From Oculina patagonica (lineage: Eukaryota), in assembly GCF_052425735.1 (NCBI RefSeq), contig NC_135768.1, forward strand, positions 22,940,001-23,004,000: a DNA stretch of 64,000 nucleotides, read 5' to 3'. Position numbers and translations under genes: made by a program. Numbering within the stretch: position 1 is the stretch's first letter; each line of letters opens with the position of its first letter. This document shows positions 1 to 64,000 of this stretch, in pieces. Below the pieces are notes generated by a model. It was given only the letters and a program-made list of their open reading frames with translations, made no database searches and was not told where the DNA came from.

Positions 1-935
1 TAGTCTGTTCTTGGTTTTGCTAAGGATAACTTTAGGGTGGCGTCACGTAGATTATAAGTCGAAACTCTCGGGTTGAACATATTACAGAGCCAGTTAAATT
101 CTCGCTCGTTAACGTGCGTCAAAATAACGCGTCAGTGGAAATCCACCTATACAGTTTTTTTTTTATTTTGCTTTGAAGCCAGTTAAATTTACGTTCGTTA
201 ACGCACGTAAAATTACGCGACCGTGACAGTGGAATCCACCTTTTAACCGCATTTACATCGAAAATGTATCTATCTTTAATATTGCCCGACCGAGAAACCA
301 CATATGACAATTTATACGACAGAAATTTACCCAACCTGTCAAATAGATTTTGTTTTACTGAGATGAAAACATTTACAGGTTTACCACCAGAGGGAAAAAA
401 CATTATTTATAAATATAACATGATTGTGATGAAGTTCCGGATAAGTTCGCTAAATCCGGTCAGATGTGAGAGACGGTCGTGCAGCTCCGCACTGCATTAA
501 CAGATATTGTCATTAGTTAAGCCTGTAAAATATTCTTAAACAGATCTAACCGTGTGCATACATCATGAAACCAGAATAAAACAAACCTGCTAACTAAAAT
601 ATACGGCAAAATGTCAAGTTATACTCTATGCCCAAAGAAAGGTTAAAAATCAAGGAAATATATCGAAATAAAGCTTTGCAATTTTTTTTATCTTTTTTTT
701 TATAGAAAATTGGTTATATTACATGTAAGACCGTCGCGTAAAAAATGTTGTCAAAATGTTAGTTATTATTTACAGTGGAATACAAATCTTGATTAAGGCT
801 CGAGTAATGAAGAGTTCAGAAAAGTATGATGCGTTCACGGGTTTCAATTTAAAACAAAAACATCACACATGCAAATTGTGTGAAACAGCTACTGAGAAGT
901 ACAGAATAAATAAAAAATATATCAACAAAACTTAC

Positions 936-1261
936 CCAATTACGCACAATCCCAGGCAAGCGAGCCATGTTAACGTTCCTGTAACGAAGTTTGTCGCTGT
1001 AACAATGCTCGCTCGGCAGTTTGGGCAAGTTATGGCGACGGGATACTCGCCAAAACTGGTAGCTGCGACAACATGCGTCGGTTGTTGAATAATGGTTGTT
1101 GTAGTGGTCGCTGGATAGCCTGGTTGTGCCGGATAAGCGCCGGCCGGTTGATAACCCGGTTGCTGAGGTGGATAAGCTGGTTGTGCAGGGTTATAACCAG
1201 GCTGTGAAACTCCTGGACCTGGCGGTTGTTGTGCGGGGTAAGGCGGCGGTTTTTCGGCCAT
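936..1261 (-). CDS. LITAF: LITAF/SIMPLE-family protein, first coding exon (rest of gene not found, probably left of the window)
   Basis: MAEKPPPY (PPxY motif), Pro/Gln/Tyr-rich N-terminus, then the LITAF domain start 'FGEYPVAITCPNCRASIVT...GTLTWLACLGLCVIG'. GG|gtaag donor at 936/935. The second HxCxxC half is absent from the window. Confidence 0.9.
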
Positions 1262-2424
1262 CTTGTTCGCTTTAAACTGTTTGTGAATTAGTTAGTTCGT
1301 TAGTTGTGCGTGGTGTTTCGTAAAATAAGCTCTGACGTAATTGAATGTTGCCAAGCACACGAGAATCGACTTCCGATTATTTACAATAATATTCCCTTTG
1401 CACCTGCTAAGCTTGAAAACTGCAAATTAAACAATTCATGCCTATTTAAAGTCTGTTCTCGATGCCTCCCTTTTATTATTATTATTTTTTCAAGAGCCTT
1501 TTTTTCAAGTGCTTGGTATATGATTGAAGTACAAGTCAAGTTTCAAGGCACCGTCTTTTGTCAGTTATTTCTCAGTGTGAGAAAAATAAAACTTTTTCTC
1601 CTCTTAACAAATCATAAACATGTTTTAAATTATTTAATAGAACCCACTTGTACAACTTGTCATAAAATAGTGAAATGTCACCGTAATATGAAGAAATTTT
1701 TATCACTGAAAGAGAATTGTCAGCAAAACGCCGTAAATGACAGAATTTTTTTTTTAGACAAATATCTTTTGCAGTCGCTTAAAAAATACTTAATCGATTT
1801 TATATACTATCGTATTTAATTTATTTTGTGAGCTGACGTCAAAAGCATTACCCTGATCGTAATCAGGGAGTTTGAATTAATTTTCGAACTATCTAGCAAG
1901 GATTAGCTTATTGGTGCTAAGTTTTTATCGCTCTCAAGATCGCTGGCAACAAATAATTGCAGTTTTCTTTTCGTTATTTGTATAAAAGCGATCATTAAAA
2001 GCGCTTGCTAACATTTCACTAGAGCTTTCACATCTATTTATTCATATTTATTGAGAATAATTTTAATTTTGGCTTTCTTTACTCCCATTATAAACGCCAA
2101 ACATTAGTAATTTCAGTGGGAAAACGAGTAATTTTACAGAGTCCGGGAACGGAAATATAGTGATTATTGACCGAACCAAAAAGAAAGCTGACTAAAGTTT
2201 TCGAGAGTAATTAACATACAGATTATGCGAGGGTGTATTTTGAACGCAAATTATTAAAACATCCACGAGTATTACTTGTCAATTAAGGATTTATTATCTT
2301 TCTATTCTTAACATCCATTTCTTTCAATAATGTAAATGGGAGCTCGTTTTCTTTAGTTTGGCCATCGTCTCTCCGTTTTCTCGAAGCAATTAACCGGTCA
2401 AAGCGAGATATAGGTTTAACGCTC

Positions 2425-2665
2425 GAGTATGGGGTTCTTATGAACCTACAATTGACCTGCTCCCAACCTATCAAGGCTTCATAACTCAGTCGGTAGAGCA
2501 ACGCACCGGTATCGCGAAGGTAATAGGTTTAAATCCCATTGTAGCCTTGAAATTTTTTCCAGGCTAAAAAAAATGCAATTGCTTGAATTGCTTACACACT
2601 GCGAGGATCACATCATTTATTTTATCATTAATTCGCAGTTCACATGTCTTTCATATATTCACTAC
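2425..2665 (+). mobile_element. tRNA-derived SINE-like repeat
   Basis: Degenerate A-box/B-box head at 2475-2546 (ggcttcataactcagtcggtagagc...ggtttaaatccc...gtagcc) followed by a non-tRNA body. Confidence 0.65.
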
Positions 2666-3713
2666 GTCATGGTTATTTAAACTCAAAATAACATGAAAAG
2701 GAAAAACAGAACCAAATGAAGACGACAAAAAAAACTGTGTCAGTCGTCACAGTCCGAGCTTGTAATGTTGAAAATAAATCCAAACATCGTATATTATATT
2801 CTTACTGGCCGCAAAATAGGGGTAAAAACAATAGAAGAACGCTCATCGGGAAGGCAGAAAGGTGGTTGGGGCCGCTTTATAGATGTGGCCGCTTAAAAAG
2901 GGTTTTATTTACAGTATTTAATATACTGACAATAGTTTCAGGACTTCAGTAACTGGCCACTTAATAAGGGGTTCGACTATATCACATAACTGAAGCCATA
3001 GAAAAAATGTGATAAACGGAGAACAAATCTACATTACAAAAAATTTCTAAAGAAATAAGATTTATTTTGATTCCACTTTTCCTTCACTCTGCATACGGCT
3101 TACGACTCCTTCACCCTTCCCCTTCTCCTAAGACATGCTCTGCGTTGAGCTTTTACCAGGTAGGGATATCACATGCTGGAGTTAAAAATCTGACTTTTAT
3201 GTTCTTAGAAGGGTCTTCAAAGATATCTTAAGCTTGAACAGCGCCAGCGAGCGGTTGATTCATAAAATTAACAGATGAAGTATTACTACTACAGGCATGT
3301 TAAGGAAAACCATTTACTATTGTAGAATTACGAAAAAAATTCCTTTTCTGTCAAAAATGGTAGACAAAACGGGAAGGATTTGGGCAGGTCTCGAGGCGGA
3401 GCCTTCTTGTATGCAATATTTCTGAGTACCATCTCTCTCGGTCTCCTTCTTAGTAAAAGAGCATTTTATGCTTCATATATTCTACTTTTTGAAAATACTA
3501 AACTAACTATGTAACTCTGGTCACAGAGCTACTAATAACCATGCATTGGCTGTTTTTAGTTCAAAACAGTTTGTGATGCGATTCATTACAACCGAGAATT
3601 ATTACAGTAAATATTACATTAAAATACCCCTGTCTGGTCGTGACATAAAAAAGGGCGAGTGAGTGAGAGCGATCCTCTTTGAATTAACGTTCAAAAGCCA
3701 CAGTATATTCTTA

Positions 3714-4028
3714 GGGCCCATTTACATGGAAAGAGGATGATCCTAGCACAAGGATCATCCTACTTTCATGTAAAATGGAATGATCCTAGTGCTAGGATCA
3801 TCCTAGTACTAGGATCATCCGAGCGCCATATGTTTTCAGCTTTCAGTTTACATGTGAATGGTTGCATTTGGCCCTAACGCTAGGATCATCCTAGCGCTAG
3901 GATCATCCCTCGTCTGAGATAGGATGATCCTAGCGCTAGGATGATCCTAGCACTAGGATCATTCCATTTTACATGAAAGTAGGATGATCCTTGTGCTAGG
4001 ATCATCCTCTTTCCATGTAAATGGGCCC
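3714..4028. mobile_element. PIF/Harbinger-type MITE, near-palindromic
   Basis: About 95-bp terminal inverted repeats starting GGGCCCATTTACATGG, TTA/TAA flanks, internal ctaggatcatc subrepeats. Confidence 0.8.
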
Positions 4029-4318
4029 TAAAAAATTAGTTAAAAAGACTGACTTCGGCCACTTGAACTCATTAATTTTTGTGAAACACGACGCGGCGGC
4101 GTCCTCACCCATTTTGCTGCGTAGTAGTCAAGAAGTCGCTGTTATCACAGGCAAATTACTATATTATCATAGCCACGAAGTTCGCTATACTTTTAAAAAA
4201 TCAAATATTATGCATGTTGCGCGTTATGTAGGCTGTAACGGATAAAACGTATCTATTACTACATTTTTGTACAACGGCTTCAGTGTTTCATTTGACTGGA
4301 TTTATCAGCAGATCAGCT

Positions 4319-7300
4319 TCATGTCGCAGCTTCTTCTTCTGTAAAATTCACAAAAGGATCTGTCTGTAACAACTCAGCGGCAGATGGCCGAACATCCTTT
4401 GCACTAAAAGGTAAACAAAACAAAAAGAATTGTGCAATCCAGAAACTTCGGAAATCGGGGACACTAAATAATAATCTTATCAACCTAGTAAAATGGCCCA
4501 GCTCACAACGAGTCTCTCGTAGCTCAGTTGGTTAGAGCGCCCAACCGGTATCTGGGAGGCCATGGGTTCGATTCCCGTCGGGGACTCAGAATTTTTCTTT
4601 GTCCCATGCTCGAGTCATGTTGAACACTTCATCTTCATTATTTACTACTGAGCTTAAAAAAAATTTACCATCTTTATTATTTAAATACTGGTTTTCGGCG
4701 CGAGGATTTATGGGATAGCTCTTGGTGACTTAACTGATTTATGACTAGTCAATCCCAGAAATCTCAGTGCCGAAGGCTCGTACGCAGGATTGCCGAATTT
4801 TTTCGAGCGTCGACTCCTACACCAACACATGAAAGGGAAAGGAAAAGTCTGCATTCCATGTGTTCCACGCAGGCCGGAGCTTATCTCTACGTTTTTCCAC
4901 CTTTCCCTGGATGGGATTCTAGTCCATCGCAGGGTTACCCCCGACATTAATTTAATTCGCCAGTACCCATTTATACAACTGGGTGGAGAGAAGCACTGTG
5001 AGAGTAAAGTGACTTGCCCAAGAACATCATGGAATGACCCCGGCCAAGACTCGAATCTGGACCTCATGATCTGGAGTCCAGCACAAAAACCATTAGGTCA
5101 CCACGCCTCCCACAAATTTTTCAACATATAAGCTAGGGGAATTTGGTTCCAAATCCTGAAACAAAATATTCCCTTGTTGATGCTTTTATATATTCTAGAG
5201 AGAAATTAGATGTGGATCAGCACATACCATAGACATTTTTCTATAAATCCATAAGCTAGAGAAGAGCAGTCCCGTGGTGGCTGAACTTCAAGATTTACGA
5301 TCTTATACATTCTTTGGACAAAATCCATATCTTCTTCCATTAAAGGCGGCTTAGTTGTCAGCATTTCTACCGCAGTACATCCAACACTCCTGTGTGTATC
5401 AAAAAAAGTGATAAAGATAAGAACGCTGTTAAGCCACAGTAATGGGAGGAGGAGGAGGGGAAACAAGAGGAGGAAGAGGTGGTGATGGTAGTGGTGCATG
5501 GGAGGAGGAGGAGGAGGAGGAGGAGGAGGAGGAGGAGGAGGAGGAGGAGAAGAAGGAAGAGAAGGGGGAAGAGGAATAGAAGAAGGAGAAGAAGGAAGTG
5601 GAGGAGGAGGTGGAGGAAGTGAAGGAGCAAGAGGAGGAGGAACAAGAGGAGAAAGAGGAGGTGATGTTGGTGGTGGTGGTGGTGGAGGAGGAGGAGGAGG
5701 AGGAGGAAGAATAATAGGAGAAGGAGAAGAAAGAAGTTGAGGGGAAGGTGGAGGAGAGGGGAGGGGCAAGAGGAGGAGGAGGCGGGGGTGGATGGCGAGG
5801 ATGACGAAGGCAAAGAGGATGACAAAGAGGACGACAATTTTCAGATGTAAAATTTATAATCATCACGTAAGTTGCTTTAAAACTAGGAAGAGGTCTTTCA
5901 CTAAAAGTATTATTATTGTTACCATATATCAGTGTTTCTTCCGAATGGTTTCTTGGCTAGTAACTCAGGACTCGTCCAGTGAAATGAAGCTACTGCATTG
6001 TTAGTCATCAGACCCCCAGTGGCAGTTTTCAGTTTCTGTGCAATTCAAAACATGATCAGTGACATTCTACTATACAGATATAAATATTACACTGTACATA
6101 CAATTTAAATACACAAAAAAGTTACGGGTACAATATGTGAAATCTTGGCGGATGTTTCTAGTTTCGAAAAGGTGTTTATACAAAAATTGAAGAGAGTATT
6201 CAAAGCCCTTACATCCATGACTGTGCAGATTCCAAAGTCAGCAAGTTTTATATTCATTTGACGCTCATCCAATAAAACGTTTCCACCTGAAATAACAATA
6301 AAAATAATTGGCAGTTATATTATCCTTTTATATTGCAGAAGGACTACATTTGCTCCTGGATGTAAAATCCCTAGGAAAAGGGGCAATAAACTTTCTGAGG
6401 TTGGACAATTTTTCTAAGAGCTTTTTGTTCACTTTCACGTCTTCGAGCAGTGAAGCTGTTCAAATGCAACTGTACCCTTCACTTTGGACAAAGAAACAAT
6501 TAAAGTAAATAAATTGTGGTACAGATGTTTTCAAACAAAAACAATGAGAAACAAAAAAAGTGAGGCTTCGAGTTTTATTGCAAGTGTTTTCAAGTAGTAT
6601 TTTAAAGCTTAACATATTTTACATGCAATTAAAGTTTTTTATTCACACATTCTATTCAAGGAAAAAACTCAAATCTAACCTTTAATATCTTTGTGTATTA
6701 TTCCTCTGTTGTGAAGAAAGTCAACTGCAGTGAGAATTTGCCTTGTGAACCTTCTGACCAAAGGCTCTTGAATGGGACCTTTGTGTCTCAACAACTCCTC
6801 TACTGAGCCCTAAAATGTATGCACCTCATTATCAGACGTTTTCGAGGAGAACCAAGTTTTTACTTAAAAAAAAAAACATGACAAAATCTAATTGTACAAA
6901 AAAATAGTGACAAACAAATGGTGTTACAGAAAAGTACTGTAAGCATTCAAATGAAATGAAGCCTTCATTTGAATGCTAACACACACATTTTGGTTTCATT
7001 CAAATTTAGTAAAACCAATGTTGTATAGCAATAAACAGTATTACACAAAAGTACTGCTTTCATTTGAATGGTCACACGCTAGCATTTCATCCAGACTTCA
7101 AAGTTAGAACCACCTTGTACATATGTACAGCATAATTAACAGTACCACATGAAAGTACAGCTCAATAGCTTTTATTTGAATGGTCACACACTAGGGTTTC
7201 ATCCACAGACTTAAAAGTTAGCACCACCTTGTACAGCATAATAAACAGTACCACATGAAAGTACAGCTCAATAGCTTTCATTTCAATGGTCACCCACTAT

Positions 7301-10300
7301 AATAATAATAATAATAATAATTTATACATTTATATAGCGCTAAAACTATAAATATTCTAAAGCGCTGTTTACTATAAGTAAAAATAATATAAAAATATAA
7401 AAATTAGAATGAACCTACATACAAATCAAACTAGAAACAGTGTGATTGAAACGTTAAAACGCTTAAACGCGAAATGCTTTCTTAAAAAGGAAAGTCTTCA
7501 ATTGACTTTTAAAAGTCTCCACTGATGACGCTTTGCGAATGTCAACAGGAAGCTCATTCCACAGGGAGGGGCCTGCCTTGGCAAAGGCTCTATCCCCAAA
7601 AGTTTTCAGCATTGTCTTGGGGACAACTAGCATATCATGGCCATCGGAACGCAGGTTGTACCGACCAACAGGCTTGGCCTTCAAAAGGCCAGAGATGTAA
7701 GGCGGAGCTTTCGCATGAAGGGCCTTGTACACCAGTAGCAGTATCTTAAACGTCACCCGGTACCGAACAGGAAGCCAGTGTAGTCTACTTAAGATGGGAG
7801 TAATATGGTCAAATTTAGGGACCAAGCAGACCACACGTGCCGCGGCATTGAGAACCCTTTGTAGACGGTCATATTGGTATTGTGGGAGACCATAGAGTAA
7901 AGGGTTTCATCCACAGACTTAAAAGTTAGAACCACCTTGTACAGCATAATAAACAGTACCACATGAAAGTACTGCTTAAAAGCTTTCATTTCAATGGTCA
8001 CACACTAGGGTTTCATCCACAGATTTAAAAGTTAGAACCACGGCTCAAGAGATGGATTATAAAAGATAGAAGTAAAAAGCTTAAAACCAACAACATTAAA
8101 CCAGAGCCACTTTCATAATACCAAGGGCAAATTACTCAATAGTTACCCCTTCCATGTATTCCAAAAACAAACACAGAGTATTGTGACTTTTCTCTGCATA
8201 AAAGAACTCCACAATGTATTGGTGCTTCACAGCTGATAGAACTTTCACTTCCTTTGAGACTGCTTCTGTTTGCTAAAAGAAATAAAACATTACGTCACAG
8301 AAGTTACATTTACAGGTAAAAATGTGTACAATGTCACTGACCAGTAATACCTAGGGAATAACTAAAAATATCTAATACCCTGTTCTGTTTTACAAAATGT
8401 ACATATAAGTCCCTCAAATCTCAGATGAAAGAATCCTTCTGGAAATACAGTTCCCTCAACCCCCCCCCCCCCCTCCTCGTCCGAAAAAGGCTGCCAAACA
8501 AGTTTTCCGAAGAAATACAAAGTACCAAGCCCAAGCCATATTATCAGAATTTTATGATAGCCCTCTCCATGCTTTACATGCATTGCATGTCTATAATACT
8601 GCAGCTAGTCAGCAACATGCTGCATGCATTGTGTGCTACCACTGACATAACAAAACCCACTCAGACACTAGATAACAGTACAGAAATATTAAAGAAACCT
8701 TGTGTGTGTTCCGCCTTATTTAATTTACAAATTAACTGCTAAAATACAGTCATGAACCTTGAACTGTTACAATTCCTGTAAAGGTCATGAACCCTACTGT
8801 AAGTACAACTGTATTTGCCAAAATAAATTTCTGACAATATTTAAAGAGGAAGCCACATCAGCTCTTAGCTGGTTGTCATATGGGTCCTCTATCCAGGTTG
8901 AACTGGAATTTGGAAATTAAATGTTGGTTTTTCAGGAGGGAGGAAAATGGGAGTACCCAAAGACAAACCCTATGAGTTAGAGGAAAAACCAACAACAAAC
9001 TCAACCCACACATAACACCTGGCCGGAATCGAACCTGGACAACATTGGTGGGAGGTGAGCACCCTCAAGGCTGTGCGATCCACAAATAGTTGTAGTCACA
9101 TATTTGCCATAAATTCTATTCAACAAATTTCTTCACCTGACATTGCAGGAAAGTAGTGTCTCATTTTATAACAGTTATTGATAAGCCTATACCTTTTGTG
9201 TTTCATGATGGTTTACTCCAAGGTCGCACATTTTAACTGCCATTCTCCTTCCTGTTTCTTTACTAATGCAAAGATAAACCTGTGAATTGAACAACAACCA
9301 ATTGAAAACGTTTAGCAAGAGAACTAACTATTTAAGAGTTTAAATAATTGTGGATAAGATGGGAGTATTTTCCATGTGACAGTGTTACTGAGTTTAAGTT
9401 TATGTTCAATGATGAAGATTTTTTACATGTACATGTATGTTCAATCAAGAAGTCTTCAAAAGACCGCAGATTATATTGGAAAGAGAATGCACATTATCAC
9501 CTTAGCAAAACCTCCAGATCCTAACTCTTTTACAGGCTCATATTTTTCAGGATCCAGAAAACGTCCCTCAAATGTTAGCTGTAGTCTCGGAGCAGACTGC
9601 ACTGGAACGCTTGTTCTTATCCTAGTATCAGGACCATGATCTGTGAGATCCTGCCCAGCAGGGCGTCTTGCATTAGCGGATCCTTGCACTTGTCTTGGGT
9701 TAGCTTCTGGAGTTTCAGTTATTGTATCTGTTGACAAATTGTTTGGACCTGAGGGAGGTGGACCACTAGGATTTGGGGCAGCTGGAGCTGGCCTTGGAAG
9801 TGAGGGGTCTTCCATGGTAGGTCGAGAGACTGGAGTGGGATATGGAAGAGATGGGTCTGCAAGAGTTGGGGCCGCTGTAGGTATTTGATGTGAAGGAGCA
9901 GCTGCTGGTGGCGAAACAAGTGGATCCAAACGACCTGGAGCAGTCTGAGGAACAGGAGGGGCTTGATCTCTGAGATAAGCAGCTGTCGGTACAACTGGCC
10001 TTGAAACAGGCGGATTCCAATAACCAGCTGGAACAGGCTGATGCACTGAAAGGGCGGGATTTGGAGTAGCTGCTGCAGCTGGCAGATCCCAGCGACCTGA
10101 AGCAGCAGGTGGCATTGCAAAGGATGGATCTCTGACACTCGGAGCAGCAAAAGGCCTTTGTATGGATTCAGCTTGCTCTTGTGGTTGACGCTGCATACCA
10201 GTTGATAATGGCGGTAATGCAGAACCCACATCTTGTAAATTTGGAAAAGGTCTTCTTTGCTCTGCTGTGGATTAATAATATTTGATTTCTTTCTTGATGA

Positions 10301-10395
10301 TATTGTTCCAAATTGAAATGGGGAATAAAAAATTAAGCTGATATCATTACCAACAAAGACAGTTAGCAAGGGCCAAGGAACCGACTAACCAACCT

Positions 10396-10431
<36 letters not shown>

Positions 10432-13400
10432 TCAATATCAATAAATCAATCAATCAATCAGAGTATTTTGTTGCATTGGTATCCATTTATTTATTTTCCA
10501 GAGTAGAGTGAGACACTGTTAAGTTGCTTTTTTAAGACCTCAACACAGGACTAAAATCTAGACCACTTGATATGAGCATGCTGAATAAACTCTGTGCAAG
10601 CCTTCTGATCAATAGGGTGCGATAAAAAAATGCAAATTGTGCAATATTTTCAGGGCAGCTAATGTGATTAAAAGGCCAATTATGTGATAAATAATGTAAA
10701 TTATGAGATTTTTTTCTGAGGAATTTTAAGCTTGTTTTACAAGGTTTCAGGAGATGAAAATCCATTTTGTGCATTTCAAAAAGGAATAAGAGTATAAAGG
10801 AACGATAAATATCTGTATTGGAATGAAATAGATTATTTTCTCCTCATTTGCGTTTGTTCCAAATGTCAAATGGCTTTCAGTGTACACTACATGAGGGGGG
10901 GGTGTTGTGCGGGGGGGGGCGGGGCCCCCCTTAGTAGAACGTTGAAGACTTTTGGTGACATTTATATGAAGTGTGACTGAATTAATGAAGGCGTATGTGT
11001 TAACGTACAGTATCGAACAATCTACAATGTTTTTTATTTCATGAAAGGATTTAAACATTCTGAATTCTGCCATTTTGCCTTGTAAACTTCAGTACATACA
11101 AGAAAGCAAAGATAGAAAGCAAATTTATTTAATGTGTGAATTTTGTTATGCCTAAGTTGAAACTGAAAAAGGAACTTGCCTGCCCGAAGCTGCCAGAGAA
11201 ATTTTGTTCAATTGGAAACCACATCAGAGGTTTTCCAAGGTTTTTTGACAGGTAAACCACCTTGAAACAATGTTGAAATTGTAGCAAGTATTTCTTTTTC
11301 CTTCTCTCAAATTGTGCGATTTTGTACGAATTATGCGATTTTTGATAAATTAAATGCGAAAATGTGCGATTTGAGGTCTATTGCGCGAAATCGTACAATC
11401 GCATAATATCAGAAGGTCTGTCTGTAACCTCAGAGCAGAACTTCATAATAATACAATTAACTAACCAAGAAATCTCTTTCCCTGGCCTTCACAACTACAG
11501 GGTTACATATATACATGTACATGTACACTGTACGTACATAGATTACATGAACAGAATCATTTTGTAAATTATGTACTTCGACAATAAATGGTAGAGGTTT
11601 ACAGCTGTAAATGTGTTATTTCAGAAAAATATTCATTCAACTCCCATGCAAGGGACTGTTTGGTTTGCATCCCCCACCCCTCTGGAAATTCTGGCCAGTT
11701 AAGCCCCATACTATTCTCTAAAAATCTTGGCTTTTGAAACTTTCCATTCCCTCAGAATTTCCAATGACCTTCCATAGGGTGAGTATGGATATTTTCTGGA
11801 ACTGCACAATCTTAATAATTCACTCCTGTTTTGGTTGTTAACCCTTAAGCTCGAAGAGTGGCAAAAATCAAAGGTCTCCTCATAATATCAATACTGACAA
11901 TCAAGAGAAATAGTTTGAGAATTAATAAAATCATTGCCAAAGGGAAATTGCTTTGATCTTTTTACAAATTCTCCTAACCTATACAATACAAAAAAGTATG
12001 GACATCAATCAGGAGAATTTGTATGTGGATATTAGAGCCAAAAGGGTTAACTCCAGGAAAAATACTTCTATCAATAACAGCCTTGAAGCAGCACACCAAA
12101 GTTTGGTCACAAACCTGTTTCAATTTGTCGCTGTTCATGTTCCACCGCAGCAGTGATCAGTTCTTGTTGTTCCCTTAATGCAAAATCTAAACAGAAATTG
12201 TACAAGTATGTTAACCAACTTGTACATGGGTATATATTATAACAACATTATTTTTATTTCCACGATAACGCCTGATGAATCATACATGTGAATTACAGCT
12301 GATTGAAGACATTTATTCCCTGTTTTGCAGCAACTAAGTGTAAAAGAAAGTTATGCAGCCTTCAAACAGATTAATAAACTATTTTAATTATAAATTAATT
12401 AATAAATTTAATGCTCACCTCTCACTTTTTCTGACAGGTCACGCCTTCCTATCTTCTCCAGGCCCTCTCTCAATGCATGCATCGTTGCATCATTAGTTCT
12501 CCTGTTCTTCCATTCGTCGAACATTGCCACACCTTTTTCTATAACACGGCGATGCTCTGAATCAATGTTCTTTATGACACCCTCTGACAGCCCAAGACGT
12601 CTGCCGAGCATTCGCCAGCTTGTACTCAGATCTTCTACAAGATCATGAACTAAACTGTCAGGAACAACACCATTGTACAGGCCGGTAGGTGCTGTTTCCC
12701 ATGGTGTAGCTATAAATTAACGAAAAAGCAATAAGTGTCATAAGTTTGCAAGTAAATTTGCCTCCAGAGAGAACAAAATGTCATGCTTGTCAAATTTTCA
12801 CTGAGGCAATCAAAAGTTTCTGACTGTGCATTTGCAAAATGATTTTAAAATCATTTAACTAGCATCATGGCTCAATGGTGCTTTAAGTAACTTCAGTGCC
12901 GTGATGTGTTACAATGACTGTCAGCCCAGCAAAATATTTTTGAGTAGTAGGCAAGATGGAAGAGGCAGAAAGTCTTTACAGCAAGTGCAAGAGGTTCTTG
13001 CTTACTAGGGAGGAGCAGGGACGTGCCCCCCAGAAATTTTTGAGTCATGTGTAAATAATTTATTAGGGGTGGCATTTGGTACACCTGAGACTTTGCAAGA
13101 TGGCAAGACTAGCATCTTTTCTGCAAGCTTGAGACATTCTTCACCTTGTAAAAGGAAACAAGTGTCTGAGGTGGCATTGTAAAAAACAGACAGTGGTACC
13201 TGTAAAATTGGGCTAAAATTCTGTGAGATGCGTATGCCAGCCTGGTAACAGACCAATATAGGCTTGAAGAAATACTTTACTGTTGTTACAAGTTATACTT
13301 ACTTGTTACTGCACCTTGGCCAAACTGAACATTTTGATCTCCTGAAAGGAAAAATATTTTTGCATTAGAATTTGCAAAATAAAAACAAGCTTTACTGTGC

Positions 13401-15145
13401 CTTTTGATAACATGCGAACTCTGTAGTATATGACTTTACCAACATTATAAACTGTTGCATTTTATTTGTCTGTCATTCACTTTTAATGGATTCAAAAGGT
13501 CACATCCATGTGCTGTGATTGGTAGATTTCTATCCATATTTGTTTCTTTTTTTGTGGTCCATTGATAGTCATTGTAAATATGATTGATGGCAGTGTACAA
13601 CTTCAGAGAGCATGCATGACTTCTACGGATGTGGTACTGATCGAAATGCATAGTTATAGTGCTTTAATCTGGGCATTAGGCTTTTTCAATTAACTCTTAA
13701 TCACTGGTCCTGGGGAAACAGTTGATTTTGTTTCCCAAGAATCTCTATCCAAATGCCTTGGGAAACGTTAGATTCAAGGGAAACAAAACTAACTGTTTCC
13801 GTCTGGACCAGTCATTGAGTGATTTGTTATATAGCGCAATGACGATATTTAATGAATGACCATCCTCGGCCAGAATTCGCAGGTAACAGTGCACTGTTAC
13901 CCTCTGATGTCATAGATTTTGCAAATATATTACCCGCTTGGAGACCCTTGGTGGAAAACAGTTCTATTTAAAATTAGACTACGAGCCCGAGTTTTCTATG
14001 AGACAATAGTAAACGAGGCGCAGCTGAGTTGACTATCGCTCATAGAAAATGAGGGCGAGTAGTCTAGTAATTGTTTTAGTAGAAACTGTAAAGAATTGTT
14101 GTCTAATATTATTGTAGTCAAAAACCTACAATTTTATGTACTTTTAAGCCAAAAATCAAGAAAAATTGACCCTGTAAAGAGCAACATGCCCGCAATTGTG
14201 TTCTATCGGCGAATAGAAAACAATGGGAGAACCAATCAGATTCGCGGATTTCCAATATAACACGGCTGAGTTTCTACTAATTAATGTTTGATATCACATG
14301 ATCTCCAAGTACATGTAGCAAATGAGACCCCAATATGCTCAGTGTTGGGGAAAAATTCCAGCAAATTAACAATAGGTATTGTTATATATATATGTATAGC
14401 ACTGTACAGACACCTCTATATTATGAACAGTTCACTTGGTCCCGGGGAAACCAGAAACTAAATATAAATCAGTCTACCTATATAACACACCTCCAAAACA
14501 CAGACACTCAGCTCAGCCCACTGGTTTCTGTATTAAGAAGGTTTGACTGTATTTAAACTTATATTTGGATTTCTAGCAAGATACCTCAGTGGCCACTTCT
14601 CACTTACTTTACTTTGCATATGTCAGAAATTTGTTAATCAGATTTAAGCTTATTACTTAGGCAAGTTTTTTTGAACTATACTTGCAGGCATGACACACAA
14701 TATAGACCCCACAGTGACGAATATTAATGCAAAGTGGGCAATGAGAAAGATCATAGCTGCAATCGTGCAGAGTCAAGAAATGTATGAAATCAATAAAAAC
14801 TACATGTACATGCGATATGTTTATGACAGTACATGCAGTAAAGTTTATTAACACTGATAACAACAACACATAGCTGAGAACATCAATATCCTTACCTTGT
14901 ATTCCTAACAGTTTATTTCTCAAGTCATTCCTGTTGATAGCGATCAGTTTTGAAGCTAAGAAATCGCGGTTTTCCTCAGAAAGCATGTTCAGTTGTTCCA
15001 GGGCAGAGAAGAACTCGAATGGTCGAGTTATCTTCTCTGCTCTTCCAGCAGGGATAACCTCTCGGCAAAGAAATTTCAGCCCCTCAAGGTCTGAAGATGT
15101 CAAGCTATTGGATAGCTCCAGTAAAAGGCCTCTATAGCTATTCAT
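4319..15145 (-). CDS. DED + death domain (FADD-like) - Pro-rich linker - MAP3K/STE11-like Ser/Thr kinase fusion, 12 coding exons, about 730 aa
   Basis: Exons 14896-15145, 13303-13341, 12419-12709, 12115-12186, 9501-10264, 9193-9279, 8147-8272, 6680-6809, 6213-6286, 5923-6035, 5228-5389, 4319-4403. All introns GT-AG with compatible phases; 2193 nt, no internal stop. Kinase motifs GSGGFAKV, AVK, HKDIKGGN, DFG, HWTSPE, DIWSVGC, RPSAAELL. Confidence 0.82.
4512..4680 (+). mobile_element. tRNA-derived SINE-like repeat in the last intron
   Basis: tagctcagttggttagagcg...ggttcgattcccg tRNA-like head at 4512-4585 with an irregular anticodon arm, then an AT-rich body. Confidence 0.65.
4838..5110 (-). 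mobile_element. SINE
   Basis: The minus strand begins with a tRNA-like head (ggaggcgtggtgacctaatgg...ttcgagtcttggccggg), continues 'ttgggcaagtcactttactctcacagtgc' and ends in a (cttt)-like tail. Confidence 0.7.
5444..5835. repeat. (GGA)n purine-rich low-complexity tract, intronic
   Basis: Directly visible; it generates the spurious poly-P/G/S/L ORFs. Confidence 0.95.
6930..8040. repeat. Tandem repeat of about 105 bp (aaagtactgc...gaatggtcacacactagggtttcatccacagacttaaaagttagaaccaccttgtacagc), interrupted by a LINE fragment
   Basis: Several diverged units at 6930-7298 and 7900-8040. Confidence 0.8.
7299..7895 (-). mobile_element. 3' fragment of an L2/CR1-group LINE
   Basis: ORF2 C-terminus 'HITPILSRLHWLPV...RYNLRS...FGDRAFAKAGPSLWNELP...FKSQLKTFLF', AT-rich 3' UTR, (TTA)n tail. 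Confidence 0.88.
8846..9080 (-). mobile_element. SINE (related partial copy at about 62727-62815)
   Basis: The minus strand has a B-box (ggttcgattccggcc); 'agaggaagccacatcagc' end shared with the copy at 62727. Confidence 0.6.
10394..10460. repeat. (TCAA)n microsatellite
   Basis: Directly visible. Confidence 0.9.
10597..11420. mobile_element. Non-autonomous DNA transposon, hAT-like termini
   Basis: Short TIRs caagccttctgat / atcagaaggtctg and tgcgat subrepeats; a diverged inverted copy lies at 38777-39566. Confidence 0.65.
11612..11808. mobile_element. MITE (related copy at about 48946-49142)
   Basis: Imperfect TIRs tgtg..ttccagaaaatat(c)cat / atggatattttctggaactgcaca. Confidence 0.6.
12419..12709 (-). 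CDS. Exon 3 of the fusion gene: death domain
   Basis: DLVEDLSTSWRMLGRRLGLSEGVIKNIDSEH...AMFDEWKNRRTNDATMHALREGLEKIGRRDLSEKV; tag| acceptor and |gtgag donor, both phase 1. Confidence 0.88.
14896..15145 (-). CDS. Exon 1 of the fusion gene: death effector domain (DED)
   Basis: MNSYRGLLLELSNSLTSSDLEGLKFLC...FSALEQLNMLSEENRDFLASKLIAINRNDL, with the RxDL motif; phase-1 donor G|gtaagg. Confidence 0.88.
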
Positions 15146-15213
15146 TTTATCAGTGTATTTTGACTAAAACTGCCATTAAAACATCAAGACATTGAAGTCT
15201 GTGCAGTTTTTAC

Positions 15214-15290
15214 GGGAAATGTCCCACTTTGAGCTCACGAAGCCTCATGGGAGGAATAACATTTACTTCCGCTTTTCTTCCGCTTCCGGT
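15214..15290 (-). promoter_or_regulatory. Candidate proximal promoter of the FADD-kinase gene: tandem ETS-like CGGAAG motifs and a kappaB-like site
   Basis: The minus strand reads aaccggaagcggaagaaaagcggaagta and GGGACATTTCCC, 70-145 bp upstream of the ATG. Confidence 0.35.
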
Positions 15291-16278
15291 TTAACGTGTA
15301 GGTCTCAGGTCCTTCGCTGCTGTGATAGACCCAAATGACGTACTAACTCGATTTCTAACAGTTTCGGGTGCTGGTTTTTCCGGAGTATAATTTTCCCGAG
15401 TCTAGCAAAAACGTAAAGAGACGTGTATTTAATTTGCGAATCATGTGCGCAAAACAAGGAAATACTGGAAAAGTACAAAGGCCTGGTAAATCTAATAATT
15501 ACAGATAGCATAAAAATCGAAACTTTGATAAATGTACTACGGCTTAGGGTGATTAATAAGATGAAGAAGGGACGGACCATTATTTTCCTGGAGGGAGGGG
15601 GAGGGATGAAAAATGTTGAAAAAAAATGTTTGCGGGACCTAAAAAGACAAAATAAAATGCTTGCAAACACGATATGTATAAAAAAAAATAGTTTGCATTT
15701 CGAAAAAAAATGTTTGCAGAAGTGCATAAATTTAAAAGCAAAGTTTGCAGAGGAAAATTTTTTATACCTCCTTCCAGGGAAATAATGTTAAAGGATTTCA
15801 TCTCTGTTTTACTGAAACTTTACCGTTCAGTTTTACCAGGAACGGCGTTAAAGAAGGAATTCGATATAACGGGGTACCACTATATCAAAAGATATAGCTG
15901 TACCACAAACAAAAGGGAGAACAAATACTAAAGTTTAAAGGAACTGTGTATGAACGTTTAACGACAGTAAAGAGATGAACGTCAATAACAGGTTTCTTGG
16001 CAAACAGCCCCCCCCCCCCCCTCCATGTATTAATTTCAGTTTTGCCTGATGTTTTGAGAACTAATTTACATTAATTCTCAAAACACTCATTACTCTGGTG
16101 GTTTTGGGCGAGCTGCATTCAAGGGGAGGAGGGTGAGCCTTCGGTTTGGCTCCACCCCGGTGCTGTGGTATTGCCTTTTTCGGTAAACAATGTGCGGATC
16201 ACGTAGGATTTTAATGAACAGTAAATAGTAGATCAGAGTTTAAAGAAGCGATATCTTTCTTGTTTTCTTTCTTTTTTT

Positions 16279-16697
16279 CCGGGGGGTACTCCCTATTATG
16301 GCCTATACGGGGAGGCTCCGCCCGAAAGGGGTACCTTTTTCAGGCTTAAGGTATATGAAAGGGTAGGGATTTCACAAGTTTAGGTATATGAAAGGGTATG
16401 GAAATCTGTCGTTTAAGTATTTAAAAGGGCCTTTAATTAAAATATTTCGAACAGACGCAATTTACGGCTGTATTATTTTAATTTATTAAGCGCTACATGA
16501 AAATAGCAAGAAAACGTCCTGTTCTAATTCTATGCCATGTCTTTTAGGTATATGAAAGGGGTACCTTTTTTCAGTAATAGGTATACGAAAGGGGTACAAT
16601 TTCTGTCAAAAATGGTATATAAAAGGGTAAGGGGTCAGAGCTCGGGGCGGAGCCTCCCCGTATAAAACTTTTTTGAGTGCCCCCCCCCCCCCCGGGG
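16279..16697. mobile_element. MITE-like dispersed repeat (inverted copy at about 46518-46899)
   Basis: ccggggggtactc...gagtgccccc...ccgg ends; internal tatacggggaggctccgccc inverted repeat; two copies in the window. Confidence 0.7.
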
Positions 16698-17321
16698 TTT
16701 TCGTCTGTCGGCTACCACTGACATTTACCAACAGGAAACAAGTTAAGTTAAAAATCCATACCATTGAAAAGAGCTGTCTAAAAAGAGCGTCTTATCCTAC
16801 TCACTACTACATGTAATACTTTCGATACTTACAAAAAAATTTTAACTTTTTTTTCAAAAGTTAAATGTTCTATTTACAGAACTGAATACGGAAAAATAAA
16901 ACCAGCTTAAAAAGTCTGCGTTGCTGCACAGAAAAAAAAAAAACAATGTCTTGCCCATAGCTTACTCCTGCGCATGCTACGTAGGGTATACTAATTTAAA
17001 GCTATACAATCTGTAAAGTTATTTCATTAAATGCATTTAAAAAGTCATTGGTTCTCTTTTCATTATTCTTTTATGCTTTACGTATATCTATATTTGTTTT
17101 ATTTTTTATTTTTCTTTTATACTTTTGTTCACTTATACTCGCTTGTACTCGTGTAATACCAATACGTTGGCACCATTTGACAAGTAAAACCAGTTTAATA
17201 AATTGATAGAGAGATCACGCGTCACGTTCTTTGGCAGACAGCAAACATTTTCTTTCACTTGATTCCTGTTCTTTTTTCCTCTAATTTGTAGATTACCCCA
17301 TCAGAAATTTAGAAAAATTTG

Positions 17322-18341
17322 TCATGAAATCAATAACAAACACGAAACTAAAACACCTAACGCAAAACTAAAAAACAAACGTGAATCGATTTTACAGCGG
17401 AAGGTTTTGTAACTGACCCACATGACCCAAAATAACAACAAGAGAAATAAATAAACTGACCACACACCGAACCAAAACTGAGGTGCTAATATTATTATCG
17501 ATCCTATTATTACAGCAATTATTCCATGCACAATCGCTCGCAAACACTTATCAAGCTCAGACAATATCATAGCTAAAACGACTGCAAGTGCTGCATATGA
17601 TATTACTACCAAGACATGCTTCTTCCAATCGTTATAACCCTTTTCATCCATGAGATTATTCTCTGTGGACCAATCAACTGCCACTCGGCCCATTAATACT
17701 AACAAGCAAGATTCATATTCAACTTGTAGTTCCTTCCGTTTCTGGTGATAATGAACGGGGTATACAGGGTTTTCCTTTAATTGGAAGAAGTAGTCGATAT
17801 ATTTAGTTGTGATTTGATCAATAACATCACAACTTTCTTCTGTTGTAAGTTTCTCATTGTTTTCCTCCCGAAAAAAGAACCCCTTAGTTTCCTCTTTAAC
17901 TGTGATATTATGAAAAACATCTCTAAATTTCGGAATTAAAAAATTGGAAAATAAACGATAATGCTCATCGTGTTGCTTGGCTATATTTCTTCGATCACCC
18001 TTTACTGTGCCTTGTTGTCCATAAGTATCCTGTCTGTCTTGTGTTGGGGTTGCCTGGTTGCTGGATAACAGCTTGTTTAAGACCAGGTCTAACAAGCTAC
18101 GTAGAAATCTCTTATCTAAACGTTCGCTTATTCTATTTTCACGAGGAGCTACATTCTTCCTAACTTCTGTTACACAATTTGTCAGTAATGTTTTAATTTC
18201 ATAAGTGTTAGAATCTTTAAATAGTTCGTTAACTTTAGAAGTAAGACAATCCTCAAACTCATTTGGAGTGAGTCCTCGTTTGTTAAAGATGAACGGCTTG
18301 GCTGGCTGCATCAGGAGCTGATTTAATCGCTTGTTCTTTAA
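17322..18341 (-). CDS. Uncharacterised protein with 3-4 C-terminal hydrophobic helices; probably the terminal exon of a spliced gene
   Basis: Stop-free frame of about 1 kb in AT-rich DNA, tttacag acceptor at 18342, hydrophobic C-terminus. Upstream exon structure unresolved. Confidence 0.55.
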   Translation of the reverse strand, partial: LKNKRLNQLLMQPAKPFIFNKRGLTPNEFEDCLTSKVNELFKDSNTYEIKTLLTNCVTEVRKNVAPRENRISERLDKRFLRSLLDLVLNKLLSSNQATPTQDRQDTYGQQGTVKGDRRNIAKQHDEHYRLFSNFLIPKFRDVFHNITVKEETKGFFFREENNEKLTTEESCDVIDQITTKYIDYFFQLKENPVYPVHYHQKRKELQVEYESCLLVLMGRVAVDWSTENNLMDEKGYNDWKKHVLVVISYAALAVVLAMILSELDKCLRAIVHGIIAVIIGSIIILAPQFWFGVWSVYLFLLLLFWVMWVSYKTFRCKIDSRLFFSFALGVLVSCLLLIS

Positions 18342-19006
18342 CTGTAAATGTAAGATATGAGTGAAAGATAGTGAACGTTATGGGATATCGGCAAATATAT
18401 GGCTAGCAAGTTAATTTTGTTATCTGTCATGCGAACTGATTGTTTTAGTCCAGCAAAGTGCTTCGTAAACAACAAATTTCTTTAAGATGTAGGTATTAAA
18501 ATGCGTACCGTTAAAAAATTTGTTCAATAATGAATCTTGCAGCTCAAACTTGCAGAGTACTATCTGTTTTTAGCCAACTCGGCTTACGGCCTTGTCGGCA
18601 AAGTAACAGGCGATATTCTTAATTAATGACTTCCACTCGGATAAATAACCAATAGGACCAATAGCCTTCATGCGCGCTATATACATATCTCGACCGAGGT
18701 TTGGGGCAAGAGACGGAAGACGTTTCAAAAAGAAAAGCTTAAAAATTGCTTATTTTATGTAGGCCCTGTGCAAATTTACTCATCATGGTCTTATCGCGTA
18801 TTTTAATGTGTTAACTAAAAAAGTATCATATACCTTTCTTCAAAGCAGCTGTCAAAGTTGAGGGGAACTCCTTTCCCCTGTTGAGTACGGGCCGCGCTAT
18901 TGGTCGACTACCACACGGCATTCATACAGATTACCTTCAGTCGGTATTAAAGTTCTAAGATGTTAACAGGGGAAATAATAAGTGTAATGTGAATCGAATA
19001 TACCCT

Positions 19007-20500
19007 CGTTCACAGACGTTTTTAGGGGATTCGAAGGAGATGGAGTGCAGAACTAAGACGACAGCGAGCCTATTAAATTACTGGTAACTAGAAGATGATA
19101 CTAGAAAGAATCAAAAGAGAAAAGAAAATTTCTTAACAACTTTTGAATAACTTTGTTTTAAACTTTTTTTACAATGTTAATAGTAACGTGACAATTGTGA
19201 TTTATGTATCTAAGCTGAAAGCGAGTTAATTGTGGTAATAGTCGTTCCTTTAGTTACAAGCTAACTCGATCAGTGGAATTGAACTAAAATAATATATGCC
19301 GGTGAACTTAAATGCTTCAAAGTAAGATGAAAACAATACATTGCGGACAAATTGAACAACTTTTTGTCCTTGAGGTTACACTAAAAATATTATTATTCCG
19401 GAAACGAAACGGAAAAACACCGGTTACAACACTGATCTACATTTTGCCGTGTGGGGAGTACGAGAAGGGCATTAGGCAATTGATTACACTTAAACTAAGT
19501 AAAAGATATGGTTCTTCTAGCGTATGTGGAAGGATTTTCCACAACTGTGCCTCGCTATGGCAGAGTCGACTTCATTCCTTCGCAGACGTTTTTAGGGGAT
19601 TCAAAGAAAATGGAGTGCAGAACTAATTGTATCACTGAAATAATAAAACACGACAGCGAGCCTACAGGACAGAAAACCAAGTTAAGTGCTTCAGAGAAGC
19701 TGGTTTTAAAATATTTTGCCGACTTAAACCCAGAAAATTAAATGACAGCTAACTTTGCATTGTTAGGTTTTAAGCGATTTCAATAAAGAGATTTAAGGGC
19801 CTGTTTACACGTTTACCCTTGGCGAGCCAACTTTCAGGGCCCGCGCAGCAAAAATTTGAGTGAGGGGAGTGAGCCAGTTGGGAGTTCCGGGGCCATGTCC
19901 CCCCCCCCCCCCCCCCACTTCCCCAGCGTTAAATGTGGATTTTTTTTTTATTTTTCTAAGATACCGGAAAATGCATTTGGAATACAAATAAATTCAAACG
20001 TTCAGCGCTTAAAAAATGTTGCACTGAAAGAATCGCTTTTCCACAAAACTTAAGCTACACAAAGACAAGACCTTTACTCACCATGCTGAATTATCGGTAA
20101 CTATAAGATAATACCAGACGAATAAAAAGAGAAAAGACATTTACTTTCAAATTGTGGTAATAGTAATTGCTGTTACTTTAGTTACAAGCTAACTCAGTGG
20201 AATTTGAAGTAAAAATAATATATGTAAACTGAAATGCTTCAAGGTAAGATGAAAACAATGCATTGCGGAAAAATGAACACGTTTTTGTCCTTGCGGTTAC
20301 ACTGAAAATTATTATTCCGGAAACGAAAGGGAAAAAACACCAGTTACAATCACTGATCTACATGTTTGTAGTGTGGGGAGTACGAGGGGGGGGGGGGGGC
20401 ATTAGGCAATTAATTACACTTTTAAACTGAGTAAAAGATCTGGTCCTTCTGGCGTTACGTGGAAGGCTTTTCCACATCTGTGCCCCATTGTAGCAGAGAC
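19007..20500. repeat. Local direct duplication (about 19007-19565 versus 19578-20500)
   Basis: Shared blocks 'cagacgtttttaggggattc...atggagtgcagaactaa' and 'tttagttacaagctaactc...aaatgcttcaa...ggggagtacgag'. Confidence 0.7.
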
Positions 20501-22141
20501 TTCGTTTTGGGAAACGGGGGCTTGGGTAGAGCTAACTTATTCACCTTGTCTCTTTGATCGCGTTCTGTGCTGAATGGTATTAAACATGCCTTTGTAAACC
20601 TTGCACGTTTGTTGCGGTAATGTTTTTGCATCATTTATCATTTATTCTTGATAAATTAAAGACTTCTACTACTATATTATGAATAAGTTGTAATAACAGA
20701 AGAGGTATAGAAAGCTCAATCCGAGACTTAAGGAGACGGCGAGATCCTTGTTTTAAGATTCTATACCGAAACGTTACGGTTAATAGACTTAATAGAATTT
20801 CCGCGTCCGAGAGTCGCATGTAGCGCGGCCATGTGCCATATTATTCAAACACTGAACAAACAACAACGTGCACGTGGTAAAAAACTCCGATACGCCTAGA
20901 CGGAGGCTCCCAAATTTTGAGATTACAAGAAGCGTATAATTCCAATTAATTTCGAGATTTCGAGACTTCAGTTAAAAAGACGAGATTTCGAGACTTGGCC
21001 AAAGCTTAATCAGGTCTCCATTCTGTACCTAACAAAGGGAGTCTATACCTAATATAGAGAGTCTATGACAGTAACGTACCTTGAATTGATAAAGTAGTTT
21101 GGAAAGTCACGCCGATCTATTCGATAGAATCTAGGCATTAATTATTACATACTAATCGTGCAAATATTCTAAACACAGAAATGTTATTTGCATACCTTTC
21201 TTCCAAGTAGCTGTCGACTCTGATCGTTCTAAAATAGCTTAAAATGAAGCCTTCTTTCACTTTTTGAGTTTTTTAAACAACCGAACTTAGGCCAACCTAG
21301 AGCCTGATAGTCTTAATTTCACCACAGCGCAGAGGAGTCTTTTTGACTTTGAACTTGGCCACGTGCGGAAGTAGTTGATTACGGTGACGTCAGGGCGAAC
21401 AAAGCGTGGAAAATCGAAGCCTCTGGAAAATACAACTGAACCGTTCTCAAGCGCTTTTTCCGTTTTCCAGCTTCAAAACAGAGGCCTCCCGCTTCAAATT
21501 TAAAACATTGCAAATAACGAGAATTGCATGAGAATAGGATCCTTACAGAAGAGAGAGTTAAAGGGACATGGTCAGCGTTGTCACAAATGTCTTTTTTTCT
21601 GATTATTTCCAAATTGATGGAAACCTCAAAAAATAGTTGTGTAATGTTGAAAAACAACACAGGAGCAATCAAAACCCGAAAATAACCAAGGATGGTTTCG
21701 TCTGACGAAGATTAAGACGAATTACGGCTGAAAAACTTGAAAAACTTGCCATTTTTTTTTCATAGATGAGTTTTCCTTGACTGAGCTCCTTTAAAATTAG
21801 AACGGAGAGGTTCTTCAAGACATTTTTTCACTCTTAAATGTGGTACATGTATAACGATCTTTCTTCAAGTAACTGATTTCTGGCCTGTACGCAAACGAAA
21901 CGAAACCACAGACATTTGCTTACGGTTAGCTTTTACTACGGTTTGCTTTTATATATTTGTTGGGAAAGTTTCGTTTCTTTCGTTTCGTTCCGGGTTTTGT
22001 ACGTGCCCTGATTTCGGACTTAATGGAACACCCCATCGCCCCTGAAAAGAAAGGCGTGAATAAATTCGCATATTGACACTTGTCTCCATACCTGCTGCTA
22101 TTAAAAAACCGAATGTACTCAAATAAGCGCTGTGGCGCTTA

Positions 22142-22510
22142 TAAATTTGGTACATTCGTCTTTCAGGGTCTGGTAAATTTCGGGTACATGCTTCGCATAG
22201 AAGCACTCCGTAGCTGTACACATCGATCTATAAAAGACAACATTCCATATTAAACGTTTTGTAACACAAACAGCAATGGATAAAAAAATACAGTAACTGA
22301 CCTCTATTTGCCTCACTTATTAACACCATTCCTAGATTAATCGTATTGGGTAGTGGAAAAAGTTCCCTGATAACTAAATTCACTAGAAATATATTTCAAA
22401 GGAGATTTCAACAGACGAAAGAGCATCCTAAGCCTGAAAACTAAACATGGTATTTCAAAAATCATTTACTTGCGTTGTCTTAATCCCCGTGCCCATACAA
22501 GTCATAGCTT
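22142..22510 (-). pseudogene. Truncated duplicate of the TKL kinase last exon with its upstream intron
   Basis: IDVYSYGVLLCEACTRNLPDPERRMYQI (22142-22227) is a paralogue of 26367-26570; intron 22228-22510 matches 26571-26835. Confidence 0.8.
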
Positions 22511-24019
22511 ATTTATTTAGTGTTATCTGTTACTAAGTACGAACGAGTTTGGCTTTGTCTTCTGAATCCTAATTCTGCTCTAGGAAGATAGGGTCAGTGA
22601 CTAGTTTTCTCCACTCTGTTTCGTCCGAGGTACCCACAGGTAAACACGAGTGGACAGGTGAAAGCGTTTCACGTTTGGTTACTTTCCACTAGTACAAGTT
22701 AATCAGTAAAACAACAAAAGAGTTCAGCGTTTTTTTAACTAGTTTTATTAGTGCAAATTGTTATGCAAAACGTTCGTCGTTCAAAAAAACCTCAACTTTT
22801 TATGGTTTAACACCAAGAAAAGCAACCAAAAGCCTTAAGATAAACACAACTCACGGACAGCATCTATGTTTTTTTCAACACGATATTCTACTGTTTTTGG
22901 AGTAAAATCACATAAAATGTTCTGAGCATTTTGCATGGATGTCTATTTTAATTCACAATAAATTTGGCTACCTTGTCACTCTGGTGCGTTATGTGAGGTC
23001 TTGCACCAAGCTACTTCAACTTTCTCCAAGAACCCTAAGCTCCCCTAGCAATATACTCGTGTTACAACGTCACGTCACACAAGGTCAAAAAAGAAATAAA
23101 CCAAAACTATCTTTGAGACTATTACAATTCCAGCATCAATAACCGTAATGAGATTTAAGCAACCATTTATCGGCATAGATTAATGTGTTGAAGCGAGTTT
23201 TCTTGGGGAAACTAGCGACTCTACTCCAACACTCAAAGCCAAATCATGATATCAAGAATTTGCTGGATCTTCTTTAATGTGATACACTAGTCTCTGGTTT
23301 TACAATTCTTTCTCTGACGTTTTACAGTTGTTCGATTCTTTTTGTAAGCTAATTTTACAAGGAGTTTTCTCATAGTTTACATCAATGCTAATTTTAGCTA
23401 GGTTAGCACGTCCAGGCTAGAATTTCCAGGCTCAGAACCAATGAAGGGTAGCGGTGGTTACATCAGAAAATCTTAAGTAATATAATTAGAGAAGTTTTAA
23501 GCTAGCGGATTGGCTATAACGGTGAATAGCTAATGAGCTCGAAAAGAAGGCAGATTTGGGCTAGGTCGAAACCAATTGCAAGCGAAGCGTACGAAGTTTT
23601 TTTTTCATAGCCCTGCTAACTGAAGCGAAGGGCGTAGGCGACTAAAATAACAGGTGGAAAAACTAAAACTAACAAGCGTTCGAAATATTAGCGAGTGACA
23701 ACTGATCGGATATCCCGCATTGGTTCTGGCCATTGGAAAGTTCAAATTATTTTTACTGGAAATCCTATTTACAACAGATATTCATTATAGCTAAAAGTCT
23801 TTATAGAGGTTTACATCAAGTTTACTAATGCGCTAAAAACAACAGGTAGCTTAACCATAGCAGGTGACCACAAGCGCTAACTAAGATACCAGCTTTTCTT
23901 TTTACCAACAATAAACCCTCAAAAATCGTAAGATGATATTCCAAAACAATAAATTATATTTCCCAAACAAAATCCCCGATACCACAATAAGTTAAACAAG
24001 ATAATATTAAAATATTTAT

Positions 24020-26208
24020 AGCTTGCAATGTCATCAATGCTCTACAATCCTTATATGACAAGCATGCACCATTAAAAAAACTATCAAGCAAAAAGATGAA
24101 ACAGTCAGCGAAACCTTGGCTATCAAATGCTATTCTTAACTCTATAAAACGAAGGGAACAGCTGTTCAAGACTCATTTCCTTAGTAAAGACCTCAATAAA
24201 GTAAAATTTTATAAAACATATAACAATAAATTAAACCGAGTTAAAGATGTAGCCAAAAAAAGGTATTTTCAAGAACAATTTAAATTAAATAGCGAAAATT
24301 TAAAAACAACCTGGAAATTGATCGGAATGATAGTAAACAATAAAAGAAATTGTGGACAACCTCGAATCACAAAATTAGTTCATAAAAATAGATCTTATAC
24401 TGAAAAGGCTGATATTGCACGTCAACTAAATTCACATTTCACAAATGTCGGTCGTGAACTTGCAGAAAAACTCCCAACGACTAATGAAAATGCTAATCAA
24501 TACATTAAGCGTTCATTCCAAGATAGTTTTTCCTTCCGTAGTATTCTTGTGCATGAAGTCCACGATTTAATAATGGGAATAAATCTTAACAAGTCAACAA
24601 TTGGAGTTCCGAAAAAATGCATTAAACTCGCTTCTGACCACATAAGTGAATGCCTAACATTCATTTTTAATCAATCTATACAACAAGGAATCGTACCTGA
24701 TATTCTGAAAATTTCCAAGATTACGCCAGTAGACAAAGGAGGCGACATTACAGATCCTGCAAATTATCGTCCTATATCAACATTATCAACTTTTTCACAA
24801 ATATTTGAAAAATGTATCTATAACCAGCTTATCAACTACATCGAAAAACATAAAATAATATTTGAATTCCAATTTGGGTTTAGAAAAGGACATTCAACTG
24901 CTCAAGCTATAACCGAAATCACAAATACGCTAAGGAAAGCGATTGACAATAAAAAAAAAAAAATATATATATATATATATACATGTGGTGTTTTCCTAGA
25001 CTTCTCGAAAGCCTTTGATACTGTGAACCATATGATTCTGTTGAGTAAATTGGAAGCTTATGGAATAAGAGGGATTCCTTTAAGCTGGTTTCATAGCTAT
25101 CTTTCAAACAGAAAACAGTATGTTGCATTGGGTGAGGTTGAATCTCCTAAGCAGACAATGCTATGTGGCATTCCACAAGGGAGCACTTTAGGACCTCTTT
25201 TGTTTTTAATATACATAAATGATGCCAAATTGCTCAGAAAAATTATGCTTCAAAATCTTTGCAGATGATACCAATGTGTTCGCTTCTGCAAAGGATCTAA
25301 AAACACTTGAACACTTAATGAACTCTGAACTAGTCAAAGTTAAAAAATGGTGCGATATTAACAAGTTGTCAATCAATTTGGGCAAAACAAACTTTATGAT
25401 AATTAAATCGTCAAGAAAAAAAGATATGGAAATAAATCTTAACATAGGTAACAGTGATGGCTCCTCCAACTTACTCGAAAGAAAACAATGTATAAAATAT
25501 CTAGGAGTCATGATTGACGAATCTTTAACTTGGAAATATCATATTGCATTTATATGTTCACGTATATCTCGAAATATCGGAATTATATCGAAATTAAGGC
25601 ATTATCTTTCTATACAGCAATTAAAACAACTTTACTATAATTTAATTTACCCTTACATTTCATACAGTATTCTAGCATGGGGAAGTATATATAAGACACA
25701 CATTAAGAAAATCCAAGTTAAGCAAAACCATGTTGTAAGACTAATGTTCTACTCCAAAACGTTTGGCAAAGAAACTGAAAGTGCCAAACCTTTGTTAAAT
25801 CTACTTGACGTTCTGACAGTAGACAACATCTATCGTCTCGAAATATTGAAATTCGCTCATTCATGGCACAATGGCCTTCTCCCTAGAGTATTTGACGATA
25901 TATTTAAATATGCTAGAAATATGCAAGGATACAACACAAGATATACAGCCAAACAGAATTTTTATAAGCATAGAGTAAACACTAATGTAGGAAAGCAATC
26001 CGTCACTTTCATGGCAATTGATATTTGGAAAGACCTTCCATCTTCTTCAAAAGACTTAAGTGTGTTAGCATTTCCCAAGCAAACAAAACGTTACCTCCTG
26101 TCAGAACAAAAACTAAATTGATTTTACATTAAACTAAGTTTGTAAATTCGTAAGTCCTCTTCCCTATTGTTTCTTATATATTAATCACCTGCTTTTTATA
26201 CTATTTAA
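24020..26208 (+). mobile_element. CR1/L2-group LINE ORF2 (reverse transcriptase), one frameshift
   Basis: KPWLS, NYRPIS, QFGFRKGHST, FLDFSKAFDTV, GIPQGSTLGPLLFLIYIND, a frameshift near 25222, then FADDT, KYLGV, YNTR. No intact endonuclease domain seen. Confidence 0.92.
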
Positions 26209-27672
26209 ANNNNNNNNNNNNNNNNNNNNNNNNNNNNNNNNNNNNNNNNNNNNNNNNNNNNNNNNNNNNNNNNNNNNNNNNNNNNNNNNNNNNNNNNNNN
26301 NNNNNNNNNNNNNNNNNNNNNNNNNNNNNNNNNNNNNNNNNNNNNNNNNNNNNNNNNNNNGTTGTTTCACAAATGCTCGAAGTCTTCTAATTCACGGACG
26401 CATTGTCCCATACATGGCCGGGCTTCGGGCTCTCTTTCAACACAGTTCCGTATAAGAGCCCGAAGCCGGCGGTTTCCCACCAAGGAAATCTGGTAGAGTC
26501 GCCTCTCGGGGTCCGGTAAACTTCGCGTACATATTTCACAAAGAAGTACACCGAAGCTGTACACATCGATCTATAAAAGATAATAACAGTTCCATAAACG
26601 TTTTGTTACACAAATAGCGATGAATAAAAGATACAGTAACCTCTATTTGCCTCACTTATTAACACCATTCCTAGATTAATCGTACTGGGTAGTGGAAAAC
26701 GTTCCCTGATAACTAAATCACTATATTTCAAAGGAGATTTCAACAGATGAAAGAGCTTCCTAAGCGAGAAAACTAAACATGGTATTTCAAAAATCATTTT
26801 CTTGCTTTGTCTTTATCCCCGTGCTCATAGCTTATTTTTTTAGATTTCTCCTCGAAAAACTCAGTGATTGCTTCTCGGAAAAGATTACATATGTCTGCGG
26901 AAAAATCAGCCCAACGTTTCGCGCCAAATGAAAATTCTTTTTTCCGTCTTCTATTCAACTCATTGAGTCATCTCTAACAAAAACATGGAAGACTGTAGCT
27001 AACCTTTACTGTTTGATTTGATGTGAGTGCTTCTGGTGCACTGTAAATGACAGCTCCTGGGGCAACTGTCATTGTAGTATGAATGAAGTTAGCTGTTCCA
27101 TAGTCAGCCACTTTGCCTCTCCATCGGTTACCCTTACGCCATAGCAAGACATTGGCACTGTTGATGTCCCGGTGTATAACAGGAGAAGGTTCCTTTTGGT
27201 GCAGATAATTCAAGGCTCGTGCCACATCCAGGGAAATAATCGCGCCTTCTGTTTCAGTGAGAGGTCGCTGGCCAAGCAATGCTCTTAAGCTTATATCCAT
27301 CAGCTCTGTTATAAACAAGGGACTTCTCTCATCGTTTGTTGCACCAATAAATTGGAGAAGGCAGGGATGGCGGCATTTTGATGCGATGTTCATTTCTCTT
27401 TAGAACAAACTCCTGTTGTGGGCAGAAAGTATCAGCTGGTGTATTTGCTTTACTGCTACCACACTGCCACAATATCTCCCTTCAACCACTTGTCCCCAGG
27501 CACCCCTACCAAGGACATTGTAGGTTTGCATAACTTTATGACGGGAGATTACCCAGTCAGGGGTCTGTTGGTTCTGCACTTCGCTTAGGGTTTCCTGAAC
27601 TGCTGCAAGGTTTAGCTCTGATTCATTTAAATCCAGGTCTTTCTCTCTCAGTTCTTGTTCCATTCTTGTAAC

Positions 27673-29965
27673 CTGTACAATAACAACAACAACATTTAAT
27701 GCACTCTTGCACTTACACGAAAAGATTAACACAGGGAGGAAATTAAATAAAGAAGGAGTACTGGCTGCCTGAAATAACCATAGGGGCCAGTTGACATTAG
27801 CACTGAATTAAAATAAATAACTGGTCGGCAAGAGAACAGAAACACACATAAAAGAAAGGACAAATAAAAAGCAGTACACTATTAGAGAAGTCTATGATGT
27901 CATTATTACATATAAGTTAAAAAATATTGAAAAAAAAACACACAATAGAAGGCTATGCTCAAAGCACATAAATGGTTCTGAACATAGTATATATACTATA
28001 AAAGAAAAATATTGAAACTGAGAGAAGGGTCGGGACTTAACACGAGACTAACTATCAGATAACTCAGGAAATGACACAACAACTTAAGAGAATGCATATA
28101 CATGTAATTAATAGTCTATAATAAGATTGCTTATAACTGATTCTTTAAATATTGACAGAGAGAAAGGTTTTAAATTTTCACTTATAAAGTTCCATACTTT
28201 CGGGCCTTTGAATCTTATGTTGAATAGACCATAATTAGTTTTTACTTTAGGTTTAAACCGCCTTTCATCAGTTGCCCTGATGAAGTGTTTTTAATAAACA
28301 CGAAATATCGGCAAAGTCGACTTTCCAGTTTTTATGACACATTTACTTTAGGTAGAGTGTAGGACATATTCGAGGCACTTCTTGTATTGTAGTTGTGTCT
28401 TCTATTGACTTGAGGGAAGAAAGCATCAAATACAGAAAGTAGATATCTGTTATGAAATTTGTACATAAAGACTGCAATGTTAAGAAAGACAGGATCAGGC
28501 AGCTTAACAATATTTAAACGTTTGAAAATTGGGCTAGAATGCTCGTAATGCTCTTAGACTTTCATGTAAATTCTCATTCTGTTCGTCTTTCCGTCTCATT
28601 TCCTGTTAGATGTTTGCAAACTGTACTTAAAGCTCCCTTACCTGCTCATTCAAGATGGCTTCTTGAGACTCTTTTTCCACCAGTTGTCGTTGTATGCTAT
28701 TCACCTGCTGCTCCAGTTCCCTTGATTCACGGTCTCTCTCTCTCAGTTCTTGTTCCATTCTTGTAACCTGTACAACAACAACAACAACAACAACAACAAC
28801 CTTTAATGTACTCTTGCACTTACACGAAAAGATTAATACCGAGAGAAAATTAAATAAGGTAAGAGTATTGGCTGCCTGAAATAACCATAGGGGCCAGTTG
28901 ACATTAGCACTGAATTAAAATAAATAACTGGTCGGCAAGAGAACAGAAACACACATAAAAAAAAGAACAAATAAAAAGCAGAACACTATTAGAGAAGTCT
29001 ATGAAGTCATTATTACATATAAGTTAAAATATATTGAAAAAAAAACACACAATAGAAGGCTATGCTCAAAGCACATAAATGATTCTGAACATAGTATATA
29101 TACTATAAAAGAAAAATATTGAAACTGAGAGAAGGGTCGGAACTTAACACGAGACTAACTATCAGATAACTCAGGAAATGACAAAACAACAACTTAAGAG
29201 AATGCATATACATGTAATTTATAATAAGATTGCTTATAACTGATTCCTTAAATTTTGACAGAGGGAGAGTTTTTAAATTTTCACTTATAGAGTTCCATAC
29301 TTTCGGGCCTTTGAATCTTATGTTGAATAGACCATAGTTTATCTTAGTTTACTTTAGGTAGAGTGTAGGACATATTCGAGGCACTTCTTGTATTGTAGTT
29401 GTGTCTTCTATTGACTTGAGGGAAGAAAGCATCAAATACAGAAAGTAGATATCTGTTATGAAATTTGTACATAAAGACTGCAATGTTAAGAAAGACAGGA
29501 TCAGGCAGCTTAACAATATTTAAACGTTTGAAAATTGGGCTAGAATGCTCGTAATGCTCTTAGACTTTCTTGTAAATTCTCATTCTGTTCGTCTTTCCGT
29601 CTCATTTCCTGTTAGATGTTGGCAAACTGTACTTAAAGCTCTCTTACCTGCTCATTCAAGATGGCTTCTTGAGACTCTTTTTCCACCAGTTGTCGTTGTA
29701 TGCTATTCACCTGCTGCTCCAGTTCCCTTGATTCACGGTCTCTCTCTCTCAGTTCTTGTTCCATTCTTGTAACCTGTACAACAACAACAACAACAACAAC
29801 AACATTTAATGCACTCTTGCACTTACACGAAAAGATTAACACAGGGAGGAAATTAAATAAAGTAAGAGTACTGGCTGCCTGAATAACCATAGGGGCCAGT
29901 TGACATTAGCACTGAATTAGAATAAATTACTGGTCGGCAAGAGAACAGAAACACACATAAAAAGA
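27673..29965. repeat. Tandem exon+intron duplication units of about 1.0-1.1 kb
   Basis: Near-identical introns 27673-28641 and 28768-29647, a third partial copy to about 29965; each full unit contains a LINE 3' remnant and a (CAA)n tract. Confidence 0.9.
28272..28314 (+). ncRNA. Minimal type I hammerhead ribozyme motif inside an 89-bp insertion (28253-28341)
   Basis: TTGCC-CTGATGA-A-GTGTTT-ttaat-AAACAC-GAAA-ta-TC-GGCAA. Stem I TTGCC/GGCAA, stem II GTGTTT/AAACAC, intact catalytic core; flanked by the 12-bp direct repeat tttactttaggt. Confidence 0.8.
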
Positions 29966-30344
29966 AATATAAGAAAATTAGAGCACACTATTTCATCCAG
30001 TTGTCGTTCCATTCTATTCACCTGCTGCTTGTCCATTTCACTTAATTGTCTTTGCGAGGTTTCGTATGCATCGTATCCTCTAGACACTGTGGACAAAACA
30101 TTTAAATTTGGCAGGTTAGCATCTTGTGATCTTCAATTTAGCTGTAACAGCTACATAGTGCATGCCATTTATTGGGAAAGGTTAATTTATAATTTGAAAA
30201 ATACTTTGTCGTATTCCGAGTTCTCGGCAGCAATAAACAAATATTCTCCTCCCTTTTTGAACTTGTTAATGGGCTGATCAGTGCATAGTGCTTGCGCATA
30301 TGTTGTCCATCGCTTATGGAAACAGCTATCAATCGCTCGATAGG

Positions 30345-30718
30345 GGTATTGCCAATGTGCGAGCCAGCGAGTCATGCGAGCCATTTCGGTTAACCTAAAT
30401 AATAAACCGGTTAGCCTAAATAGCACTCGTGTTAGCCTAAATAACACTCCGGTTAGCCTACAGTAGCTTAGGTAGCTTGCGGTTAGCCTTTATATTGGGT
30501 TAGGGATTACTGGCTCGCATGGCTCGCGAGTCATGCGAGTCATTCTGGTTTGCCGAAATAACACATTGGTTAGCCTAAATAACACTCCGGTTAGCCTAAA
30601 TAGCACTCTGGTTAGCCTCTACTTAGTTTGGGTAGCTTGCGGTTAGCCTTTTATTGGGATTTGGGATTTCTGGCTCGCATGGCTCGCATGCCTCGCTGGC
30701 TCGCATATTGTCAATGTC
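30345..30718. mobile_element. TIR element with internal ggttagcctaaataacact repeats
   Basis: attgccaatgtgcgagccagcgagtcatgcgagcca is inverted at tggctcgcatgcctcgctggctcgcatattgtcaat. Confidence 0.6.
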
Positions 30719-32912
30719 AATCGAGGGTCAGAAGTTGTCTTAATTACATTCAGTATTTGTCTCTCTATAAAAGTTGCCTTTATAAAGCGATTTCCCAAGA
30801 AGCCGAAAGTAGGTTATAGTAAAATCATAGTACACTCAGGCCTCTAGCTGTTGAACAGTTGAAAAATTTGAATCACAGGAAAATCTATATTTGTGCTAAA
30901 AACGATTTGTAAATTTCTACAGTTGAGATCAAAGCATTAAGATAGAGCTTCAATTCTTTCACCTTTTTCTGCAGTACTTTTTTTAAAACCTTGTTATGGT
31001 GCTTTTTACCGCCGTCCCGTTCTTTGAACATTTGTGTGTCACACAGGTTAGAGTGATACGCCACACCATATGGTGGGTACGCGGTTTGGAAGAAATTAAT
31101 GATATGAAAATTTCATTTAGGAAGGCTCTGTAAGCTTCAGCTTGCTAAGGGATTTCTTAAACAGCATAAAAAGGATACAGCCAGACACAAGTTTAAACGC
31201 TGTATTAACCTGTGTTGCACTTTGATTCACTAAGCGTTCATTTTATGTACTTATACCATGTAAATGAGCTACTTGAAAATTACTGGTAATAACTCAAAAA
31301 ATATCAACAATGTCGCAAAGAACGTTTCTAGTCACATTTCACTTAGCACACTACCACAAGTTTTCAGATATCTCTTTTGATTTTACCTCCATATTTTCAA
31401 TTTTCTGCTATTTTTTTGTATTTTAAAGTAACATCCTCTTCGACAAATGTTTCAACGATGCCCTTTATCTGTCGCTTTTAATTTTTCAGAGGGTCTTGGC
31501 ATCCACTTCGGGTGAAATCATAGTATTGTGATTAAATTGTTGTCTTTCTTATATCGACCCGTGGACCTTCGTGTGTATTTTCGTGTGTGGTAAAGTTTCG
31601 ACTATTTCCCAACACGGTTTAGGTTAGTACTCGAATTGAACACAAACAAGAAAATAATGTCCACTGGATCTACTAGTTTTATCAGCGCAAATTCCAACTT
31701 GCACAAGCTAGTTAGTCAACCTAAAGTAAAGGCGTACAAAAAAAAATGAAAACGACAAAAAAGCTTTCTCTGACATATTGTCGTTAAAATTACACTTCTG
31801 TTATGCGCAATCCTGTTTAAGACACTTTTTTATCTATTGTTGTATCAAAGTCACAAACATGTGCGCAGGATCATAGCCAAGAAAATAAAACAGTTGATAA
31901 ATCACCACGATTAATTTGTTTAAAGCACTTCAGGACACATAGCGATTCTACAGGTTTTGAAAGACTCCTGCAAAATATTTTTCTCCCCTACAAGTTAAGA
32001 CGACTACCGCCATTTTGCGTAATAATTTACCTTCTTCAAAGTTATAACTTGCACTACTTGCTTGTGCGTCGAACAATAATCGGGAATGTGGTCGGCATTG
32101 CTCCAGAAATGTAAAGAAACCTTTTCCTGGTGGGCAGCTGAAGTATCTCTCTCCATTAAATGTACCATCTGAGCATGCATGCTGTTCTTCCTATAAAGAA
32201 AGTAACATTGTTTGATCTGAAAACTGAAAGTGGGCGGGTGAGTGAGTGGGTGAGCAAGTGTGTCTTAGTGAGAAAGTGAGCAGAAGGGTTTTTATTCCAA
32301 TTGAAATGCGGGTGGTTAGAAGAACTGAAATTGGTGGTTTAATTTCTCCTCAGGAAGCTAATGGCAATGAAAACTGGTAAATGTTTTCCGTAAAAAAAAG
32401 CCATGCTTGCAACACAGAGAATTATCACAGANNNNNNNNNNNNNNNNNNNNNNNNNNNNNNNNNNNNNNNNNNNNNNNNNNNNNNNNNNNNNNNNNNNNN
32501 NNNNNNNNNNNNNNNNNNNNNNNNNNNNNNNNNNNNNNNNNNNNNNNNNNNNNNNNNNNNNNNNNNNNNNNNNNNNNNNNNACCTGCAACGAGCTTATCC
32601 TCCACGGTGAACTGTGGAAGATTTCCGATCCAGCGAATTACACCATATTAGCCACAGGAACCTCTACCATGGAACCCACTTCTAAGCTTTTTGGAATATC
32701 AACAGTCCTTTGATTGCTTTCAATACCTGCATGACAAATTATGGAATAAATTCAATATTTTTAGCTAAAAATTTCCTATAACAATACTGTTGCACAGCAA
32801 TTGTAAACCGCGATTAATGTTAATTAGCTTTTAAACAAGCCACCATGGCCTTAAAATTAAAACTTACAGTGGACGGTACATTAAACCGCTTGAAATTTGT
32901 GAATTGTAATTT

Positions 32913-33237
32913 CCGTATTTACTCGAATAAACTCCGCCCCCGAATAAGCGACGCCCTCGACTAAGCGCCGCATTTGGAACAAAAAGGTTAATAAGCGCCG
33001 CAGTCCCGCAGTCCGCAGCACACCGCAGTCCGTTTAACTAAAAACAGCACTTCAAAGCAAGTCTAAAACAAACTTGAAAATTCTTTCCATCAAAAGCGAT
33101 GTTTTGCAATGTCTTGCAGTGATTGTTTTACCACTCGCCGATTAGTTTTCGTCCAAATTCAAATTTAATCAGCGCCGCCCTCACTTGAGGCGTGAAAAAA
33201 ATTAATAAGCGCCGCGGTTCTTATTTGAGTACATACG
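32913..33237. mobile_element. Tc1/mariner-like MITE, intronic
   Basis: ccgtatttactcgaataa...ttatttgagtacatacg imperfect TIRs; taagcgccgc subrepeats. Confidence 0.55.
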
Positions 33238-33280
33238 TTAGTTTAATAGCAGCAAGTAAACTTTTTATGGACACAAACCT

Positions 33281-33905
33281 GTTTCTCTATCAGCTTCTAA
33301 ATCTTCAGAGAGTAATACAGCTGTTTGTATTTCTGGCTGCTCTGCTGGTTCTGTAATTACATCATTCATTTCCTCGTCTGTTCTAGGACCACAGGCTGAA
33401 GGAACTTCAGTTGCTAATGATGCTCTCCTAGTTTCTCTCAGCTTCTAAATCTTCAGAGAGTAATACAGCTGTTTGTATTTCTGGCTGCTCTGCTGGTTCT
33501 GTAATTACATCATTCATTTCCTCGTCTGTTCTAGGGCCACAGGCTGAAGGAACTTCAGTTGCTAATGATGCTCTCCTAGTTTCTCTATCAGCTTCTAAAT
33601 CTTCAGAGAGTAATACAGCTGTTTGTATTTCTGGCTGCTCTGCTGGTTCTGTAATTACATCATTCATTTCCTCGTCTGTTCTAGGACCACAGGCTGAAGG
33701 AACTTCAGTTGCTAATGATGCTCTCCTAGTTTCTCTATCAGCTTCTAAATCTTCAGAGAGTAATACAGCTGTTTGTATTTCTGGCTGCTCTGCTGGTTCT
33801 GTGATTGCATCATTCATTTCCTCATCTGTTCCTGGACCACAGGTTGAAGGAACTTCAGTTGACAATGATGGTCTCCTAGTTTCTCTTTCAGCTTCTAAAT
33901 CTTCA
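33281..33905. repeat. Coding minisatellite, four 150-bp units
   Basis: Unit EDLEADRETRRASLATEVPSACGPRTDEEMNDVITEPAEQPEIQTAVLLS; the units are nearly identical. Confidence 0.95.
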
Positions 33906-35631
33906 AAAGTGGTTATGGTAAAAGCTTAATAATACTTCTTATAATAATAATAATAATTTTATTCAGCTCATATTAAAGTTTACAGTTTTTTTTCGTATTC
34001 TTAATAAAATAGAAATAAGGTATTACAGGAATTTTTTTCTTATCTCTTCTTATATCTTTCTCTCTTACACATATAAGGCACATTTTGAAATGATTTTTAA
34101 GTATTGACGTCACTTAATATCATCGGACAGGTGGACCAGATCTTTAAGTCTGTTGTATGTTTGGTGCAATTGACCGATCAGTAGAACTGAAAAGGACTGA
34201 GAACAAACAACAGGAATGGACATGTTGCAGGAATGACTCGTCCCCAGCCGTCTCTTGTGCGAAAATGGCAAGACGCGAAGGATGATCCAGCCACAGCGAA
34301 GGACTTGGCGCGGTTTTACTAAAATTCTACGCCAAAGTGAGAAAGAAGGATAGAAACCTGAACGAAAAAACCTCGCTGTGTCATGAGATTTAGCTTAAAT
34401 AGACAATTCAAGGAATTTAAATAAGGAATTTAGTTTGAAGTTAATGAACCGAGTTTATCAATCATTTTAATAAGAAAAAGCGAGAGTTGTTGTATATTGT
34501 GTACTTTGCCTTATTTCAAAAACCCAGGATATATAAAATTCGTTTTGTGCTTTTAGAGCTCTAGAAATATTTTGAGAAAATAATAAAACAGTTATTGAAC
34601 TTGCGGACAAACTTGCGTTGACTGGTCAAACTCGCAAGTTTATACTCGTCTACTGCGCGCACAGCGTTGGGTGGCCAAATGCTTGCGTTGACCTGCGTGC
34701 AAACTGATTTGATCTCTACCAAAGAAAAGGGACGCAATGCAACATTTCAGTGACCTTGTTGCAACATTTTGGATTATGTTGGATCAAGTTTGAAAATACC
34801 TCATCAATTTTTGGATGTTGCATGATGTTGTACTCGTTTGGCTACGTTTGTGCAACATTGTTGCGCCGGAGCACGCGCCAGAAGTAGATATAATAAACAA
34901 GACAATAATGATCAATAAGGAATTTAGGAAAAAAGCGCACAGTTGATACTTACTCTTGTGCGTCTTCTTATGACGTTTCATATCATACTCTCGAGTGAAA
35001 CTTTTCATGCACGTAGTGCAAGTAAAAGGCCTTTCGCCGGTGTGTTTCCTCATGTGGATTGTAAGATTACTTCTATTCCTACACTGTTGGCCACATTCTT
35101 GACAAACATATGGCATCTAATTAAAGGAAAAAGAACAAGTTGAAAATAATGTTGAACTTGGTTTATCAAGGAGCACTTGTCAGTGATCAGAAAATAACAT
35201 TTTATGACATGATAAAATAAGGCATAAAACTGTTATAAAAAAAAGCAGTTTGGATGCAGGGGACCACCAACGAAAAATAAAACTACTTGGCTTGTCTGCT
35301 GCCGGATCTCTTGTTTAAAGTTCAAATGAGCCAAATCTTCGATAAGTGCTTATTTAGAACCAAATATACATTTTCAAAGTTATTGGATTTTGCACCGCAA
35401 AGATATTTCAAGTTAAAAAAGGTTAATTTATAGCCTGCATAATCTTGAGCGCTCGGGAAAAGTGTCCTTAATTTTTCGAAAATTGTTCTAACACTAGGGG
35501 GTTCCAGTGGGTTTGCAAAACACACCGATTATGACGTCACTGTCGTTTGATCGCGAGGCATCTCAATATTAACGTTGCAAGGAAGGATTTGCACCGGTTA
35601 AAATGGCTTATAACCAGCTTAAATATTTGTA

Positions 35632-35652
35632 CCAGTAATCACATGATTTCGA

Positions 35653-35693
<41 letters not shown>

Positions 35694-35755
35694 GCTAACA
35701 AAATTGCACAAGCCCGCAGGGCGAGTGCAATTTGTAGTCTTTGAAAAATTTACAA

Positions 35756-35791
<36 letters not shown>

Positions 35792-36880
35792 GTGATTACT
35801 TGTTAATAATATACAGGCGACAATTTCGGTCACGCTTTGATAATTTTCGTGACATTTAGCGCTTCACGCCTGGCTAAAAATTTTGACGTGTGAATTCATG
35901 CGTAAATATTCACTCACTCTCTGGAAGTGCTGCATGAAAGGTTTTTAGTGCAGTCTTTTCACTCTTTTCGCCGTTGAATTTGAAGAATGCGAATGACAAA
36001 GCAAGGAGATAATTCCTAGGGTTCTGCTGCCGTTCTTTGCTGAGATGTATTTTTTTTCGGTGCGTTAAGAAACTCCGGATCCGTGCCGTGTTTGTGTTCG
36101 CCCGAACAGAATTCAACCTTCAACACATGATGCTGACCAGAATACCGAATTGAAATACTGAACGATAAAAATCTACCGAACGGAATTTCTTAGTACATGA
36201 GAGCACTCAGTTACAAATCCGCGTTGCTACCTGATTTCACTGACGTTTTACAGGTTAGTTAGGTTAGATTTGCCTCTTACAGTTGTAAAACTATCTTTTG
36301 TGCCTTTTGTTGTTGAGCGAGCTTTAAATAACAAGCTTACCTAATCGCTGAGCATTCTGTCTTTAAAATGGAACACTTGCTCCTTCTGTGTTCAAAACTA
36401 AGAGGTAACCGGTTCCTAGGTAATCTGGTCAGTACTTCTTCGCGTTTCGCTTCAGAGAAGTGAAGCAATGTTTCGTCGAGAATTTTATTATTGGCCATCG
36501 GCCATAATTGCGAGTTTTGTGTCTTATCCTCTTTGCCTTTTTGATAACTCCTCGTGTTTTACACTTCTCGACAGTAAGTAATGTTTGTTGTACTTCTGTA
36601 CTTTGCGTCGTTTTCAAGTCTTTTAATTAAAATTACGTTATAAAGTTTAAATTTTGTCTCACTTTCGTCCGCCATTGTGTTTGTTCAAGATGCATTTTTC
36701 ACGAGGCTACCGTAACTGTCAATCATTTTCAATTACACCGTTTTGCACTGCCAATTACACTTTTTGCACTGCTAATTACACTTTTTGCACTGCCAATTAC
36801 ACTTTTTGCACTGGTTTGGGATAAATTGACGTGTTCTCAGCCAATCAGAATGGATAAATTGTTGCTTGTATATTATTAGG
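35632..36880. mobile_element. Non-autonomous element with a terminal palindrome of about 170 bp plus a distal short inverted repeat (Crypton-like layout)
   Basis: Hairpin at 35632-35802, then taataatataca (35804) inverted at tgtatattatta (about 36867). The same layout recurs at about 13973-14280. Confidence 0.5.
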
Positions 36881-38776
36881 TATGATTATTAGCACTTTTT
36901 TCTTTGATAAAGCTTGTCAAGCTTGCATAGTAAGAATTTCCATTCGTTGGATATATTCACGCCAAATATTAATTAGCCTACAGGCGCACGTGCACGTGCA
37001 CTTCGATCGCAAGGTAGCCTGATCCAGGCGTTCAGTTAACTGGGAGCAACGCAACGTGAAGACCGGCGAGTGGAAAAAATGGCGATGTGACTAAGGCACC
37101 CCTCAAATAATTTTCTGCTCACCTTATTCAATTATTTCACGTAAACCAATCAACTTACCATTTGTTTGAACCACAGTTATACCGGGTTTACGTTGTAGAA
37201 ATTAAATAAATAAACCCCTTTCTGGCTTGCTGATATATTGGAGGATAATGCCTTTGGCTAAAAGGTTTTACAATTGCACTCGAAGCTTCGTTTCTCGTCG
37301 AACTGTTCATTTTTGACAATCTTTCTGCTTATGCTTAGGATTATACGCCTAGTGTTGAAATAATCTTGTTTCTGTTACCCCATCTTTAGCGTTAATTTCC
37401 TTTATTAACCGTGCGAAGCCGGTTCATAATCTGGCTGGCATTTTTTTGTCGTTTTTATTTTTTTGTCGGTAAATCGTTCCAGACCCACGCGGCCCAGCCG
37501 GCTCCTTTGTCACGGTCACGCAAGATTTGATGACCGCTTGGACATGTCCAAGCTATTTAAAAACTACCACTATGTCATACCCATGTCACGCGATCGCTTG
37601 CCTGTAGCTAAAAATAATCATTCACCTATTTTCAAAATATTTACGAACACTCTGCGCTCTGTGTGAAATAGTTACTTTTGTGTTGTTCAGGCGTTTGGCT
37701 CGGAGCGAGTACAAGTCGTACAATTTACCCGGAATGTGTTGAATATTGCAAAACAACGACTTGTTTTCGGGATATTCCAATTTTTGTTTTGAGTTTATTC
37801 TGGAAATCGAAACGTATATTGCAAGCTCGGCAAGAATGTGTCAAGGCACGGGATACACGTCATCGTGCCAGGGGAATTACCTGCGCAGGCAAGTATGCTC
37901 TATTTACAGCTTACTCGAGAGAGGTTGTCGGAAAGACTACTCTTTATTTTGGCGTGAAATAGACTTCTTTTAATGCCATTCATGAACTGGTTTGGGTATA
38001 TTGTATTGAACATTCGGAACAAAATAAATATTTGCATGCGTTCCATGCGTAAGCAGGCATTTCTCCGGCCAGGCGTGCTGAAGGAAATTCATGTCACGCA
38101 CACTCCGTGACTGACGCAAACACGACTTGTGTGTTTCTCAAGTGACTGCTTTTCTAAAGATTTTTTACTGTGCGGCGCCGCGCCTTTCTAGCCAAAGAAC
38201 TGAAACAGGTGATCAAACACTAACCGCACGGTTATAAACTGCTTGCAGATTCTTGTTGGGAAGTGATTTTTCCTTCAATTCGCGTTAATTGGAGTCGCGT
38301 TAATTTCAAATACCTTAATTAACACCAGCGTTTATTTCTTATAATAAGGTACAATGCTGAAAACAATAAAACTGAGAGAAAGATTAGGTCGATTAGCGAC
38401 CAAATTAAAAAGGATGAAAGAAATGAATAAACTTGTAATATTAAGCTATGTAATGCAGGTACAACCGAAAAATAGCACAAAAAAATAAAAATAAAATAAC
38501 TTAAATAAGGGAGTTTTGTTATTACGGACTACTTGGGTGAAATCTTTGTCACAAATGTCAGGAGGTGGAACAATGTCAGTATTTAAAGTTCACTCGCAGT
38601 GATCCATCTACCTGCGCGTCCTGCGTATACGACGCGTAAATTTTTACTAAAGACGCATGGTTGATTTCCAGCTGCGTCCATCCGGACGCAAACACTGCCA
38701 GCACAGTGTTTTTGCTTTTTCCTTGGTGCAGAAGAGCGGTTATTTGAGATGATAAAATTATCTTCAAATTTTCCTA

Positions 38777-39566
38777 CAGGTCTTCTGATTTTACGCGATG
38801 GTGCGATTTCACACAATCAACCTCAAATCGCACATTTTCGCATAATTCATCAAAAATCGCATAATTCGTACAAAATCGCACAATTTGAGAAAAGGAAAGG
38901 AAATACTCGCTTTAACTAAGTTCTAAGACAATTTCAACATTGTTTCAAGGTGGTTTACCTGTCAAAAACCCTTGGAAAACCTCTGATGTGGTTTCCAATT
39001 GAACAAAATTACTTCGGCAGATTCGGCAAGGCAACTTCCTTTTTCAGTTTCAACTTAGCCATAAAAATAATCACACAAATAAATTTGCCTTCTATCTTTG
39101 CTTTCTTGTATTGTACTGAAGTTTACAAGGCAAAATCGCAGAATTCAGAATGTTTAAATCTTCCATGAAGTGAAAAACATCGTAGATTGTTCGATCGTTC
39201 GTCACCGACGGTACGTTAGCACGTGCGCCTTTATCAATTCAGTCAGCGGTATCTTGTACCCTCATATAAAATGTCACCAAAAGTCTTCAACGTTCTACTA
39301 CGTCATGAAGTGTACACTGAAAGCCATTTGACACTGGAATAAACGCAAATGAGTGAAAATAATCTATTTCATAATACATAATCTATAATCTAATACAGTT
39401 CGTTCCTTTATGCTCTTTTCCCTTTTGAAACTTACAAAATTGATTTTCTTCCCCTGAAACCTTAAAAACAAGCTTAAAATTCCTCAAAAAATGCATAATT
39501 TACATAATTTATCGCATAATTGACCTTCTTAATCGCATAATCTGCCCTGAAAATATTGCACAATTA
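38777..39566. mobile_element. Inverted, one-end-truncated copy of the 10597-11420 element
   Basis: Reverse-complement similarity along its length; one terminus caggtcttctgat retained. Confidence 0.7.
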
Positions 39567-41450
39567 TCTATAGCGTGAAAAAGCATTACAAAAAACGCTT
39601 TTAAAACTACAGAATGTCAATTACTACATAAACACTAGCACCAGGCATTTCAGTGGTGTCCTCGCACTGGGTGGTTACAGGCCGCACAATAACTCTTGAG
39701 TCATTGTTCCAAATTCCTGATTCAATGATGAATGAATCAATACCAGCTGAAGACTCACCAGTATTAGTATTGGACTCATTGAAAAGGTTTGGGACTCACA
39801 GGTTAATGGCTTGATGAGTCCCAGGACTCATTGACCTAAATTTGTAGATGGATCACTGCACTCGGGTTTTAATCCAAAACATTTTCTGATCCGGTAATTT
39901 ACACAAATTGCGAATGAAAACTAAATGATCACGTATTACAAACGCGCTTATTTGCCGTTTCTCGTACGATGCCCTGAATGAGATCTTTGCAGTAGGGAAC
40001 AAATAGAAACACTGGGCGAAAAAACAGATTTGACATAGTACAAATGTAGTCTAAATATGGTTCAAATATGATATTTGTCACATTTGTCTATATTTGACCA
40101 GGAGACAAATATGACATTTGTCCTAAGACAAATAGGATAATGATGCATTCGCTCTTGGAGATAAATATGGACAAATGTGGTGCAAATATGAGTCAAATAT
40201 TACGTTTTGTCCTGCTCAAATGCAGACAAATGTAGCCAAAGATAACATTTGTAAGGACAAATGTAGAGCAAATATCATCTTTGTCAGAGTAGGAGTAAGG
40301 AACTACTGAAAATATACAAAGGTCTTGTTCAATGTAACTACAAGGAGCCTGCTAACGGAACTTTGGTGACGTCCTAAAGAGGTTTTGGCCGATTTATTAA
40401 CTGGGCGTTAGTCCAGTTCATAGATTCGGTAGCTCATTATACAATTTATACCTCATTCTCCCTGTTGTTTCGTTAATGAGGATTTTGTTTTTTGCGTATA
40501 TTTTGAAGGAAAAGGAGAGACGTCATGTGATGTTGTGTAGAATTACCAGGAACGCTAGGAATGAGTTTGATGACAGGGGAAGAAGCAGGTAAATGCGAAG
40601 TTTTTGGGACGAAAAGATTGAAAAAGTTGTTCAAAAAACGCCATTTTGAATAATAGCAGACATATTTGACCGGTGGAGACTAGAGGAATCGTGGACTCTG
40701 GGGACGAGAATGGCGAGTCGCAGCCTGAATGTGCGTTTGGAATCCAAATGAACCGAAAAGGAATTTTGTAAGGATGGCAGGAAGAATTTCTTGTGAGAGG
40801 AGGTTGAATTAGGCTGTGTACTGAAAGGCAGACGGTGATGAGAGACGAGTTCAGTTATGACATGTGTTTATAATAGAATGTAGTTTGTGCGTTCTTTGAG
40901 AGCATTTTATCGGCATTGCATTATGTATATTTTTTGAAGAAATGTGTGGTTTACGTATTTGGCTGTGTTTGCTAGATCTGGCTTTGTTTGGCCAGAAAAT
41001 TACTGAAATAAGCTTAACATATTTCTTTTACCCTTTGTTTGCCTTTTTGGAGGCAAAGTTATATATTTTGGCTACTGTGTGCAACATTGAAGGTGATATA
41101 AAAATAAAGAGGGTTAATTGTTACTGATATCCGTTTGCTTCAAATCTGTTTATAAGCTCGGGGAACTTGCTACAAAACGGAAATAATTTTTGAAACTGCA
41201 TGAAGCTGATATTGCATGGCTCAAAATAGTTGCCTAAGTTCATGATGGTGCATGCTCCCATTATAGTCGCTACGTATAGATCTGCTACGAAATGGAATGA
41301 AGTTGTTTGAAACCGATAGCCTATTGAATATTGGTATACACCGATACAAGCAATTTGTTCTTTAAAAAGAAAAAAAACCTGGCGGTTTGCTGCTGTGTGA
41401 GAGTTTTAGGGCCTGTTTACATGATTCATGAATGACTCATTCCCGGCCGG

Positions 41451-42514
41451 TGTCACAGCGGATTTTGTCCCCCCGCCGATTTTGTACCCCCGGACCAAAT
41501 CCGCTAGCGGATATTGACCCCCGGACAATATCCGCTAGCCGATATTGACCCGGGCCCTTCGCCGAATTTGTCCCCCCCTCAACAATTGTTATTTAAGCTT
41601 TGTTTCCCTCTTACTCAGTAAACTTTCCATTTGCAAACTTTTTTTCAACGTTCCCTCGAATGACAACACAAAACTTGTTATAATTCTGACATATTAGCGA
41701 TGCAATTTTGCGTTCTATGCTGGTCTCTAAGTTATTTCAGAAATTTACTATAATTCATTGCAAAGCTTGTCGTAAACAAAAGACCTGACTAAAGACAGCG
41801 TCTAACTACGGTTCCTGTTAGCAATGAATCGAAAACGTTAATCTTGTTTGAGTTGCGGCTTTAAAAATCGCTCTAAAATGATTTTTTCAAAAATTACTCT
41901 CTCAGTCTTAATCAATGTCGATATAAAACAAATTCTAAATTCTTACTTTTAATTATGCCTTAATATGAACAAAAAGAAAACAATGTAATTAGAGTCCAGT
42001 ATAATCTTATTGTCCTGTATCTTTTCAGGTTTTTGTAAATTTACTCAACCGAACATTTATTCTAATAAACTAACTTGACACTGGGACTTGTCATCCGAAC
42101 ATTGTTTATTATAATTTCAGACGTATACAACAAACTAACAAAAAAGCAATTGTAAATTTGGTTCTGCACTTTAGCCTAGGATCAACAAAAATGACGCTTG
42201 ATTTTCGATTGGAAAACGTTGCTTCGGGCCGTGTTGAGAATAACATAGATTTTCTAATGCGCATGCATGCTGTTTTTGGTAAACACCGGGACTTACCTTG
42301 TCTATTTCGTCTTTTCAATGTTCATGAAATATTCGTCTTTCCTTTTATTCGTTTACGACTCCAGGAGTACGGTAGCGAAGTATGTATGATCACTTTTGAT
42401 GGGGGGTCAAAATTCGCGAAGGGGGGACAAAATACGCTAGCAAATATTGACATATCTGCTAGCGGATTTTGACCGGGGGGACAAAATCCAGGGGGGACAA
42501 AATCGGCTAGGACA
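41451..42514. mobile_element. Non-autonomous Ginger1-like DNA transposon
   Basis: TGT...ACA termini, TIR tgtc(ac/ct)agc(g/c)gattttgtcccccc, CCGG duplicated on both sides (41447-41450, 42515-42518); nested in another repeat. Confidence 0.7.
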
Positions 42515-43385
42515 CCGGAACAAGTTCATCCCATCCCGATATATTTCACTCTATCTGTTTACATGATACCGAGACAAAAGTCAAGTCATTCCCGAATGAG
42601 TTCATTCCGGTTTTTAAACCACATACAGAGGTCACAGTTTGAACTGAGAGCAAAAAAATGTAAATTGTAACGTTTACTGTTTAGCCCGAAGAAGCAGCCC
42701 TATGGTCAAATTGCTTGTTAAAATTGCAGATAAATAGCCATCTTGAGCATTAAAAATAACATGTTTGCGCAAAACATGCGCCATTTTGTTTTGATCTTGA
42801 GTGAAAACTACGCATGTGAAAACGACTTTGGTTGAGCTGGTCGATTATGTCATGTGGAATGTATGCAGAACGAACTTCATAATTGTTTACATTCAAACAC
42901 AGACGACCAGAGTTTGGGAATAAATTTGGAGCTTTATTGTTACACTGATCGAGAATACAAAAACCGAGCCGAGTTACAGCCGTAAACAACTCCGACACCC
43001 AAACCCAAACGAAATAGTCTGTGTTTAAGAAAATAAAGGTAAGTAAAAACACAGGGAACCCAAATGCTGTATTAGTTATTCATAATCTTAAAATAAAAAT
43101 GTTCTCATTTACCTGCGTTCCTGTTTTTTTACCGGTTTGGGGGCGATTTGAATCAGAGCAAAGGCGGTTTACGTTGCGAGTTTTAGACGGTAATCGATCT
43201 GTCGCAATGTCAATACGACGTGTCTCAAGTTTTAATTGTTATTAACTCAAGTTATTAAAATCATTAACTATTAACTCTCCTCGCGGGAGTTTCGTGTTTC
43301 AATTTAATGGTCACGAGAAGAGAAGAAGAATACAATAAAGTTGTGATTCCGATACTTCAAATATAGGTTAAAATTAAGATCATAA

Positions 43386-43620
43386 TGTAATATTGCGTTT
43401 CTAGACACCCCCCTTAAGAAGGGTGAAATGGCAATTCCGACACCCTTCATTTACTAGAAATCTCAGATTCCGACACTTCCCATTTTGACCCTACTGAAAT
43501 ATGCCTTCCACAGGGAAGGTTGTATTGATTTCTTTCAATAAACTCGTAAATCTTAGCTCAAATCTGTTGTTCTTGCGTCGACCATTTGGCCGTCTTACAT
43601 TTTGGTGTCAGAAGTGGGAT
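43386..43620 (+). mobile_element. 5' LTR + primer-binding site remnant of a second Gypsy family
   Basis: TGTAA...TTACA (43386-43599) with an internal AATAAA, followed by TGGTGTCAGAAGTGGGAT (tRNA-Leu-type PBS). No intact ORF or partner LTR. Confidence 0.65.
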
Positions 43621-45455
43621 TTGAGCAAATTAGGTAGAGACTAAAAACTGGAACGAGTAACAAATGTTATTGATAGCTACACATCTGTGGGGAACTTGAA
43701 AATAACTTGAACACTCGGGGCTGACACTCTCTTGGCATACCAACTAACAACTGAACTAACTGAGCGAATGTTTTCCAATTTATAGTAGAATCCAGGAAAA
43801 TGTAAAAATAACTAAAAACCTAATAAGGTTAGAGAGTGTATTTATTGCCTACATTCCACAGGATTTACATAAAGGAACTGGGTGTTTTCACACCTACATA
43901 ACAGGAATTAGGTACAAGAATTGCATGGAAATAATGCAATTATACAAGGAACATAAGGGTGTGAAGGGAAATATAGAAATTTAGGTAAACCACCAAATAA
44001 TAATTCCTAGGATAACAAAAATAACTCACATCTTAGAAAATAAAATAAACTTAAAACTAAAAGTGACTAAGATGGAATAAAAACTTAAATCAACTTAAGT
44101 GACCTAGTCACACGAGGAAACATGTTTCCGTAACTGTTTCCTCGTTTTTCCATGTTTCCGTGCCGCGCAGTCAAACACGGCGAAATGTTTCTGCTGTGAA
44201 GCAGAAGCAAATTTTGCTTCTTGAAAACAAAATTAACGCCGGAAACAATGCTTCCCGTGTGGCAAAACTGGGAAACATTGGTGAAACATGCGCGCGATAC
44301 AAATGTTTCTGGAAACATGTTTCCTCGTTTTGCCAGGCCTTTGACGCCGCGAGCGGCAAGAGCGACCGAGCAAAGATGAAATTCAGCAATTAATTTTACG
44401 GAAAAACCAAAAAACTGACACAATTTCATTCAGTGTCCAGCATAAAATAAGGCTAAGCAGTTCAGTTAAGTTTTTACCTTTTAATCTTGATCTTGTCTTT
44501 TTGAACTTCGATAAACTTCACCGACTCGCAGTGCAATTTCGTCTCAGCACAATATTGTTGTCTCGATAACAGCCGTCCTTTAATTTGCTTCGTTCGACTT
44601 GAACAAGGCGAATAATTTCCAGAATAGCTATTGCTTCGGATCTTCTCGTAAACATAAATTGTTGTCACAATTTTCCAGGATGAATAGGCGATTTAAGAGG
44701 AGATTGTCGAAGAAAATCTTCGAAAGAAAACTCTCTCGCTCGCTTTCCTTTCGAGTTTGGTGACCTTCGAGTTTCATTCAACTCGAGCAGTGCCACACCG
44801 CGCCACAATTTTTCCCGCCTCGTAATTTCACCTCTCACGTGCAGCTTCGTGCTATGATTGGGCGATAGTTGTCAAGGTGACAAACCTTCTTTTTCCGTAC
44901 GGGAGGGGACACGGGAGGGAGGCAAACGAGCCCGTCGCCACACTAGACTACCCAAAGGTTGCTCGACATTTCACATCTACAATCGCCCGAGTGAATTTGA
45001 CTCACACACAAATCTAAACTCACAGATGTACCGTGGGTGAGTTTTGCAAAAAATGCACATTACAAAACAAGCGACTGTGGCAGAAACAACAAAAAAATCT
45101 TCTCCGGAAGTAAACCAAACCGGAAACCCTGAAAAACATTTTTTGTTTTCCATGGCCTGGTTCAGGTGTATCACCTTAATTTTGTAAAACACCTAAGAAC
45201 TCGTCATATGGCGCTAATTCAACCATTCTTTTTTAACTCAAAAGATACCTTGAATAAAAAAGGACTTCCTTTAAACGCCAATTCTGAGCGGAGTTTTAAA
45301 ACAACAACGACGGCGTCACCAAGGACAAGGTCGATTGAAAACTCAATTTATAGTTGACTTACAAATCTCGCTAGAACTACTGTTTTCTTTTAAATCTCCG
45401 TTACGGTTGAAAAACTGAATATCGCAGACAGTGCTCGATTCAAAATTATAACTAA

Positions 45456-45779
45456 GGGCCTCTTTACATGAAAGCCGAGTTGAGTTTCATCCCGGGGTGA
45501 ATTTCGTCCCGGGATGAAAAAATTTTCATTTTACATGAGCGTGTTCATCCCGGGATGCTGGGACGTAAGTCGTCCCGCCCGAGTTGAATTCATCTCGCCC
45601 GTGCTTACATTACTTTATATTTCATCCCGGAAAGACTGTTTACATGACGTTTTTCGTCACGTTTCATCCCGGGATGACATTTCAACTCGGTGTTTCATCC
45701 CGGGATGAAATCGTCCCGGGATGAATTCATCCCGGGACGAAAGTCATCCCGGGACGAAAACTCTCATGTAAAGAGGCCC
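45456..45779. mobile_element. PIF/Harbinger-type MITE
   Basis: TIR GGGCCTCTTTACATGA, TAA target duplication on both sides, internal catcccgggatg repeats. Confidence 0.85.
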
Positions 45780-46279
45780 TAATAATGCAGAATTTGAACA
45801 TAACCCGTTGTTGTTTTGCTGAAAAAAAAAATTGTACAATTGTGTGCACGTGAATTGCGTGAATGTGTGCACGAGCTGAGTCGCCGAAATGCTAATTACA
45901 CCTTTTGAATAGCGTTGACCGGTGTGGCCTTTAACGTCTTTATTAATATTACCGCCATTCGACAAGGAAAAAAATATTTGCTCGAAAACATACTATCTAT
46001 CATGAAAAGATGCGCTGTCAGCAAGAAGCCTTTGAAATATACGAAAGTCGCCAAACAAAATTTTTTATCAACAGAACAATAGCTTGTCCGTGCCTTGTGC
46101 ATTATGTAAATTTCTTCACTGTCGTCCGCAAAACAACAACGAACACATGCACACAGTCAGGCGGAATCTTGGAAGGCAAACAAGATCTTTGATTTAAAAC
46201 CAATATAGCAGTATGCTCAAGAAAGAGACTAACGGAAATCAAAACACCAGACGCCTTTTTGTTGACTCTCTCTTTTGTT

Positions 46280-46349
46280 ACCGCCGCCTGGTTAGCTCAG
46301 TTGGTAGAGCGCCGGACTGCTGTGCGGGAGGTCGTGGGTTCGAACCCCA

Positions 46350-46390
<41 letters not shown>

Positions 46391-46510
46391 TGTGCTGCCT
46401 TTGTAATTACATCTGCAAATGGTTAGACATTCTAGTCTTTTCGGAAAAGGACGATAAACTGTAGGTCCCGTCTCCTGTATCTTCAGTCCTATAACAGGGG
46501 ACGTTAAAGA
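46280..46510 (+). mobile_element. tRNA-headed SINE with a Nin/Deu-type conserved central domain
   Basis: tRNA head (tagctcagttggtagagcg...ggttcgaacccc) followed by 'cagggtcttaaaataactgaggagaa..tgctgcctttg...ggacgataaac'. Confidence 0.7.
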
Positions 46511-47554
46511 AAAAAAAAGTTTTATACGGGGAGGCTCCGCCCCAAGTTCTAACCCCTTACCCTTTTATATACCATTTTTGGCAGAAATTGTACCCCTTAC
46601 GTATACCTTTAACTGAAAAAAGGTACCCCTTTCATATACTTCAGAGACATGGCGTGGACTTAAAATAGGACGTTTTCTTGACATTTTTATGTAGCGCTTA
46701 AAAATTAAAATAATACAGCCATAAATTGCGTCTGTTCGAAATATTTTAATTAAAGGCCCTTTTAAATAGCCAAATGACAGATTTCCATACCCTTTCATAT
46801 ACTTACACTCGTGAAATCCCTACCCTTTTATATACCTGAAGCCTGAAAAGGGTACCCCCTTTGGACGGAGCCCGAGCCTCCCCGTAAAGGCCATTATAAC
46901 TCATATATAGTTTCTTTTTTTAATGGGGAAAAAGACGATATTTAAAAGGATCGCAAAAACAAGTATAATTCACAAACTTGAATGGCTTTTTTACGACATG
47001 AAAAATAGGCTTTCAATGCAAGGAAACACATTGTACGAATGTCCTAAGTTTGGTGATAAACTATCATACTTGTCTTTTTAGCCATAAATTTATTTTTCAC
47101 CGGCTAGATCTTTTTATTTACAGACCCCGGAACCCCGGGATTTACAGACCCCGAATTTTTTTAGACCCCGGGACCCCGGCCCCATGTTTTCCACTAATCC
47201 GCGCGTGACCGCGCGTCGCGTACCCTTGTGCGAAGTACTGCCGCCCACTCGACTAACCCTCAAAAAAATCAAAGCCTTTTGGGCAAAACAACACTGAAAT
47301 GATGCGCTTGAGACCAGATTTTCCACGCACTGGGAATTTCACTGCTGGGACTGGGATTAAGACAAAATTAAAAATAGGCTGGAAAATGGGCTCTGGGCAA
47401 AATTTAGGCTGGGAAATGGGATTTGGTACCCCCACCCCCCCCCCCCCTTCAGGACCCTCCTGGAACCCCCGGCTGGAACCCTAACGCACAGTAATACCAA
47501 ATTAAGCAAGCGAAAATTGCATCCTCTCCCCACGTTTAATTGTAACTAAACATA

Positions 47555-47812
47555 CCGTAAAATTCCGTTTATAAGCCCCCCGCTTATAAGCCCCCCTCTA
47601 CGGGATGACAGTACTGAACAGGGCTAAATGTTGCTTTATTGTGCGTTTCTAACTTTAAAACGTATTTCGATCAACACTCCGTGGTTCTTTTCGAAACGAT
47701 TTTTTCATTCCGCATATAAGCCCTCCCGGATATAAGCCCCTCCGCTTATAAGCCCACCCAAAACCCCTTATGAAGTTGTATAAGCCCAGGGCTTATAACC
47801 GGAATTCTATGG
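47555..47812. mobile_element. Tc1/mariner-like MITE
   Basis: TA|ccgtaaaattccgtttataagccc ... gggcttataaccggaattctatgg|TA. Confidence 0.75.
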
Positions 47813-50148
47813 TATATTGAAATTCAAGTATTTATTAAAAATTATATTATTTTCTATTATAGTTATCAATGTTTCTGCTGGATATTTTTCAAACAAAGTT
47901 GTCATTTGGAAGCTGATAATGAGGTTTACTTTCCATACATGGATGCGTGAAGTCATCCCAGATTCACATCTATTATGGCAACCAACTGAAGAGGTCATAG
48001 AGGAAACTGGTTTTGAAGTCACATATGTTACATAAATGTGTGTTGAAAATAAATGCAACTGAGATCTTTCCTTATCAAGATTCTGTTTAGTTACGCATTC
48101 TATTCATATCAGTTCTCCTTACTTATTCCCATACATCTCTTTTAATGTTCATTATGAGAAAATGGTGGTCCATCAAGACAGTATCCCCTAGCTGATGAAT
48201 GTCTTTGTTCTCGCCACTTGACTGGTGGACAATAGACTAACGATGTAAGGAGAAACCAGTTGTTGATCACTTGATTTCAGTCATGTCAATAAAGGCTTCG
48301 AGTTGGCCTTCTTTTGAGGATTGTTTTAGATTGAGATCCTTTGAAATAGAGCCTGCAAAGAAACAAGAAAAAACAACTTAAGATTTGCAAGCAAAAGATA
48401 GCTAGAACTGACGTTTAGATTTGTGTGGCTTATTAACTTGAATGGGCCTTGGGGTCACAAGGAAAAAACATTTATTGAGAACAAAGGACATCAACCTTTC
48501 TTCATAAATGAACCAATAACATTGAAATATAACCATTACCTAATACTGGCACATCACTGAGTTACTTGCCGAGCATGTTTCCTTCTCTTAAAAACGCATT
48601 TGTAATTCCTTAAAGGAAAGTTAAATGTTACTTTTAGTGCAAAACTACTATAAAGCTTGATGTAACATTCAAACCCAAACCATTGATATTGCACAAAAGA
48701 ACCCATTCAGCACAAAAACTTACATTGCATCAGTCAATAACCAACAAATCCCCTTATGTTCTCCTACACTCTCTGAAAGGTTCAGTTCTCTTCTAACATC
48801 AGACACACCTACACCAAACACATTAATGGGAACACAATGTATGTTACTCAAGTATTTCAACCAAGTGTGAAATATTACTGACAAACCTACAACCTTTTGG
48901 TCACTGTATAAATGGATCGAGGAATTACTGACACAGATATAACAATGTGTGGTTCCAGAAAATGTCCATACTCCCCCCATAGAAGGGATTGGAAATTCCT
49001 GGGGGTGGGAGGGGTCTCAAAGGCCAAACATTTTAAGGAAATGTATGAAGCTTAATTGGAATAATCAGAAGAGGTGGGGGGGGGGGGTCTTAGGAAAAAT
49101 CCCTTCTGTGGGGGAGGTATGGATAATTTATGGAACAACACAATGATGTTCCACAGCTAGAAACAAAGCCAAATATTTATTCTAGGCAGTAAAATTTGAA
49201 GGTACACTTAAAGTCAGGGCTTGAGACTAACTTTATTGCTAGCTAGCCAATTGGCTTGTGACAGCTTTGACTTCACTAGCCAAAACTTACTTATTAATAA
49301 CAAGCTACAGTAACTAAGGTTTGGTGACAGCAACAGCACATTGAATGAAATTGCAACAAAAGCCAACCTTTCTAACAGAGATGTCATGCGACAAAAAGTA
49401 TGATTCATAAAACTCCAACATAGGACATTTTTAAATTCAGAGAAGCATTACAGAACTCTCCCCTGGCAGAATTTACTCAAAACTAGCTCTGACTAAAAAC
49501 CTTTAGAATATGTAAAGAAATGCAAAATGATAGAAATAACATAAAGCATACAGATTGTAATAAATACCATTTTTCTTAGGTCCTCTATCTTCACACCACA
49601 GCATTATCTCTGCTACTTAGCAAGAAACCTATTGACACATCAGCAAGCCATTTGATCCTTGTCTGTGTTGACTGGTAATGGTACTCGGCTTAAAAACAAG
49701 GTAAATGGACTCAATTTATCATCAATTTTTCAACTGAAAACAAATGCTTAATTGGCTTATTGTTGCTTAATAGCAGAATGTATGTGTTAAGGAAATATGT
49801 GTAAAGTTTTTTGGCTCTTTACTCCTCCTACTTTAATATTGTAAAAATTCCCATAACATTTGCTCCCTAGTTCTTTCTTTTTGCAAACAAATTTCATAAA
49901 TTTAGAAGATACACAGATTGCAATAAATACCATTTTTTCTAGGTCCTCTATCTTCGCACCATGGCATCATCTCTGCTATTTAGCAAGGAACCTATTGACA
50001 CAGCAGCAAGTCACTGGTCCTTGTCTGTGTACACTGGAACCCAACTAAGGGAGAACAGTCACATGATCAGTAAAAATGTAGTATTAGTAGTGTATATACC
50101 GGGTAATAGAAACTCAGACCATATAGGCAAACTCTGATAATAACATAA

Positions 50149-50296
50149 TGTAAGGGTTTATTCGCCACCCCACCCCAGACAGTTTTTGGAATAAGTCACG
50201 TGATGTAGTCGACCACGCGGTCGAGTTGAGCTAGAGAATAAAAACATGGACAAGTTGAGGGTTTTATTGCTTTTATTCCGGCGACCACGTCTAACA
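50149..50296 (+). repeat. 5' LTR
   Basis: tgtaagggtttattcgcc...ccacgtctaaca; matches 56650-56797. Confidence 0.96.
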
Positions 50297-50424
50297 TTTG
50301 GCGACCCTGCCAGGACAGTCACTCAGGCAAATTTGCCTGAAAGTAGTGACAGTGAGATGCTGAATTAAGGAGAACGACTGCCTTCGTTACGTTTGGATCC
50401 GTTTGTTTGTGTTTGGAAATCAAG

Positions 50425-51756
50425 ATGGCGGCTGAAAATGAAATCGAGGAACTTCAACTGCAAATTGAGTCTAAAGTATGTGGCCTTACAACGGATGGGC
50501 TTAAAGAATTAGCAGAACACTTGCAAGTGGAGGCGAAAGAGCTGGGAAGATTGGCGTTGTCGAGGAAAATCCGCGAGAAAATCGAACAGGAATTAACCGA
50601 AGCGGACGACAAGAAGACATTGTTGGTCGGTCTCCTTGCATTTGTGGATGGAAAACCACCGCCGCTCGAGGTTCCAACAGCGACGGAAGTGAAAGTTGAA
50701 CCGCCTAACTCATCAGAAAAAGCGACTGGGAAAGCACAAGTAGCAGAGACAAAGGTAAATGTTGATGTTAGTAAGGTGCTAAGGCGTGATTTCAAAATCC
50801 ATGGAGTTGTGGCGGGAGATAGTTTTAAGGATGGGCTGTCATTTGTAAGTTTGGTGCAGCAGATAGAATCCGGGGTAAAGGCTGGCTACAAAGAGAGTGA
50901 GATTGTCGAAGCTGTTATTCGTGCAGTTAGCCCAAGCCTTACATTGAGGTCGTACTTAGAGATGATACAGGATTTATCGTTGTCTCGCTTAAGGCAGATT
51001 ATGAGGGCCCATTTTAAGCAAAAGTCAGCAACGGAACTGTATCAGGAACTGTCTGTCTTACGCCAGGAAACAAATGAATCCCCCCAAGATTTTCTTGTAC
51101 GGGCCTTGAACTTAAAACAGCAGATTATTTTTGTGTCAAATGCAACTGATGGTTCTATCAAGTATGAGCCCTCTCTGGTTCAGGCACTGTTCCTGCATGT
51201 ATTAGAAACAGGGTTACAGGATGAGGCTGTTAGAGCTAAATTACGCCCTTTACTAGAAGTAGCATCTGTAACTGATGAACAGCTAATGGAGAAGATTAAT
51301 CAGATTATGTCTGCGGAGACAGAACATCAAAATAAGATGGGTGTGGCTGGCAGGAAAGGGGCAAGGGTTAGTCAGATTGAAACCCCCTCAGCTCCCAGTG
51401 ATGTTCAACCCCAGCCAAATTCAAGTCAAGTGCCCCAGGGTGAATGTAGTAAGTCCCAGAAAAAGGAACCAAAGCCAAATACTCTTGTAACAGCATTGGA
51501 AGCAGTGCAGTCCAACCTTGCCTCTCTGAAAGCAGCTTTTGATAGGGTCAGTGCCCCAGTGGAAAGAAATTCTGCCCGGCAATATACATCTGGTAATCGG
51601 CCACAGTTTCGGCGTCGCCAGTGCAGTGTATGTAGTTCAGCGGGTGTGGACAACTGTGATCATTGCTTCAAGTGTGGGTCCACAGATCACTTTGCAAGAG
51701 GATGTAAAAAGGGTTTGGGAAACGAGAGGAGGCTACACCAGCGGGACAGGGTGTAG
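50425..51756 (+). CDS. gag: Gag (capsid-like region + CCHC zinc knuckle)
   Basis: ATG in caagATGG context; '[16 protein letters not shown]' major-homology-like motif; [14 protein letters not shown] knuckle preceded by an extra CxxC..CxH. Confidence 0.92.
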
Positions 51757-54700
51757 TCGGAGCAGTCTCGTCCCATGCCTGCAAGTTCTGCGGAAACAAA
51801 GAAGGTACTTTCTCTTTCAAACAGTGCAGTAATTGTAAAGCTGTTAGATATTGTTCAAGGAAATGTCAACAGAAACACTGGAAACAACATAAGACACTTT
51901 GCCAGGCCATATCGTTTTTAGAAGAGCGAAAGTCTAGAGAAAATAGAGAAAAGACAGGTGTCTTTGTGAGCCATTTGTCACCACAGGAGCATGCACAGGT
52001 AGTTCGTCTTGTAGGACGGAAATGTTCTGTTAAATGTTTGCTTAATGGGGTAGAGACGGAGGCCCTCTGGGATACAGGAGCTCAAGTGTCAATTGTTTCG
52101 CGAAGTTGGTTGAGGCGATGTCTTCCAGGTTGTGACATTCGAGACATAGCAGAGTTGTTGGGCATGGATGGGCTTGATTTGAAGGCTGCAAATGGAACTG
52201 ACCTTCCCTATGAAGGTTGGGTGGAACTGACTTTTAACCTTATTGAAAATGACTTTGACCACACTGTTAAAGTAACATTCTTGGTTGCCAAGGATACCCT
52301 GGATATGCCTATTGTTGGATTTAATGTTATTGAAGAGATCACCAAGCAGCCTGAATGTGGTGTTCCAGTTGGAGCTGACGGATCAATGGTGGATGTGCTT
52401 TCATCGAGTTTAACTGGCGTTGAGCGAGACAAAGTGGAGGCCCTTGTCCAGCTTATCAAATCTGAACCTGCAAAGGAACTGTCTACTGTTAAGTCAAGAA
52501 AGCAAGACACTGTAATTCCTCGAGGACAGTCTGTTATTGTGTCGTGTCGTGCTGCAGTAGGTCCAGTTAGTAAGATACCAGTGTTGTTTGAACTTGACCC
52601 AAACCAATCATGGCCTAGTGGTCTGGAGATACCAGAGACACAAGTAACTGTAGCAGGGGGTTCCACTTGTCGAGTCAACATCCGCGTGGATAATCCAACA
52701 AAACATGACATCACTTTGAAAGGAAGAACAGCACTAGGACACCTTCAGCAAGTGAAATCAGTCACTCCTCTTGAAGTGAAATTAAAAGAGGCGAGTTCAT
52801 CCAGTGAACATATTGCAGAATCTTCAAATGCTGACATAGGAGAACAGTGTATGGATGAGGGTGGTGACAACAATTGTGAAGAACAGTCATGTAGCTTCAT
52901 TCCTGATGTTGACACTGAGGAACTTACCGAGGAACAGCGTACCATAGTTAGAGAAATGCTTGTAGAGGAAGCAGAGTCATTCTCCAAGACAGATGATGAT
53001 GTTGGAAGGGCAGAGGAATTACAAGTCAACATTAACCTCACTGATTCAGTACCAGTTCAGAGAAAGTACACTGCCATTCCCAGACCACTTTACGCCGAAG
53101 TCAAGCAGTATGTTGAGGATTTGTTGAACCGAGGGTGGATCCAAAAGTCAAGGTCAGCTTATTCGTCCCCTGTTGTATGTGTTCGTAAAAGGGACGGGTC
53201 ATTAAGACTGTGCATAGACTATAGACAGTTGAATTTAAAGACAGTGCGTGACAGCCATCCCTTGCCTAGGGTGCAGGATGCTTTGGAAAGTCTTGGTGGG
53301 AATCAATGGTTCTCCTTGCTAGATCAAGGGAAGGCCTATCATCAGGGTTTTGTTAGTCCTGAAAGTAGACACAAAACTGCCTTTGCCACTCCTTGGGGAC
53401 TGTATGAATGGGTGCGCCTACCCATGGGCTTGAAAAATGCACCAGGGGAATTCCAGAGGTTTATGGAACATTGTCTTGATGGCCTGAGAGATGACATATG
53501 TATACCCTACATCGATGACATTATTGTGTTCAGCAAAACATTCGAAGAACATGTTGACCATATTCGCAAAGTGCTTCAACGGTTACGTGAACATGGGGTC
53601 AAACTTAAACCCAGGAAGTGCAGACTCTTTAAGCGAGAAGTAAACTATCTTGGACAGATTGTATCAGCCGCAGGGTACAGACTAGACCCTTCCAATGTAG
53701 AAGCAGTCAGAACTTTGAAAGACAACAAGCCAGGAACCGTTGGTGAGGTGAGGAAGTTACTGGGTCTCCTTGGATACTACCGCAGGTACATCCAAAACTT
53801 TGCTAGGATTGCCCATCCACTCTTTCAGTTGTTACAAGGAGCTTCTGATGATGTGACTAAATCAGTACACAAAAGTAAGCAACGCTCCAATCACGGGTCA
53901 GTACCATCTTCTCAACCAGTCGTGTGGATGGAACAGCATCAGAAGGCGGTTGAAACATTGTTAAGTCACCTTGTATGTCCTCCAATTCTTGGCTACCCTG
54001 ATTTCAGTAAGCCGTTTGTATTACATACTGATGCATCGCAAGAGGGACTGGGTGCAGTCTTGTATCAGAAACAAGAAGGTAAAATGAGAGTAATTGGTTA
54101 TGGCTCACGATCACTGACCAAGGCAGAAAAGAACTATTTCCTCCACTCGGGAAAGCTTGAGTTCTTAGCCCTTAAGTGGGCTGTGTGCGAACATTTCAGA
54201 GACTACCTCTACCATGCGCCTGACTTTACTGTGTATACCGATAATAACCCCCTCACATATGCACTGACTACCGCCAAGTTGAATGCGACCAGACATCGCT
54301 GGGTAGCGGAGCTTGCAGATTTCTCATTCACAATCAAGTATAGACCAGGACACTCAAACAAGGATGCAGACGCACTCTCAAGATTGCCAATGGACATTGA
54401 TTCCTACATGAAGTTATGTACTGAGAAGGTATCCCAGAGTGATATCATGGCATGCTGTGTAGGAGTAGGAGCACTAGGGCAAGGGGAGGCTATCTGGGTG
54501 TCTGCAATGAGTAATGACTCTGACCTATTGAACATTGATGAAGTGTCCCTTGGTTCTTACATGACTGAAATTAGTAAACCATCTCTTATCAATGCCCAGA
54601 AACAAGACAAAGTGATAGGAAGACTGCTAACCTTCCTGACGACAGGAAAATGGCCTAAGACGTGGGAGATTAAGCGTGAGCTACCGGCCACAAGGGTGTT

Positions 54701-56441
54701 ATTGAGACAACGAAGCAAACTCTACTGTGATAAGGATGGCCTGTTGTTTAGGAAAAGTGGACCATTTTCCCAGCTGGTGCTACCTCAGAAATTTCACACT
54801 CTTGTCTTCAAGGAACTCCATCAGGAGATGGGACACTTAGGAGCACCTCGTGTAGTCCAGCTAGCGTGTGAACGATTCTACTGGCCAAACATGGAAGATG
54901 ATATTACTCACTTTGTGACAAAAGTTTGCTCATGTCTAAAACAACGGCAGCCAAATTTGTCTACAAGAGCACCATTACACAGTGTGACTACCTCGTATCC
55001 CTTTGAATTAGTGTCAATCGACTTCTTACATTTGGAGCCAAGTTCCGGTGGTTATAAGTACATCTTAGTTATCATTGATCATTTTACCCGTTTCGCACAA
55101 GCATATGCAACAAAGAACAAGTCAGCTACAACTGCAGCTGATCGGTTGTTTAATGACTTTGTACTGCGATTTGGTTTCCCGGCAAAGATACTCCACGATC
55201 AAGGACGGGAGTTTGAAAACAAACTCTTTCACAAATTGGAAGAGCTTAGTGGTGTCACACGCCTTCGAACAACACCTTACCATCCGCAAGGCAACGGGAA
55301 GGTAGAAAGATTTAACAGGACATTGCTACATATGTTAAGAACTCTTCCAGAAAGCAAGAAACAAAAATGGAAGGACTCCCTGAACAAAGTTGTACATGCT
55401 TATAACTCCACCAGAAGCGACGCCACTGGTTTTTCTCCCTTCTATTTGTTGTTTGGGCGCCCACCACGCCTTCCAGTTGACCTAATGTTTGGACTTTCAC
55501 GCCAAGAAATTGGTATGAATCATGCAGAGTACACAGAGAAATGGAAGGTTGCCATGAAAGAAGCCTACACATTGGCCAGCAAGAGTATGTCCAAATCGGC
55601 CGGGGATGGAAAGAAACAGTATGACCGAAAAGTAAGATTCTCTGATTTACAGCCAGGAGACCGGGTATTAGTGCGTAACCTCTCAGAGCGTGGTGGGCCC
55701 GGAAAGCTTAGGTCTCATTGGGAGCAACAAGTACACATTGTAGTGGAACAAAAGGGTGGTTTACCTGTATATGAAGTAACATCAGAGGCGCAAGGAGGCA
55801 AAGCAAGAATACTTCACAGAAATCTTCTGTTGCCTTGTGACTTCTTGCCTGTTGATCCTCCAGAACCTGTTTCCCAGCACACGCAAGAGAGAAGGAGAAA
55901 ATCAGTCCCTGTGGAACAGCAAGAACAGGAAGCCCATCAGCCTGACTATCACAGTGACAGTGGGGATGAGGGGGAGCTACCTGGTCTCTCACCCACCGAG
56001 TTGGATTTGTTGCAGTTCTCTACATCAGCCACAGAAGTTGACAATTGTGAACAAGAGCAAGTTGACTGTGCAGTGGATGAGTCATTACCTGAGGATGTAG
56101 AGGAATTGACAGAACAGGAGGAGGTATCAGTTATGGATGACCAGTCTTTATCTGACTCGGAGCAGGACCTTTCCCCACAGCAAGAGTCAGCTGGACCCCG
56201 GCGGTTTCCTGTGCGAAACCGCCACCCACCAAGTGTTCTTTCTTATGATACCCTAGGGAACCCCAGTTACCATCAAGCGACAACGGCAACTGTGTCTACA
56301 AATCCATTTATTTATGTTCCAGCCTTACCCTATCCGCCGCCCTTGTCCTTTGTGCCTTACGGAATGCAGAACTATTGGATGACAACTTATTTGCCAGTGT
56401 ACCCAAGTTGTGCACCATTTGTGCCCACAATGGCTGTTTAA
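51708..56441 (+). CDS. pol: Pol (MYND finger - protease - RT - RNase H - integrase), -1 frame relative to gag
   Basis: Frame open from 51708. [31 protein letters not shown], integrase HHCC and DDE core (SIDF, HDQG, VERFN). Confidence 0.95.
51717..51774 (+). other. -1 programmed ribosomal frameshift signal
   Basis: G_GGA_AAC heptamer in the gag frame, 7-nt spacer, stem GGCTACACC/GGTGTAGTC, loop GGGAC complementary to downstream GTCCC. Confidence 0.8.
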
Positions 56442-56649
56442 GCAAGTTACGTGGTTATAGAAGCTGAAGTCTGGAACTTATTGAACTTTTATCAAACTCT
56501 TTTATCATGTTTTGTTTCTTACAAGAAAAAAACAATTATACTTGTTCAGTGAAAAATTGTTAAACAATTTGTGCCAGGATGTCGTTAGCCAACCCAATAC
56601 TTCGTCCGATGTCCAGGAGGACATCTTTTTTTTTTTTTAGAGGGGTGTA

Positions 56650-56797
56650 TGTAAGGGTTTATTCGCCACCCCACCCCAGACAGTTTTTGGAATAAGTCAC
56701 GTGATGTAGTCGACCACGCGGTCGAGTTGAGCTAGAGAATAAAAACATGGACAAGTTGAGGGTTTTATTGCTTTTATTCCGGCGACCACGTCTAACA
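56650..56797 (+). repeat. 3' LTR
   Basis: Identical to the 5' LTR by inspection. Confidence 0.96.
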
Positions 56798-58461
56798 ATA
56801 ACAATAATGTTGTATACCACTTGTAATAAATTGTTAAGTAAAAAACATCCAAAGGCCATAACTAGCTATACTACATTTCATTTTATTATGACTCACCCAG
56901 AAGAACACAGCTGGTGTAATTGTCTTTTTCCTCCACATTCATCACTCTTAGAAAACTTGCCCTGCACAAGTCAACATCCATCCCAGTCTGGAAGATCAAA
57001 GAAAACACAATTAAGATTGACCACTTGTAAATGGATGGATCCATGTTGTTTTGCTATAACAACACATTCTTGAAGATACTTATAACCTCAATTTGATAAT
57101 TTATGTACAGTGATAATTTAATACTTCCATGTTGTTTTGCTGTAATGTTCAACACATTCTCAAAGGCACAAATTAACCTCTGACACATAAAGGGAAAATG
57201 TACGATTTTGTTTGCTTTTTTGTGGTTACACTTGTAAGAGACAGGTTCCAGGCCATAGACTCCTCTGGATCCAGTATAACTTAAGATCTTCAAGGAAGGA
57301 AGCCCTCAGATATGACCAAATGCCGGGTTTTCTCACATCACACACACATCACTGATGTGATCACTTCCCTACTACAGTACTGAAGAAGTTCTGATAATAA
57401 GCTCCATGGTCCTTCTAATTGAAAACAAGTCCCATAAATTTGAAATTAATACAAACTTAAATAAATACCATTTTTCTTAGGTCCTCTATCTTCGCACCAT
57501 GGCATCATCTCTGCTATTTAGCAAGGAACCTATTGACACAACAGCACGTCATTTGATCCTTGTCTTTGTACACTGGAATCCAACAAAGAAGAAAATTAAG
57601 TTATTATAATGATCAGTAAAATGTAGCATTATAAAACTTAATTCTTCTCGAAAACATGTCTCATAACACAGATTTTAGTAAATACCATTTTTCTCAGGTC
57701 CTCTATCTTCACATCACAGCATCTCTGCTATTGAGCAAGGAACCTTTTGATACAGCTCCAAGTTATTGGATCCTTTGTCCATGTACACTGGAACCCACCT
57801 ACAAAAAAGGTTATTATAAAATTAATGATCAGTAAAAAAAATAGCATTTTAAAAATTAAAAGCCACTGATAACAACATTATTATGTATACCACTTGTAAT
57901 AAATTGCTAAGTCGCAAACATGACTCACCCAGAAGAACGCTGCTGTAATATTTCCTTTCCCTCCAAATTCATCATTCTTGGAATTTTTGCCCTGCATAGT
58001 CAACATCCAGTATCCCAATCTGGAAGATTAAAGAAAACACAAAGCAGATTAACCCTTTATAGCATTAGCATTTGCTGTAACAACACATAAAATATCTGAA
58101 AATATGCTCCAACACAGTATTTCTCAAATACACAAGGGAAAACTAACATTTTTTTTCTGAAAAACTAACAAGAAAGGATAGCTAATTTAAACTGGTGTTA
58201 TTTTCAAAACAGAGTTAGTCTCCTCTACTAACTCTGTTCAAAATAAGCGTGTAAAAAAGTTAGCTTACCGTCCGCCATCTTGGAATATGAACGTGAAACT
58301 GCTGGACATCTACCATTTGTACTGTTGTCTCAAGAGACTCACTTCCTCCCCAGGCTCTTCTCTTCTTTTGAGGTTGCAAGCTGTAAGCTATCATATTCCA
58401 ACATAGCCCTTCGTAGCCATACTTTACACATACCAATGTAATTTGACCAGGAATAGCGCTA

Positions 58462-59103
58462 GCAAAAATTTTTTTTGGGATCACTTTCTTGGGGAGCTTG
58501 GAAACCAGGCTTGATTTGGTAGCCGAGCCATCTCCTCACAATGTAACCTTGTTTCCAGACAACAGCGAAATTTTCACAGAATATCCCCTGAAACTTCTTG
58601 AGAGTATTAGATGTTTGTTTAGAAATGTCAAGCGATTCCAAAAATTACTTTGGTTTTCTAGTTGACGATATATCCGAACTTCGGTATACTATAAAATCGC
58701 TATGTTCTCGACACTTAAAAAAATTTTGGCTCAGCCCGGAAGTATTTATAATTGAAACAGAAAACCAGTCACGTGAACGAATGAATGGATGAATATCTCT
58801 ATTTACTTTAAAAACCCAATAAGAATATTCGAAGTTTGTTTAGAAATGCCAAGCGATTCTTAAAATTATTTCGGTTTCGAAGTGGACGAATTTTTCGAGC
58901 TTGTGCATACCATAAAATCGCTATGTTCACGACACTTACACCCGCTCATCTTTCGATGTGCTACACAAACAAGACGGATCGAAATCCGCCAATCACAGCC
59001 CACTAGCATGACCTTCTGAACTTGTGGGCTCATTTCCGGCCGGCTACCAAATCAAGCCTGGTTTCCAAGCTCCCCAAGAAAGTGATCCCAAAAAAATTTT
59101 TGC
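58462..59103. repeat. Inverted repeat pair of about 62 bp enclosing a spacer of about 510 bp
   Basis: gcaaaaattttttttgggatcactttcttggggagcttggaaaccaggcttgatttggtagccg and its reverse complement at about 59041-59103. Confidence 0.8.
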
Positions 59104-59799
59104 GAACGCACACAAAATCACAAATATTTAGGCATTCGTATTCCAACGTAGCCCTTTGTACACTGTTTGTAGCCATACTCATACCTTTCACATATATATC
59201 CAGAAATAGCGCTACAGGTGGAAATTGATAGCCATCCAGGCGATCCATGTAAAAACCTGAAAAAAAAATAATAAGAACAAAATGCAAACTGATCCAGTCC
59301 ATTTCCAATATATTTCGTCAAGCATGGCCTGACTTCTTCAGGGATGAACTGTGTAGTTTATCTCTGAAGAATTCACAGCACAGCCTGACAAAGCTTGAAT
59401 TCTTTAGGAAATGAACATTTTAATTCACAAGCCCACAATTCTTTATACTTACAAAGCAAGAGCGAATATTTATACTTGTACGTATACTTGTCAAAGCAAG
59501 AGCGAATTCGTTAAGTCGTGTTTAATCGGGTATAATTGTTTGTTAAAAAAGTACTTAAATGTTTTTAAAAAGAGAAAGAGAGACGTTTAGGGAAAACCCC
59601 TTCATCAATCTCAAAGCAGAACATTTGAGACCGATGAAGAAGAGGTTTTCCCAAAACGTCTCGCTCTCTCTTTTTAAAAACCGATTTAAGCACTTTTCTA
59701 ACATTTTTTTACACGAATTGAAAGCCAAAGTGCTACCCAGCAACACTTTATTTATCTCATCGGGCAAATATGAGTAAGATTTTTGGAGTTACCGAAATC

Positions 59800-61710
59800 A
59801 GTCCGAAGATGTTTCTGACGGTTTTTTCAATATAAATTGAGATGTTCGAACTGATGTCGAGTGTACACACGATGTATAGACGCTGCCGAGGATGTCCGAA
59901 GCTTTCCGAACTGAGTCAGAGTACCCGGAATTTTGAAGACGCTCCCGACGTTTTTCGAATATATACTGTAAAGTTTGGTATACGATCAACGAAAGCTGCC
60001 TAAGATATCCGGAACTTTCATAAGATTGATTGCTTGCGCCAGAATGCGTCTGGACTCAGTTTGAAGGATTCAGTCATTTGTAGTTTTTTTTCGAAATTAA
60101 ATCGAATTAACAAACCATCTGCTAGGGAGCGAGCAGTTGGGATTTGTGAGACAGTTGCGTTGAAAGTTGATTGGGAAACTGTGATAAACATTTTTAATCA
60201 GCAGATGTGCATATGTGAGACTCTTCGTGAACGATTTTTTTAGATAAGCAAGTGAGCTAAGCCGTGATGGACCGTATCGTGGAAAGTAAAAATCCTATTT
60301 ATCTACCCAATGAATGTATTATTTGTATATTATGCCTTGCGTCCTTTGCAGCGTTAACCCATGGTGGAACAGCAGCAGCAACAACAGCAACAGCGACAAC
60401 ACTGAAACTATATAATGAATAACAGTACAACAAGAAAACTGAGAAAATGAAGATACGAAATAAAACAAAGTATACCAGTTTCCTGAACCAGGCCTGAAAA
60501 AGATCTAATTAAAAAAAGAAACAAAGATGAAAACAAAAGCATGTACGCACCCGCGGTTTTGATACCAAAATGACACAAGAGAAGGCGCGAATCATAACCA
60601 CTGTACAAAAAGTAGACCTACATAACCGTACATGGTGATACATGACCTTGCTGACTCTTACATGAACATTATTTATAGTTGAACACGAGTTACATAGCTA
60701 TAAATTGACAAAATAGCCCTGCATATCCTTAAAGAGTTAAACATAAATATTTTTTTGTCTAGAGTATATACAAGTTTCTAACAAGTTTCTAACATTTTTA
60801 AAATATATTTCGTGAGATGTTCGATACTAAAGAAATCCAAAGCTTTCCGAAGTCAAAGAAACCGGATTTCCGAAGATGTTTTCGACGTTTTCAAATATAT
60901 GTTCGGAGATTTTCGAAGATGATCGGTTAACGTCCGAAGCTTTCCGAAGACAGAGACACCGGAATTCCGAAGATGCTTCCGAGGTTTTGAATATGTTCGC
61001 GGATGTTACGGATGCTGCCGAATATTTTCGAAGCTTTCCGAAGATTGCTTGGTGGCGACGATATTAAAATCATTTATCCGCTTATTTCCTAGTCCCAATG
61101 TGACTGGACTTGGATCGGAGGATTCAATCATTTATAATTGCTTCCTCGCAATTTAATCGAATAAACAAACATGCTGCTCGGTGCTAGTAGTTCGGATTTG
61201 TGAGACAGGCGTTGTGATAAATGTAAGTAGATGAGCAAATGTGAGACTATATGATAACTTATATTTTTTATCATAGGAAGTGAACATATTCTGGAAAGTA
61301 AAAATCCTTTTTATCTACATTAGTATCTGTAAAATTTTTGCACTCATGGCAAACAGCAGGCGCAGCAACATCAACAACAAACTATATTATGAGTATGAAA
61401 TAAATATAAGGTAAAATAAAATCAAGGATACCAATCCCTTGAACAGGACCTGAAAAAAAAAGAATTTAAAAAAGCAAGAAATAAACAAAGATGAAAACAA
61501 AAGCATTTGGGCAGCAGCGGTACTTGTAGTTAAACACGAGTTGCATAGCCATACATTGTCATACATGGACCGACATAACCTTACAGAGTGATACATGAAC
61601 CTTATTTAGCTATAGATACATGATTACTAGGTTTTAATTTTTTTTTTAAACCCTTTTTCCGCCTTACTTTGTCATACATGAACCTAAATAGCTTTAAATT
61701 GATACATGAA
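59800..61710. repeat. Diverged direct duplication with ccgaag subrepeats
   Basis: Blocks near 59800-60670 recur near 60840-61610 (ggattca.tcattt, gatttgtgagacag, ggaaagtaaaaatcc, acaaagatgaaaacaaaagcat). Confidence 0.6.
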
Positions 61711-62219
61711 CAATATTTTTATATGCAGTTCTAGATTTTTATTTTATCTTCTATCCGTCCTACATAGTCTTNNNNNNNNNNNNNNNNNNNNNNNNNNNNN
61801 NNNNNNNNNNNNNNNNNNNNNNNNNNNNNNNNNNNNNNNNNNNNNNNNNNNNNNNNNNNNNNNNNNNNNNNNNNNNNNNNNNNNNNNNNNNNNNNNNNNN
61901 NNNNNNNNNNNNNNNNNNNNNNNNNNNNNNNNNNNNNNNNNNNNNNNTTGCATCACGGTCTCCCTGTCTGTAATCAATAAAAAAACAAGTTAGTATCCTT
62001 AACAATAATTCCACAAGAGCGCGCGTTGAATATGAGATGGCCGGCTATAATCATCTCATATCCAACACTGAACAACGCATGTGGAATAATTGTTTTACTA
62101 AAGCAATTAAACGCCCTCGAATCCCACCTAAGTCGCTATCTTTTCAGTGGTCAGGATTTACAGGATATTTTAGTTCAGACTGAAATCATCAGGTATATTT
62201 AAATCATCAATGAATGACT

Positions 62220-62999
62220 CTGGGAATCACTCACGCTCTATTTCCATCATGGCTCTGTAGTTCAGATGGTAGAGCAGTGGACCTGTAACCAAAATGTCGT
62301 GGGTTGGAATCCCACCTAAGCCACTGAACATTTTTCAGTGGTCACTGCAGTGTTTTAGTTTAGAATCATCTTCAGTAATATAAATGAGTGAATGAAATGG
62401 AACAATGGACCTGTAACTTGATGGTTATGGGTTCGAATCCCAACCTTTCTCTTCCACTGAAAAGTACAACCCTTTGATCTGATCTTATCTAAATATGTTA
62501 TTTAGCCATATATATCGAGTATTTTGCATTCTCATTTTGATACTTCAGTCCAACTGACATAAAGACAGTTCGTTCTCTGACCAAATGAACACAGGCACAC
62601 GCTCAGGTTTCCTGCACTTGCACTGGCAGGGGAGTCATGTCTTCACAAGCACTCGCAATGGCAGTCATTCTGGCACTGGCTCTGTACCATGAGGTCAGAC
62701 GGAAGAAATAAAGGCCGCAATATTTAGAGAGGAAGCCACATCAGCCGTAGCTGGTTTTCATGCGGGTCCTCTGTCCAGATCGAATTAGAATTTGAAAATG
62801 TTGGAGAAAAACCCAAAATAACAACCTCAGTCAAGCTACTTAGTCATTTACATTCATACTTTACCCTTCATAACAGTTTGGCGGGCAGCCACGATCTTTT
62901 TCCTGTCTAATGTAATTCATAACTGACAAGTTAGTAAACTTAACAATTATTCCACAAACTCGCAAACTCTTGAATATGAGATGGCCGACTATGGTCGTT

Positions 63000-63030
<31 letters not shown>

Positions 63031-63570
63031 TTTATTAATAGAGCGATCAAACGCCTTTAAACCCCACCTAAGGTCGCTTTCTTGTCAATGGTCAGATTTT
63101 ACAGTGTATTTAAGTTTATAACCATTCTATGGCATACAAATGAGTGAATCGAATGAGATTCACTCATGCGCTTTTCCCATCGTAGCGCTGTAGCTTAGAT
63201 GGTAGAGCAGTTAACCTGATGTGGTGTGGGTTCGAATCCCAGCTAAGCGACTGATTTTTTTTAAGCGGTCAGGATTAATTGTGTATTTTAATTTAGAATT
63301 ATCCTCAGGTATATAAATGAGTGAAACAACTGGGAATCACTCACGCTCTATTCCCATCATGGCACTGTAGCTCAGATGGTAGAGCAGTGGACCTGTAGTT
63401 CGTGGGTTCGAACCCCATCTGTTTTTAATTTTATTTTAGAATCATCTACAGGCATATTTCTGAGTGAATCAACTGGGAGTCACTCACACTCTATTCCCAT
63501 CATAGCTCTGTAGCTTAGATGGTAGAGCAGTGGACTTATAACCTGAAGCTTGTGGGTTTGAATCCCACAA
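62220..63570 (+). repeat. Array of degenerate tRNA-like units
   Basis: Repeated 'cactcacgctctattcccatcatggctctgtagctcagatggtagagcagtggacctg...gtgggttcgaatccc' at about 62230, 63160, 63340 and 63480, plus partial copies. Confidence 0.75.
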
Positions 63571-64000
63571 TGTACTTACAATATATTTACAACCCGTTCT
63601 CAAAAAACCCAGATCATTCATTTCGTTTAGATAATTGGATGCAACGACTAGACAGACAATATGTAATCCCGGCTTAAACTACAGGCAGTCCTCTGGAGGT
63701 TACAGCCGGTGAGTGGCTGCAATGGTCACTGCCACCTACTGAAAAATAATTATCAGCCTTAACCACCACTCTGCTACCCAGATCTGAGTTGACTCGTAGA
63801 CCTGACTCGCGCACCCACGTGCAATCACAAAGGGTGGAATTCCAGAAGGTGGCATAGCAGCTTGCCCCCATTAACTGCAACCTCCTCGGGAGCGTGCAGG
63901 TAGACAAGCACCAAGTGGAACGCGCGAAACCCTCCACCCAGCTTGGGATTACGTTCTTAGCTTAGCTTGTTTTGGCATTGATCCAGGATTTTACAAAAAC

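What the first reader, a model, noticed from the sequence alone, without database searches (positions are those of the whole stretch)
51780..51902. MYND zinc finger at the start of Gypsy Pol, missed by the ORF track
Seen: in the pol frame upstream of the annotated start, CKFC-x11[26 protein letters not shown], a canonical MYND pattern lying between the frameshift site and the protease. It would be made only in Gag-Pol. Known: MYND fingers bind Pro-rich (PxLxP-type) motifs in chromatin and co-repressor proteins (ETO, BS69, DEAF1) and are not a standard retrotransposon domain. Inference: a captured host interaction module that could serve integration targeting, anti-silencing or particle assembly.
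Basis: partly seen in the sequence, partly recalled or inferred. Interest (0 to 1): 0.8.

Follow-up and report, generated by a model that had tools for sequence, protein, structure and literature searches.

The report
MYND finger in coral Gypsy Gag-Pol
A young jumping gene in a stony coral carries a real MYND zinc-finger (a protein-docking module) just ahead of its protease. It is made only when the ribosome frameshifts, it is shared by a large group of related coral elements, and I found no paper describing it.

Summary
Window 51780-51902 encodes a complete MYND finger (Pfam zf-MYND, E 4.7e-12, 46 bits against a cut-off of 22.7) in the pol frame of an LTR retrotransposon at 50149-56797. This element has uninterrupted gag and pol frames, identical 148-bp LTRs and the target-site duplication ATAA.

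The finger lies 3' of a canonical -1 frameshift signal: G_GGA_AAC, a 7-nt spacer and an H-type pseudoknot with covariation across six families. No start codon precedes it in the pol frame, so it can be made only as part of Gag-Pol.

It is not a recent capture. At least six divergent families in this genome and about half of the 120 closest Pol proteins elsewhere carry it at the same place. The zinc ligands and the Gln/Trp pair that contacts PXL-type peptides in ETO, BS69 and PHD2 are invariant or nearly so. On an RT-IN tree it occurs in every major branch. Only a nested teleost clade lacks it, which fits one gain and one loss. All named carriers are anthozoans.

The function is inferred, not shown: a proline-motif docking module acting on Gag-Pol around assembly or maturation. 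Integration targeting fits its position poorly. A predicted complex with a Gag PPPLE motif gave no verdict.

The parts
50145..50148 (+). Target-site duplication ATAA, 5' copy
   Evidence: Read from the sequence. The same 4 bases follow the 3' LTR at 56798-56801.
50149..50296 (+). 5' LTR, 148 bp, TG...CA
   Evidence: 100% identical to 56650-56797.
50299..50316 (+). Putative primer-binding site beginning TGG, 2 nt after the LTR
   Evidence: Read from the sequence. The matching tRNA was not identified.
50425..51756 (+). gag (443 codons plus stop), with a CX2CX4HX4C zinc knuckle at about 51661-51711
   Evidence: ORF and translation. Pfam zf-CCHC is weak, E 0.0044, below its cut-off. It is homologous to the gag of related coral and teleost elements.
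51717..51723 (+). -1 frameshift slippery heptamer G_GGA_AAC, in the gag frame
   Evidence: It is conserved in phase in families A, B, C and G; E has GGGAAAT (families as labelled).
51731..51774 (+). H-type pseudoknot: stem 1 51731-51739 with 51750-51758 (it contains the gag stop); stem 2 51743-51747 with 51770-51774
   Evidence: Alignment A1 and pair counts: 92.9% of cells paired, 8 pairs with changes on both sides, 0 of 500 shuffles as high, and the signal collapses when partners are slid.
51708..56441 (+). pol frame, open for 1577 codons, -1 relative to gag
51780..51902 (+). MYND zinc finger (Pol residues 25-65)
   Evidence: Pfam E 4.7e-12; PDB relatives; AF2 pLDDT 88-96; Foldseek top hits are all MYND domains; ligands invariant.
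51903..52019 (+). Helix continuing out of the MYND (to about residue 81), a flexible linker, and the conserved SHL(S/T)P...LVGxKC lead-in to the protease
   Evidence: AF2 secondary structure and pLDDT; alignment A2. The linker motif is also present in the teleost relatives that lack the MYND.
52020..52352 (+). Retropepsin-type aspartic protease (DTGA at 52071)
   Evidence: Foldseek best hits are Ddi1 RVP, M-PMV and EIAV proteases. Pfam gag-asp_proteas is weak.
53181..54323 (+). Reverse transcriptase and RNase H
   Evidence: Pfam RVT_1 E 8e-33, RT_RNaseH E 6e-30.
54783..55415 (+). Integrase (H2C2 zinc domain plus catalytic core)
   Evidence: Pfam Integrase_H2C2 E 4e-11, rve E 3e-13.
55605..56438 (+). 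Acidic, then Pro/Tyr/Gln-rich C-terminal tail of Pol; no chromodomain
   Evidence: Translation; no Pfam hit; comparison of tails.
56639..56649 (+). Polypurine tract region next to the 3' LTR
   Evidence: Read from the sequence.
56650..56797 (+). 3' LTR
56798..56801 (+). Target-site duplication ATAA, 3' copy

Best explanation
SHOWN. The stretch encodes a genuine, selectively maintained MYND zinc finger. It forms the N-terminal ('transframe') part of Pol in a Ty3/Gypsy LTR retrotransposon. It is translated only when ribosomes shift -1 at G_GGA_AAC, stimulated by a conserved pseudoknot, so it exists only on the minority Gag-Pol species. It is ancestral to a large clade whose named hosts are all anthozoans, and it was lost once in a nested teleost group.

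INFERRED. It works as other MYND fingers do. A zinc-stabilised beta-hairpin and helix docks a short PXL-type proline motif (PXLXP, PPPLI or PXLE) through the conserved Ser41, Gln54 and Trp58. It sits directly upstream of the protease and far from integrase. The docking therefore most likely acts on Gag-Pol before or during particle assembly and protease maturation. It could bring a partner to Gag-Pol or tether Gag-Pol. The partner is unknown. Candidates are a host PXL-motif protein, such as an HSP90 co-chaperone or a co-repressor, or the element's own Gag PPPLE motif.
For: Domain identity: Pfam, PDB sequence matches, a confident AF2 model, and Foldseek hits 1-43 that are all MYND domains at 1-3 A rmsd.

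Gag-Pol only: the pol frame has no start codon before the finger. The slippery site and pseudoknot show covariation: 92.9% paired, 8 compensated pairs, 0 of 500 shuffles.

Conservation: 32 loci in at least 6 families of this genome at 38-50% identity keep the finger. In the 27-sequence alignment C25, C28, C40, C43, Y48, C49, C53, Q54, H57, H61 and C65 are invariant and W58 nearly so. Of the top 120 Pol relatives, 26 proteins have the full finger and about 29 are cut inside it by the called start codon. The P0001 element, called without it, has it in the DNA. dN/dS of the finger against that element is 0.24.

Phylogeny: the finger occurs in every major branch; the 8 teleost proteins without it form one nested clade at 100 support.

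Breadth: at least 54 of the best 149 clusters at 50% identity show MYND plus the protease linker. A further 347 fragment clusters include Porites lobata, Paramuricea clavata and Oculina patagonica.

Ligand residues: DEAF-1 M512, E514, T516, Q529 and W533 are the co-repressor-binding residues (PMC3555993). They align with F37, Q39, S41, Q54 and W58. The equivalent Gln and Trp contact the PXL motif in ETO, BS69 and PHD2 (PMC6916684).
Against: There is no direct evidence of zinc or peptide binding, of frameshifting, or of expression. No public run holding the element is on record as RNA. The predicted complex of the finger with the Gag PPPLE segment gave no verdict (score 0.08). The Gag PXLE motif sits at the same linker position in only 4-5 of 13 MYND-bearing families. 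The protease cleavage sites are unknown, so it is not known whether the finger stays with NC, stays with the protease or is released. The tree is FastTree only and rooted on one long outgroup branch. Many rows have unknown state because the called proteins start downstream. Most carriers come from unnamed assemblies.
Confidence: 0.65

Rival explanations
1. Integration targeting or anti-silencing. The MYND binds a chromatin or co-repressor protein (N-CoR/SMRT type) and steers the pre-integration complex, or blunts repression, as chromodomains do in chromoviruses.
For: The closest solved relatives, DEAF-1 and ETO, bind the SMRT/N-CoR PPPLI motif, and the binding residues are conserved here.
Against: The finger is at the opposite end of Pol from integrase and is separated from it by the protease, RT and RNase H. 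Known targeting modules are fused to integrase (established knowledge of chromoviruses and Ty5, not tested here). Insertion sites were not analysed. Only three full-length copies of this family exist in the genome.
Confidence: 0.12
2. Ligand-independent regulator of the protease. A folded zinc module, possibly self-associating, in the transframe position times protease dimerisation and auto-processing, as the HIV-1 p6* region does.
For: It sits immediately upstream of the protease, joined to it by a low-confidence flexible linker. The isolated DEAF-1 MYND self-associates with a Kd of about 0.5 uM (PMC3555993). Teleost relatives keep the linker and protease but have another ~60-residue segment where the finger would be.
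Against: The invariance of Gln54 and Trp58, which are surface ligand-contact residues rather than zinc ligands, is better explained by peptide binding.
Confidence: 0.15
3. An extra nucleic-acid-binding zinc finger that extends nucleocapsid function on Gag-Pol.
For: It follows the NC zinc knuckle closely and is basic.
Against: The DEAF-1 MYND, despite its beta-beta-alpha fold, failed to interact specifically with DNA (PMC3555993). Gag already has its own CCHC knuckle.
Confidence: 0.05
4. A neutral passenger or a chance Cys-rich stretch with no function.
For: None beyond the lack of experimental data.
Against: All ligands are kept across families at 35-55% identity and on every major branch of the tree. 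dN/dS is 0.24. The Pfam score is twice the cut-off.
Confidence: 0.03

Closest known systems
Chromoviruses (Ty3/Gypsy elements with a chromodomain on integrase)
   Same: An LTR-retrotransposon clade defined by a host-type protein-interaction module that is kept clade-wide within Pol.
   Different: A different fold (MYND, not chromodomain), at the opposite end of Pol (before the protease, not after integrase), with no chromodomain here. The chromodomain's targeting role is established; the MYND's role is unknown.
Transframe / junction regions of retroelement Gag-Pol (HIV-1 p6*, Ty3 junction)
   Same: The same position between NC and the protease, present only in the frameshift product.
   Different: Those are short peptides without a recognised fold (my knowledge, not tested here). 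Here the position holds a complete two-zinc domain followed by a long helix.
Cellular MYND fingers: DEAF-1, ETO/CBFA2T, PHD2/EGLN1, ZMYND10, SMYD1-3
   Same: The C4-C2HC ligand pattern, the predicted beta-beta-alpha fold (rmsd about 2 A to 2od1 and 2jw6), and the conserved Ser/Thr, Gln and Trp of the PXL-peptide groove.
   Different: It is embedded in a retroelement polyprotein. His57 is invariant where ETO and DEAF-1 have Asp. No ligand is known.
Teleost sister elements (for example proteins annotated 'Gypsy retrotransposon integrase-like protein 1' in Oryzias, Nothobranchius and Takifugu)
   Same: Homologous gag, NC knuckle, protease lead-in motif, RT and IN at 45-50% identity; nested inside the MYND-bearing clade.
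   Different: gag and pol form one open frame, there is no MYND, and there is no Pro/Tyr/Gln-rich tail.

Membership tests
zf-MYND (Pfam PF01753) | Profile score above the curated cut-off over the whole model | tested here: met
   46.2 bits against 22.7, model positions 1-39 of 39.
zf-MYND (Pfam PF01753) | C4-C2HC ligand set with MYND spacing | tested here: met
   C25, C28, C40, C43, C49, C53, H61 and C65 are invariant in 27 sequences. They align ligand for ligand with DEAF-1 and ETO.
zf-MYND (Pfam PF01753) | Cross-brace beta-beta-alpha fold | tested here: met
   AF2 pLDDT 88-96. Foldseek ranks 1-43 are all MYND domains, with TM 0.63-0.66 normalised to 2od1 and 2jw6. E-values are weak (0.06 or worse) because the domain is small.
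zf-MYND (Pfam PF01753) | Residues of the PXL-peptide groove (Ser/Thr after Cys3, Gln after Cys6, Trp four residues later) | tested here: met
   S41 mostly conserved, Q54 invariant, W58 at least 90% conserved. Their roles come from PMC3555993 and PMC6916684.
zf-MYND (Pfam PF01753) | Binds two zinc ions and a proline-motif peptide | not testable with these tools
   The complex prediction with Gag PPPLE gave no verdict.
Ty3/Gypsy LTR retrotransposon | LTRs with TG..CA ends, target-site duplication, PBS and PPT | tested here: met
   148-bp identical LTRs, ATAA duplication, TGG-initiated PBS, purine tract.
Ty3/Gypsy LTR retrotransposon | Pol order protease - RT - RNase H - integrase | tested here: met
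   Pfam domains in that order; protease fold.
Programmed -1 ribosomal frameshift signal | X_XXY_YYZ heptamer in the upstream frame, a 5-9 nt spacer, and a downstream structure | tested here: met
   G_GGA_AAC in the gag phase, a 7-nt spacer, and a pseudoknot with 8 compensated pairs.
Programmed -1 ribosomal frameshift signal | Measured frameshifting | not testable with these tools
   Needs a reporter assay.
Chromovirus | Chromodomain at the integrase C-terminus | tested here: not met
   No chromodomain hit in the 1577-residue Pol at E up to 0.01.

The most novel reading that the evidence does not exclude
The MYND is a dedicated adaptor that only Gag-Pol carries. One reading is that it docks a PXLE/PPPL motif in the element's own Gag (PPPLE at 50656-50670, recurring at the same position in families A, B and C and in P0091). 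That would position or restrain the protease until assembly. The other reading is that it recruits a PXLE-bearing HSP90 co-chaperone to fold the polymerase, as PHD2's MYND recruits p23. Either would be a new way for a retroelement to control Gag-Pol, and one that defines a whole anthozoan clade.
Probability: 0.2. Interest if true: 0.75.

Novelty: new variant of a known kind. Interest (0 to 1): 0.6.

Why it matters
The accessory domains of LTR retrotransposons that I know of are few: chromodomain, envelope, dUTPase and a second RNase H. A review of them held in the library contains no mention of MYND. Each known accessory domain has explained something about how the elements deal with their hosts.

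A two-zinc protein-docking module fixed for a long time in the transframe position is a different arrangement. It is present only on the frameshift product and sits beside the protease. It also gives a simple handle for experiments, since the isolated domain and peptide libraries are enough to start. With it one could ask how Gag-Pol is recruited, folded or held inactive in a non-model animal lineage.

There are two practical points. ORF-based annotation systematically cuts this domain off, because pol has no start codon of its own. And at least one such element is filed in a bacterial MAG.

Tried and rejected
1. A predicted complex of MYND (Pol 18-90) with the Gag segment containing PPPLE and two Zn gave no verdict (score 0.08; the mark is 0.34). 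It counts neither for nor against binding.

2. Expression. No run holding the element is on record as RNA. The runs laid were Logan contigs of uncertain type, so transcription is unresolved.

3. A word-based homology search restricted to residues 20-115 found only 3 proteins because of its word limit. It was superseded.

4. Naming the source organisms of the ENA, Logan and JGI relatives failed. Cluster look-ups and contig records gave no taxa. The Atlas returned the same single cnidarian cluster three times.

5. Co-occurrence of the MYND with the Pro/Tyr/Gln-rich Pol tail was rejected as a strict rule. P0094, P0101 and P0118 have the finger but a short tail.

6. The MYND-only matches inside long open frames elsewhere in the genome are host genes (TPR + beta-helix + MYND), not other transposons.

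7. Folding the RNA downstream of the heptamer on its own gave an unremarkable z-score of -1.15. The comparative pair counts were the informative test.

8. Nine literature searches (eight pairing MYND with retroelement terms) found no description of a MYND in a retroelement.

I did not assign the clade to a named Gypsy lineage (Mag, SURL and so on). No reference set was available.

Full report
WHAT IS THERE

The finding lies inside a complete LTR retrotransposon at window 50149-56797.
- The two LTRs are 148 bp, 100% identical and end TG..CA.
- They are flanked by the 4-bp duplication ATAA.
- A TGG-initiated primer-binding site follows the 5' LTR, and a purine tract precedes the 3' LTR.
- gag runs from 50425 to 51756 and ends in a CX2CX4HX4C knuckle.
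- The pol frame is open from 51708 to 56441 in the -1 frame. It gives protease, RT, RNase H and integrase in the Ty3/Gypsy order, with no chromodomain.

- Residues 25-65 of the pol frame (nt 51780-51902) match Pfam zf-MYND over the whole model at E 4.7e-12 and 46.2 bits, against a cut-off of 22.7.
- By sequence, the nearest solved domains are the MYND fingers of DEAF-1, ETO, ZMYND10 and SMYD2/3.
- AlphaFold2 models with family alignments give pLDDT 88-96 for the finger. A helix runs on to about residue 81, a floppy linker follows, and then comes a confident retropepsin domain.
- Foldseek on the longer model, which includes the protease, finds Ddi1, M-PMV and EIAV proteases.
- Foldseek on the shorter model, which ends at the protease lead-in, returns only MYND domains in ranks 1-43, at about 1-3 A rmsd. 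The E-values are weak because the domain is so small.
- The mechanical ORF list starts pol at GTG 51966, so the finger was indeed missed.

IT CAN BE MADE ONLY AS GAG-POL

No ATG, GTG or TTG lies in the pol frame between the stop at 51705-51707 and the finger.

In the gag frame the canonical slippery heptamer G_GGA_AAC sits at 51717-51723. A 7-nt spacer follows, then a 9-bp stem (51731-39 with 51750-58) that encloses the gag stop codon. The loop bases GGGAC (51743-47) can pair with GTCCC (51770-74), two codons before the first Cys of the finger. This is an H-type pseudoknot.

The same layout occurs in four other families of this genome and in an unrelated metagenomic contig. On their alignment:
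- 92.9% of cells are paired;
- 8 of 14 pairs carry changes on both sides;
- none of 500 shuffles reaches these values;
- pairing drops to 24-46% when partners are slid by 1-3 columns.

One family (L014) instead has G_UUA_AAC followed by a hairpin. The conserved peptide 'AT(P/T)AGQG' ahead of the finger is therefore probably conserved for the RNA, not for the protein.

IT IS OLD AND MAINTAINED

In this genome the N-terminal 307 residues of Pol find 77 matches. Of these, 32 align from residue 9 or earlier, that is, through the finger. They fall into at least six families at 38-50% identity, and all have the finger in the same place. A seventh coral Gypsy family (L039) starts Pol directly with the protease. 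So the finger is not a general feature of this coral's elements.

Among the 120 closest Pol proteins in the public collection:
- 26 proteins show the complete finger;
- about 29 begin at a methionine inside it;
- most of the rest begin just downstream.

This is an artefact of start-codon calling. For P0001, which was called without the finger, the contig DNA encodes it upstream of the called start.

In a 27-sequence alignment all eight ligands, plus Tyr48, Gln54 and His57, are invariant and Trp58 nearly so. The flanks vary freely. Against the P0001 element, dN/dS is 0.24 for the finger, from only 12 changes, and 0.11 for all of Pol.

A tree built from the protease-to-integrase part, with the MYND columns excluded, finds the finger in every major branch, including the basal ones. 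The eight proteins that have enough upstream sequence and lack it are all teleost. They form one nested clade with 100 support, and close to that clade sit rows (P0094, P0101) that carry the finger. The simplest history is one gain at or before the base of the clade and one loss.

In the teleost elements gag and pol are a single frame. Another ~60-residue segment stands where the frameshift signal and finger would be, while the NC knuckle and the SHLxP...LVGxKC lead-in to the protease are kept.

BREADTH

A profile of the finger plus linker finds 1342 representatives (clusters at 50% identity) at E 1e-10 or better. The top ranks are cellular proteins with many MYND repeats. At least 54 of the best 149 are single-finger proteins that continue into the protease lead-in.

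A profile search among short proteins gives 347 clusters at E 1e-15 or better. The only named ones are from Porites lobata, Oculina patagonica and the octocoral Paramuricea clavata. The protein atlas points to one cnidarian cluster. Several full elements come from Tara and JGI metagenome assemblies without a named host. The documented range is therefore Anthozoa; anything wider is unknown.

HOW IT PROBABLY WORKS (INFERENCE)

In DEAF-1 the residues that bind the SMRT/N-CoR PPPLI peptide are Met512, Glu514, Thr516, Gln529 and Trp533 (PMC3555993). By the alignment these correspond to Phe37, Gln39, Ser41, Gln54 and Trp58.

[quoted passage not shown] PHD2's finger binds PXLE in the HSP90 co-chaperone p23 (PMC6916684).

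Gln54 and Trp58 are surface residues, not zinc ligands, so their invariance argues for a conserved peptide ligand.

The finger is next to the protease and about 1000 residues from integrase. I therefore rate a role at the Gag-Pol stage (assembly, partner recruitment or protease timing) above integration targeting.

A candidate internal ligand exists. Gag has PPPLE at 50656-50670. The same linker position reads PPPLE in family B, PPLE in family C, PELE in P0091 and PTLD in P0118. It is absent from eight other MYND-bearing families and from the fish. The complex prediction for this pair gave no verdict.

STATE OF THE COPIES (DESCRIPTION ONLY)

This family has three full-length copies in the assembly (100, 98 and 98% identical to the window copy), one rearranged copy and a few fragments or solo LTRs. 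In the window copy both frames are uninterrupted. In the other two full-length copies the pol frame is open for 1211 and 988 codons around the matched region. I built no consensus and repaired no frame.

PRIOR KNOWLEDGE

Eight full-text searches combining MYND with Gypsy, Ty3, LTR, polyprotein, Gag-Pol, accessory domain and coral found no description of a MYND finger in a retroelement. The domain combination is visible in database proteins such as the Oculina and Paramuricea entries, but as far as I could find it is uncommented. The library does not cover subscription journals or Repbase reports, so an earlier mention cannot be excluded.

VERDICT

This is a new variant of a known kind: a Ty3/Gypsy clade defined by a MYND finger in the transframe position, whose function is still to be tested.

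Noticed in passing
window 55900-56438; proteins: Most invertebrate members end Pol in a long Pro/Tyr/Gln-rich low-complexity tail after the conserved LTYDxLGxPS motif. Here it includes PPPLS. The teleost relatives and a few MYND-bearing ones stop right after that motif.
   Followed up: partly
L014/L034 (G000:C1:13635400-13644400): One MYND-bearing family has replaced the GGGAAAC-pseudoknot signal with G_UUA_AAC plus a 6-bp hairpin. Its own GGGAAAC is out of phase with gag.
   Followed up: partly
window 51708-52352 compared with L048: Synonymous divergence between this element and the P0001 element is 0.3-0.4 in the first ~215 codons of pol but about 1.0 in RT, RNase H and IN. This could reflect RNA-level constraint or recombination.
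   Followed up: no
window 49509-50049 and 57401-57801: Copies of a ~140-190-nt dispersed repeat (73-89% alike) lie on both sides of the element, so it inserted into a cluster of another repeat.
   Followed up: no
window 62220-63568: Three copies of a ~96-140-nt repeat contain a tRNA-like segment, as a tRNA-derived SINE would.
   Followed up: no
L037 (G000:C11:7032500-7040500) and L038 (G000:C5:15025500-15033500): Host open frames of about 915 residues combine DUF7779, TPR repeats, a right-handed beta-helix and a C-terminal MYND finger. In L037 a separate retroelement pol lies downstream.
   Followed up: partly
P0182-P0215: Proteins with many tandem MYND fingers, up to 13 matched stretches in 918 residues, top the representative search. 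At least 67 of the best 149 have three or more fingers.
   Followed up: no
P0167 = RUA05110.1; L043 (JGI 3300021980): A full MYND-Gypsy element is filed as a hypothetical protein of a 'Gammaproteobacteria bacterium' MAG. This is most likely eukaryotic DNA binned by mistake.
   Followed up: no
P0002 (Oculina patagonica ACROYT_G028661): The gene model joins gag to pol through a false intron that removes the first half of the finger and the frameshift region.
   Followed up: partly
L041 (Tara scaffold): Two MYND-bearing elements lie head to tail on one 11-kb metagenomic scaffold.
   Followed up: no
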